Shown here: piece after piece, positions 1-64,000 of the stretch
Position numbering within the stretch: the first letter of the stretch is position 1
How the letters are laid out: each line of letters begins with the position of its first letter
Source of the DNA: Psilocybe cubensis
Taxonomy: Eukaryota
NCBI GenBank assembly: GCA_017499595.2
Contig: CM039000.1
Span: forward strand, 2,852,001 to 2,916,000
Direction of reading: 5' to 3'
DNA: 64,000 nucleotides
Notes under the pieces: generated by a model
Told to the model about the DNA's origin: nothing
What the model saw: only the letters and a program-made list of their open reading frames with translations
Database searches by the model: none
Program-made: the position numbers and the translations under genes

Positions 1-3000
1 AGATTGTGGAGCATCGATGACTCGGAGCAACTCTTCAACACAGGGATACGCAGATTCAGGCATGTCTGAAATATCGTCGAATTGCAAGTGAAAGGATTGA
101 CCGCTTAGCGTGGGGACCATGATGACGCGACTGAAGCCTGCGATTTTGACAAACTGAACCTTGAGCTTCATAACAGAGATTTTGTCGATTTCAACACCGT
201 CAGCCAGCATCTGGAAACTCAGTAAAACAAGCGAAGTCTAAAAATATAAGGTGTCTTTCTTCAAGCTTAAAGAATGGGACTCACTCGGAGATGGGATAAG
301 TCGGGATCTATACTCGATAAGTTGTAGAACTCCCTCGCCTTTTCATCGACCGCCTAAGATGATATCAATGACATTCTGGTTATAAATGATACACCTTACC
401 AAATCTCTGGGAGAAGAAAATGGTACGTCTGCGCCGTTTAGGTCATAATCATATTCCATCAGAGTTTCCATGATCTGCTCCCAACCCAAAACTTAAACAC
501 GATTGAATGCGTGGTTAATTCTAGAGTTGATTTGAACGTACCTTTCCATGCTGGGAAGTGAGGACGGAGTTGAATGAGAAATCCGACAAGGCGAACTCTG
601 TCGGTTATGGGGGCTTTTACTAATGATTCACTCCAGCACTGTGAAATGATTTCGAAGTGGACGGGGAGAAGAACTGAAGAGAAAGTTCTGACAGCGATCC
701 TAATTTCTTCCTGCTTAAAGTTGATAAAACCATTCAGCATGAATGTATCGCTGAGCGCTTACATTGGGATCTGCCCACAAAGCAGTAAAAAAGGCATAGA
801 AAATTTCGATTACACTAGAACGCCATTGCCGTCCATCGACATTGAAAGCTGGACTGGTGACATCAGAAATCATGCGAAATAGGCGGTTGACACCAGAAAG
901 TCTTTCAATTCAGAGAGTCAGCTCTGATACAAAAACAATGAAATCAAAGTGCCACCTTTGTTGGACAGTACATATGGAGGGATCCATCCAAGTACGTATG
1001 GTTTCTTGGAAGTGCTCTGGGTCTATTAGAAGGCTTCGTAACAAGAGGTTCGTGCGGACAATAGCTAAATCCTCATTTTGAATGTCGTATACATTCCATG
1101 CACTATGAAATCATTAGCCGTGGTTTCTTCGAATGTGAAAGCCAACATACCAGAATGATAAAAGTTTTCCGTTCTGCAGTATGAAGTTATCAATTTCAAA
1201 GCTTTCTAACAACGGCGGATCCGACATAATGAATAAGTTCAAAAATTTTGCCACGAAACTCGTAACAAGACTGGAATTGCTTTGGAGATAGAGGTGCAAA
1301 GCGTTGAGAACTTCGCGTTCAATAAATACGGGGTCAACAATTGTGGAGCCCCGGACGTTGAGCTTCCTCCTAAGAAAGGGGTGATTTAGTGATACAATTT
1401 ATGCAACAAAGTGACCTACCTGGAGGGTAAATCTTCAAGCTCCTCTGGAAGTACCATTCCGGCAGCTATGATAGAGGATCGTTCGCATCCATAGAGTCGT
1501 AAGCAAGCTGCAAGGGAGCGTCGAATGACAGAAACACTGTAAACAATCATCTTTTTCACTATGATCCAAGGCCCGTAGCATGTTAACTTACGATATGTTG
1601 GAATTTACCCCAGAACGCAGAGATTCCAATATTTTGGGCGCCAAATGAGACTGAAGGGATGAAATGACGCCTCGCAAATCCTGACGTCCAGATGACCTAA
1701 GCCAAAGGGTAAGAAGGATAGCTTTCGATAGAAGGTTCGCGTTTTGTAAGCAATTATCTTTGTCGGAAATTGTCAACTTCAAAAATAGCTTGAAAGACGT
1801 TATTGGAATGCTGATCCCGCATTTTATAACGCTCGAGAGGTAGGTCAAGGATTTTGAAAGGCCCGAAGGAGATTCCCGCGCCAAGTTAGAAATCGTTCTC
1901 AGAGGATCGACGTATAAAGCAAGTGAAGGATCGGAAGTAGGATCTACAATGACGGTGCTGCGCTGAATGGTGTCCGCGTCATTTCCCCATAGTTTGATTA
2001 GAGACATCATTGGCTGTAAATGGCTTTCAATCGGATTATGATTAACAAGAAAGGACAAACCAACCTTATCAGCTTGATTTAATTCAATGACCAAATTTAT
2101 CCAGCGAGTATATATATCATCAAAAGCGTCGAAAATGATTGAACACTGGCACAATTTGACAATTGCACGAAGGAGGTCATCGCATCTTTTCACAAGCTGT
2201 AACGCGTATTTAATCAGACCAATCATTAAAGCATGTTAACTGATTGCGAACATTTTTGGGATTGCCTGTCTCTAGCAGTGTGTCGATTTCGAAAGAATTT
2301 CGACTGTCCACAGATTGCTGACAGGTGTCAAAAACAGTCTGGCAATAAAAATCAGGATGTAGTGCTCTCAGCTCAAAGAGCCATGGTAATGCAAATCTAG
2401 AAATTAAGGAGCGTCGTGTGGCTACATAGTCACCGCCATTGGTGGCCATACTATTAAGGCCAGGACGCAATTCTGACGGCATTGGCCAGGGCTGTCCGTA
2501 ACGTTCGTAACGAACCCCTGGAAGCGGTTTTTGTTTTGCAACAAACTCTCGAAGTATGACGGCTAGGTTATCATCCTAGAGAATATGAGTATAAAGACCC
2601 ATAATGCCGAGATACCCTCACCTCGTCCAATATCCACTGAATAACCCTTGTAGCAAGCCTCTTGAGACCATACTCTGAAGCCAGGCCATTAGGCCAGAAT
2701 CTCCTTGTAAGCAACAGAAAGCCAAATTCATTGGTAGAAAGATCGAGATCACTCAGCGAAGCTTCAACGGATGATACCAACGTTTCCACGTTCATGGAAA
2801 GATCGAGTCCAAGGGGAAGCGGGAACATACACTGAGCATCTTTCTGGTCGGAAATACTTTCGAAAGGAAATGGACTTCTGTCAACCCGTTCGAAGAAGGA
2901 CAAATGGTGAAGCTGATTGAGGATGAGTTGCGTGGCAAAATCAGAGCGTATTGTGAAATCAACAGCTAAAATATGCTTCATGTGCATCAAACTGGTCGAT

Positions 3001-5577
3001 TCGAAAGGATACGCAATGGATTCAGCGTCTTCATCGACAATGTTGGTAAACTGATCCACATTAAGAAGGTTGGACGTTGTTTGAGTATTGCGACTCTGCG
3101 GAAATGAAGTTTTGATGGTCGCGGTAATGTATTCCAGGTAGGACCAGTCAAACATAATTGAAGGTTTAAACTTCGCCTCTTCGTTATCCTGAACAAATTG
3201 CTGGGTCAGAGGAGAATATTGAAGCTGCCCGGAGTCCAAAAGAACTTGGCAACGTTCAATGGCATGATGGAGTTCAAAGGTCTTGAGTTGAGGAGAGCCT
3301 TGCTTTGTGTTCTGCTTTCCCTCGGCAATGACAACGGATCCCAATTCAATTCCGTTGACGATGATTTGCATTTGAATTTGCAGAACGCTATAAAAGATGA
3401 TGATCTCTTCGTAGCTATGATTATTGAGTTGGTCATTCGTAAGTTGCAAAATTGGGAAATGAACTAAACAAGAACTGCGAAATGTCGCCCAGTTTATGGT
3501 AATCTCCTTGGAAGATAAGTTATAAAACCCGCACTTCCTGGATGGGTCGAGAGATGCTACACAATCCTTGTGAATAGATATTTGGCATGATTCACATTTA
3601 AGGCCTTGGGCAAAGCAGCCCCACAAAGGCGTCCAACAAACAAAACATAGACATAGTGTAAACCAAGTCGCCGGCTTGAGTTTGTGATTACAGGGATTAT
3701 ATGTGTAAGTGGCGACACTGGGATTGGGTGGAAGGTCCGAGAATTTAAACATCGCAACACGTACAGGGGCATCGTCTGTGGTAAAGTATTGAACATCGTA
3801 GTTGCCTTCAGGATAATCGTAGCAATCGAAATGGACCGCCGTCATACACAGAGGGCAGAGCAAGGCAAATTCAGAGATAGGTTTTAAGCAAGATCGACAG
3901 TCTTCGTGTAGGGTACCAGCAATCCGTGTGCGTCTTTTAAGCCTGCCAAAGTGCCACGGAACAAAATGATGGCTGTAAGAGCTGTGTGCATCATCAAACA
4001 CACAAAATGGGCTGCTAATGATTGCATGACCCACAGAACTTGGCCACAACCTTGCAAGAAACGCTACAGCCATACGTCGCGCTTTTGCACCACGATATGC
4101 AATAATTTCAAGCAGATCATTGTAAGTATCGAGTTTGGAGTTGGCAATCAGCCTGAGAAGCCCATCAACTCGAGTAGATATTTCCCCGTTGATTTTGCTT
4201 CCTTCCCCAAGGGTATCTAAATTGTCAAAAATGGCGCCGATCAAAGGAGGGAGCAGGAACGCTAGATGATATATGGCGGCGGGCTGCCGTGGGTTGTTGG
4301 TAGATTGAACCTCTTTGGACGGTTGAGGCACCGAGGTGAATGTTGATCCTAGAGTGGATGGTGAGCCATCCGTAGGGGCTTCTTCTATCTGGATCGAAAC
4401 CACAGGATCATCTTCGTCATTTTCTCCGTTGAACCCATTCTGTCGGTGAACAGCTGTAATTTTTCATGAGAGAAAGGCTTCAATGATGGTGACCAACGTA
4501 CCGTTTTGCTCATCTAATGATGATAAACCTTGTAACTGCTGGAGATGTTGCAATATTGTCCTAATAACATTTGATTCAAAGAAAAGGAGTAGCCTGGGGT
4601 GCATTTGCGACGGGAAAGTGAAGAAGGCCGGTATTATTGCGAAAGCAATTTGCGATATCACTCGTGGGTTGTGGCGGTGGCTATATATTAAAAATTGTGC
4701 GACATTCAACGTCAGAATTTGGAGTGTATTTGGGGGTCTGGATGGGCGCGGTGACGCGACACGATAGCGGCAATCTTCAGAGATGACAGAATGTAGAATC
4801 GAAACGCATAGGGAGAGCAATTCAGGAACCTGTATCTGCCCTCTCTGTGGGGAAGATGATTGTGAACGTCTTCCTGGCGATTTTGAAATTCTTCTGGATC
4901 TTCTAAATGGTGAGGAAAGCCTGGAGTCTCGCGCTTCTTCGCCGCGCAATGCTTGATCGTCAAGGCTATTCGGAATTTAATTATCATTGTACAGCACACA
5001 AACGAGAGATTTGAGCATACCTGTCGTCAAATATTTGCCATCCTTGGGAAAGCGACATTGTGAGGACATCCTTGAGTTGCATCATTAGCTCAATGGTATT
5101 GTCGGTCGTAAAGGTAGAATCATTTTCGCTATCCGAATCATCTACAACATTTCCGGAGCGTTTGTGCGACCGGTTTTCCTGTTTGGAACCTAGTTTTACG
5201 GCCTCCTTCAGCGACTCTGCTAATGCTCCAAACCCTCTTTCCGTAGGATCGTTAACAGCATTGGTGAGGGTGTCGACAATAGATTCTGGTTTGGTCCGGT
5301 TGGCAAGTTGTATGAGAACGTGTGAGAGTAGCTTTCGAGATTCATTTAACGCCCGATTGTTGGTACCAGAAAGATTATCGGGGCCAGACTTGACAGCATA
5401 AGAGAATGACGTTCGACTTATTGGTGAGACGGGAATTCCACCAGGAGATGCTGGTTCTTTAAAGTGCTCCTGGTTGGGTGACACAGTGGGTTCCCAAGGA
5501 TCTTTATACACATTGAAAGTGAAGTTCAAGTCGGTATCAATGCGCGACAAGTTATTCCGATTCGATCCCTCTGTCAT
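1..5577 (-). CDS. Large multi-exon helical scaffold protein with tandem C1-type zinc fingers; candidate UNC79 homolog (3' end runs off the window)
   Basis: ATG at 5577. Long minus-strand ORF pieces (4984-5577, 4464-4949, 2571-4403, 1588-2226, 459-740) are separated by short GT-AG introns. C1 signature HKLKP...CFVC..PLWG..AQGLKCESC..IHKDC at ~3530-3690. Motifs TFPSQMH and DLLEIIAY...AVAFLARLWP. Confidence 0.8.
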
Positions 5578-6018
5578 GGACTGAAGTCGAAGCGTTAACC
5601 AAGGTGTTTATATTGGATAAAGATTGGGATTTGGTCTCGTAATCGCTTTGACAGGCCAGAATGCAATGGATTAGAGCAATAATGATGTACCAGCCTGTAT
5701 ATACAAAGTATAGAGCAAGAGTGGTTGAAGCTCTGATGTAATGGATTGAATGGAATGTCAAGACTCAATCAGGTTTGCTGCTGTTTCGGTACCTGTGCGA
5801 GGTGTTCGGATGATATTTATATCTATACTTTTGGTCATGAGTATCTTGCCGATGAAACTTTTATCATAATTCACAAATTCGATGTCGAAGGTTTGGAAGA
5901 AAGGTATAATAGGATCATGGTACAGTTTTTCCAAATATACGTAGATACGTGATTAGAAAGAGTCGGTAGATAAACTGGTACTGATACAACACGCCCTATC
6001 CATCAATGTTATGAGCAG

Positions 6019-6053
6019 TACAGGACAGGGAGACACAGTAACCCTGTCCTGCA
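6019..6053 (-). other. Stem-loop in the 3' UTR of the Pmp3-like gene
   Basis: Perfect inverted repeat CAGGACAGGG (6021-6030) / CCCTGTCCTG (6042-6051) with an 11-nt loop. Confidence 0.5.
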
Positions 6054-6071
6054 TGAAGAAAAGAAAGCGAG

Positions 6072-7076
6072 TTAAAATTCGTGATTGAAAACCTCTTCAT
6101 CAGTGGTTTTGGACCTAGAGGGAGGACCACTGTCCAGACCGCCGCGATGACTTCCATACAAACCACCCTCTGGGTCTTCAGGAAAGTCACCAGAATCGCG
6201 TGTCATGCTACTGTCACCGTCTGTCGATTTTCGCTTCTTCTTCCTCCTCTTCTTCTGGTTTTCACCATCAGCTGACATGTTGTAAGCATCCTGGGTTCGT
6301 TCCCATCTGTCCTTCTTTGCCTTCTTTGATTTGCTCTTCTTTCCTGTGCTTATAGGTTCAACGTCGTCAAAATTGGCAGGATAATGCCAGCGACCCCCAG
6401 AGGACGAAGAAACAGAGTTTTTGTCTGGATTATAGTAAGATTCATCTTCAGGACGCCAAAGATCTCCGTTGGGTTGTCTCTTGGGCCTCCCATTGGCATT
6501 TTCCAATGAGAGGTCGACACTGGAACCGCGTTCCTGACCTTCTTCATAAGGTTGGCCCTCGAGTGCTGATCTAGGCAGTCTATCGTTGTAACGGTTTGCC
6601 CATTGAGATTTGCGCTCCTTGCGCTTAATTTCACTGATGTCGACAAGCCCATAGCGCTGTGCCCACTTTGGGGTTCTGGCATGATTCTTGTTGTTTCGTA
6701 TGTTCTAGGCAGACGATAAGCCAGAAGAAGAGAGGAGAATGTATTAAATGAAATACCTGTATATAGAAATTATGTCCATGTCCTTTGAGAGTGAGGTTAA
6801 TGGATGATTCTGTGAATGATACACATGAACAGCATACCAGGAATGTATCCACAGATTGTCAAAAGGAGATTCAACCAAAAGTCACCCCCAAAACCAAACC
6901 TGGCTGCTACAGCTGTTCGATAGAGTAGAGATAACGGTCAGTTGAGTGCACCTGAAGCGATGACTGGACAGACCCAAAGGAGGGAAAAGGGTGCCCATGA
7001 TGAAGAGCAGGACGGCATAGCCATGATGGCGCTTGGGTTTGATTTCGGGCTTGCCACTGGGTAGATAGGATGACAT
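6072..7076 (-). CDS. Pmp3/UPF0057 (SNA-like) proteolipid-domain membrane protein with a long charged C-terminal tail
   Basis: Spliced translation reads VLLFIMGTLFPPL|AVAARFGFGGDFWLNLLLTICGYIPG|HGHNFYIQ|NIRNNK..., matching the Pmp3 pattern PPLAV...INLLLT..GYIPG. Three short introns; last exon ends at TAA 6072. Confidence 0.8.
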
Positions 7077-7573
7077 GACGATGTTAAAGGGAAAGGGAAC
7101 GGGGGGCCAAAGGCCTAGGAGCCAGAGAAGGTGTGGTAATTAGTTCTGGATGATAGAGAAGAGTAGTGTGGCGATCACTGCCACTGCATAGACCAGTGCT
7201 TGTTCTTGTTCCAACCCCACAGAAACCGATTACATAAGCCAGATGGCAAACGACCGAGCTAAAAGGCGACCAGAACGCGGAATTTAGAGGGATTGCAACT
7301 AAAGCGCGGGTCAGTTTGTTCGTCGCAGTATAGTCAGAGAGCTCAGAGGAGATTCAGACACATATTATTACTAGCCATAAATGGTAGTCAACCTATTCGC
7401 ATACTAAACTTGAACGTGATCGAACATCATTCACTGTCCTTGCGTCTTTATCACCATCCACCTCTTTCATTCATCCGTCTTCTCTCTTTCTTCCTTTTTC
7501 CCCTTCTTGTCTTCTCCGGTCTCTTGTGTCCTCTATCATATCCATCTTGTCCACACACCCTTTGGCAGAAACA

Positions 7574-9525
7574 ATGGATCACGAGGAGCATGTACTTAAT
7601 TTATCCGACGTCGTCCACGACGACCCTATCGACGAAGAGAGCCCCCACGACGTGCATGCTACAGATCCCCATCATGAATCAAGGCCCTCACATTTTGACC
7701 CATCTTCAAGCATGATGTCCCCGCTACACGATAACTACACCGTATCCGAACACTCTAATCATCTGGGCACCGCAGATTCGTATTCTGTCGAAATGCTCGA
7801 GCGTGAAATCGCTACTCTGCTTAATCAGAATGCCTCCGCAGCATCGGCTGCTTTGCTCAGCGCTGCTGCCCAGCAGCGGCAGGCTAACATTGATCTTGGG
7901 AGAGATGACGATGACGGCCTGGACACCAATACAGAAAATATCGCTGGAATAAATCTAGGACTATCCGGGCTTGCTGCTGTTCTGCAAGCTGTCCATGCTC
8001 AGGCGCGGCCCGACGACCAACGTGATTCACACCAACAACAAGAACAGAAGACAACAAGAACCGCTCCAGCTTTTCATTCTCTAACAGCTGGTGAGACATC
8101 AGACCATCATTCCAGCCAAAGACGAAGGGTGGATGGGAAAAGTGGATCCGAGGGCTCAGATTACTTGTTCTCAGAACGAGAGGACGCCAGCGAGAGAGAA
8201 GATTTTGCAAACCCGGAGGGAGCGATGCGGCATTCCCCATCCCCGCATCATCCAGCTGAGGATGTCCCAATTCCCTCAAACGAACTTCAGTCTGTCGGGG
8301 GCTTCCCAGAATTAAACGACATTTTGAACCCATTTCCTCATTTTGAACATGATCCTACACATAATGCCCATGATTTATCACCGCCCGGATCGCCCCCCGT
8401 TATTTCGCATGCTCAGGTAGTAGAACAGGAGCTCGGTGCAGGTCCTGTCCCTTCAATACCCATATCAGCACCGCCAAACCGTGCGAGCACCCAGCAACCT
8501 GTTGCATCAACATCCTTTTCTTCTCAACCAGAAACCGGGGCGAAGCGTGCTCGAAAACCCCAGGGGAGGGAACGAGGCTCTAACACCCATACCTGTGAAG
8601 AAGAGCACTGTCAAAAGTCATTTACACGTCGAAGTGATCTGGCCCGTCATCGTCGAATACACACTGGGGAACGGCCATTTGTTTGTTCACACGACGGCTG
8701 TGGCAAAACCTTCATACAGGTATCCATGTTTCTTGTCTTCTCCCGTTAGCAAGAGCCTAATTGATTGCTCCAGCGTTCTGCCTTGCACGTCCATTCACGT
8801 GTGCACACGGGCGAGAAACCACATTGTTGTGAATATCCAGGATGCGGCAAGACATTTGGGGATTCAAGTAGTCTAGCTCGTCACAGACGGACACATACAG
8901 GGAAGCGACCGTATAAATGCGAAGATCCAAGTTGCGAGAAAACCTTTACTCGCAGAACAACACTGACGACTCATATGCGAACCCACGATCCGAACTGGGA
9001 ACCAGACCCAAATGTGTAAGTTACGGATGGGTTTTCTCCCAGTTCTAATAATGTTGATAATTCAATTACAGTAAATACAACTTCAAAGGAAAGAAGCGAA
9101 AGATTATGGACGACGACGATGATGACCAAGAGCTAGCCGAGTCGGTTAGAACTATTTCGGCTTTGTTCCAGACCGGTGGAAACTCGATTTTGCCCTCCCG
9201 AGATGTTCAGACGGATGAACCATTAGCTGCACGGGTCGCAAGTATCAGCGCTGAAATTGCCGCTGCTATCGCACAGGCTCAGTCGCGCGGGTATGACGAT
9301 GAAGAGGACGAAGAGGGAGAAGAATCGGGCTCTGGACAAGAAATGGGGGGCATGGAGACCATTGGACCCAACACGAGTGGGATCAGAGGTGTCAACGGAG
9401 AAGATGGCGTGGAAAATGACGATATCTCAGGGCGCGGTGAAGACGATGAAGACAGCGACGCGTTTCCTGCGCCGTTGAGAGGTAGAAAAACCGTGGCGTC
9501 TGGGAGTAACAAGAGGAAGCGGTGA
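7574..9525 (+). CDS. C2H2 zinc-finger transcription factor (4 fingers)
   Basis: Four CxxxxC..H..H fingers with TGERPF/TGEKPH/TGKRPY linkers at ~8590-8990. Introns at ~8720-8773 and ~9015-9071. Acidic low-complexity flanks and a C-terminal KRKR. Confidence 0.9.
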
Positions 9526-9766
9526 CATAATTGTACATATTTATTACGTAATGTATTCGGAATGTCTTTGCCGGCATAGATCCGTTACACGTGATATGTG
9601 TATTCTTGAGCGGAACAGGACTTGAGCCGCTCACCCCAGATTCCGTTCCCAACTTGTCCTGTTATTTCTCCATCCTTTGTTAACTATCCGGATCCATCCG
9701 TCGTGAAGCATTTGTAAATACTCCTTTTAAACCTCCCCACTACTTTCCCTAACATCTACATCGCCA

Positions 9767-11162
9767 ATGTCTGCAGAGGAGGCACCAAGCACTGATCTCA
9801 TTACCCTTACTCGGTACGTACGGGATCAGTTTTCACTTATCCAGTCCAATCCTCACTAGATCTGTCTTCTAGCCATGTTCTTAGCGATCAGTTGCGATTG
9901 GGATCGACAGCCACGGGTGACTTGACTCTTCTGCTAACAGCGATTCAGGTCACCTCCAAGTTCATCGCCACCAATGTTCGTAAAGCGCGCCTCATTAACC
10001 TGTAAGTTGCAGGCGATCGTGTGCCATTGGCTCTCATTCACGTGTGGACAGTGTCGGCCTGGCCGGAGAGACCAATGTACAAGGCGAGGAACAGAAGAAG
10101 CTGGATGTCCTGTCAAATGACATCATGGTCAATGCACTGCGCGCTTCTGGCAAAACCGCTGTTTTGGTTTCAGAAGAACTTGAGGACGCAATTATCATCG
10201 AAGAGGAGAAACGCGGAAAATACTGTGTCGTCTTCGATCCTCTCGATGGTAGCAGCAATATCGATGCTGGTGTGAACATTGGCACCATTTTCGGTATCTA
10301 CAAGATTGTGAGTCGCGTCGGTTTACCCACTGCCGTTATCCGGGGCGGGATTTTCAAAGAACATGGTATTAATTTTGAGTATAGCAACCAGGCTCAAAGG
10401 GTACCATTCAAGATGTGCTTCGTCCCGGCAGTGAAATGGTTGCTGCCGGCTATACCATGTGAGTTCACTCCCAACCTTATCGCGCGTGGTGCCGTCCGAT
10501 GTCTGTGACTGATTAATGACCAGGTATGGATCTTCAGCAAACTTAGTTCTCTCCACCGGTTCTGGCGTGAATGGTTATACGCTAGATGCAGCTTTAGGCG
10601 AATTCATTCTCACTCATCCCAATGTACGCCTCGAAAAGAATTTCTTCTGTTCCTGTTCCTTGCTCACACGAGTCTATGACTGTAGATCACAATTCCTCCA
10701 AGGGGAAAAATCTATTCATTTAATGAAGGAAATGCGATGTATTTCCATGCCCCAGTCACTGCCTATTTGAAATCTATCAAGTACCCCGCTCCTCCTAAGT
10801 CGCCATATAGTGCTCGATATATCGGTTCTATGGTCGCCGATGTTCACCGTACTTTGCTCTATGGAGGCATTTTTGGGTATCCTAACGACAAGAAGAGCAA
10901 GAATGGGAAACTACGATTGCTGTATGAAGCGTTTCCCATGGCATTTTTAACAGAACAAGTCTGTATTTTATCTGGCTCTTGGCATATGAATCAAATTGAC
11001 TTTTCTCTATCTCAGGCCGGAGGAATCGCCACCACGGGTACGAAGCGTATATTAGATATAGTGCCAACAGACATACATGAACGTTGCCCCGTGTTTCTTG
11101 GCTCCAGAGACGACGTTTTGGATGTCATCAAGTTCTTCAAAGAAGTCCCTGCAGATGCCTGA
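9767..11162 (+). CDS. FBP1: Fructose-1,6-bisphosphatase
   Basis: Motifs [47 protein letters not shown] and GKLRLLYE across several short-intron exons. Confidence 0.97.
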
Positions 11163-11629
11163 TTTTTATAGTCGCCAAATTTCCAACATGTAATGCTTAA
11201 GTGGAATGTAAATAAATTATCTGTACAACACCAACCTGCCGTACCAGTGAGATGTATAAATCATATTTTGTGTCAGTTTTGTTTCGATTTCAGGTTTCCG
11301 ATATAATCTGTCTGTGTACATTGAACTACTTAACGCGTCTAGAACGCGCCAATCTCACGATAAGTAAATACATGTGTAGTCGCTGATGATAAAATTAAAA
11401 TGTTAATTAAACAAATCAGTGGGTTACGCGATTATGTTTCCTTCTCCTCAACGATCTGAATTTTTGTTAGTTAGTTGCAGACATCCTCTCCACCTCCTAT
11501 AACACGTCTCTAAATCGGGTTAATTGGTTTGGTTGCTATAAAAAGCACAGTGCAGTGATAATTACGTAACTTCTCGGGCTTCTTTCCAAACCTGACTTGA
11601 TACTTTGATTGGCCCAAGCGAACGGTCAG

Positions 11630-13120
11630 ATGTCAGCGTCCCTGCGAATTAGGATTCCTCCACAGAAACCATCAACATCCACTGTTGCGGACGACATGGA
11701 GGTACAGTAATTCAAAGCCATAGTGGTTCGGTTATTGAACACCTTGTTGTAGGTTTCCGAACAGGCTAAACGCAAGCGTAGACCTTCCAAGAAATACCAG
11801 GACGCCGAAGAGACGAGGGTTAAACCCGGACGAACCGCAGGAGATGAGAAGTCACGCCGACCGAGTAATGCGGGACGTGCTCCTTCACCTGGTGTTAAGG
11901 ACGAAGAAGCGGACGTCGATGTGCTAGCTGATGCAAACGAGGAAGGCGAGGATGAGGTAGCCGACTATCGCTCTGACCATTCTGCGTACCGCACCACGCC
12001 AGCCAGCACAAGCCAGAAATCCAAGTCAAAGAATGCGGTGGACAAACAACCTCGGCGTAAGAAAGCTAGGAGAATGGTTGTTTCAGAATCAGAAGACGAA
12101 GACTTCAAAGCTGCGGTGGAGGAGGAAGAGGAGGAAGTACCCGTTGAACCAGATGCGGAAGATGATGATGATGACTACCTCTCATTCGATGACAAGCCTT
12201 CAAAAACAACAAAGGGCAAAGCGAAGGGGAACCAGGGAAAAGCGGCCAATTCCAATAAGGGGATAAAGAGGAAGGCTAAACCGCACCCTGACGACATCGC
12301 GGTTGAAAGCAAAGGGTCTTCAATACCGGCTTCGACAAGCAAGAAGAGGCTCAGAACGTCCCAGAAGTTTGATGACATCGACGTTGATGTTGTCGGAGGA
12401 GTCGTTAGTCCAGAAGCATCTGCCGCCGTAGATCACGCTAGCCCCTCCACTACCAAACATGACTCTCCTCTCCCCACTGTACCCCCCAAGAAACCCAAAT
12501 TGCCTACCATAAAGAAAACTAAACTTAACCCTCCTGGCCCTAATACTCCTGCTTCTACGAGCGCACCTGCCAAAAACTTCTCATTGGATCACACCGGCGC
12601 CAAAGGGCCCACAATTGAAGAACGAAAGAAACTGAGTTTGAGGCAAACTGATATTGATCTGTCCAACAGTGCTGTCTACAAAGAATTGTTCTTGAAACCG
12701 GTGCGTAGTGTCCATCTTTAATCCTTCGGTCATCCGATTTTTTAATTTCGCGTTACTTTAGGGCTCTGTGGACGGAACTCCGAGACGTGCAAAGGAAGAA
12801 GAACGACGAAAGGAATTGAATAAAATGAGAGATGAATTTAAAGCAAAGCGAGCCATTGAATCGGTGAATTGGTTGTATTCATCATTTTGATTCTGACAGC
12901 TTATATTCCTCCGTAGACACACTCTTTCGACCTGCAAGCACAATTCGATAAGATATCCCAATTCGAGGAGAAACTAAGAGCTGAACGCAGCTCGGCTTTA
13001 TACCCTAATTTCCTTGCCGCCAAGTGGAGGGAAAAGTTTGAGAAAGAAAGGAAGAGGCAGAGGGACTGGGCATATGCAATTTCTACGAATGGTCTGAAGG
13101 AGGAGGGTGAGGTGTCTTGA
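11630..13120 (+). CDS. Uncharacterised K/D/E-rich, largely disordered, probably nuclear protein
   Basis: ATG 11630 (MSASLRIRIPP), intron ~11702-11752, long exon including ORF 11921-12721, then two further exons ending ...KEEGEVS-TGA at 13120. Several basic NLS-like clusters. Confidence 0.7.
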
Positions 13121-13268
13121 TGGCTTCATCATTGGCCCTCTCTTCAGTTACTTGTTTGGTCACTTCACGTTTTTCTTAGGCAGCCCTAGACATCTATGCG
13201 GAGAAGAGTGTATAATTGTATGTATGCTATATCGTATTTTGTATGTATTTGTGCAAACGTCATCACAG

Positions 13269-14440
13269 TCATGAATCTGTCCTCGTTTTTTGTTGGAGAC
13301 TATCCATAATTTTGGCGGCGGTAATGTCGATTTGATCAAAGCATGTGCTAAACCACTTTTTAGACTTGTCCCCAGAAGATAATGACATATCCTTTAATTG
13401 TCCTTCCAAAGTTTCATCATGGGAAGTCAATATAGTGACCCGAAGTTTCTTAATGATGTCCCAGAATGAAATCAAGCATGTCTTGATGTTGGCGAGATCG
13501 TGGTAAGGGTACATTGACGAAATTAAGTCGTCTGAAGCTGTAAGAAGACGATTAGATAACGACGAAAGTTTGTCCAGAGTAGAATTGTCGTTTTTGACAC
13601 CATCGGCTGAGAGGGTATCTCGGCTGATACGTTTGTGAAGAAGGATCACAAGTTTAACGATCGCTTGAACCTACAAAGGAGAAAATCAGACGAAAAACCG
13701 AAATTGTGAAATTAATGAAACCTTTTCAGCTCTTTCAAACTCTACTGGAGATAGCTTTTTGTCAGAGCTAATCCCGAATTCTTCCCATCCGTCTTCGAGC
13801 GCATCTTCACCGTCTTCATTGCCATCTTCACTATCTTTTTTGCAGATTTCTTGTATTTCCTCGTATCCGTCCACAAGAGAATCATGTTCTTGAAGCCACA
13901 ATCGCCTTACGGCTTCAAAGTTATTTTGTGATAGACCTCCGGCCTTTCGAGCGAAGTCAATCAGTTCATGGATTTCTCCAGTCCTGACGAGGTAGGCTTT
14001 GGGATCGGCTTGAAGCAGTGCTTCTGCCAGACCTTTTACAGAGATGATAACACTTTTAGCAACCTTTTCGTACTCTGCCATAATCGTAGAGCCTTCCTGA
14101 AGACGCATAAGGCGGATTGAGTGCACAAGGGCGGCGACATTGTTTGCGAGGTCCCTAAGCGGCACTAGGGATGCCTTATGGTGTGGTTCCGATGGCTTCA
14201 GCGACAGAGCGACCTTGGTTGTAGCGGCATATATAATGGAGAGGAGAGACAGAAAATCTGTACGAAGGATTGAGAAATCTGATGTAGGATAATCTTCAAC
14301 GTTCACGCTCTCTACGAGGCCGGATAAAGCTGCGTCGCAGCTCTGCACAACGAGATGAAGAGATGAGATGGCTGTAGAATACGCGTTAGCGGCTGTTCTA
14401 AAATTTAAAAGAGTCACAGACCTTTCTCTTTATCGGACAT
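13269..14440 (-). CDS. Helical protein resembling the GCIP/CCNDBP1 (Grap2 and cyclin-D interacting) family
   Basis: ATG 14440 (MSDKEK) followed by two introns. Helical-bundle sequence ATTKVALSLKP...TGEIHELID...acidic DGWEEFG...SDDLISSMYP fits remembered GCIP-family features. Confidence 0.55.
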
Positions 14441-14629
14441 GGCGTTGAGAAATAGTTCGAAGACATGGTGAGTGCTGCACCGTAAATATGGCAGATCACA
14501 AATTGGTGCCGTCCAAAAGGAGAGAGCACGTGAATCACTGACGCACTAGCAAGTGGTACGCCGGCCGACTTTTTCTCTTGCGTACTCTACCGTTTCCATT
14601 CTCTCTGGTTTCTCTGATTGTGCTCAGGG

Positions 14630-17600
14630 ATGTTCAGTCATTCCCTTGTAAGTTCATTGTATTTTATACGGTGTCATATACTCAATCTAATATCTAGTTA
14701 CAGGGGATATTGCGCGTCTCAGTTAGGCGTCAGGTATTACCACCAACTCCCCTACCATCATACACTCGCCTATTTTCAGTAGCGAGCTCACAAGCTCGCA
14801 AAAATCCCTTTGCTTTTGGCACTTTCAGCCAACAATATTTACCAGCTTCAATACCATGCGGTCGGCGATCACTTTCTTTGGGTTCCATATTCTCGCGTTC
14901 CAAAGCGGAAGCGACACCAACTCCTCACACCGTTGCACTTATTACGCGACTTGAAGCGGAAGCCAACGTCCATCCACACGATACCGGAAAGCAACTAGCG
15001 TTACTTCAAGCACTTCTTGAAACTAAATTGAAGTCTTCTTATGAATTAATCGTGAACCGTTGGGAACGGATGTGCGAGTTTGTGAGTGCCACGCCCGTAT
15101 GCGCTGTTTCGCCCATCCTTATTGAGTCTGCAGGACGCATCTTCTCCCTTGCTTAAATCAGATGAAGCGTTTAGGATCTATGTTACTTCTCTCCAAAATC
15201 TCGACCAAGCCTCCGCTATCAGCGACGCTGTCACAAAACGAGACGGACTATTAGCTGCCCAGACCGGAGCAACTGCTACTGTGAATATGTCGGTACCCTC
15301 GGACGCCACAAATGGGCAAATGTCAACACAGTCAAACGGTACGAGCTCACCAGTTCAAACCCCTACTTCAAGTGAAATCATCGCCCAGCAAGTTCTATCG
15401 AGACCGGAAACATCTAACCATGCATCTCCGGCGTCACAGTCTACGTCGAGCACAAATCCGTTCAAGCTTCCATTAGCCTCCGAGAATTCACAAGCTCATC
15501 CTATCCAAGTGTCAATTGTTGAACGTAAATTGCTTAACTGTCATGTTGAGACTTCACGCTGAATCTCTCTTCTAGGCAAGGGCGCTTGGGTCCCCCGTCT
15601 TCTCCGATTTGTATTACTGACAATTGTCGCTTCCTTCTGTATGTCTTCAAGTGGGTATATAAGATTAGAAACTGATTTTTTGAATAGTTTTTCTCGTCAT
15701 TCTCTCGGTATTCTTTGAAAACTCTGGCTTTATGAAGGCTGGTCCCCGTCAATCTCAATTTGAACCTTCCGAAGGAAAGACGGTAAAATTCAGTGATGTA
15801 CATGGGGTCGATGAGGCCAAAGAGGTATTCATGTTCAATCTGTATCCGACATACCAATTGACATGTTCACAACAGGAATTACAAGATGTCGTTGCTTTCT
15901 TGAAGGATCCATCTGCGTTCTCGACACTTGGGGGAAAGCTGGCGAAAGGTGTTCTACTCACGGGGTTAGCAAAATCCTGGCTCTTTGACTTTTTGATGCT
16001 GAAAAGTATACACAGGCCTCCTGGCACTGGAAAAACGTTGCTGGCACGCGCGGTTGCTGGAGAAGCAGGCGTCCCGTTCTTTTTCGCTTCAGGGTGAGAT
16101 TTGTGATAATCAACAATATATCACGCTAATGTATGTTTAGTTCCGATTTCGAAGAAATGTTTGTTGGGGTCGGTGCTAAGCGTGTGCGCGAATTGTTTGC
16201 TGCTGCAAGAAAGAAAGAGCCTGCAATCATATTCATTGATGAACTCGATGCAGTCGGTGGCAAGCGTAGCAGTAGGGATCAACAATACATGAAACAGACA
16301 TTGAACCAACTGTTGGTTGAGATGGATGGGTTCCAGCAATCAGAAGGGGTCATTGTTATCGCAGCCACAAATTTTCCGGAGAGTTTGGACCAGTATGTCG
16401 TGTCTCGATTGCTTCCTCAATGCTATCTCATGATTTTCTAAGGGCACTAGTTCGTCCTGGACGGTTTGATAGGGTCATAGCCGTTCCTTTACCTGATGTG
16501 CGCGGACGTGTGCAAATTTTGCAACATCACCTGAAAGGTGTCACCGTTAGCCCAGGTACTAGCAATCTTATTTCTGTTTTGGGACAATTCTAACATGACG
16601 TCTATTCACAGATGTTGATCCAAAGATTTTAGCACGCGGTACGCCTGGATTCTCGGGTGCTGATCTACAAAACATGGTGAAGTTAGTCTCTTATCTCTCC
16701 ACCATAGTCACAGCTATTTAAAGGTGTTTATTCCACAGTCAAGCGGCAATCCAAGCTTCCAAGCTTGGGGCTAAGGAAGTTAATCTTAAGCATTTCGAAT
16801 GGGCACTGGTGAGTTGCATATGTTGCACAATTATTCAGGCATAAACAATATGTTCGATTAGGACCGTATCGTCATGGGAGCCGAACGAAAGAGCTCGTAC
16901 ATAAGGGAGAAAGAGAAGCTCGCAACCGCATACCATGAGGTTCGAAGGTCGTTCTAATCATTTTTTACTCATCTTATTTTATGTGTTTAGGGCGGACATG
17001 CTCTTGTTGCCCTCTATACTGATGGAGCAATGCCCCTACACAAAGTGACATGTGTACCCCGTGGACACGCCTTAGGCTACGTGAGTGATCTCTTTGTTGC
17101 TCTCGGTACATTGATATTCACGACATGAATTCTCAAGACCTCCCAACTTCCGGAAAACGACCGTACATCTGTTACCCTGAAAGAGTATCTGGCAGAGATC
17201 GATGTGGCGATGGGTGGCCGTGTAGCCGAGGAATTGAGTAAGAGGCCGCCTTTTTCCATGGACATTGCCGACTTAATTCTTTTTCAATGTCAGTTTATGG
17301 AGCTGAGAATGTGACAAGTGGTGCTAGCTCAGATATTCGCGCTGCAACTAGGACTGCACAAAGAATGGTTAAGGTCAGTTGTTCCTTAGCCAAGCCTTTT
17401 GTGATTCTAAAACTACGGTACTACAGTACTGGGGATTCTCCAACCTAGGGCCTATATTATTCGACGATAGAGACGAATCGATAAGTCCCAAGAGAAAGGA
17501 AGAAATCGAAGAAGAAGTTTCCAAGTGAGTTCTTTCCCGAATTAAAACAACAAAAAGAGTTGCGTCACTCGCATTACCTTTTTTATTTGCATCTTTACTT

Positions 17601-17909
17601 CATATATCATGTCGGAACCTATGACTGACATTGATCTGCACCACTGTAGGCTTGTTAGAGGAGGCGAGGCTCGGGCAACGGCCCTTCTTACCGCGAAAAT
17701 ATCTGAATTGCACAAGGTGAGAATCTCGTATGTCACATCTCTTTCTCAAGTTTATTATTATTTGAATATAGCTTGCTCGAGCTCTTGTTGATCACGAAAC
17801 GTTAGACTTAGAAGAGGTGAAGAAAGTCGTCAAAGGCGAACCTATTCGGACTATAACCGAAGTATTGGATGAGGATATTTCTAATCTAGAGGCAGGGTCA
17901 AATAATTAA
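14630..17909 (+). CDS. YME1: Mitochondrial i-AAA protease (FtsH family)
   Basis: [11 protein letters not shown], Walker A GPPGTGKT (split by an intron), Walker [27 protein letters not shown], and the zinc motif AYHEGGH across exons. N-terminal presequence-like region and one TM segment. Confidence 0.96.
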
Positions 17910-19300
17910 TGGGAATCTTTCCTTTTTTTGTGGCATGATTTTATCAAACGTTTCCATTACTTTGAACAGATGCGAAGGCCGTCGACTGGATGTCATGATT
18001 TACTTTGCAATGCTGAAGCCTGGAAATCTTTGCAATTTATAGCTGTGAAAATAACGACCAATTTCAACTGCTTCGTTCATTTGCTGTTCTGTATGTTGCC
18101 AGGGTGTCCTTTCGCGGGTGAATCATACACGCTAATTCGAAGCTTTGTAGTGTTCCTGATCACTATTGGCCTACTAATAACTCGTTGATAGACATGATTC
18201 GCAGTCACAGAACCCGGCGGCCCCGTGAATAGTGAATAGACTCAGTCTCCAGAGATGAATTCACAGTGTCTCTCACAATGGTTTGCCTGGACATGGTGTT
18301 ATATGTCTTCTAGCAGATTCTGTTCATGATGTGTGTTATAAAAAAGACTAGGTGCCTAGAGAAACAATGCAAAGCAACTGGACTGAGTCATGAGTTTAAT
18401 GCTTCTTCGTGTTTACCAATATCTAGCATCATGCAATGAACAGAAAATAGAGGATTTGTTCCCAAAACATTCAAATATAAATTCTTTAACTTGATTCATC
18501 GATCGAAACTTCGAAAGTCGTCGAGCGGTTCGCTTCCATAGTCGACGGACGTTAATCCTCGAAATGCGCATCACCTCCACATTGAATTGCGACTGATTCA
18601 GAGCTTTGCAGCCAAGCTGTCGGCCAAATTTGACTTCATTGAGCTAGAGGGCAACATGCTGATAAGCGAACCCGATGACGCCGCCGTAGCCTTGGATCAT
18701 GCCTTTCATTTGGCAGGAGGTGCATCTCGATGGGAATTCATTTGGTTAACGTACAATTAGAGTTCGTCAATCAATGGTTTCCCGTTGGGTTTTCTGAATC
18801 TGGTGAATCTGCCCTTTGGGTCCATACCAAATCCATACACTTTATCTTTATTGAATGCCTTCCTTTATTTGTTCCATCATGACACTGTCTGTCATAAGTA
18901 CATGTACTTATCCTGAACTGTCAAGATCCTAAAGCACATTTCGGAGACTTCTGTATGGAAGGCAAACCAGTCCGACCTGGCTCGAATAATTCGTGCTTGG
19001 GATGAAGTGGTAGGCTTTATAAGGATGTCCAGTTTGGATTAAAAAGCGCGCAAAAGGTTCAACAACTCAATCCTCTTTGTGAGTTCTGCTGTCCAAGGTC
19101 GAGGTAAGTTCATCGGCAAATTACACTGTCAACTATGACGATCTCTAAAATATGCTTCGCTGCGCCCCCAGATCGAACTCAAAATAAGTACGATTTACGA
19201 TCAACTACAACCTCCTCCTACCTCCGCCGACGAGAGCAGGTGAGGCTCAACAGGCGCCCCCAGCGATCAACAACACGGAAATAACCTCATTATGTAGAAC

Positions 19301-19578
19301 ATGTGCCATCGACAGCTCCGATTCCTGAAATCCACTGGTTGTGGACATCTAACACTCCATGGGGAGAGTATCATTGACTGTCGTTCAACAACGTGCCATT
19401 TGAGTAGCGCACACCCTGGCAATCCTAGCTCGTGCACTAGTACTCAATGCCGGCGGTATTACGAAAAACCTGAAAGAACAACAACACATAGTGTAAGAAT
19501 TTTCGAGTACCATGATATTCATCTTTATCTGATATCAATAATTCTTAGGTTACTGGGAAGTGCCCTCAATGCAGATGA
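19301..19578 (+). CDS. 73-aa Cys/His-rich microprotein (MC...CGH...CPxC type)
   Basis: Exon 19301-19492, intron 19493-19548 (GTAAGA...TTAG), exon 19549-19578, giving MCHRQLRFLKSTGCGH...DCRSTTCHLSSAHP...CTSTQC...VTGKCPQCR*. Confidence 0.7.
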
Positions 19579-19620
19579 TTGGAGTTAAATTATCATGAAT
19601 GGCTTTATAATTGACTGCTT

Positions 19621-22600
19621 TCAGACATCAAGATCGAAGTCCATAAGTGCCGCGTCGCTGAGTCCCCCATCTCCGTAATCGTCATCGTGATCCTTCTCAG
19701 CATCTAACGCGAGTTCCTTTTGTTTTGCTTGTGCTTTCTCAATATCTTCCAACGTCCACAATGATACACCAGTTTGATTTTCGTTTGGATTCTGAGAAAT
19801 GGTGCGCATGAACAATTTTGATAGTGTAATGGCCATGTCCGTCGACAAGTTAGAGGCCGTCTCCGTAATATATTGGTTGATCCACCGAGGAAGCTTGGCT
19901 CTCTTATCTGCTCTTGCGAAGCGCTTGGTAAAGTTGAGGCAACCGTGCCTATTTAAAAAAGGCAAGAAAGCATACCTTGTCCGCGAAAATCATTAATCCC
20001 CAGTCCGTTTTTCCTCTCAATACCCGACCGACGCATTGTGCAGCATTTCGCATGGCATCGAAGCCCAAAAACTCGGATTCACGAATGCGGTATGCGTCGC
20101 GAAGATATTCCAGACGGGCCTTCAGGATGCGACTTTCAGTGTACTGATAAGGAACTCTGAAAAACATGAGTAATTTATTGAGAAATTAGGAGCGGATAAT
20201 TACCCAAACATGATGACCGCTCGGCCGTAGTTATGATCAAAATCAATGCCTTCAGAGACCTTTCCTCGAGCGACAGAAAGCAAAACTGCACCACGGCCAT
20301 TATCACAGGCCTTTCAAAGTACTTCAGGAGCCAGGATTACGAATAATATATTGTTCTCACCCTCCGGTAATTCTCTAATGCGATACTTGTTTCATTTGCG
20401 TCAGGTGTCTCCACAAAAATTAATTTGTGCTTCCAAACTTCATTCAGTATGCCCTATGAAGGATAAACAATATTAGTTAAGATAAACACTGATGATCCCT
20501 GAGAAGTATCGAATTACATACCATATCGTTCCATGCTGCAACTATGGACTCCATGTACAAATAGCTAGGGAAGAAGGCTACGATTCCGTCTGGCACTATC
20601 TTGCTATACTCAATCAAAATGCTTCCGAAGTTGCGAACGACAGCAGGGTCATTTCTGACTTCAAATCTGGAGCTGATAGCAACTTGGTCACTACCCCTCG
20701 TGATGACCTGTTACATGCATTTCGTTATAGTAAGAGCGAAAACAAAACAAAAAAAAAACAAATTCACCAAGGGCAAAAACGCATTCCTCGTCAACGTCAT
20801 GGGGTATGTCTCTTGAACAACAGGCGTAAACTGCAGCATCTTGGGGTACATATCCAGCGGTGATATAGTCCCCGAAGTAATGACCACACTACTGAAGCGC
20901 TCAAAAACAGGTTTTATGGCAAGTGACGGATCAAGACAGCTACATAATCATTCAGGTATGATGTCCCTGTAAGGATAACGGTATCTTACGTGAAATGAAA
21001 CACGGGATTCGGGACGGTAGCATTATCCGTCTCGAAGGGTTCCAGTATCAGAAGAAACCCTAGTTCGATAACTTCAGACCCCAGATAGTCTATATTCAAC
21101 ATAAATTCAAACCTTTTTCATAAGTAGCAACCAAAGTTGCGAAACTGGCGACCTTCTGTAAGCTGGCAAATTCATCAAGCCGGTTTAATTCCAGTGTCCG
21201 TATTAGAGATTGGAGCCGTTCAGCACAAAACCTATTGACCAAATATGTAATAATGAACGTAATATTGAAATAAAAAACATACCGTAGCGGCCGCCGTTCT
21301 ATGTAAGTTATATCCTTAAGATGTTGCAAGAAAGACAGCGGCGTTTCCGCCACAACGTGAAGGACCCTCATGCGAGTCTGATATTGGTATTGAGAATAGA
21401 AAATATTGCACAAAAAATTGTGTACCGACCTTAATATACTCCACAAATCTCTTCAAGAAGGCGACAAAATGTTCGGCCTTCCTTATGTTTCCGGGAATTG
21501 CTTCATGCAACAGGTCGTCCGGCAGTACTAATCATGTTGTAAATTAGAGATCACATGGTTGAAGAGTCAATGTTCATGCCTGGGTTGCCCATGACGGCGT
21601 CGGTGTCGTTTTCATCAGAGATAGACTCCTGCAATCCTTCGACCAGCCTCGCATACTCATCTTGCAGTTTGGCAACGTCAGTTGTCTTAACCCTAATCGA
21701 AGGAAGAATTATAATCTCAAAATGACGCGGATGAATATAAACCACATCTTACTCCTCAATTTTGTCAGACAGTTTGGTGACACTTCTACCAGCAGCTTCC
21801 AGCATAGGTCTTGTGAGGTCGATGCTGAGAGATTCGATACAAACATTGTCTGGGAGCAAACTTCCTTAAAACTTGCGTCAGTAGAAAAGACATGATACAC
21901 ACCAATGTTATGGGCTTCATCGAACACCACGATAGCATCCTTGGACATTTCTTTAGAAACTTGTTCAGCAACCTTGGGATCCAGAAGATAATGAAACGAA
22001 TATATGATGACATCGATAAAAGGCATCTGACATAAAAATTAAAATCAACCCGCTAAACAAACTTAAAAAGTTGTCATGTACCATCCGTCGAACAGCGAAG
22101 TATGGACAAATGCCTTTGTCACGACCGTATTGCAGGACATCAGCTAGGGTCCAGATACCACCAGGTATAAGGTGCCCAGGTTCCAGTTTCCCTAGATTCT
22201 GTGATATGTAAGCAAAAAGTATCGGAATTTGTGTTTTTAAACTACCTCGTGCCAATCACAAAGCTCTACAGATCCAGGATTTTCCCTTCCTTTTTGGCAA
22301 ACAGAGGAATTTGTCAAGTCCCGACAGCGTGCATCGACCACTTTCCCTTTCTTCTCTTTCGCTACCTTTGAGTACAAGCAAATGATAAAGTTTGCTTTAG
22401 CGCAGTAACAGCGATTTTACATACCTGAGGATTGATACATAAATTCTTTCGGCTAGTAAGACCAAGCCCCATGAAATTCGTCTCTTTGGTTTTCTGCTCC
22501 TCTGTCTCTGCAGATTTGGTTCTGTACTCCATTAGCCTTTTCAGCTCCGCAAGAGCTTTCTCGATTTCTGGAACGGTACGAGAGCAGTAAATAAGCTTTC

Positions 22601-23016
22601 GTTTGGTTGGAAAAAACTAAAAAAAACAGATATGTTACTCTTGTCATGGACGTTGATATAGAGAACACTACCTGTTGATAGGATACAATTAAGGAAAGTA
22701 AAGAAACAGTTTTCCCTGTTCCAGAAGGCATTTCGAGTACACAATGCCCCTACAACAATGATTCGTGACAAGATACAATAGGAATACAGACGTAGAGACT
22801 CACAGTGGCGTCAAGGGTTCTTTTGAGATCGCACATGTACGCATATTGTTCTAGAAGAGGCCTTCAGATCCATAGACGAGTTCATGTGCCTTGGGCATAC
22901 CAGGATAGATTCGGTCGTATGGGAAGATTATCTAGGGTCAGTTGTTGGTATACAAAGCACAGCTGGGTAAAGCTTGCAAGAATACTAACCGGTAGGTTAT
23001 CAATGAAGAACTTCAT
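19621..23016 (-). CDS. RAD3: TFIIH/NER 5'-3' DNA helicase XPD
   Basis: [19 protein letters not shown] start, EMPSGTGKT Walker A, DEAHNI box, [20 protein letters not shown] and [14 protein letters not shown]. Many short introns. Confidence 0.97.
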
Positions 23017-24394
23017 TCCTGCGTGTTTCGTGAGGCTTGGAACGAGATTTTATCAATGAAATAGAAAAAGTTTGGCGTGTTGCGAAAGAGATTAAGGTTA
23101 TGTCGTGTACAGATGCTCCGGGTCCGTCCCAGAATGTAGCAAAGGCGTAGTACTTTTCAATTATGAAGCAACTAGATCGAATCGTGCAGAACTAGAAATT
23201 TCAGCTGGACATGATATCAAGGGATAAGAAATTATATTGGTGAATGCGCCTAATTGTCTTTTAAGCTGAGGTTTACTTGGTGCGTTCTGTTTAGAGTCGA
23301 CTTGAAGTTGGAGTGTTCAAGCTTGGTCCAAGCTGGAGTAATGGGCTGAAACTGACCTCCCAGAGCACGTGATGATGTACATAGTCTAGATCTATTTCTG
23401 TATTTCAGCCGTGTGATTTAGGCTCGTGAGCGTGTGACCCTACGCGCTTAAACTTTGAACTTAAAGCCAGTTGGACTCTTGCCAAAGCCTCGCCTCGCCT
23501 CGGTTTGCAAGAAGTACTATATCGCAGTCGATTCGACACTGGTTGGGATTGCTTCTTGCACCTGAAAATATCTGTAAATTTAGCGGGCACCAATTGTCCG
23601 CCGGTGTGTACGGAAAAGCTGATGCTCATTCAATATACAACGAATGAAGCGCTATCAATCAGGACATATCGTGGTTTGTCTAGGAGAGGCTAGCTATCAA
23701 TTGTCTCCAACCGGACTTCTACCCACCAGATACCAAATACATTGCGAAGTTTAAATCATGGTATATCAGTTATTACCGACATAATTATGTTTTGCTGACA
23801 GGAATACTTCTTGCGATATAAAACACCCCGTAGTAGTTACTATTCAAAATAGGAGATTGAACTGACCAGATGGTACAAATTATCCATATACTTAGCACTA
23901 TTACTAGTATTAGTATGTTGATATTCTCAGACGTAAAATACAAATAATCATCTTCTGACGATTAACCAATTCGAAAATTAGCGATCTTCGAGGCCATTCA
24001 TGTTTTCTTTGGCATCAGCAAGATTTCGTCCATATGCCAGTGATACCGTCACTACTAATACAGTTAAATAAATGGTAGAAAACAGTGTATTACAGATTTA
24101 TACAAACTAACACAATGTAAAGTTTAGCAAAAATGTTCATCCACGCAGGCAGGTCTGAGGTAAGTATTCATATAGAAATCGGCATCTGATTATACAGCAA
24201 GGTTGTGAGGGGCTTGTAGTACGTTCGGTCGTGGCTGAGAAGCTAAATTTAATTTAAACCAAAATCAAAATTTCCGTGAATTGTTCGTTGTGTCAAAGCA
24301 AGCAAAGTCAAAAAGAGCAGCAGTGGAAGCAAATGTCGTATGAATCAAAGAGGATCATGTTCCGCGTTAGTGGGTTGTGAGTGAAATTTGTAAT

Positions 24395-26784
24395 TTAAGA
24401 GGAAACATCAGCTGCAAACTGCTGTGAAGCCTGTTGGATGATGTTTACTGCTTGGTCGAATCTAAAGTAAAATATTAGGACTGAGATATATGAATGTAAT
24501 TGATTCTCATCCAGACATACCCTTGTCCTTGAATTGAATAACCGTCATCTGGCGAAACACCTGTACCAGTTACGTCTGGGCTGACCGATGTTCCATCGAC
24601 AGTGGGGCTAATAACAGTGCCCACTGCAGTTGTAAGATTACCTTGCGACCACTGATCACGTTGCCATCAACAAGAAAGACAAAATCAAGTGAGAACGGCG
24701 CTGACCTGATACTGAAGCATGCCTTGAAGACCTGCTGCCAATCCAGCTAGATAGAAATGTGTAAGCCCTTTTCAATGAGAATATGAATAGGTTGTACCTT
24801 GTAGCCACTGAGTATAAGCATCATCTCGTTGCTGATCTGTTACTCCAAACGGAGCTTGGGTTTGGTTGTTGACTAAACATGATGTGTTAGCCACAGACTC
24901 TATGCAAGCGAAAGGAGTCAATAACCTGAATCTGGTCCAAATGGTGCTTGTGTTGAATTGAAAGGCACGAAAAAGGGAGCATTTGATTGTGTTACAAGAC
25001 CAAATCCGTTCAAAATCACAGGTTTGTTAAAACTAAAAGCGTCGAATGAGTTCAGAAATGAGCATAGGTATGTTATAAACTCACAGTCTCCCTATATCAG
25101 CGTGAGCGCGAATCCAAGCAAGGCCCTGGTTCACAGTGTTGTTGAACTTGGGGAGACTGGGATCATCCACGCCATACGTGTTCTGGTCTGGGAACAATTG
25201 GAAAGTCGAGAAAGCAATGTTAGAAATACCCAGGATGTCCTCGCTGTCTACTCCTTGTGAACCGTCGAAGGCAGGTCCCACGCCTTGGTCATCCGTAGAT
25301 TGTCGCTTAGTTTCTAAATTAAGTTCAAGTTCAATATAGAACATGTCCAACAACCCATGGAAATCGAAATACCGGTAGACACCCATCGCCCCCTAATACG
25401 AATACCGCCAGCATTTGGTTCAGTTCGCTTCTGCAATGCCATCTTTCTCGACTTCTTGAAAGCCGCCTTTCGGTCTTGTAGAATCTTTTTCTTCGTCAAG
25501 GGTTGAGGAACACCGCGACGACGTTTGCTGTTAGGAGTAGACGAAACCTGAGGCGGAGGAGGTACCACCACAGGCTTGCGAGGGAAGAGCTTGGGGCAAT
25601 CGGCGCAGAAAAACCCTTGGTTTCTGCAAATATATTAGATACATGTTTACAAACGAAGCCAGGAAAGTGCACACCCGGAGGCGACCAAGTGATTGGGGTC
25701 GACACTGGAAATGTGTGCAGCAACGTCAGCATGGAAGGTGGTAACTGTTGTAGTATTGCAAATTTTTGTGGCTGGTAGAGAAGAATTGCATCTATAGCGA
25801 GAGGTAAGTCTACTCTTGTTCGATCCAACGAAGAAAGATGGTTGACCTTGGATCATTCGCGATTTCCCTAACAAGTTATTAGTGTGGTGATATTTAGGGA
25901 TACTGTATCGAACTTACCATCCAAATATCGCAGGGCTATTGACATATCGGGAAACAATTTGGGTCGTATAATTCTTGAAAGCGGCGACAATTGCGGGATT
26001 GAGGTAGAATTCGTCGTGATTCGTTCCATTACCGAATTGCCGAACATAAACGTCCATACCACCTATTTTAAATTTAGTAAAGAGAAGTTCCCAGTATGAT
26101 GAATTATAATGCTGCGTGTACCGTAGTCATTACTGAGCGTATTGCGTGGTAGAGTGTTATTCGTCCCATTGGTCACATCTCGAGCGCTAATGGAAAGTCC
26201 GGCAGTGGGGTTATCCAATAGAGGTCGAGGGTTCCAATTATTCGTCAGTGAGAGGTGCAAAAATAAGCCATGCTTCTCAGCAAGTCGAACAACGGTGTCC
26301 AGTTTTTGCAAACCATTGGTTCCGTTGTTAATAGTCGTAGTACCGTTAGAGATTAACTGAAACCATGTTCCGTTAACGGGTATAGTCTCGACATCTGATA
26401 ATGATCGGTCATAGTATCAAAGAAGTTATTAGAAAGGATTGCATGAAATCTCACCATTGAAAGCCCAGGTCCTGACAATCTTAACACCCGCTGCTGACAT
26501 GTTTCCTAGCGTAAAATCAATGTCATCATCCGAATTGAGAGCCGCGAGCCAGTAAGCATTCGTTCCAACAAAATCGAGTTTCCTTATTCATGAAAATTTT
26601 AAACTTTTACCGAGTTTGAAAAAGCGCCCGGTACTTACTTTCCCTTGAACATGAAATTGCCATTTTGCGTCGTTACAAACTGGGGGAGGTCGCTGTCTTG
26701 TCTTTTACTCAGAGTGCGCGTAGGGGCTTGGGCGGACACGAGTAGGGCACTTAGGGTGACCTTCCACAGCAAAGGGAGGTACAT
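24395..26784 (-). CDS. Secreted GH5 (mannanase/GH5_7-like) protein lacking the canonical catalytic glutamates
   Basis: Signal peptide MYLPLLWKVTLSALLVSAQA and GH5 motifs FVGTNAYWL, VRTWAFN, LTNNW, GGMDVY and DPNHLV. The acid/base site reads WEIANDPR and the nucleophile site reads KPVILNGFG. Stop TAA at 24395. Confidence 0.85.
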
Positions 26785-27313
26785 GTTGACTAGGGTCAAG
26801 TGCGGGGACAAAGCGCGAGTCGGAAGGTATCAGGACGGGCGTCGTATTATAAGAGGCCGGCCATTTCGCCATATTTGTTCTCAGGGCTTGGCGATACCTG
26901 CTCTACATAATCGTAGGGGCAATAGAGCCGAAAATGACCATCAAAACAAGCAGTGAAGACGGCGACGGCATGTGGACCTGACACACAAACCGCTCTTCCG
27001 ATAAAGATCACATCTTTGAATCAATCCACATTCAGGAGTGCACACCGCCGGACGCGGAGAAGCTGAAAATACATCTCTAGATATCCTGAATATCCCATGC
27101 TATAATGAAATAGCACAAGAAATGTTGATGGGAGGAGCAACTTTCTCGCCGAATTCAAAATAGCGAGGGAAAATGACAATTGATCATCGCGTCCAGACTC
27201 ACATCTGAACACGAATTTCTAATTTTGGCATATTGACGCTCGTGATGCAGCGTGCTATGACTTCAGTGACGCTGTGACCAATCTGCGTCCCACCCCAGTG
27301 CCTGACACCCTTC

Positions 27314-28837
27314 ATGTTCAGAACTGCATCCCGAGTCATATTTACTCGCCATCCTTATGCTAGAAGATTCTCTCCCACTCTTCTTGGTGTCGCGAATCTC
27401 AGTCAGACTACGACGAAATCCCTGCTAGAGACCTCCACAAAAAACACAGTTCAACGCATTGGTAGACATGTTCTCCGATTCACACTCTTTGCATTTGCCT
27501 CCATTGTCATTGTATATGAAGGCGCACATCTCTACGTGGAGCGTGTACAAATGGCACCAGAAACTGATCCTGAGGTTAAGAAATGGGAATGGGATCTCAT
27601 CAACAGCGATTGGACAGGCGACCTTATCAAAGGAGGTACATGCCCAACGCTAGGTTTCAAAGCGCGTCATATCATTCGTGCCGCCTTTTCAACATACCAC
27701 AATGATGTACAGGATTCCACGGTAGTGGTGGAAGAAGAAAACTCTGAGGAACATGATCAATCGCCAGGACTTACTCATGTTGTCGATGCTCGGCTATACG
27801 AGACAGAAAGGCATCTCAATAATGCCATTTCCCTGATTGAGGGAAACCTGGCCAATGATGATCACTCCTCCCATGCATTTTGTATGCTTCTTATCCGCCA
27901 TGCTGACGTGTTGGAGCAACTGGGACATCGCATGCACCTCATGCTAGCGAAGGATGACTACCAGCGCGCCTGGCAGCATTGCAAAACTCCACAATATCGA
28001 GAGTTTATAGCATACAAACTTGGCGATCTGAACAGCCGACTTGGAAGGTCGACCGAAGCAATGAAATGGTGGAACATCTCCACTCAGCTTATTCAAGAAA
28101 GGAATCACGAATCCGTGGGTGTATCCACTGGCTATCAATCGATTCCACATTCGCCATTGGCTCAGCGTATCCTGGCTTCTATCCTTGTGTCAAAATCTGC
28201 ATATTTAGCTGCGTCTGGGAATATCGTTGAGGCACAGACCATAGAAGAGTCTGCCCTCAATTTCCTCCGCTCCATCCGCCATCCTGATTCAATAGCTACC
28301 ACTTCCCCTCCTCAAGCTCTCCATGCAGCGTATCTGCTCCAGCGCTCCTCTCTCCTGTTCGTTCACCAAGCAGAAGTTTTTCATGCCCAACGTCAACCTG
28401 TGAATGTCTCTATCCAATGGCTCGCGTCCGCCGCCGAATCGTCGGAACGCGTCGCAGATATCCTCACGGGTGCTAAATTTGAACCTAAATCAAAATCTGA
28501 CAGATCCAGCCCTTTAACTCGTCCCAAAACTTCAGTAGAACTTCTTTCCGTATATGCAAGCTCGCCTTCCATGAATGGCCCAGCTAAAGCATTGCTGCGA
28601 GATGCGCGTCGCACTGCTGCCGAAGCGTGGAATATGATGGGTATACTACACGAACAGCGAGATGGTAGAGGATCTCGTTCGGCCCTCGAATGCTTCGAGC
28701 GTGCGTTATCCTGGGCAGGGACTGTTGAAGATGATAACAAGAGCTTAGGGCCAGCTAAGGATACTTTGCATTCAGATTGGCATATTTATTGGTCTAACTA
28801 TCAACGCGCTAAGAACATTCAGGCAAGTTCTAATTGA
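27314..28837 (+). CDS. Intronless 507-aa putative mitochondrial membrane protein with TPR-like helices
   Basis: Single long ORF with an R/S/T-rich, acid-poor N-terminus, a hydrophobic segment (FTLFAFASIVIVY) and TPR-like motifs (AYKLGDL..RLG..EAMKWW; AEAWNMMGILHE...ALECFERAL). Confidence 0.75.
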   Translation: MFRTASRVIFTRHPYARRFSPTLLGVANLSQTTTKSLLETSTKNTVQRIGRHVLRFTLFAFASIVIVYEGAHLYVERVQMAPETDPEVKKWEWDLINSDWTGDLIKGGTCPTLGFKARHIIRAAFSTYHNDVQDSTVVVEEENSEEHDQSPGLTHVVDARLYETERHLNNAISLIEGNLANDDHSSHAFCMLLIRHADVLEQLGHRMHLMLAKDDYQRAWQHCKTPQYREFIAYKLGDLNSRLGRSTEAMKWWNISTQLIQERNHESVGVSTGYQSIPHSPLAQRILASILVSKSAYLAASGNIVEAQTIEESALNFLRSIRHPDSIATTSPPQALHAAYLLQRSSLLFVHQAEVFHAQRQPVNVSIQWLASAAESSERVADILTGAKFEPKSKSDRSSPLTRPKTSVELLSVYASSPSMNGPAKALLRDARRTAAEAWNMMGILHEQRDGRGSRSALECFERALSWAGTVEDDNKSLGPAKDTLHSDWHIYWSNYQRAKNIQASSN

Positions 28838-29356
28838 AAATGAACTGCGCAGCATTCTTTTCAAATCACTATCCGATGCGGTTAGACTCTCTTGCCAGTT
28901 TTTACAAAGCCACCGAAGCGCCCATGGCACTATTATTTTGCGACACCTGGTTTCAAAGCACTTGGATACCAAAAGATGCCCTAGCGGTGACCTTCAATTG
29001 CATGTAAAAACTTGCGCAACATCTCCGCTCCAGAATTTAGGAAACCTACCGAGCTCATTAGGATGTTGGAGGCAAATAGGAGTATGTCTTTTTAGGAGGG
29101 AAGTTGAATGGTTAAGGATATATATTTTTTTCTATATGTACATAGTGTATACTTAGGAGTAGGTGCATGTACAGTACTGATGGAACATTGTTTCATTTTT
29201 TCTATATATGACCTGAAATGGTTAGAATTTGTCGACAATAATTAATGTCGAGAGAACTTTCCATGCGGTTAACAGAACATAGAACGCGCAACACATGATT
29301 TCGCGACTGAGCTGCTTTTGGAAATCGTTTCCTCTGACTTGTTTAGTGTAGCTCGG

Positions 29357-32300
29357 ATGCTTCGAGCCGGCTTGACCGTTCGAATCTGGCAATATCCCAA
29401 GTGCAGAGCAGCTATCTTCCGACGTGATCAGCCCCATCCACTTAATCTTAAGCAACATATCAGTGATATCACAAAGTCCACGCAAACCAACAACACTATT
29501 AGAACTATGGCCAGTGCCGCTGCAATAAGTGCCGAGCGATTTCTCGCAGATCGGACAGCTCCTGTTTGTAGCCTTGAGATTGGCAAGTCTTTCTCGCAAC
29601 TAAGGTTCGTCTTCATTGACTATCATTTGCAGACATTGTCGTCAACCATGACACAACCACAACAGTGAAAGAGAAAAGAAATATGCTCACTTCATTGGAT
29701 TGGCATCTTGGGCGGGGGCCCGCATTATCCAAGGTAAATCTACTAGCTTACACTTCTACACCACAAAAGTTTCTAATGCGAGGACAGGCCAATGGACACC
29801 TCAGGCACAAGACCTCTACGATCTGTTGATCACCATCTTTAGTGGAGAAAATGGATCTTTAGCAAATGTGGATGCGTTGCAGAAGAAGTCAGGCTTATCT
29901 ACAACCGAGTGGGAGGATTTACTTCAATATACGTCACAGGTGGGCCTCTATGGTCTGCACAACAATGCATCTCATATATTAACAGACGTACCACAGGTTT
30001 TGAGCAACTTAGTGAATTTTAAGACCTTTGGCTTCACCAAAATTGTACCTCGTCTTCCTTCGGATAAATTTGAAGCTGTGGTGGTCAACTCTTTTAACGT
30101 CGATAGGGCTTTGCCTCTATGGAAAAATGTATCTAAAACCATTCTTTCATCTTGCATTTACAGCCTATTGATTAGTTTGGCCTCTGCCTTTAGCTAAAGG
30201 ATCACATCTACGCTACTAGCCCTGAATCAACTCTGTTCATTGGCAAACGTCAGCTCGGTCACATCTCAAATTACTACCTCGGTGAAGTTATCAATGACGA
30301 GGAAGTGGCTGCCGTACAGGCTGCAGCAGAAAAAATTGGGGTGGATGTCTTAAACACCAGGTAGTTGTCCCATTTTAAGTTATAGCTGAAGGGTATAATC
30401 TGACAACATCTGTGAAGAGTTGTAAAGAATGCCCCCAACGACTTCACTCTTCTAGTTGCTTCGGCTCAGACTCAACCACCCTCTCTTCATGACATCGAGT
30501 CTAACAACGGTAAAGCTTCGCTCAAAGTTGAATATGGCGACTTCGCTGCCGACCTTTCTAAAGTCGTGGACGCCTTGAAGGAGGTTCATTGCTTCTTTTC
30601 AAGTTGAAACAACATAGAGTCTGACTGATTTACAGGCTAAAAAATATACTGCGAACGAGAACCAAACCAACATGATTGAAGCGTATATCAAATCGTAAGC
30701 AGTTAGGTCACTAATTGCATCAAGGCAAACCCAACTCAACCTTCTTTCTCAAGTTTCGAAACCGGTTCTATTCAAGACCACAAGGACGGGTCTAAATGGT
30801 GGGTTAAAGATGTCGGACCAGTGGTTGAGTCTTATATCGGTGTAAGTGCACTCATTCCATGACATCTCAGGGAGGCTGAAGCAGTTTCCAGTTTATCGAG
30901 ACCTATGTTGATCCATATGGCGGACGTGCAGAATGGGAAGGTGACTTTGGAATCTTTTATTCTATGGAAATTTACTTAACCTATTGTCAGGGTTCACCGC
31001 GATCGTAAATAAGCAGTTGAGCGCGAAATATGAGACTTTGGTCAATGATGCGCCCAATCTCATTAAAGTACTTCCATGGGGAAAAGATTTCGAGGTGGAT
31101 GTTTTCCGGAAGCCTGACTTCACTGCATTGGAAGTTGTTTCGTTCGCGACCGGAGGTGTGTGCAATATTTATGCTGTTTATTGGGTAGAAGGTGATGTTT
31201 ACTTCGACGTCATTAGGAATTCCGGCTGGAATTAACGTAAGTATTTTTCAGAGTAACCATCCGATAAAGCTCGTTGACATACAATGCCAACCTTAGATTC
31301 CTGTGAGATAGTTATTTGCGTAGCCTTGTATTCAGGGCTCATGCTGCTTTTAGAATTATTACGATATTAGGGAATCGACTGGGTTCAAGAACGTTTCCTT
31401 GGCGGTAAGTTTCCTAACTTTGATGCCCGTGGAACGGTGGAATAACAATATCATGATATGGATATCAGAACATCTTAGCTGCCAAAGCACCAAGTATGTC
31501 GCGCTTTTCATTACACGTATAAACGATGGCGTTAATAATACTTGTATAGATGAAGAACTGACTTTTATCCATCCCGACGACGTCGCACTTTACAATGCAT
31601 GGGATAACAGGGCTTTTGAGCTCCAGGTCGCTAACCATGAGTTGCTTGGCCATGGTTCAGGCAAACTGTTTGAAGAAGATGCTAACGGGAAGAAGAATTT
31701 CGATGTAGACAAGGTGAGTTGTGGGCGAATTGCCAAACATCAACGCGCAATTGATACTATGTATATTGATGCCTTCTTTTGTCGTTGTGTGTCTAGGTCA
31801 TTAACCCACTCACCGGAGGAAAGATGTAAGCAATGTTCTTCTAACAATATCTTACCGAACCAATTTGTTTGCAGTACTTCGTGGTACAAACCAGGCCAAA
31901 CCCCAGGTTCGGTGCTAGGCGAGGTTTCGTCGTCAATGGAGGAGTGCCGTGCAGAGACTGTTGCGCTGTATCGTAAGTCGCAGTTCATATAATGCCTCAT
32001 GTCGTGCGCTTGAACCGGCGTTTTGCTTTCCAGTCGTCAGCAACCCTGATATCCTAAGGATCTTTAACGTCAGTTACAATTATCCTCACTGCTGCTTTTG
32101 GCTCCCAAATATGTCACGAGCAAAAAAGAGCTGAACCTTTTCATTCTTACTCATATTTAATAGTATGTCGACGAAAAGGAGATAGAAGAGATCCAGTACA
32201 TTACCTTCTTGCTTATGGCACGAGCCGGTTTAAGGGCCCTGGAGTTTTACGACCCTGCAACTCAGAAACATGGACAGGCGCACATGCAAGCCCGGTACGT

Positions 32301-32957
32301 ACGCCGTTCGTCGGTGCCGTATTGTCTCGTTGATATGATTTACTAAAACATGGCTCTAGGCTCGGAATCACTCAACACCTCATCCACTCAGGGATTGCTC
32401 GATTGGAGGAAGTCAGGGACGCAGATGGCACCTTACAGAACCTTTACGTCAGGGTAAGCCTGTTATCTCTCAAAGATTATAAGCGGAGTTTGAGACGTTA
32501 TGACACAATTTCCGTCCTCGCTTGTCCAGGTCGACCGCGGGCTTGTGCTGTCAAAGGGTAGAGAAGCGGCTGGCAAGCTTCTTGTTGAACTCCAGGTGCG
32601 CAAGAGCACGGCAGATGCTGCTGGGGCGCGCGAGTTCTACACGAACCTCACCAAGCCGCTGCCGGGCTGGGATGGCGAGATCAGAGATATGGTGCTTCGC
32701 AAGAAACTGGTGCGGAATTTCTCTCTTTTCATTTGCGAGCTTTTTTATTTTTTTTGCTAATTTAAATCCACTCTTTCTGCTTAACTCTCCCCCACTGCCA
32801 TCCGATGACATGTGTTGTACGTTTGATTTGCTTTTTTTAGCCCCGCAAAATATTTGTCCAGCCGAATACTTTCATCGAGAACGACGCTGTCGTGCTGAAA
32901 GAATACCCCAGCACCCCGGTCGGAGTTATCCAGAGCTTCATTGAAAGGAAATTATAA
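29357..32957 (+). CDS. DPP3: Dipeptidyl peptidase III (peptidase M49); alternative in-frame ATG at 29507
   Basis: HELLGH zinc motif, EECRAE, GFIETY, EWEGF, GINIPNY, GFKNVSL and HGQAHMQAR. Stop TAA at 32957. Confidence 0.95.
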
Positions 32958-33520
32958 ACGATCGCACTTTTTTGGTACCACATTTCAAGAATTTCAACTA
33001 AACAATCAAACAGAGAATGACGGCACCATGGAGGATTTTTTTGGTTGCTTGTAAAAGCCGAGAATTGGAATTGCACGGGTCTGTCTATAAGCCAAAATAT
33101 GCAATGCACAATACAAATTGAAGTGTTCTATGGGTGGTGGTGATAAAAAGCAAGACGAATGAACGATGAACGCGAAGCATTGATATGATGAAACATAAAC
33201 AGATGTAGATTATGGGTCCGAGTAGCCATTAGGTTATTGAGGAGGAAGAACCAACGAAAGGGAAAAAAATGTAAGGAGCATCATCTTCTGTCGGTGCTGA
33301 ATATCGAATCTTGATGTGATGAGATGCGAGGAACCTCCTGAATGCAAGTGTGTATCACGGGGGTTATTAGACTGTAAAATAGTCCAAAGAATCAAACTTC
33401 GAAGACGGTGGGGTGGGTAGGGCGGAGCGGTTGTGGAATATTTAGTAAGGTTCATAAATACTTTTAAAGCAATCGATCTCGCGCAAAAGAGCGCAATGGC
33501 GAAGGAGGAATCATATCATA

Positions 33521-36045
33521 TCATGATGTCTCGCGGATGAGCGCAACGATGACCGTAACACTATAATTAGAGAAAAAAAAAGGACATCATCAAGTCAATT
33601 GAATTCAATCAAAAATAGAGTAGGGAGACACGGTACGCACTCATCAGGTTTCTAGTCGATGTCGAAGTTGATATAAACAGGATACAATTGACAAATCCAC
33701 GGCAGGAAAAGATGGGACAGAGCAAGACATGGCGGGACATGATGAGAAGGAAAGGAAACGTGTTATAGTCAATAAATAGCTCTTCACAAATGACGGACTG
33801 TGGAAAAAAAGGAATTAAGGGAGAGGGGCACTTACCCCTCCACGGAAATACTGCCCCACTCTTGAGGCTTCCCCTGAACAGTTTGGGAGAAAAATACATC
33901 AGTCAGAAGAATTGTTCTTGTGAAGATAGCGTGGACACAAAATTAAAAGAAAATAAATAGCTGGACCCTGTCCCACCCCTGCCATGCCCGTTCACATTGA
34001 ACCAGCAGCATGACCAATTATCATATCATACGATATGTAAATGGTCACAATGAAGGGAAAGTGGAACAGATTTAAATCGCCAGTGATAGCAATAGAGGAG
34101 GCGGAGTCAATTGCACCGGGAGGAAAAGAAAAGAGAAGCAACTTCTGAGAGCAATGGAGAAAAGAAAGTGGGGGGAAAGACAAGGCACCAACGTACTTTC
34201 AAAGGGGCTGACCCTCAGCTTGCTCTTCATACACTGCCGCGAGTACTCAACCAAACGATCCGCCATCGCTTGCACTTGCTCTTCCTCAGTGCCACCTGCA
34301 CGAGCCACCAGGGAACAGATAGTGACCATCTCGGACGGAAACACGTTATCTGAGAAGCCATCCGTCTGTTGCGGTCGCCACATGATGGATCCGATTTCGT
34401 AGGATAACAGTGGGGAGATTAAGAAGATTGGGTTGGAGATGCCAGTCAGTAAGAACAGGAACCCAAAATGTTGGATAGTAATATCGGAGAACGCACATAG
34501 GCCACGACAATGTCCCCATCCCTTAGCTTGGTTTCGTATGTATCTGCCTCGTTGGGTGAGTCCACACATGCCCGCGAGAATTTGCGTCCGTTATTTGTGG
34601 GTAGCTTGGTCAGTTGCCTGTCAAAACAAAGCATTGTCGCGAGTTAGCGTTGTCAATTTATTTTCGAGCACTTGCAGCACAAGTTTACTGACTTTGGACA
34701 GTTGAAGAAATGCGTCTGGGAGCGTTGTCGATACACTATCTGTGTGTTACGAAGTATTGAGTATCCACTGTCACCAAGACTGTAATTTTCATCAATTTAA
34801 TCGTTGAATTGCGGAAAAAGATGAAGAAAAAACAACGTACTTTGCTGATCGCAGGACACCAGAAGACGCGTTTAGACTGATAATACACGCCGTACTTGAA
34901 CCTACATCCAAAAAAGCGAGAAACACACATCGACACCCCACAGCATATGAACCAAAACATAATTACGCACCAGCCAAAACAAACTTTTCCCTCAACACGC
35001 CGCCGTACGCCAAGTCAAGACACTCGTACGGTGTCATCTCCCAGCCTTCAACCTGCTCCCGCTCCTCATAGTCCATCGTCGGGTCGATCTCAGGCTCGCC
35101 GGCCCACGCATTCCGCGAATACCTGTGGGCGTGGTACATGAGGGCCTGCGAGAACAGCGCGGGGTCGACGCCGCTGTCGATCCATCCGCCTACGCCATCC
35201 GCCACGCCGAATGATACACCCTCCAAAACCAACATAATGACGCGTTAATTGATTGAAATTTTTGCGATTGAAATGAAGGAAAGGAGGGGGAGGGGGAGTG
35301 TTATTGATAGATACTTACTGATCGGTTCCGCATCTGCAAAATGAGGAAAATACGCGTTAGTACGTGAGCTTTCAGAGGTGATAGGAGGGGAAGCGCAGGG
35401 TAGATTGGTACAACTATGGTAATTCATTCTTGAATGCAAGTGTAGTATAAAGATCCGCCTCAACAGCTACGATATGAATAGCCACAAAGCCACAAACAAG
35501 CGCGCGCATCAAGTTTTTGCACCCAAAGAAGCGCGCGAACAAAGAAACCAGGAATCGTTTTCCACGGCGAGCAATTTACAGAACCAATAACAAGACTAAC
35601 GCACCTCCTGCACGAAAAAGAAATCCTCTCCCGCATCTAGAGTCTGCCCACCCCTAGAGCGCATAAGGGTATTGTCTCGCCACGCGCCAATGAGCGTGTC
35701 GGGTGGAAAAGGGACCTTCTTCATCCCGCGCGGGTCCTCGGGTTTGCCTGCCCAGCTGGCGCCGATATGGAATGTATATGGGCGGACTGGGACGGTACCT
35801 CTGCCGTTTCCGCGCGCAAACAAGATGTTTGAATCATCAGTACTGGTCGCCGATGACGAAGAGGAGGCAGATGAAGAGGAAGAAGAGGGAGAGTTGGTGT
35901 TGACCGCTGCGTTGAGCCTGGCAAAGAAGCGGTTCCGGAGGGCGGGTGTTGGACGTGCTTTGCGGGAGATGTGGCGAGCGAGGGCGGGGGTATAGCACTT
36001 GAGCAGCGAAGAGATAGACGAACTGGTGGGCCTGGACAGCGACAT
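33521..36045 (-). CDS. PTC7: PP2C-family phosphatase, PTC7/PPTC7-like, with mitochondrial-type presequence
   Basis: DAGEDFFF, GVADGVGGW, GSSTAC, DAPNFFNCPKQL, TDGFSDNV, SPFE and GGKPDDVTV across exons. ATG 36045, TGA 33521. Confidence 0.9.
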
Positions 36046-36216
36046 TGGGAGGAGTGTAGTGGTAGCTGACTGAGCCAGGGTATGCAGCCAACTCGGAGCA
36101 CAGCAGCAACCCAAATTTCATCACTAACCTCATACCACGTGATCATCCACGGGAGGAAGGGATTTATTTATATAGCCTCGATAGAAATACAGCAATAAAT
36201 CTACAATACATACAGC

Positions 36217-38721
36217 TTACTTGCCAGCACCCCCCCATGTTTTCCAGTCAAACCCTCCTTCAGACTTGCGTCCTGTCTTGCTCGCGTTCTTTCCCTGGGG
36301 TTTGCTTTTAGCGATCCCCGCGCTCCTACCACTCTCCTTCCGCTCTCGCGCCAACGCCTCTTTTCGCATCTCGGAAGGCAGCACGGGAATTTTCATATCC
36401 ATAATCGGCGTCAGTACTTTGCCATCTATGCTCTTCCTTGCACTAGGTTTAGTACTAGAGTTTGTTTTGCTTGATCCGGGCGTAGTTCCGAGGTCGGTAT
36501 CATCATTAAAGTCGTTATCTATTTCATCATCTTTCTCGCCACCGCCAATGTAGACCGTTTCCTCGTCCTCATCCTCATCGAGATACCCTGCATCTTCGTC
36601 TCGATCTCCGACGCGTGTGTGGCTTGATGATATGGACGAGGCGGACTTTGACGAGAGTAAGGATGTTGGCACATGACTAGGCGCTGAAGTGCATGGTCGC
36701 CTTCTAAACGGATTGCGAGACGTCGACTCATTGACCAACGGCGGTACAATTCCAGCTCCATTACCAATGGACGCCCTTGTACCCTTTTCACGCGCAGGCT
36801 CCGCAACCTCCAAATCCTCCAATTTCCTTCTCTTCGCCGCCTTTTGCACGACCTCGTCTAGCTCTCGCTTCACCCGGGCCGCACGCGCGCTGCTCATATC
36901 CACCATTGCCACCTCGCGCCTGCTGCTCGTTGCCGCTGCGTGCATCTGCTGTTTCCTCTTCTCTGCCTGCGCCTTTTGCTCCTGGAGCGCATCGTCGAGG
37001 GTCGCCCATGCGGGCGGCGTGCGGTACAACTTGAGTTTTGCGTCAAAGGTGTTGGAGGGGCTGATAGTAGAGGTGGACACGACGGTGGGGCGCTTGGGTT
37101 TGGGTTTGATAGGCTCCAGCGAGGTAACGGGCACCATCGGGAGCGGGATGCGCGAACTCGCTGTGCGTGACCCAGAAGAGCTCGAGCTCGAAGCATACAT
37201 CGCACGCGCATGCATGTTCAGGCGCGGGACCTTGAGCACGCGCGCACGCGCGCCATGGGTCGATGCTTCCGCGCCGCGTGCGTTGGCAGTGCCCGACACG
37301 CTTTCTGATTGGAAATTGGTTTGATCGGAGGTAAATTCCGAATTTGGGAAGCGCGGTGGGTGGTGTAGGACTCTGCGTGCGTTGGTGGAGGTGCTCGGTC
37401 TGGGTGTGGGTGTGCCCGACGCCGTGTTTCTGGAAGTGTTGGTAGAAGATTGTGCTGTGGGTGGTAGATTGCTTGATGGTGGTGTTGGAGTTATGCCGCC
37501 TATCCAGACTGATTGGTTGATACGGCCTGATGGAGGCGAGTTGCGCTGACAGAGGAGGGAAAGGTAATGAGAGGAATGTCAGATAGGTGTAATCAGAAAT
37601 ATACTAACACGTCCGGGGCGCGGCTTTGCAGACATTATAGTGATTTCGTAATCTTGACGTTCGTACCAAGCCTCTTTGTTCCGTTGGTGTGCCTCCGAGT
37701 CCTCTCTGGCCTGAATATCCCTCTGGAGGACAGTGGTATTGCCTACTCGGATGGAGGCGGCGTTGGGGGGCACTACGACGAAAGCGTCCTGAGGAGCAAC
37801 AGAACTGACTTTGGGGGCGGGGACGGTGGGACGGTGGTATAGGGAGTCTATATTTAGGACGAAAGGGTGCTCAGACGAATAGAGCCTGGGCTGTATGTCG
37901 TAGAGAGATTCTAGGGCGGAAACAAGTGGGGCGGGGTGGTATAGATCGTCGTACTCGTGAGACGGTGGGTGGAAGGGAAAGGCCTTGTCTGGGAGACAAC
38001 GAGTGCCCCGGAGATCTGTGCAATGTAAGCTAGCTGTAGACAATGAATGAATAAATGGAGACTTGCCGAGCACGGAGAGAAGGGGGAACCTGAGGATGTG
38101 GGGGAATGCGTCGTTGGTGATGCACTTGCAGTTGCGGAGGGAGAGGATGCGGAGCTGCCAGGGCCCTCTGCGATCTGGCTGGAGGGTGGCTGCGAGGGAG
38201 TGGAGGGCGTAGGCGGTGAGGGCGGTGCTGGATGCGTCGAGGGCAGCGAGGGTGTGGAGAAAGCGGAGTCTGTGCACGGTGTCGTCTGTAAGGTGGGCAC
38301 ACGCGGGGAGACTGAGCACGGTCACGAGGGAGAAGTGCGCCGTGCTGGGGATCGTCTGCAGGAGCGGCAGATGCACGTCCGCGAGCGGGAGCCTGTATTG
38401 CGCCAGATACCCCGGCAGGCCGTCGTATATCTGGACTAGCACGGCCCAGAGACGCGGGTCGAGCGCGGCGGGGTCATCGATCAGCGTGTGCAGCAGGCGG
38501 GGGCGCCGCAGCGGCAGGCGCACGGGGAGCGCGATCTCGTCCGGGTACGGCACAAGGGCGCGCAGACACAGCTCAACGAGCGTCGGCAGAGTCTGGCTTG
38601 TCGGGGCGTCGGTGTCGGCGGCGGCGGCGGCGGCGTAGGGCCCCGGAGTGTAGGGGGGCGGGTGGGCAGTGAGCAGAGCATGGTCGGCCGGCAGCAGGCT
38701 CTGTTTCGCAGTGAAGAGCAT
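36217..38721 (-). CDS. LRR protein with an N-terminal BC-box-like motif and a long low-complexity basic C-terminus
   Basis: ORFs 37579-38721 and 36217-37299 are joined through an intron near 37550-37610. Motif PTLVELCLRAL. LRR units LSLPACAHLTD, LAALDASST, LRILSLRNCKCITN and LSVLDLRGT (after removing GC-AG intron 38016-38066). Confidence 0.7.
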
Positions 38722-38878
38722 GACACAAGACAGATCGCCCGGTTTAGGTAGTCACGCAACCAACAGAGCTTCTTCTCACGGCCCTTCTTTCTTCTCTCCT
38801 CCCTAGTCCTCTGCCTGGTATTGACGACCATTTCTTACTTCACATTCTTTACTACCACTTTCTCTATCCTCCCCTCTC

Positions 38879-41800
38879 ATGCCGCCTGCTGCCTTCCCTA
38901 GGCCCCAGGATTCCCGCAATAACCCCTTTGCTCCCAACCAGCTCCCCCAGCCTCGTCCTTACAACCCTCCTCAGCCTTATGCTCCCGCCTTTCCCCACCC
39001 CCGCCGCGACGACGATGAGGCTTCAGAGATCGGCGAACACTATGACATGAACTCGAGCACTACCAGGCTCGCTGGCGCTCCCGCTTTTTATGACCAATCA
39101 GGTATCCTCCTTCTCCTTCTCCAGGCCTCATCATCATCCACCTCACCCTTTTTCTCACAGGCGATGCGAGTTCTTCAGAGATGTTCGGTCGTCCCTACGA
39201 CCCCTCCGTTGATTCACACTCTAGTATACCCAGTATATCCCCCTTTGCTGATCCCGGCCTCGCCTCTTCAGAGCACTATCCTGCCTGGTCTGCAGACCGT
39301 CAGATACCCATGTCAACCGAGGAAATAGAAGACATCTTTTTGGACCTCACTCAAAAGTTTGGCTTCCAGAGAGACTCCATGCGGAACATGGTATCTTTCT
39401 GTCCCTCCACGTAGTACAGGCCTCTTTCGCTGACCCCTTGTCTTAGTTTGATTTTACTATGCACCTCCTCGACTCTAGGGCCTCCCGCATGACCCCCAAT
39501 CAGGCCCTTCTTACCCTCCATGCAGACTACATTGGTGGTCAGAATGCCAACTACCGCAAGTGGTACTTTGCTGCCCAGCTCAATCTCGATGACGCCGTCG
39601 GTCAGTCTCAGAACCCAGGCCTCCAGCGTCTCAAGAGCGTCAAGGGCGGTAAGAACGCTGGTCCAAAGTCCCTCGACTCCGCCACTAACCGTTGGCGAAA
39701 TGCCATGAACAACATGAGCCAATACGACCGTCTTCGCCAGATAGCCCTTTACCTTCTCTGTTGGGGTGAAGCTGGCAATGTCCGTTTTGTACCAGAAACC
39801 CTCTGTTTCATCTTCAAGTGCGCCGACGACTACTATCGCAGTCCCGAATGCCAAAACAAGATGGAACCTGTGCCCGAAGGCTTGTATCTCGAAACTATTA
39901 TTAAACCCCTGTACCGCTTCATGAGAGACCAGGGATACGAGGTCGTCGATGGCAAATTCGTTCGCAGGGAAAAGGACCATGCGCAAATCATCGGTTACGA
40001 CGATATTAATCAGCTTTTCTGGTACCCCGAGGGACTAGCAAAAATTGTCATTCGAGGTGGCGTGCGTAACCGCTTTTGTATTTTTTTTTTGATCTGCATT
40101 TCTCATCTTTACATCCTATCAGCAACGACTTGTAGACATCCCTCCTGCCCAAAGATTTATGAAGCTCAGTCAGATTGACTGGGAGAAAGTCTTCTTCAAG
40201 ACCTATTTTGAGAAACGATCTATTGCTCATCTCCTCGTCAATTTCAACCGTATATGGATTCTTCACATCTCGGTATACTACTTTTACACTGCCTTACACT
40301 CCCCCAAGGTATATGCTCCTCGTCTAAAGAATTTTCCTTCTGCACCCATGACATGGTCTGCTGTCGCGCTCGGTGGTGCCGTCTCTACGGTCATAATGAT
40401 CCTTGCTACTCTCGCTGAATTTTCGTACATCCCAACTACATGGAACAACGCTTCGCATCTTACGACACGTCTAATTTTCCTCCTCGTTATTCTCGCTATA
40501 ACCGCCGGTCCCACCATCTACATCGCTATGGTTGACGATTTGCCCAATAAAACGCAAATCCCTCTCATCATCGGTATCGTCCAATTTGGTATCTCAGTCG
40601 CTGTCACTATTGCTTTTGGTATCATCCCCTCCGGAAGGATGTTTGGTGACCGTGTAGCTGGTAAATCACGCAAGTATATGGCCTCGCAAACTTTTACGGC
40701 TTCTTACCCAGCTCTGCCCCGCAATGCTCGCATTGCCTCCATCACCCTGTGGATTTTGATTTTCACCTGCAAGTTTATTGAGTCCTACTTTTTCTTGTCA
40801 GCGTCCTTCAGCAGTCCTATCGCAGTCATGGCGAGGACAAAGGTGCAAGGATGCAGCGACAAGATCTTTGGTAATGTGCTCTGCACGAATCAGGTCCCTT
40901 TCACACTCGCCATCATGTACGTCATGGACCTGGTTCTCTTCTTCCTCGACACGTACCTGTGGTACATCATCTGGATCATGGTCTTCAGTATCGGGCGCTC
41001 ATTCGCTTTGGGTCTCTCCATTTGGACACCGTGGAAGGACATCTATACGCGATTGCCGAAGAGGATCTACGCCAAGCTTTTGGCAACTGCCGAGATGGAG
41101 ATCAAGTATAAGCCCAAGGTTCTCGTCTCGCAGATTTGGAATGCGGTGATCATTTCGATGTATCGCGAGCATTTGCTCTCGATTGACCATGTACAGAGGC
41201 TTTTGTATCATCAGGTTGATGGACCTGATGGGAGGAGGACGCTCCGCGCCCCACCGTTCTTCACGAACCAGGAAGGGGCTGGGTACAAGGGCAACTTCTT
41301 CCCCGCGGGTGGTGAGGCCGAGCGCAGAATTTCGTTCTTTGCGTCGTCTTTGACTACGGCACTGCCTGAGCCTCTGCCAGTCGACGCAATGCCTACGTTC
41401 ACGGTTCTGATTCCCCATTACTCGGAAAAGATTTTGCTTAGTCTTCGCGAGATTATCAGGGAAGAGGACCACAACACCCGTGTGACACTTTTGGAGTACC
41501 TCAAGCAGCTTCACCCTGTGGAATGGGACAACTTTGTCAAGGACACCAAGATCCTCGCGGAGGAGTCGGAAGCCGCAGACGGAACGTCGACCCAGCACAG
41601 CGAAAAGGCCAGCAAGGCGGACGACCTGCCGTTCTACTGCATTGGATTCAAGACTTCGTCTCCCGAGTATACGTTGCGCACGCGTATCTGGGCTTCTCTC
41701 CGTGCCCAGACGCTGTACAGGACCGTGTCAGGTATGATGAACTATAGCAAGGCGATCAAGTTGTTGTACCGTGTCGAGAACCCGGATATCGTGCACAACT

Positions 41801-44652
41801 TTGGCGGTAACACTGAGAGACTTGAGCGTGAGCTCGAACGGATGGCAAGGCGCAAGTTTAAGATGACGATTGCGATGCAGCGGTTCGCCAAGTTTAATAA
41901 AGAGGAACAGGAGAATGCCGAGTTTTTGCTACGCGCGTATCCGGACTTGCAGATCGCGTATCTGGATGAGGAGCCGAGCGAGAAGAAGGGTGGGGAGGCG
42001 CGGTTGTTCTCTGCACTTATTGACGGACATTCGGAGCTGGACGAGAAGACAGGCAAGCGGAAACCCAAGTTCAAGGTCGAGCTGCCCGGTAACCCCATTC
42101 TTGGAGACGGAAAGTCGGATAACCAGAACCATGCAATGATCTTCTACCGTGGAGAATACCTCCAGCTCATTGATGCTAACCAGGACAACTACCTTGAAGA
42201 GTGTTTGAAGATCCGCAATATCCTTGCCGAGTTCGAGGAGACGTCGGTGTCGAGTCAGAGCCCGTATGCGCAGTGGGGCCACAAGGAGTTCAACAAGTCA
42301 CCGGTGGCTATTGTCGGCACGCGCGAGTACATTTTCTCGGAGAATATTGGTATTTTGGGAGATATCGCTGCTGGAAAGGAACAGACGTTCGGTACGCTTA
42401 CGGCGCGCGCGCTCGCGTGGATCGGCGGCAAGCTGCATTATGGACATCCTGATTTCCTGAACGCGACGTTCATGAATACGCGTGGAGGTGTATCCAAGGC
42501 ACAGAAAGGTCTGCATCTGAATGAGGATATTTTCGCTGGTATGAACGCGTTTGGACGCGGTGGACGTATCAAGCATTCCGAGTACTACCAGTGCGGTAAA
42601 GGACGTGATCTCGGCTTTGGCACGATTCTGAATTTCCAGACTAAGATTGGTACGGGAATGGGAGAGCAGATGCTCAGTCGGGAGTATTACTATCTGGGAA
42701 CGCAGTTGCCTATTGATCGCTTCCTGACATTCTATTATGGCCATCCTGGATTCCATGTTAACAATATTTTGGTCATTTACTCGATTCAGGTGTTTATGGT
42801 GACTTGTGAGTGTTCATTTTTTCTCCAACAAGATGTTTGGTAGTAAGCATTCATTTCTTTGTGCATAGTGCTCTTTATCGGTACTCTCAACAAGCAGTTG
42901 TCAATTTGTAAAATAAACAGTCAAGGAACGGTTCTTGCTGGACAACCCGGATGCTACAACCTTATCCCAGTGTTTGACTGGATCAGACGTAGTATTGTTT
43001 CCATTTTCTTGGTCTTCTTCATCGCCTTCCTTCCTCTCTTCTTGCAAGGTCAGTTCACCTCTTTATGCCTTTATCATTTCATCGTTTAATCAGTGTATTT
43101 CCAGAGCTTACTGAAAGAGGTTCGGGCAAGGCATTGGTCCGCCTGGGCAAACATTTCTTGTCTCTCTCTCCGCTGTTCGAAGTGTTCTCCACCCAGATCT
43201 ATTCTAATTCTATTTTGAGTAATTTGACTTTCGGTGGTGCTCGCTACATCGCCACCGGTCGTGGATTCGCGACTAGTCGCATCTCTTTCAGCATCCTTTA
43301 CTCCCGCTTTGCTGGTCCTAGTATATACATGGGCATGCGTAACCTCCTCCTGTTGCTGTATGCTACCATGTCTATTTGGATCCCCCATCTCATCTACTTC
43401 TGGCTCTCTGTCCTTTCTCTGTGCATTGCGCCATTTTTGTTCAACCCTCATCAGTTCTCATATGCCGACTTTATCATTGACTACCGTGAATTCTTGCGAT
43501 GGATGTCGCGCGGTAACTCGAGGACCAAGGCGAGCAGCTGGTACGGATATTGCAGGCTCTCAAGAACGATGATTACCGGTTACAAGAAGAAGAAGCTTGG
43601 TCACCCATCTGAAAAGCTCTCGGGCGATATGCCTCGCGCGACATGGCGGACCGTCATCTTCTCGGAAATCATCATACCTATTTGCGTCGCGTGCATCTTC
43701 GTCATTGCGTACATGTTCGTCAAGTCGTTCCCTGATAAGGACGGCAACCAGAACCCTAGCCCGCTTATCCGTATTGGTGTCATTGCTATTGGACCTATGG
43801 TTTGGAATGCGGCAATGTTGGTTATGTATTTCTTCATCTCGCTGTTCTTGGGCCCGATGATGGAGTCCTGGGCCAAGTTTGGATCTGTAATGGCTACGTT
43901 GGCGCACGTTACAAGTTTGGTTGGTTTGGTTGCTTTCTTCGAGTTCTTCGTAAGTGTTTATTTCTTTGAGATAATATATGGTGCAAGTCAGAACTAATGA
44001 TTTCATTTTCTTCAAGTGGTTCCTCGAGCTTTGGGACGCGTCGCATGCCGTGCTGGGAGTTATCGCTATCATCGCCATCCAACGAGCCATTCAGAAGATC
44101 CTGATCGCCGTGTTCCTGACACGTGAATTCAAGCACGACGAAACCAATCGTGCGTGGTGGACGGGTAAATGGTACGGACGTGGACTTGGAAACTCGGCCA
44201 TGTCTCAGCCTGCTCGTGAATTCATCGTCAAGATTGTGGAGATGTCCTTGTGGACATCTGACTTCCTCCTGGGACATGTTTTGCTTATTATCTTGACACC
44301 GCCTGTGCTGATTCCGTATGCGAATACTCTGCACTCGACTATGTTGTGTACGCTTTGTTTGGTTTGCTTTTCATACGACCTTTTTTCTGATTCCATTTTT
44401 AGTCTGGCTGCGCCCTTCGAAGCAGATCCGCCCACCCCTCTTTTCGACCAAGCAAAAGAGACAGAGACGATGGATTGTTGTCAAGTACACAATCATTTAC
44501 ATCTTCATGGTTGCTTTGCTCGCTTCGTTGATTGTTTTGCGTATGTTTTTACCTTAACGAATGTTAACTATCGAGGCTGACATCAACCTTTCATAGCTGC
44601 GCTCTTCCGGGACCGTATCACATTCGACTGCTCTCTCTGCAGGAATATCTAA
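38879..44652 (+). CDS. FKS1: 1,3-beta-glucan synthase (GT48)
   Basis: [69 protein letters not shown] and GLHLNEDI, plus multiple TM helices. Stop TAA at 44652. Confidence 0.98.
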
Positions 44653-44850
44653 TGCTCTAACGCTCATACGAAAGAAAAGTCAAAACACCACATCCCCATT
44701 CCCGCATTGTCACATAGCATTTTATTTTATATATAAACCATTACCCGCACGTCGAAACATTTGCATCACCACATTCAATGCACGAAGCAAATCAACAAGC
44801 CATCTAGCCAGCGAACAACGCAACACAAGTAACAATATATTGCCTCATAT

Positions 44851-44885
44851 AGGGAGAGACGGAGGCCCAACTCCTCCGTCTCCCT
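44851..44885 (+). other. Stem-loop downstream of the FKS1 stop codon
   Basis: GAGACGGAGG (44856-44865) / CCTCCGTCTC (44873-44882) with a 7-nt loop, extendable by 3 bp with a bulge. Confidence 0.45.
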
Positions 44886-45332
44886 CTGAAAACACTCGTC
44901 TGTATCACAAGTAATTTGCATAGATATTCATAAGGGCGTTGGAACATTTTTTTTCTTTCTTGTTTAATGCAAGATCTACAATACTTATACTTATCTTACT
45001 TTTTTTTTCTTGGTTTTGTTTGTTCGGTTTCGTTTCTCCTTTTTTTTTGGAATTGTCTGCATGCCCGCAACCTTTAGCTTGGATTCATGTATCTTCGTAG
45101 GTCAGGCAACCCACATTACGAATTCTATTTTTCTTGCTACAGGAATCATTAGATCTGTTTGCGCTAGTGGTGTAATACAAAATTGTGGATGCACATTTGA
45201 AGCCCCTAAGTTGAGCTCTTATCGATCACGTGATTTAGTCAACCCCCATTAGGTAGCACTCTCACCAGAACTTCGTCGCGATCGAACTTTGTCACTGCCA
45301 GAGAGCGTTCGAGTTAACGCTCGGCCTCGTCC

Positions 45333-48300
45333 ATGGATTATTTTTCTAAATTCTTGAGAACTGTGCCACAGCCTGCAACGTCTGTTGAGGTAGACCATGC
45401 GCACGAGTTTCACAAGTCATGGATTGCCATCAAGGTAGTTTCAGATCTCCGTCGTCCCATCTAGTTAAATGACGCCCATTCAATGATTAGGACACTTTGC
45501 TAATGCCCGATGAGAGGCAACTGAGCAAGGGAATAATGGCCACAGACGTCCCAGACTTACTGAAATCCATGGTGCAATCTTTGATTTCAGAGTCGACGAC
45601 AACTGAAATTGGGTGTGTTCCATAGTCCTCCGTCTCAACGACCCGAGTGAATTGACGAAGCTCTATAATAGAGGCACTGGCGCGTGTATGGAATATCTCT
45701 TGAAGAATGGTGCATTAATCGTGTCTAATGCATGTCGCACAGCACATTGACAAGGATCCCATAGATGTCCTGGGGACGCTGGTCCGTCTCAGTGAAGCCG
45801 ACCGTCCGGCAGGAATCCAGGCTCAGGTCTTGAGTGCAGTGTCAAACATGGTCGTTTTTCTCGATGAGCAATTTCTGGTTCACTCAGCGGTACACAAAGC
45901 TGTTTTACGATTACTTAGAAGCTGTGTTGGGGATGATATACAAGAACAACTGGACGGGCGAAACAAGCTTATGGGAGCCGCTCGAAATGTCGTTCGCGCT
46001 GAGCCTTCAGAGTACGAGACAGACTGTACGTGGATCACCTTACACCGTCAGCTGAATTCTAATGTATTCACAGTGGTGAGATTACTATGCATCTTGTGCA
46101 ATCGTATCAGTTCCTATCGAGAATTGTTGATGATATTCTTCCACGACAAACACTGGTACCATTCTGAGCCGTTGTTCTCAGTGGAAGAAGGTGACGAATA
46201 CGAAGACGATGAATATGATGACGAAGAGGAAGAGGAAGAAGACCCTGATGCCACTTTGAAAGGCATCAAGCTGGAACAAGCTGCAGGCAGCGACGAAGTT
46301 CGGCCACCATCACCTAATTCATCCCAGGCTACGATAACCACCCATCAAAAGGTCGATGGCAAAACTCCTGAATATGAATTCCTTCTCTTCAACTACCTGC
46401 TCCGCTTCGTGCATAGAGAAGGTGACATAGGTTATTTCGCTCGTTCGGGCTTGGCGCTTCTGGTGGAAGTTGCAATGTCTCCTGGAAAAATGAGCAATAA
46501 TTCGACAGTGGACCAAACTCCTTCAACTTCGGACCCAGTTAATGATGCAGCTTTGGCACTTGCTGAATACATCCTCGATGGAGACTTTTCTGATGTGCTG
46601 GGTGCGGGTCTGAATGCAGTTTATTCTCTTTTGCCATCGAAGCTGGGATTCTTTCCCCATATCTCATCCGGGGGGTCCAATAACACGATGACAATTGGCG
46701 GTCAAACTATGGCGGACGAAGACGAGAAAGAGAGGGCCTTGATTCTGATTGACAAGAACCGAGCCATGGGCATTGAAGATGCTGGTAGCCCCGAGTTCGC
46801 AGCGAAAATCGACCATTTCCTCACACATTTGGTGTTTTTGCAAAATATCCTGAAGAGAAATGGAGAAAATAACAGTGTTGATCCCTCATCACTTGTGGGC
46901 ACAGCTATCGTGCAATCTATCCTCGACGCAGTCCGACGGATTTTCCTTGAAAATGTCTTTTACCCATCTATACTGGAATGCTCTGATGCAGACGGTAGTG
47001 CAGTGGCAGTCATGTCATACATTGACATTATGATAAGAACTCTTCAAGAAGGCCCACTTGTCAATCTCCTCGTTGACTTCCTGGTATCAGAAGACAGCAC
47101 TGACCCACAAATTAGGCAGCGGATCCCAGCGAATGTTAAGAATCGCGACATGCCTCCAAATTCTTCAGACGACAAGCGTGCAAAGCATCGAAGACGGCAA
47201 AGTAGTGCAATGTTACTGTTGGAAATGGAAGCACCGGAATCCCGAAAAGAAACGGATTACTTCACTTCAATGGGTCGATATACACTCAAAGATCTTTTGA
47301 TTGCTAATCTGCGCTCCAAGTCTCAACCCACAGCGACCTCTGCCCTTCAACTACTACACACTTTGCTGAAGTATCATCCACAGGTAGCGATAGAGAAAAT
47401 CCTTCTTGTTATTCCGGATTCCTTTGCCACAGTGTTCCCTCATCCCGCTATTGTTGGATCCTTACGGCCAAAGGTTGTGGATACCTCCATCACAGAACAG
47501 GACGAGGATGAAGAATTCCGCTATCCCGGAGCTGAAGATTCAAAAGATGCTTCTCACGATAGTTCGATCTTTTCACAGCCAGCAACGACCTACTCAACAC
47601 ATGAACGTGAAATGGGACTTTACCTTGCTCTCGTATCTCGAATCGATCCATCACACAACCGTGACAGCGACGGTTTTAGCACTGGCTATGATCATTATCT
47701 TCACGATGCCCTAATGACTATACAGAGTCAACCAGACTACTGGAGGGCTTTAGAGAATGAGGACAACGCGGCGCCCAGATTCAAGCACCGCCTCAACGTA
47801 AACGATCCCATTCTTTCGCTTTTATTGGAATCTCTCACTACTTTCTTTTCAAATTCCCCTGACTTTAATGTTGGCTTGACTGGCGTACTGGCAACATTGG
47901 CAATACACCCGGATCGGTCAATGTCTGGATGGATATTATTCGCGTCTAATGAAGACCCATTTGCTTCACCTAAGCCACGCTACAGTCGTGACACCCTATA
48001 CGATGATGGAGACGATCGTTCAATTGACTTCGAAATCGAAGAAAAGTTGGCTAATGACACGAACTACCTTCCAGCTGCCAGTATGGATGAAAAGTCAAAA
48101 CCTGTCATATACACAATTTTGCAAGGTTTAGTCAACCAGTTAGAAAGATACCGTCAAACGGTAGAAAATTTTGACAAGTATCTGTTGGAAAGACGACAGG
48201 GCCTTTTGTTCTCCGAAAATCTGAGCGACGCACTGAACCTAGAGTTGAACATTGTAGAGGAGCGAAAGTCGGTCAAGTCAGTAGAAGAATCCCCCGCAAA

Positions 48301-48772
48301 GTCAAAACCGAAACCCAAATCAACAGCAACTTCTTCTTTTGTTTCCTTCCTCACTCCCAAGAAGGCTAAAGTGGCTAAAGCTGCCCCTCAAACCGAACCT
48401 ACGACACCCCCTCAACAAGCAGTAAGAAAGACTGTCTCGGCGAGCCCGTTCGGAAGCCATTATCATCACACTGGGTCAGTAAAGGTAGAGCCTTACATTG
48501 CTCCAGTACCATCCAACGGTCTCTGGACGCCAGCAAAATCCCAAAAATGGACGATTCCGGAAGACGATGTCTTCGGTTCAGGGTGGAATGAGAGACCTCC
48601 TAAGGACTACGATAATGATGAAAAGGTAGCGGCACCTGCACCAAAACTCGAACCTATCACTCTGTCACAACTATTGGACAACGTTGTGATTCTGGAAGAA
48701 AGTATAAAGGAGTTGGTGGCCATTATTCATGCCAGACGAAGCCTTGGGATAGATTCTTTACGCTATCTATAA
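45333..48772 (+). CDS. FHIP/FAM160 (RAI16-like) FTS-Hook-interacting protein
   Basis: ATG 45333 followed by short exons (CMEYLLKN). Motifs FLLFNYLLRFVHREG, FFSNSPDFNVGLTGVL and the C-terminal LDNVVILEESIKELVAIIHAR typical of FAM160. Confidence 0.85.
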
Positions 48773-48867
48773 TTCTTACATATAGGAAAGTCATTAGACA
48801 TACAGTGAATAATTTTACAAAAATCAAAACGTGAAATGCGAAGAGGCTTATGCAGTATGGTATGTAG

Positions 48868-49981
48868 TTACTTAGCCTTACGGCCCTTCCCTTTTTTCTT
48901 TGGAGATGAAGACGATGCTTTGGCCTTATCTTTATCTCCGAACAACTTATCCTGCAATCTGGCAAATTCGGCATCATCAATCTCCTGGGGAGGGGGAACA
49001 TTGGAACGAGATTTCTTCTTGGGGGAGTCATCGTCTTCAGCCACATCATGAGAACGTTTCTTGCCTTTAGATCGGGATGCCTTGGGCGCCGGTTCTGAAT
49101 ATTTTGCGGCAAGACTGTCGAAGAATCCATCCATGTTTTTCTGTTTCTTCTTAAGAATTAGCGCTTGCAGTGTTGAGTGGTCTTCGTGAGCCTCCTCGTC
49201 ACCATCTTTTTCCTTGGCCTTGTTCTTCGCCTTCTTGCGTTCAGTAGCCTTGCCGCTTCCATAAAATTCATCCCAGACCCCTAGTTCTTTGGCCAATGCC
49301 TCAGCCTCTTTGGCCTCCTTCTCTGACTCTTTCTTTCGCACCATCTTGGCCTTTTCATCTTTAGAGGTTGAGCGCCAAGTGGCAGTGGACTTGAGTTCGC
49401 CTTTCTTAATCAACTCAGTAATGGCGACTATAAAGCGTTCTTCATCCTCATGAGTCGAGTGCGGAATATAAGTCATGAGTTCTCCCAAAGAGCCCTCCGT
49501 CGTCTCGTATGCAGCCTTTAAGTCTTCCATTTCTTCAGCGGAGCCTGTCGCGACATGTCAGAGACCGTATATTTCGAGGAGGAAGCTTCAGACAATTACC
49601 TTGATATTCTTTTTTCATTTCATCTAACTTTCCCCGAGTGACACGGTCAAACAATTCTTCAAAGTATGCCTCCCATCCATCGTCACCTGCTCCTAGCTCG
49701 AAACCTTCATCTGTCCTGCCACTAGAGTCGTACCGTGCCTTCCTCTTATTGTCGCTCAAAACAGCATAGGCAAACCCTATTTGCTGGAACCTTTTGGACG
49801 CGTTTTCTTTGGCTTCCTCTGTAGCAGACGCGTGTTTGTCTGGGTGATAAACGAGGGCAAGGCGACGGTAAGCCTTTTTGATTGCCTCAATTGTGGCGTC
49901 CTTCTCGAGCGAGAGTACTGCATATAGGTCCACTTCTTCTTCGCCAGGGAAAAATTGGTTAATAGGGTCGTTGTCGTCCAT
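48868..49981 (-). CDS. J-domain protein, DNAJC9-like
   Basis: N-terminal J domain with HPD (DLYAVL...YHPDK...LSD..RKARYD), followed by YQGS.EE..DLKAAY, LQALI and FFDSLAAKY. One intron at ~49545-49599. Confidence 0.85.
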
Positions 49982-50046
49982 GATAGTCGGGGTATGAGTT
50001 TGAGATTGACTTGTGAGTCTGGATGGGAGACAATCTTGTTGACAAA

Positions 50047-50071
50047 GTCACGTGATATATACGCGACGCGT
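50047..50071. promoter_or_regulatory. E-box (GTCACGTGAT) plus tandem MCB-like elements (ACGCGACGCGT) upstream of the DNAJC9-like gene
   Basis: Direct sequence matches 66-90 bp upstream of ATG 49981. Confidence 0.45.
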
Positions 50072-50244
50072 TTATATTGCAATGACAATTGGCGGCCCGT
50101 TGTCGCGACTCATAACTCGGTGCCAATTCCTCTCTAGAGTCTTTTATCGTTGTGGTTCAGCGCTGTCATTATTTATTTTTCAATGTATATCCGCGTAAAG
50201 GTTCTTAGATCACTTAATCGTTACAAATCAATGAAATAAGCGTG

Positions 50245-50908
50245 TTACCATACACTGCTAACCAATTTTTCGATTGCCCTGGTGCCCTCAGAGTCATTGA
50301 GACCTCCAACCCACATAGCAAACCACATTAAAGAAAACGTAACACCATAAGATGCTCCTGCTATAACCTGAGGCCATGTATGATGCCCCAGCCAGACCCG
50401 GGACATCACAATCGTTGCTGCCCAGGGAAGGCAGACAAGGGGCGGGAAAACACGGAATGCATGCTCAGGATGAAGTGATGGGTGAATAGGGAGATACATG
50501 CATGCCAGGAGTATGTATGTCGCAAAGAAGCTGATTGTAGCAGAATGGGTGCTAGGCATGCTAAAAGGGTCAAGTGCCAGTGAGTCCCTGTCCTCTGCTT
50601 TTCAAACTTTGCTTGGATCTGCTTACCCATATGTTACTTTCATTTTTCGGCCAGGATTATGTGCTGGACGAGGCTGGCGGATAAGCCTTTTGACCACTTT
50701 TACAGATAGGCTGCAACAAACGGCCCCTGCAGTAAAGTATATTACCCCTGTCGATCTAGAATACAGGATGAAGCATGCAGTTAAGGATGTGACAGTAAAA
50801 TTAGTCTACAAAGAGATTTTACATCGTCATGATATGTTTGCCTGCAATTTTGGAAACGCTTACTTGGTCTAGAAAGGATAAACATAGGTCCGAGAGTCGT
50901 TTACCCAT
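50245..50908 (-). CDS. PAP2-family lipid phosphate phosphatase (dolichyldiphosphatase-like)
   Basis: All three PAP2 motifs are present: KRLIRQPRP, GMPSTHS and SRVWLGHHTWPQV. Two introns; ATG at 50908. Confidence 0.85.
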
Positions 50909-51106
50909 TGGTAAAAGGGATATGCTATCAACCAGATGCTCAAGTAGGATGAGTGCAGAATGTGATGACGTGTGTCAAGGTCAGCGTGAACTCTGAGTAA
51001 CGAGGATCAACTACCGCTTGCCGCTTGCTCGCTGCTTGATAAGTCATAAAATGGCGTTGAAAATATCTAGATTTATGCTACACTATATTAATTCAGGCCG
51101 CGTTCA

Positions 51107-53511
51107 TTACATCGAATCCCAAACTCTCTGAAGGAAGGTTCTGGGGCCTTTTGCTTGCTCAGCTGTGACAAATTTGGCTTCCTCCTCGTCAATAGCGCGA
51201 ATGCCTGACACAAGGTCCACATCCCTTGACGGAATGACTCTAGTCCGGTATACTAGCTTATATCCTAACCACAGAATAAGGAAAACAGGAATGCCTATAT
51301 AGCTCCTATACAATATGATCAGTATTTTGAAAAGATGGTGTAAAGACTTTAAACTTACGTGACAAAATTTGCTGAGTTCAACTTTGGAATTAATGTATCG
51401 AAACCTTTGAATAACGTGATGATAGCGGTAGAGCCCAGGGCGAACCAACTCCCCCAAGGTTGGAATGGGGCTTTGTAAGGTAACTCGTCCCTTGACATCC
51501 CACGGGCAGCTAATGCTTTCATAAAACGACTGATGACAGACAAGAATCGTTAGTCGCTGTTGCAAAGTGATATAAAAAAGAATCGCACATGTGTGCGTAA
51601 CAAATTGACATCCAAGTCAAAGCACCGAAAGTAGACACCAAGTTGACGAACCATCCAAAAACTATGCAGTCAAAATCCGTTTTGTTAGCGAGAGCTTAAG
51701 CAAAAAAGATTGATCCTTACCTTTGCCACTAGATGACTTGACGTTAAGAAATACCAAACCACAAAAGGCAGTGCACAGGATCAATGAAGGCAATGGAACA
51801 CCCCCTTTGGTGACCTTTTTGAAAATTGCAGGGGCTTTTCCCTCTACAGCCAGACCATACAAGGTGCGTGATCCAATGTACAAGTCAGAATTAGCGGCAC
51901 TCATGACGAAGATGAGAATAGCAGAATTAATGACATGATTGAGCACTTTGATACCAACCTAACGTGGTTTGTTTTGGAGAGGTTAGTGTACGATCACCAT
52001 TCATATGTACAACAGACATACAAGGGTAGTTGCGACGACGAATGGACTGGCAGCGGCTCCAGTTGTTGATTTGGTGGCTACAAAAAGTGAGTCGTTTGTC
52101 CTTGGAACAATTAGGCCGATCACGAAAACGCCTCCAATGTAGAAGATCAGAATTCTCCAGAATGTCCTTCTAATGGCAATCGGGATATTTTTGCGCGGAT
52201 TTTGGGCCTATGCAAAGGCGTGAGTTCGTAGCCGAAACCTATTAGTTGCGCTCCCTACCTCTCCAACTGTTACCTAAGATCGAAATAGTAATTGATGAGT
52301 GGTTGTCGGTATCGAAAGCCAACGAAGAACTTACACCGATCAGCTCAGTTCCAATGTAAGCAAACAATGCATTGGTAAGGGTGGCCCAAAACCCTAGGAA
52401 AATTGCGAGGGATTCTTTGTGGACATATTTTAGAAGGTATGAGCCCATTGGCCCATCTGGTGCCCTCCAATATCTGAATCCAATACGGTCATGTTGTGGA
52501 TTACCACCTAGGTGCATTAAATGAATGACATGTTCATTACTAGCAAGAAATTGTACCTGCGTACCAAGGTCAATAATGATGCCCATAAGCAAGAGTCCGA
52601 TCAAGGAAACGACTGGTGAAGAGAATAGTTAGAATGGTACAGGATAGCATGGAAAATACACACCTTTCAAACTAGAAAACCAAAATTCTAATTCTCCAAA
52701 GACACGCACTCCCAATAGGTTGACGAGAAAAACTTATCAAATGTCAAAATTATGTTTTCTACACCAAGGTGGGTTCACTTACTAAACCCAATGAAAATCA
52801 CTATTCATACCAGCGTCAGGGAGCATCACGTTTTGTCTGAAAAAAGACTAACCCATCCAAATTGCGATGTGTACAGACCGTGTCCAATATTGAACAACTA
52901 AACCAGCAGCGTTGATGTTATTTGGAGTAACAATGAGCTGTTGTGATGCACCGTCAATAATCGCTTGTTATACCAACAGCCCGTCCTATTTTTAACTCAC
53001 ATATTTGAGAAGGTAATTATACCCCACAGCAAAGCCGAGCGCTGGGTCCACAAAACGTGTAGCATATCCTGCAAAACCCTTCTTGTGGGGCAAGAAGGCT
53101 GCCATTTCACCAAGAGCGACCATGACCAAGTAACAAACGAATCCGACGAACGAATAACCCAATAAAATACCTACAATTTCCCAATTTTGCCCACATCAGC
53201 CTTCAACATTGGAATGTTAAAAGATTCAACCCATACCTAAAGGGCCACCGCGTTGAAGCGCCGTTCCAGAACCAATAATCAAGCCAGTTCCAACTGCTCC
53301 ACCGAGCTGTTCGTGACGTTGAATAAAAATACATGGAACGGTAGAGACTAAATTTTGAACTTACAGCAATCATGGAAATTTGACGCGCCTTCAGACCTCT
53401 ATGAAGACTCTCATGTTCCACAGGGTCTACAAATGCGGCATCTTCGTAAGAGGTTTGATCGAGAGATGGTGCGTCGTTTTCCTCGTCAATCTTCTTCTCG
53501 TTGAACGCCAT
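51107..53511 (-). CDS. YAT/APC-family amino-acid permease (DIP5-like)
   Basis: LHRGLKARQISMIALGGAVGTG, GEFEFWFS, IGFRYW, GTELIGVTVGEAQNPRK, SRTLYGLA and LPYKAPFQP; many TM segments. Confidence 0.93.
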
Positions 53512-54729
53512 CTCAAACCGGCAATACCTGAAGACGGTGGTCAAAGTGGGAGATTAGGCGAGGAGCTATACGCATGGACAAAAGAAGCCCGTATTTAACA
53601 ACAGAAGCACGGATCTATTTTACAGCATTATCTGGACTCTCATCTTCCGTTGACATTGGATCACACCTCGGGACGCAGCGATAAAGGCAGAATACATACA
53701 GTATTCGTATGCATCAAGGAACCAAGAACACCTAAAGGGTCTATTGATCAGACGAATGCCCCACATGGAGTCGGTAGTACGAGATTGTAAACCATGCAAC
53801 CCTACCAACACAGCACCGAAGAAGCTTCTCGGGAGTCTCGTTATGCAGTTCCATATGGTGCCAAGCTACAAATTGGCGTTACACAGCACCCCGTCACAGA
53901 TACTAGGCATATTGACATACGGATTGACAGTCTGAGGAAATGATTTGCCGATAGGTGACATGGCAGACACATATAGGAGGCGGCGATAGCGTCTGTGGAA
54001 CTAGCTCACGCTGAACGCGAAATAATTTGGTGGCCATCGTTATTGTTTAAAAGGGGATTTACAGCGAAATCGGTCTTTTAACATACACAAACCGGAACAA
54101 ACAATTGTTGGCCTTCTCGGACTCAGCGCCCATTTCCCAGTCGTTTTCAAACTTGAGAGAAAAGTCAACGAATTTATGCATTACATATGTCTACGAAGAA
54201 ATTGATCCAAGTCTAATTTTCTCTCAGCCAACAGAAATGGCTATACTCAACATCGCTTTATTCATTCAAGTGACTTGATATGTATCTCAGGCTGCTCCGA
54301 GTCGGCGAGAAGTTGGTTGAAAGTTGGTGATGAATGCTGTAATGAGATTCCGGGCATTCCGAACATTTCAAGGGTGTCGCAAATCATCTATCACCAAAGA
54401 CTTGATTTCAAAGCCGTATTTTTCTCTAACGGTTCGCAGGTACAGAGAGAAAGTAGTAAGTAGTACATGGTATATATAAGTCAAAGCATAATTAAATTTT
54501 CTATGTACTGTCAATGCTATGTTATTAAACCTGAAGATCACCTCGGCCAAACATTCCATGTGCGACTTGCTACGAATAACAAAGTCCGAGATCATCACCA
54601 ACGAAGTAATGCAAGATCGTGAACGAAGAGATGTTTGCTGTATACAAAGACCGAGTAGGATTGAGGTCCCCGATAGATCGTCCATTATTGCCAAATTGCC
54701 AACGAATCCGGTGCGTCTATTTTATTTAT

Positions 54730-57485
54730 TTAGACGGAGGGTTGTTTCCGCGTCCAGCTGTCGATAAGTAGATTTACGGCCTTAAGTAGCTTTTCCTCTC
54801 CGTCTACACCTTCAGGATAGTCGCTAATTTCCTGTTTAATGTCTTGAATGACGGGTAGGACGGTGTCTCGAACGTGATCTAATGATGGTCCCGCGGTATG
54901 TCTTTGGAGTTGGAGGAAGAATGTACAAGTGTTCACGCGAACTTCGTACGGAAAGTTGACAGGGTTTTCAATATTTCGTAACACGTAGACAAGCATGTCA
55001 AGTGCGTGTCGAGGAACAGGCAAACCACCGTCACGCGATGAGCCCTCTGGGGAAGGAACGGCCCCATTAATTGGGGATAACGTGTCTTCGACAGATATGG
55101 ACGGAGGTGCTGGCAGGGTGTTTTTGACAGGCACCGTCAAAGCGTTTAGCACCAGTGGACCTGTATACAACATGTTTGAGTCTGAAATAATAGGTTGAAA
55201 ATGCTGCAATCTTACCGCCCAATCTATGTGTGCAAAGTAGGCTAACGGCAACAATTCCTTCGTTTACCAATATAGGGTATTTGTTGCTGCGGCCAATGAG
55301 GGCGGTCAGGGTATTAGCACACTCTTGTGTGAGCACATTGGCTACACATTGTTCCCTCTTCTTCTGCTTCTCGTCCGCAGGGTCGGAGGATCGTTCAGCG
55401 AACCACAACGATTTGACAACATTGACAAGAACACGAGATCCTTCACTTCTGATTGATACAGAATCCGAGCGTTTGATCAAAGCTAGGATTTGAGAAAGGC
55501 CACTGGGACGGGTTGGGTCAGATGGCAGAACAAGTGCGATTGTATGCTCAACTAGATATAAATATCAGTCAGTCGATTACACTAACAGAGAAATAAATAC
55601 GCACTGCTTGCATTGCACATATGTTTAGCTACTCCGATGGCGTTAAGTTGAATTACGTCGGCCATCGCATCACTTTTTTCATCCCATATTCCACTGGCAG
55701 AAATACGGTCAATAATTCCAACTTCTGCCAATGAGATCGGAATAACAGAAGACAATTTAGAAAACTGAGATAGATGTTTGAGCAGTCCAAGGATCCCATG
55801 CTTCAGCTTAATATCCGTTGAAGTAGAGAAGAAATGGCTGGAAGCTAGAACTGGAGCCAATGAATATGGTTTAGATAATAGCGCCGTGGCATATGGAGCT
55901 AAAGAGAAAGTTGGTAAACTGCAATTTATATGGGATTATGGTGCTTTACCTTTTCTAATAAGATTCCCCAGGGAAAGGCTAGCACAGATAGCCATATCAT
56001 CCCTGCCACTTCCAGCAATACTTGAGGTATCTTTGATCTCTTGAGCTTCTACGTAGCGCTTTATCCATTGCACCAAACGAGCGACGAAGGGGCCTCCTGA
56101 TTGTTCGATAGTATCGTTTGTCCATAAAATTTCCTCGTTCTTTTCTTCTGCAAACACTTCAACAATGGCTTTGATGAGGGCAGCTTTGCAGATATCAAAT
56201 GCCTTTTCCTTGTTTTTCCTTTCAACATCCTCGAACATAGGGTTGGCCCACAATGGTGAATAAGTGCCGTATTCGATGAAGTCGAGAATTACGGTAAGGC
56301 AGGGGATCGCCTTACTGGAGGTGGGGTAGCACATTGCACGGGCAAGCTCCAGTCGGAAATCTTCTACATCAAGAGAGAGTGATTCGATTATGGTGCAAGA
56401 CTCTTCCATAAAATCAAAGTCAGTTTGTACAAGGCTGTCGAATAGGTTTTGATTCTCCTCAGTGGGGTCATTTAGGAGCGATGGTTCTGAAACGTATGGT
56501 GGACAAAATTTGAGTAGCGGAGAGGTGATCCATGGTAAGATATCAGAGTTGGTAATTTGTAACGCTGCAGATGAACAAATGATATCGGCGTTTGAATATC
56601 TTATTGTGATGGATTGAAAACTCACTTTCGTCTTGAACATCTTTGAGAGCTGAGACGGTTCTCCATGCCCAATTGGATATACCACTCCTCAAGGTCCACT
56701 CTTCCAAGTATTCCTCATTTATAGGGTCTTTGTGGGGCAAAGTCCATGAAGTAGGGGGGTATATTGTAGACGACAACTTTATAATTGTCATTGCAGCTTC
56801 TAGAGATATCAAGCGAAACTTGACAGCATCTATGCTGCATAAGCACAAAAAAGGGTATAAGTGATGTATCAAGAATCTGCTTACCGTATCCAATGCTCGC
56901 GTTTAGAAGTACTCCGATGGAGGTTCGCACGATCTTTAGATGGGGGATAGATAGAGGTAACGGCGTCGAATATGGAGGTGTAGGAATGGTCTCTGCATAA
57001 CCTTCCAGCAGCGACATGACAGATTGGGGAAATCCGACTTCCAGCAATGCTGCGCGATTTTCATCTGGACTATATTCAACAAGGAAATCATGAATGAAAA
57101 TGCCACCCTGACTAACCGTGGTCCATACAAAGATTAGCGCCCACACGTAATAACTCCAGGATCGGAGCAGTCCTAGAATCTCCTGGAAGATGCGAGTCGC
57201 GCAATCCCAGGGAAAGAAGTGAAGTAAGTGTTTGTGGTAATTCCGTCTTTCCAAGAATAGTGTGCTTGTCCACTAAGCGCTGTATAAGAAACACCTCTAT
57301 GCGCGATTGACGACAAGGAATGGCTTACCCAACGGATCTCGCGACCTTAGGTTGTTGGCTAGCTCTTGGGAAATCGAGGCCACCTTGTTCCAAGACTCAT
57401 CTTCGTCCTTAATACGGATGGAGGCCGTTAACTGGTGCAATTGGCGCTCAAGTGGGATAAGATCGATTAGTCCCTCAGAGGTCAT
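54730..57485 (-). CDS. ARM-repeat protein, SmgGDS/RAP1GDS1/Bem4-like
   Basis: ELLRVGANLCMDHDENR, SIGVLLNAS, CASLSLGNL, HGILGLLKHL and RSEGSRVLVN in a spliced minus-strand gene starting MTSEG at 57485. Confidence 0.75.
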
Positions 57486-57755
57486 GGATTCCAAGTGGTG
57501 GGTTTATTGCAAATAGAGGGAAGGGAGGTGTGGAAGGGTGAGAGCAAAGAGAAGTTTACTCGGACGATAGATGATGTTGTACTTAAGTGACAAGGATGAT
57601 GTTCTTTTCAAGTGAATTCGACTCGATATGTGGCGGTGAAAGCCGAAGTTAGAACTCTCGGATAAGATAAGATTGCAGCTAAATAGCTTTACGGAAGCCT
57701 TGGCGGAGATCTAGAAGACCCTGTGCTGCTCCCTCCAACTCCACAATTCGTAGTC

Positions 57756-58756
57756 ATGGGTGGTTCAAAGAAGAACAGAAAGAAACCAATATCTCCTCTA
57801 CCACCTACTGAAATCATGAATGAAGATGACTCTGAACTTATGGATGATCTGCTCGCTCAACTTGATTCCAGGGATCAAGTCGTTCAAGCAGAGTCCGCAA
57901 GTGTTCTCAACGAAATGAACTTGAATGCTCAAGCCGACTCTATCGAAGCGAGCTCCAGACAAGACGCAAAAAGTCGCTTCAAAGCTCGACAAGTAAGCCA
58001 CCATGGGCAGTCCCAGGCTGTAAATGTATTAATGGTTTACCATGTAGGCCAGAAAAGCAGCAGCTCTTGCCCAGTCGTATTCTCCAGACGACCCAGCAGT
58101 ACAAGCTCGCCTTGAAAAGGAAGCCAGAGATGAGGAAGACTCTATACGGCGAGTGTGCGATCAGCTGTCATTGGAAATACACGAGGTAAGCCATGTAGCT
58201 GAAACTACAACTACAGCACTCCTTTGACTTTCGAACAGATCAATCCAGACGGACACTGCCTTTTCTCTGCAGTGGCCGACCAACTGGCTTTACTTGGGTT
58301 AATTTCGCCAGCTGAAGCCACTTATACCAATCTCAGAGTTGCTGCTGCCAATTACATTCACTCCCATCCCGACGATTTCCTTCCTTTTTTGCCATCTACC
58401 GGCGGTGAAGATGGCGCTGGCGCTCTGGATGCTGGAATGATGAACCGAGAAGAATTTGACTCTTACTGCACATCAATCAGAGACACTGCCATTTGGGGTG
58501 GCGAGCCTGAGATTGTCGCCCTTAGTCGTGCTTTTAACATCCCTATAAATGTTGTCCAGGGAGGACATCCACCTATCGTCGTACATAGTCCGGCTGGGGA
58601 CCAAAAATCTGGTACAGCAACGCCAGCCTCCGTTATGATTAGTTATCATCGGAAACTCTATGGCCTTGGAGAGGTAAGCATATTTTTCCCATTCGGACTT
58701 GTACTCATAATCATGGTAATTAGCATTATAATTCTTTGAGGAAGAAGGTTGCATGA
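57756..58756 (+). CDS. OTU2: OTU-domain deubiquitinase (Otu2/OTUD6-like)
   Basis: INPDGHCLFSAVADQL (catalytic Cys), WGGEPEIVALS and YGLGE|HYNSL (catalytic His). Three introns. Confidence 0.9.
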
Positions 58757-59022
58757 ACATTTATTCGGCTTTCTCCATACAATGTACCTCGTCATCTAGT
58801 CGAAAATATCCATATCAGCTTTGGATGTGTACAAGAACACATTTTACGCTCCAGAATGTTCAAATATGTATTTTAGCAGTGGCCCTTCCATAACAGATGG
58901 CACTTAGTAACAAACACCCACTTCCTCTTTTATTTGAGTAAAGCGGTCGATGGTCTTTACACTGGAATATTTCCCCCATTTCCAAAGAACAATCGATAAA
59001 ATCCAAAACGAAGATACAATCA

Positions 59023-61695
59023 TTAAAATAATAGGTCGTCGTCGTCATGTCTCCCTCCTCGACTATTTGCACCCATCGGCTTCGGTTCATCAGCTATGTA
59101 ATTACCAAATGCCCCATCAAGATTTGAGTACGGATCTCGTGAATCCTTCCCTGCGGTAGCAACAGCCTCATCTTCTTGATCTGAACCCAGATCTTCGCCA
59201 TCCTCATCGTCTAACAGAGATGTTTGCGCGGGCTGTGGAGTTTCTTCGGCCCCAGCCTCACCTTCAGGTTGATCTGTAGCAAGCAGGTCGACTGGCGTTG
59301 AATGGGATTCGATTGGTCCTGGGCCAGGCACTCGCACTATTGAAGGAGGTAATTGAGCGGCAGCTAGTGGAATAAGGACTGCCCTCGAGTGAGCGTTAAG
59401 CGCCGGACTGTCTGTAAGAGCTTTGCCCGTAGCATTTCGGATAAATGTCTGAAGCCGAATGAATAAGCAATCATGTAATAAGTGTAACAACTAACCTCAG
59501 GATTTTTGTGGTAAATGCTACCCAATGTTCCAGTGTGGAGCAAGAGTTGATCCAATGCACCTCTGTCCATTCGATCTGAATCGGTGGTGATAGGAGGCTT
59601 TTCAGCCAACACAATTTCTCCAGCAACAGCAGGGTTTATAGCTAGCATGCGCCAATACATAAACCCTCTATCACGCAAATCTGGATTATCAACTTCCTCC
59701 GTTGCCCATTTCAACACTTTAGCAACAAGTTCTTTAGCCTTTTCTGAAGTAGATTTATAGATGAAGCCTTTGACAGTAGCTGTAAGCAGGGCAAGTTGAA
59801 CCTAAAAACAATGTGTTAACAATTAATTGTAAAATGTCAACGAAACTTTCACCTCTACGCTCTCCTCAAGGAATGTATATAATAGATCGTCGAGGAGATC
59901 TTCAGCGTTATCAATTCTATTGGCAAATTGACCAATAATCCAGATCATTGCGGCCTTGGATTCTGGTTCATCTAATGAATCGAGGTTTTCGCATAGCGTA
60001 GGAATAATTCCCTCATATTTCCCTGGATACCGCCTGAAAACGTCCTTTATCACAATAACAGCCTCTTGAACCACATATGTGACTTTATTTTCAATGAGAT
60101 TCAACAATGTTTTGATGCAGTTATCTGCTGCAGCCTCAACCTTGATGGCCAGGCGTCCAATAGAACGGACAGCTTTCCGAACGAAGTCGATATCAACCTC
60201 AGAAGCATACCTATGGATAATGATATTGTCAGTACTGTATGAAAAGATGCTAAAGGATTTCTGACTCCTGTAATTCCGCTAATACTTCATTGGCGTTTTC
60301 GGCACGAGCTAATCGGTACATGATTTCCAGTTTCGCCAGTTTGACGTAGATAGGATCGTTGTATTTGCAGAAGAAGACTCTAACATCGTTTTTCAAGACT
60401 GCTGGTCTCCGCTGGATGATGAGGAGAATGTTCCGAAGGGCAACATACTGAACCTCAGGCCCAGAAGACAGTAATGTTACTGAAAAGAAATTTGTTCGGT
60501 GCTTACAGCAGTAGCTTAAAAATTAACTTACCTAGAGGTGGGCCCATCTTTTTGCAACAATAATCCATCAAGCGGCGATTTTCCATGTAGTTCATCAAGT
60601 ACAGGATGACTTTAATAGTAGTCAAAACTACTGCTGAATTGGCATGCTGAAGTTGGATAATAATCCGCTCTGCCATATTCTCCGCATCTGCATGCCTAGA
60701 AGGAACATAGCGCAAAAGTGAATCCAAGATATAGATTTGACCCCATCTATTCGACATCAGATTAAAGCAGAAAAAGTATATGATAAAAACGCCTACTCTG
60801 AGCTTTCTCCAAGGGCTGCAAGAAGCTTATTCGCTGTAGCCAAATTTAATTTGAAGATGACGCCGTCTTGCCGGTCCCCAATTTCCGAAAGAGCAGCTAC
60901 TGCATTAGCTACTACCGTAGCATTGGTATCCAGCATGAGATCTCGCAACATTTCTACAAACCCCCCCTTTTCCGCTCGTCGAGGATCTGCACTGTATAGT
61001 TTGGCCACGCAAATTGCTGCTGTTTTCCGTACATATGCGTCGCGATCCTTAAGACAGTGTCGTAGGTTGTCGCTTAAAGCATCGGTGACGACGGGGATGG
61101 GTATATACGACATGGTTCGGATAGCAAGTGCGCGGATGAGTGGATTTCTGTCCGCACAGTCCTATAAAGACGATTTCCATGATGAATTGCGGTTGCATAC
61201 TACATAGATCAAGGGTAAAAACGAGAAACTTGCCTGAAGAAAGTTCGGAATGACCATGTGTATCTGGTCAGGTTTTGACCTCCCATAGCTTACGAGGAAA
61301 AGGTAGACCACTAAGTCAAAGATCAAAGAAGTGATCTGAGTAAAGTAATAATGACTCACTCTTCTTGATTTCAAGCAATGGGGTTCCTAGGCATTGGACG
61401 ACATCCGTAAATAAAGGGGACACTTGAGATGTTCATGACTGAGTCCATATCCCTCGAGCGAAGTCAATGCTACCAACTGTCATTGCCCATGGTAATATTC
61501 GCAACAATTTTCTTCAAAACAGTCTTTCTCTTGACGAACTTTTTGTCCTTGGTTTCCGCTGCTTGGAGGTCTGCGCGAAATTCCTAGCAAGGAGTTTCAA
61601 ACGTATTAGCGATGTCACCTTTCCTTCTATGAAGCCTAGCGAACCTCTATTTTTCCCCTTTGAAAGAATTTCGCATCTTGTCCTGGTTGGGCCAT
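59023..61695 (-). CDS. APL1: Beta-adaptin, most like the AP-2 beta subunit; no C-terminal ear domain
   Basis: [15 protein letters not shown]...[51 protein letters not shown] and [15 protein letters not shown]. The protein ends in an acidic tail DDDDLLF. Confidence 0.88.
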
Positions 61696-61923
61696 TGCAG
61701 CAGGGGACTGAACACGATCAGAGGAGGCTAGCAATGAGAGGGATCAAGCTGTAAAGATAGTGGGACGTAATGACAACACCAGTGTAGTAATTACCAATTA
61801 AGGTTACCAAATCAGAGCGCGCTGTTCAACGTGTTTGGCTTCATTTGATGGCCGTTGATTCTCAGACTTGAACAGTGTCGGACTCTCTGTTGAAAATTCA
61901 CTATAGCCCTTTCTTTCTGATAA

Positions 61924-63101
61924 ATGGCTTCTGATCAGACTGCGCGTGCATCTCTGCACCCTTCCAGGCATGGATCAATTGACATTGAACTCAAAGCTCT
62001 CAAAATTCATTCCCGTCGACTACAATCCTTGCTTACGATCCATGCGACAGAGCTACAAGTCCTTCATAGGTTGTACTATAAAAACAAAAATCAGCATCGT
62101 GGAGCATTGTTCTGGCGAAATGTTACTGAAATGAGACGCTTTTTGGAGAAGATCGAGAAGCTGAAGCTACTTGATTCAACCAACAGTCTGCGTTCAACAT
62201 TCTATGACACCACACAAAAGTAAAGTATACCGATGTATGATGGATTCCAACGGATGTTGATGCTTTTCAGCATAAATGCTATCAAGGGGCCTTGGACGCA
62301 CTACCCGAACGAAAGGACATTAGTCAAATTCTTGGACCACTGTAATATTGCAGTAAAGCTGCTGGACAAGGTTCTCACTTTAATTTTATGTCTGGTTCAC
62401 ATTTCTTATAAAGTCGATCATAGATGTCAGAGCGTTCCCTAATTGCCTATAGGTTGTGTCCTGTGTTTTTTTTCTTCAAATTAACCAAGCTCATCGTTTT
62501 AGCAGATCCTTTCATCGGTCGTTGCAGTCAGCTGCGTTTCTTCAAATCCTTCTTATGTTTGTCGCAATCGCATCCAGGGCTGGAACATTAGCCACAGAAC
62601 TTATTGATACCGTACGCCTCATAATCTCTTGCACTAATCGACTTATTCTTATAACCGTGGGTGGGATCTGTTGTCTAACGGTTCAAATAATTCATCATTA
62701 GCGATACTCAGATACACAATAAAGATGAACTGGCAGGGCCTGGGCCCATTCAAAATTCTGATGCAAAGCCGCAACCAATGGATGTTGATAACTCCGTTGA
62801 TTTGTTGTCCATATCACAGGCGATTGGTGTCATGACCACGCAACAGAAAACTGCGCAATCCGCACCAGTGATTTCTCCAACACAGGACTCCAATGCGGCA
62901 CCCCGTACGCTGATTTCATTGTCATGGATTTGTGCTAAATCTGAAGTACTTTATCAATTTTTAGCACCTATCACAGTGCCAAAAACGGTGGTTTACAAAA
63001 CAAGAATAGAACCCAAGCAACTGTCGGAGCCAGTTCCTATACCCAAAAAGAAAAAGCGCAAAGCACCCAGAAACGAGATCGATGATATCTTCGGCTTTTG
63101 A
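61924..63101 (+). CDS. RNase MRP protein Rmp1/NEPRO-like
   Basis: ELQVLHRLYYKNKNQHRGALFWR, FLQILLMFVAIASR and C-terminal KKKKRK..NEIDDIF match remembered Rmp1-family motifs. Several short introns. Confidence 0.75.
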
Positions 63102-63525
63102 GGAAGATTGCACAATGTCAACGGCACTTGATATATTTTCACAATTTGATGTCCTGCACGCAACTTGTTAGCGAGGATCATCACAAACATAATGATACTC
63201 CTGAGATATCATCGCAATCACTTTAGTGATCTATATCTAGGTTGCAAACCCCAAAGCAACGTTTTCTCAAAGGATGGTGTCAAACCAGAATTGCATTCGT
63301 GTACCAAAGCAACTCGAGTGCAACAGGAGGAAGGGTGAAATGAGTGGTACTTTCCTATAGCCGTAAATACTACTAGAGTAATAAAAAAATAAAAAGAGGC
63401 CCAAGTAGCAGTAGGTAAATAATTCGAAAAAAAAGTCCGACAAAACAAAAAAAGGTATATGGAGTGAACAAATTATTCTATGAAAGGTCCGTCTTGCATT
63501 ATTTATGAGTCCATTATGCACACAA

Positions 63526-64000
63526 TTACAACATCATGAAAGTGGCGAAGGCAGCAACGAGGCCGACGGCAATCTTAGAGGAGGATGTTGCGATAGCACC
63601 ACTGCTGGAAGGGTTGCCAGAGGTCTCAGGCGCAGCGCTGGCGGTGGAGGGAGAGCTAGCAGCAGGAGCAGCAGGAGCGCTGCTGGCAGCGGGTGCAGCA
63701 CTGGCAAGAGCGGCGCTGAGGTCCTGAGGGATCATCAAAGGGGTAGAGCCACCGGCGCTGAGATCGATTGAACCATCATCCTTGATAACTTCGGCATTCT
63801 GGGCAAGGAAAGTACGAGTGTACATGACGTTCTCGGCGACGTAGGAGTGGGACCACTCGGGGAGGGAGCTCATGTCAATGTTGTTACCCCAGGAGGAAGC
63901 AGCCGCATTGCCAGAGGTCTGCTTGCTGGTGTACGAAGCGTACGCGGCGACGTCAGAGTTCTAATACATCTATTTCAGCAACTGTTGCATCATAACAACA
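63526..64000 (-). CDS. Putative GPI-anchored cell-surface protein (3' part only; 5' end outside the window)
   Basis: Last exon 63526-63960 encodes an Ala/Ser/Pro-rich stalk, an omega-like SSSGA and a hydrophobic C-terminus IAVGLVAAFATFMML. Confidence 0.75.

Follow-up and report, generated by a model that had tools for sequence, protein, structure and literature searches.

A very probable agaricomycete ortholog of UNC79 carrying a tandem zinc-finger insert in Psilocybe cubensis

A probable relative of the gene reported here belongs to the calcium channel complex of Cryptococcus. According to the accessible portion of Boucher et al. (2024, bioRxiv 10.1101/2024.10.22.619677), Unc79 of C. neoformans (CNAG_06362) has HEAT repeats and a PKC-like, DAG-binding C1 domain, and another partner, bearing the UNC80 C-terminal motif, was named Unc80. 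Knockouts of the two genes cluster with cch1/mid1, and AP-MS gave reciprocal recovery of Unc79/Unc80 with Mid1 and Cch1 (same portion of 10.1101/2024.10.22.619677). In Cryptococcus, Unc79 is thus placed upstream of calcineurin, in association with Unc80 and with the calcium channel formed by Cch1-Mid1. Meanwhile, the available part of Senatore et al. (J Gen Physiol 2025, PMC12412391) places UNC79 together with UNC80 in agaricomycetes, tremellomycetes, glomeromycetes and mucoromycetes, the two co-occurring in the same clades. It also states that in many fungi Cch1-Mid1 functions without UNC79/UNC80 and that Cryptococcus Cch1-Mid1 alone gave currents.

Fungal UNC79 is already known, having been in print since 2024-2025. 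A first-pass annotation of this DNA had suggested that basidiomycetes keep a fuller channelosome, which agrees with the accessible account of Cryptococcus Unc79-Unc80 working with Cch1-Mid1 (10.1101/2024.10.22.619677); its remark that such a complex had not been characterised experimentally is contradicted by the knockouts and AP-MS published in 2024 (same source) and by the report of fungal UNC79/UNC80 in 2025 (PMC12412391, available part). The retention of a four-subunit NALCN-type channelosome by fungi outside yeasts is a real discovery, made by others in 2024-2025 through Cryptococcus genetics and biochemistry. What the present window (the whole stretch analysed, 64,000 nucleotides of Psilocybe cubensis contig CM039000.1) adds is small, namely an expressed agaricomycete member, the correction of its gene model and a note on its conserved tandem C1 insert.

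We conclude that this gene is very probably the agaricomycete UNC79 ortholog and that its product, some 2,300 aa long, consists mostly of HEAT/ARM-like helical repeats. By analogy with the two papers, mushroom UNC79 would dimerise with an UNC80 ortholog and may scaffold or regulate Cch1-Mid1 from the cytoplasm; this binding and function are proposed wholly from the Cryptococcus work.

Gene structure and transcription

Within the window, the coding sequence of the UNC79-like gene comprises 14 exons separated by 13 GT..AG introns of 46-55 nt, with 1,640 stop-free codons (Table 1). It starts at an ATG at 5577-5575, where the protein opens MTEGSNRNN..., and runs past window base 1. Along exon 3, the UNC79 signature helices come first, followed by two zinc fingers, then by a mixed alpha/beta module and by more repeat helices. 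In a Pfam search of ten further large ORFs in the window, no channelosome gene was detected.

Table 1. Features of the UNC79-like locus, in window positions
Feature	Position	Strand	Basis or remark
5' untranslated region, at least this length	5578..5773	-	X1 RNA contig record 2 spans 5021 to 5773
UNC79-like gene, coding part in window	1..5577	-	RNA-contig joints, checked CDS build, ortholog tblastn
Exon 1	5021..5577	-	followed by 55-nt intron 4966-5020
Exon 2, conserved N-terminal helical segment	4502..4965	-	154 codons plus split codons; RNA contigs
Motif ISQIAFAIIPAFFTFPSQMHPRLLLFF	4578..4658	-	exon 2; weak co-linear alignment to human UNC79
Exon 3, 611 aa	2622..4453	-	AF2 model, RNA-contig join
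UNC79 signature motif LLRLIANSKLDTYNDLLEIIAYRGAKARRMAVAFLARLWP	4041..4160	-	exon 3; Pfam UNC-79, profile matches
First zinc finger, C1-like or PHD-like	3822..3971	-	sub-threshold PHD_2, PHD and C1_2 matches
C1 domain, phorbol-ester/DAG type	3531..3686	-	PF00130, E 4e-7, 30.2 bits, cut-off 26.5
Helix VETLVSSVEASL (model helix 554-567)	2754..2789	-	exon 3 AF2 model
Exons 4-14, HEAT/ARM-like solenoid	1..2575	-	AF2 model of P0001 residues 817-1916

The gene is expressed, since spliced contigs from it occur in the RNA runs X1 and X2; neither run carries an RNA label on record, and their transcript nature is shown by the splicing once they are aligned. Contigs of X1 join 5021 to 4965 and 4502 to 4453, and an X2 contig covers 4502-4933. 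The splicing assumed in the first-pass annotation was right, and the exon containing ISQIAFAIIPAFFTFP is confirmed by the spliced contigs. The deposited protein model (P0001) treats this exon wrongly: only the last 59 nt of exon 2 are retained, and therefore 135 aa are missing. The exon 2 segment is present in all 31 orthologs of alignment A1. The corrected gene model regains the 135 aa, including the conserved N-terminal motif, together with another 9 aa, and yields a protein of about 2,306 aa.

Similarity to UNC79 in sequence and predicted structure

The peptides that the first-pass annotation had quoted as UNC79-like were recovered where it had placed them, all on the minus strand. The span it gave to the candidate, 3480-4680, does contain ISQIAFAIIPAFFTFPSQMHPRLLLFF, LLRLIANSKLDTYNDLLEIIAYRGAKARRMAVAFLARLWP and the Cys/His-rich block, and VETLVSSVEASL lies outside it. 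The claimed likeness to animal motifs stood for the second motif; the first (as ..AFxTF..MH) is co-linear with the human TFPPFLH stretch at 1.0-1.6 bits and alone is not significant. Similarity to animal UNC79 can be detected in the sequence over about 45 residues only, and the N-terminal motif LLRLIANSK...ARLWP is the sole region displaying it. Judged from profile comparison, the resemblance of this second motif exceeds chance.

Two profiles were searched against a PDB set of 177,635 sequences. With the profile of the fungal N-terminal region (A3; 253 positions, 10 rows, zinc fingers left out), four sequences were found at E<=10, of which three are human UNC79 (E 8.4e-6, 1.1e-5 and 5.9e-5) and one is a capsid protein (E 0.05). 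With profile A1, built from 32 full-length fungal sequences, the human UNC79 chains 7sx3_D, 7w7g_A and 7wji_B were matched at E 3e-7 to 6.1e-7, and the remaining matches below E 0.01 are all C1-domain proteins. Apart from C1 domains, the significant profile matches are to human UNC79 only, in agreement with the first-pass naming of the gene as a candidate fungal UNC79.

The Pfam family UNC-79 (PF14776, cut-off 27 bits) gave scores on both sides of its threshold: the ortholog P0020 reaches 34.9 bits, P0024 23.5 and P0029 22.1. A precomputed PF14776 match is carried by 6 of the 44 proteins in the homolog set, and nine of the ten A3 rows match UNC-79 at E<=1, no other family being hit by two rows or more. 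For the fragment window:4008-4454, UNC-79 is likewise the sole Pfam match, at E 0.012 and 14.6 bits, under the cut-off. When P0001 and the five exon ORFs were taken alone, UNC-79 was not found in Pfam at E<=1, and phmmer of the 630-aa exon-3 ORF against PDB returned C1 domains, UNC79 not being found. No Pfam UNC80 match was seen for the UNC79-like protein.

The family was found in Agaricomycetes, Tremellomycetes including Cryptococcus, Glomeromycota and Mucoromycota, which fits the first-pass suggestion of an UNC79 in basidiomycetes. The A3 profile collected 251 representatives at E<=1e-3; the best 150 of these include Cryptococcus depauperatus, Tremella, Kwoniella, Geosiphon, Calcarisporiella, Apophysomyces and Bifiguratus, and no animal UNC79 is among them. 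The A1 search of 5.8 billion proteins (8,000 candidates scored) reached Mucoromycota; Tremellomycetes and animals were not found by it. The C. depauperatus homolog (2,318 aa, with a C1_1 domain) is collinear with the Galerina ortholog (E 9e-84), and the Coprinopsis cinerea ortholog is CC1G_12019. The gene thus belongs to a fungal family of which one Cryptococcus member carries the same C1 domain.

Two AF2 models were compared with known structures. For the exon-3 model (pLDDT 80.9, pTM 0.84), VIA-align against 48,161 chains ranked human UNC79 (7sx4_D) at the top with 131 superposed residues, rmsd 1.6 Å, 21% identity and Z 13.9. It is the sole chain at Z>=8, Kap95 following at Z 7.8. The model range 64..611, which contains the VETLVSSVEASL helix, aligns to human UNC79 219..537. 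Foldseek of the same model against PDB gave nothing at E<=0.001, its matches being C1-containing proteins, and UNC79 was not found. The second model covers P0001 residues 817-1916, that is, the 1,100 aa after the exon-3 part. In Foldseek, human UNC79 holds ranks 1-3 and 6 (E 1.7e-11 to 3.1e-6, TMq 0.39-0.44); importin beta leads the matches to other proteins (E 8e-7, TMq 0.17), and other repeat proteins have TM 0.27 or less. In VIA-align, 836 residues of the second model (108..1100) map onto human UNC79 595..2375 at Z 16.6, continuing collinearly from the segment matched by the exon-3 model; the superposition has an rmsd of 12 Å, the runner-up stands at Z 13.1 and 154 chains reach Z>=8, and the score is to be read with the caution that helical repeat models may reach Z 13-14 against unrelated repeats. 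Sequence profile and predicted structure together indicate homology to human UNC79, collinear from the N-terminal region onward, and the structural check put forward in the first-pass annotation favoured human UNC79 over unrelated HEAT proteins and UNC80 alike.

Repeat proteins easily match one another, as the many chains aligned with the second model illustrate, and the Pfam UNC-79 score of the gene's own fragment is under the cut-off. It might therefore be argued that the gene encodes an unrelated HEAT/ARM repeat protein joined to a C1 domain, in which the 45-residue motif and the solenoid shape are convergent. We regard this as very improbable, since UNC79 is the single significant non-C1 match in both profile searches, comes first in three of the four structure searches, in which two independent models align to it collinearly, and superposes on the N-terminal part at 1.6 Å with 21% identity. 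The protein could also be seen as an UNC80 paralog-like partner, UNC80 likewise being a giant repeat protein whose chain 7sx3_E aligns with the second model in VIA-align (rank 14). However, UNC79 chains stand above UNC80 in VIA-align of the exon-3 model and in both Foldseek and VIA-align of the second model, no UNC80 appears among the Foldseek matches listed for the latter, and the Pfam family to which the sequence motif belongs is UNC-79. In addition, Boucher et al. (10.1101/2024.10.22.619677, accessible portion) give the name Unc79 to the C1-bearing protein and Unc80 to that with the UNC80 C-terminal motif. The UNC80 reading is hardly credible; the protein is closer to UNC79 than to UNC80.

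The zinc-finger insert

The Cys/His-rich block noted in the first-pass annotation resolves into two zinc fingers (Table 1). In the first, H162, C186, C189, C200, H208 and C211 (exon-3 numbering) are invariant; in the second, a C1 domain, the columns H, C, C, C, C, H, C, C are invariant and have the canonical zinc-binding spacing. PKC C1 domains are the best PDB matches of the C1 region, and its model fits PKC C1B at 0.7-1.4 Å across 47-52 residues. Compared with PKC-delta C1B, the spacing of zinc ligands is the same and the residues aligned with LWG and Q are conserved in the fungal family, whereas Leu occupies the position of the Pro in MSPTF. That proline is important for phorbol-ester binding in PKC-delta, and the DAG/phorbol-ester consensus is one that we take to be Pro11, Gly23 and Gln27 in PKC-delta C1B numbering. 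Ligand binding by the fungal C1 domain is putative because Leu replaces the PKC-delta Pro.

The two C1-type fingers and the mixed alpha/beta part form a fungal insert of about 410 aa between two N-terminal repeat segments. Both the C1 pair and the module behind it are conserved in fungi ranging from Mucoromycota to Agaricomycetes. Because only 131 residues were aligned, the insert is presumably not superposed on the human chain, and human UNC79 is not known to have an annotated C1 domain. In their available parts, neither of the two papers analyses the insert (10.1101/2024.10.22.619677 has one sentence on the domain), and the terms 'diacylglycerol' and 'C1 domain' are absent from Senatore et al. 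2025 (PMC12412391). The insert may be a lipid or membrane sensor (e.g. of diacylglycerol) that couples phospholipase C signalling to the gating or localisation of Cch1-Mid1, an input that animal UNC79 would lack; we offer this tentatively, as an idea that is rather unlikely on present evidence. The tandem C1 insert is conserved across fungal UNC79, and a mushroom that is not a pathogen, such as Coprinopsis cinerea, would offer a way to study it.

The conservation of the insert might also be taken to mean that a true UNC79 homolog has shifted its role in agaricomycetes, with the tandem C1 making it a membrane scaffold directed by lipids, whose partners would either not include Cch1-Mid1 or extend beyond it. 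This would be consistent with the superposition of 131 of the 611 exon-3 residues on human UNC79, roughly what the two flanking helical segments would sum to, and with the available statements that Cch1-Mid1 acts without UNC79/UNC80 in many fungi and that the Cryptococcus pair gave currents by itself (PMC12412391). However, according to the accessible portion of 10.1101/2024.10.22.619677, the C1-bearing Unc79 of Cryptococcus is purified together with Unc80, Mid1 and Cch1, and knocking it out reproduces the cch1/mid1 phenotype; no sign of another partner came up in our analysis. A shifted role seems to us quite improbable, and an UNC79 ortholog presumably associated with Cch1-Mid1 is the preferred reading.

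Comparison with known systems

Importin-beta/karyopherin and other HEAT solenoids share the alpha-solenoid fold with fungal UNC79 and appear in all match lists. Their matches are much poorer (Foldseek E>=8e-7 and TMq<=0.27; Z 7.8 with rmsd 3.9 Å on the N-terminal model), and they have no sequence-profile match to it. UNC80, the partner subunit, which lies antiparallel to UNC79 in the human dimer (7sx3 chains D and E), is of the same architecture class, scoring Z 11.6 against 16.6 for UNC79.

The published description of C. neoformans Unc79 (CNAG_06362), in its accessible part, is matched by the C. depauperatus homolog, which has about 26% identity to the agaricomycete orthologs and through which the present gene would be linked to CNAG_06362. 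It is for Cryptococcus only that genetic and biochemical data on Unc79 exist.

Human UNC79 (PDB 7sx3/7sx4 chain D, 7w7g chain A, 7wji chain B) and fungal UNC79 are both giant helical-repeat proteins. At about 2,300 aa, against 2,561-2,658 aa in the human chains, the fungal one is the shorter; it has a structure-based identity of only about 13-21% with human UNC79 and carries the zinc-finger and alpha/beta module that, from the aligned length, would have no superposed counterpart on the human chain. The two have in common the N-terminal motif, whose fungal form is ..K.DAYLDLL.V.AY...AR..A...L...WP, and a predicted structural match in which the successive model segments follow the human chain collinearly, from 219..537 to 595..2375.

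Gene structure and transcript evidence

The span 3480-4680 singled out by the first-pass annotation lies in the interior of a long minus-strand gene, and the peptides reported there were found in the minus-strand stop-to-stop frames 4984-5607, 4464-4976 and 2571-4463. The Cys/His-rich block is present on the same strand, and consists of a C1-like finger and a Pfam C1_1 domain.

Features located in the window
Feature	Position	Strand	Basis or remark
Intron, 55 nt	4966-5020	-	Predicted from DNA, then seen as RNA joint
Intron, 48 nt	4454-4501	-	In-frame TGA inside; predicted from DNA, then seen as RNA joint
ISQIAFAIIPAFFTFPSQMHPRLLLFF (first motif)	4578-4658	-	Frame translation
LLRLIANSKLDTYNDLLEIIAYRGAKARRMAVAFLARLWP (second motif)	4041-4160	-	Frame translation
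VETLVSSVEASL	2754-2789	-	Frame translation
C1-like finger, first part of Cys/His block	~3822-3971	-	
C1_1 domain, second part of Cys/His block	3531-3686	-	Pfam E 4e-7, 30.2 bits, cut-off 26.5
1,3-beta-glucan synthase, two large ORFs	40093-43997	+	FKS1 domain 2 and Glucan_synthase, E 2.8e-277 and 2.5e-96
1,017-aa ORF	45719-48772	+	RAI16-like (E 2.5e-53) and DUF5917 domains
Ser/Pro-rich ORF, C2H2 zinc fingers at end	7388-9019	+	zf-C2H2 E 9.3e-6

Contigs from X1 and X2, two sequencing runs of one study, are joined at 13 places across minus-strand GT..AG boundaries and therefore represent spliced transcripts, while two runs of a second study (X3 and X4) gave contiguous DNA over the locus. One X1 contig (2,907 nt, extending to 5773) carries the joints 5021|4965 and 4502|4453 exactly as predicted from DNA, and an X2 contig spans 4502-4933. 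The joined exons form an uninterrupted frame of 1,640 codons, and intron length is 46-55 nt in all 13 cases. The deposited protein of the locus, P0001 (2,162 aa), departs from this RNA-backed model at two places on the minus strand, window 4561-5020 and ~211-237. Its splice from 5021 to ~4560 drops 135 aa of exon 2, including the ISQIAF...TFP motif, and it also lacks TSLVLLSFQ, the 9 aa that open the window's last exon. The 135-aa segment is kept in 31/31 orthologs aligned with P0001, and the 9 aa in the single ortholog compared there. The longer form, supported by RNA contigs and orthologs alike, has an implied full length of ~2,306 aa, as in the orthologs (~2,200-2,350 aa). Since RNA joints, ortholog retention and ortholog-like length agree, the splicing read from the DNA in the first-pass annotation is better than the database model. 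In addition, X3 contigs have a 7-nt insertion behind window 5793, and all four runs share single-base differences from the window at 342, 412 and 3798; strain variation is the probable cause of these differences.

Elsewhere in the window, domain content assigns 40093-43997 to a cell-wall glucan synthase gene. Further finger-like sequence follows the Ser/Pro-rich ORF in the next frame (8765-9019, plus strand), so that this region is probably a transcription factor gene with an intron. Pfam comparison of ten further large ORFs showed no channelosome gene among them.

Relationship to animal UNC79

The UNC-79 signal in the window's own pieces is weak. Pfam UNC-79 (PF14776) was not matched at E<=1 by the exon ORFs or P0001, and phmmer of the 630-aa exon 3 ORF against PDB returned C1 domains only and no UNC79; UNC-79 was the sole Pfam family matched by the fragment at 4008-4454 (E 0.012, 14.6 bits, below the cut-off of 27). 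At the family level, profile comparisons point clearly to UNC79. The fungal ortholog P0020 scored 34.9 bits (E 8.3e-9; cut-off 27) and two others, P0024 and P0029, 23.5 and 22.1 bits. In the N-terminal alignment, 9/10 rows matched UNC-79 at E<=1 and every other family was matched by at most one. Against PDB, the full-length profile found three human UNC79 sequences (E 3e-7 to 6.1e-7), the rest below E 0.01 being C1-domain proteins; after removal of the zinc fingers, the profile matched four sequences at E<=10, namely three of UNC79 (8.4e-6, 1.1e-5, 5.9e-5) and a capsid protein (E 0.05). The stretch aligned with human UNC79 coincides exactly with the second motif that had been likened to animal UNC79. 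The first motif falls collinearly, upstream, on the human TFPPFLH stretch in HMMER, and at 1.0-1.6 bits this likeness is suggestive only.

The predicted structure of exon 3 (611 aa; 47-row alignment, mean pLDDT 80.9, pTM 0.84) gave no Foldseek match in PDB at E<=0.001, only C1-containing proteins being returned, which speaks against the UNC79 reading or is at least uninformative. With the same model, exhaustive VIA-align (48,161 chains) placed human UNC79 (7sx4_D) first, at Z 13.9 and rmsd 1.6 Å over 131 residues with 21% identity (model 64..611 on chain 219..537); the runner-up was Kap95 (Z 7.8, 3.9 Å), and 7sx4_D alone reached Z 8. Because the 131 residues approximate the sum of helices 59-141 (before the zinc fingers) and 554-611 (after the insert), we infer that the ~410-aa module between them is without counterpart in the resolved human chain. 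For a second model, P0001 817-1916 (the next 1,100 residues; pLDDT 82.6, pTM 0.53), Foldseek ranked human UNC79 at 1-3 and 6 (E 1.7e-11, 2.3e-11, 5.7e-10 and 3.1e-6; TMq 0.39-0.44), the best other match being importin beta (E 8e-7, TMq 0.17) and all other rows having TMq <=0.27. 7sx4_D again led the VIA-align ranking, with 836 residues aligned at Z 16.6 and rmsd 12.0 Å (model 108..1100 on chain 595..2375); the second match was at Z 13.1, and UNC80 (7sx3_E) came 14th at Z 11.6. As such Z values are attainable between unrelated helical repeats, the case for UNC79 rests jointly on how the two models agree and follow each other collinearly, on the Foldseek gap and on the sequence profile. Apart from the Foldseek null for exon 3, the structural comparison thus favours UNC79, and family-level profiles and both predicted structures support the interpretation of the first-pass annotation.

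Distribution among fungi

An exon 3 search among longer proteins found 44 at E<=1e-3, the named ones all from Agaricomycetes (57% identity for the Galerina ortholog); the majority bore no annotation beyond 'Phorbol-ester/DAG-type domain-containing', and six of the 44 carried a precomputed Pfam UNC-79 match. A 32-protein full-length profile extended to Mucoromycota (Radiomyces, Mucor, Mortierella, Parasitella). With a 253-position N-terminal profile, exhaustive HMMER matched 251, 194 and 90 representatives at E<=1e-3, 1e-10 and 1e-30, respectively. Ten long representatives looked up for taxonomy included Tremellomycetes (Cryptococcus depauperatus, Tremella mesenterica, Kwoniella), Glomeromycota (Geosiphon), Mucoromycota (Calcarisporiella, Apophysomyces, Bifiguratus) and Pucciniomycotina (Meredithblackwellia eburnea). 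The protein of C. depauperatus has 2,318 aa and a C1_1 domain, and is collinear with the Galerina ortholog (E 9e-84). The M. eburnea protein, P0166 (2,416 aa), has C1_1 and a sub-threshold Pfam UNC-79 match (20.4 bits), and aligns with the Galerina ortholog along its whole length (E 1e-167). By these alignments P0166 is a full-length UNC79-family protein in Pucciniomycotina, whereas the available text of Senatore et al. 2025 (PMC12412391) scores UNC79/UNC80 as lost in Pucciniomycota. Three proteins of other fungi (P0071, P0080, P0086; 3,260-3,801 aa) join a UNC79-like protein to domains unrelated to it (TRAPP-like, ferric reductase, Erb1/WD40), and are most likely fused models of adjoining genes.

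The C1 insert and the known channelosome

All fungal members examined carry a C1 domain, and neither finger varies in its His/Cys ligands among 47 sequences, two of them from Mucoromycota. Compared with PKC-delta C1B, the fungal family keeps the residues facing LWG and Q, but has Leu in place of the Pro of MSPTF. This Pro is important for phorbol-ester binding; therefore, diacylglycerol binding by the fungal domain stays putative. In the portions available, Boucher et al. 2024 (10.1101/2024.10.22.619677) mention the C1 domain once, and 'diacylglycerol' and 'C1 domain' occur 0 times in Senatore et al.

The first-pass annotation regarded a fungal UNC79 channelosome as experimentally uncharacterised, which does not hold: its hypothesis is right but already published, with experimental support, since the available text of Senatore et al. 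reports UNC79 and UNC80 in agaricomycetes, tremellomycetes, glomeromycetes and mucoromycetes. The observation is confirmed for a protein type already known in fungi, and our additions, the RNA-backed gene-model correction and the conserved tandem C1 insert, are minor.

According to the portions available of both papers, animal UNC79 and UNC80, both giant proteins built of repeats, dimerise in antiparallel orientation on the cytoplasmic face of NALCN-FAM155. In Cryptococcus, as described in the same portion of Boucher et al., Unc79 is CNAG_06362, a protein that has a PKC-like DAG-binding domain, and Unc80 is CNAG_01613; their deletions group phenotypically with cch1 and mid1, each protein is the other's top AP-MS partner, and Mid1 and Cch1 co-purify with both. 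By analogy, the window's protein would be the agaricomycete counterpart of Cryptococcus Unc79, and may scaffold or regulate, from the cytoplasm, the calcium channel Cch1-Mid1, which would feed calcineurin signalling.
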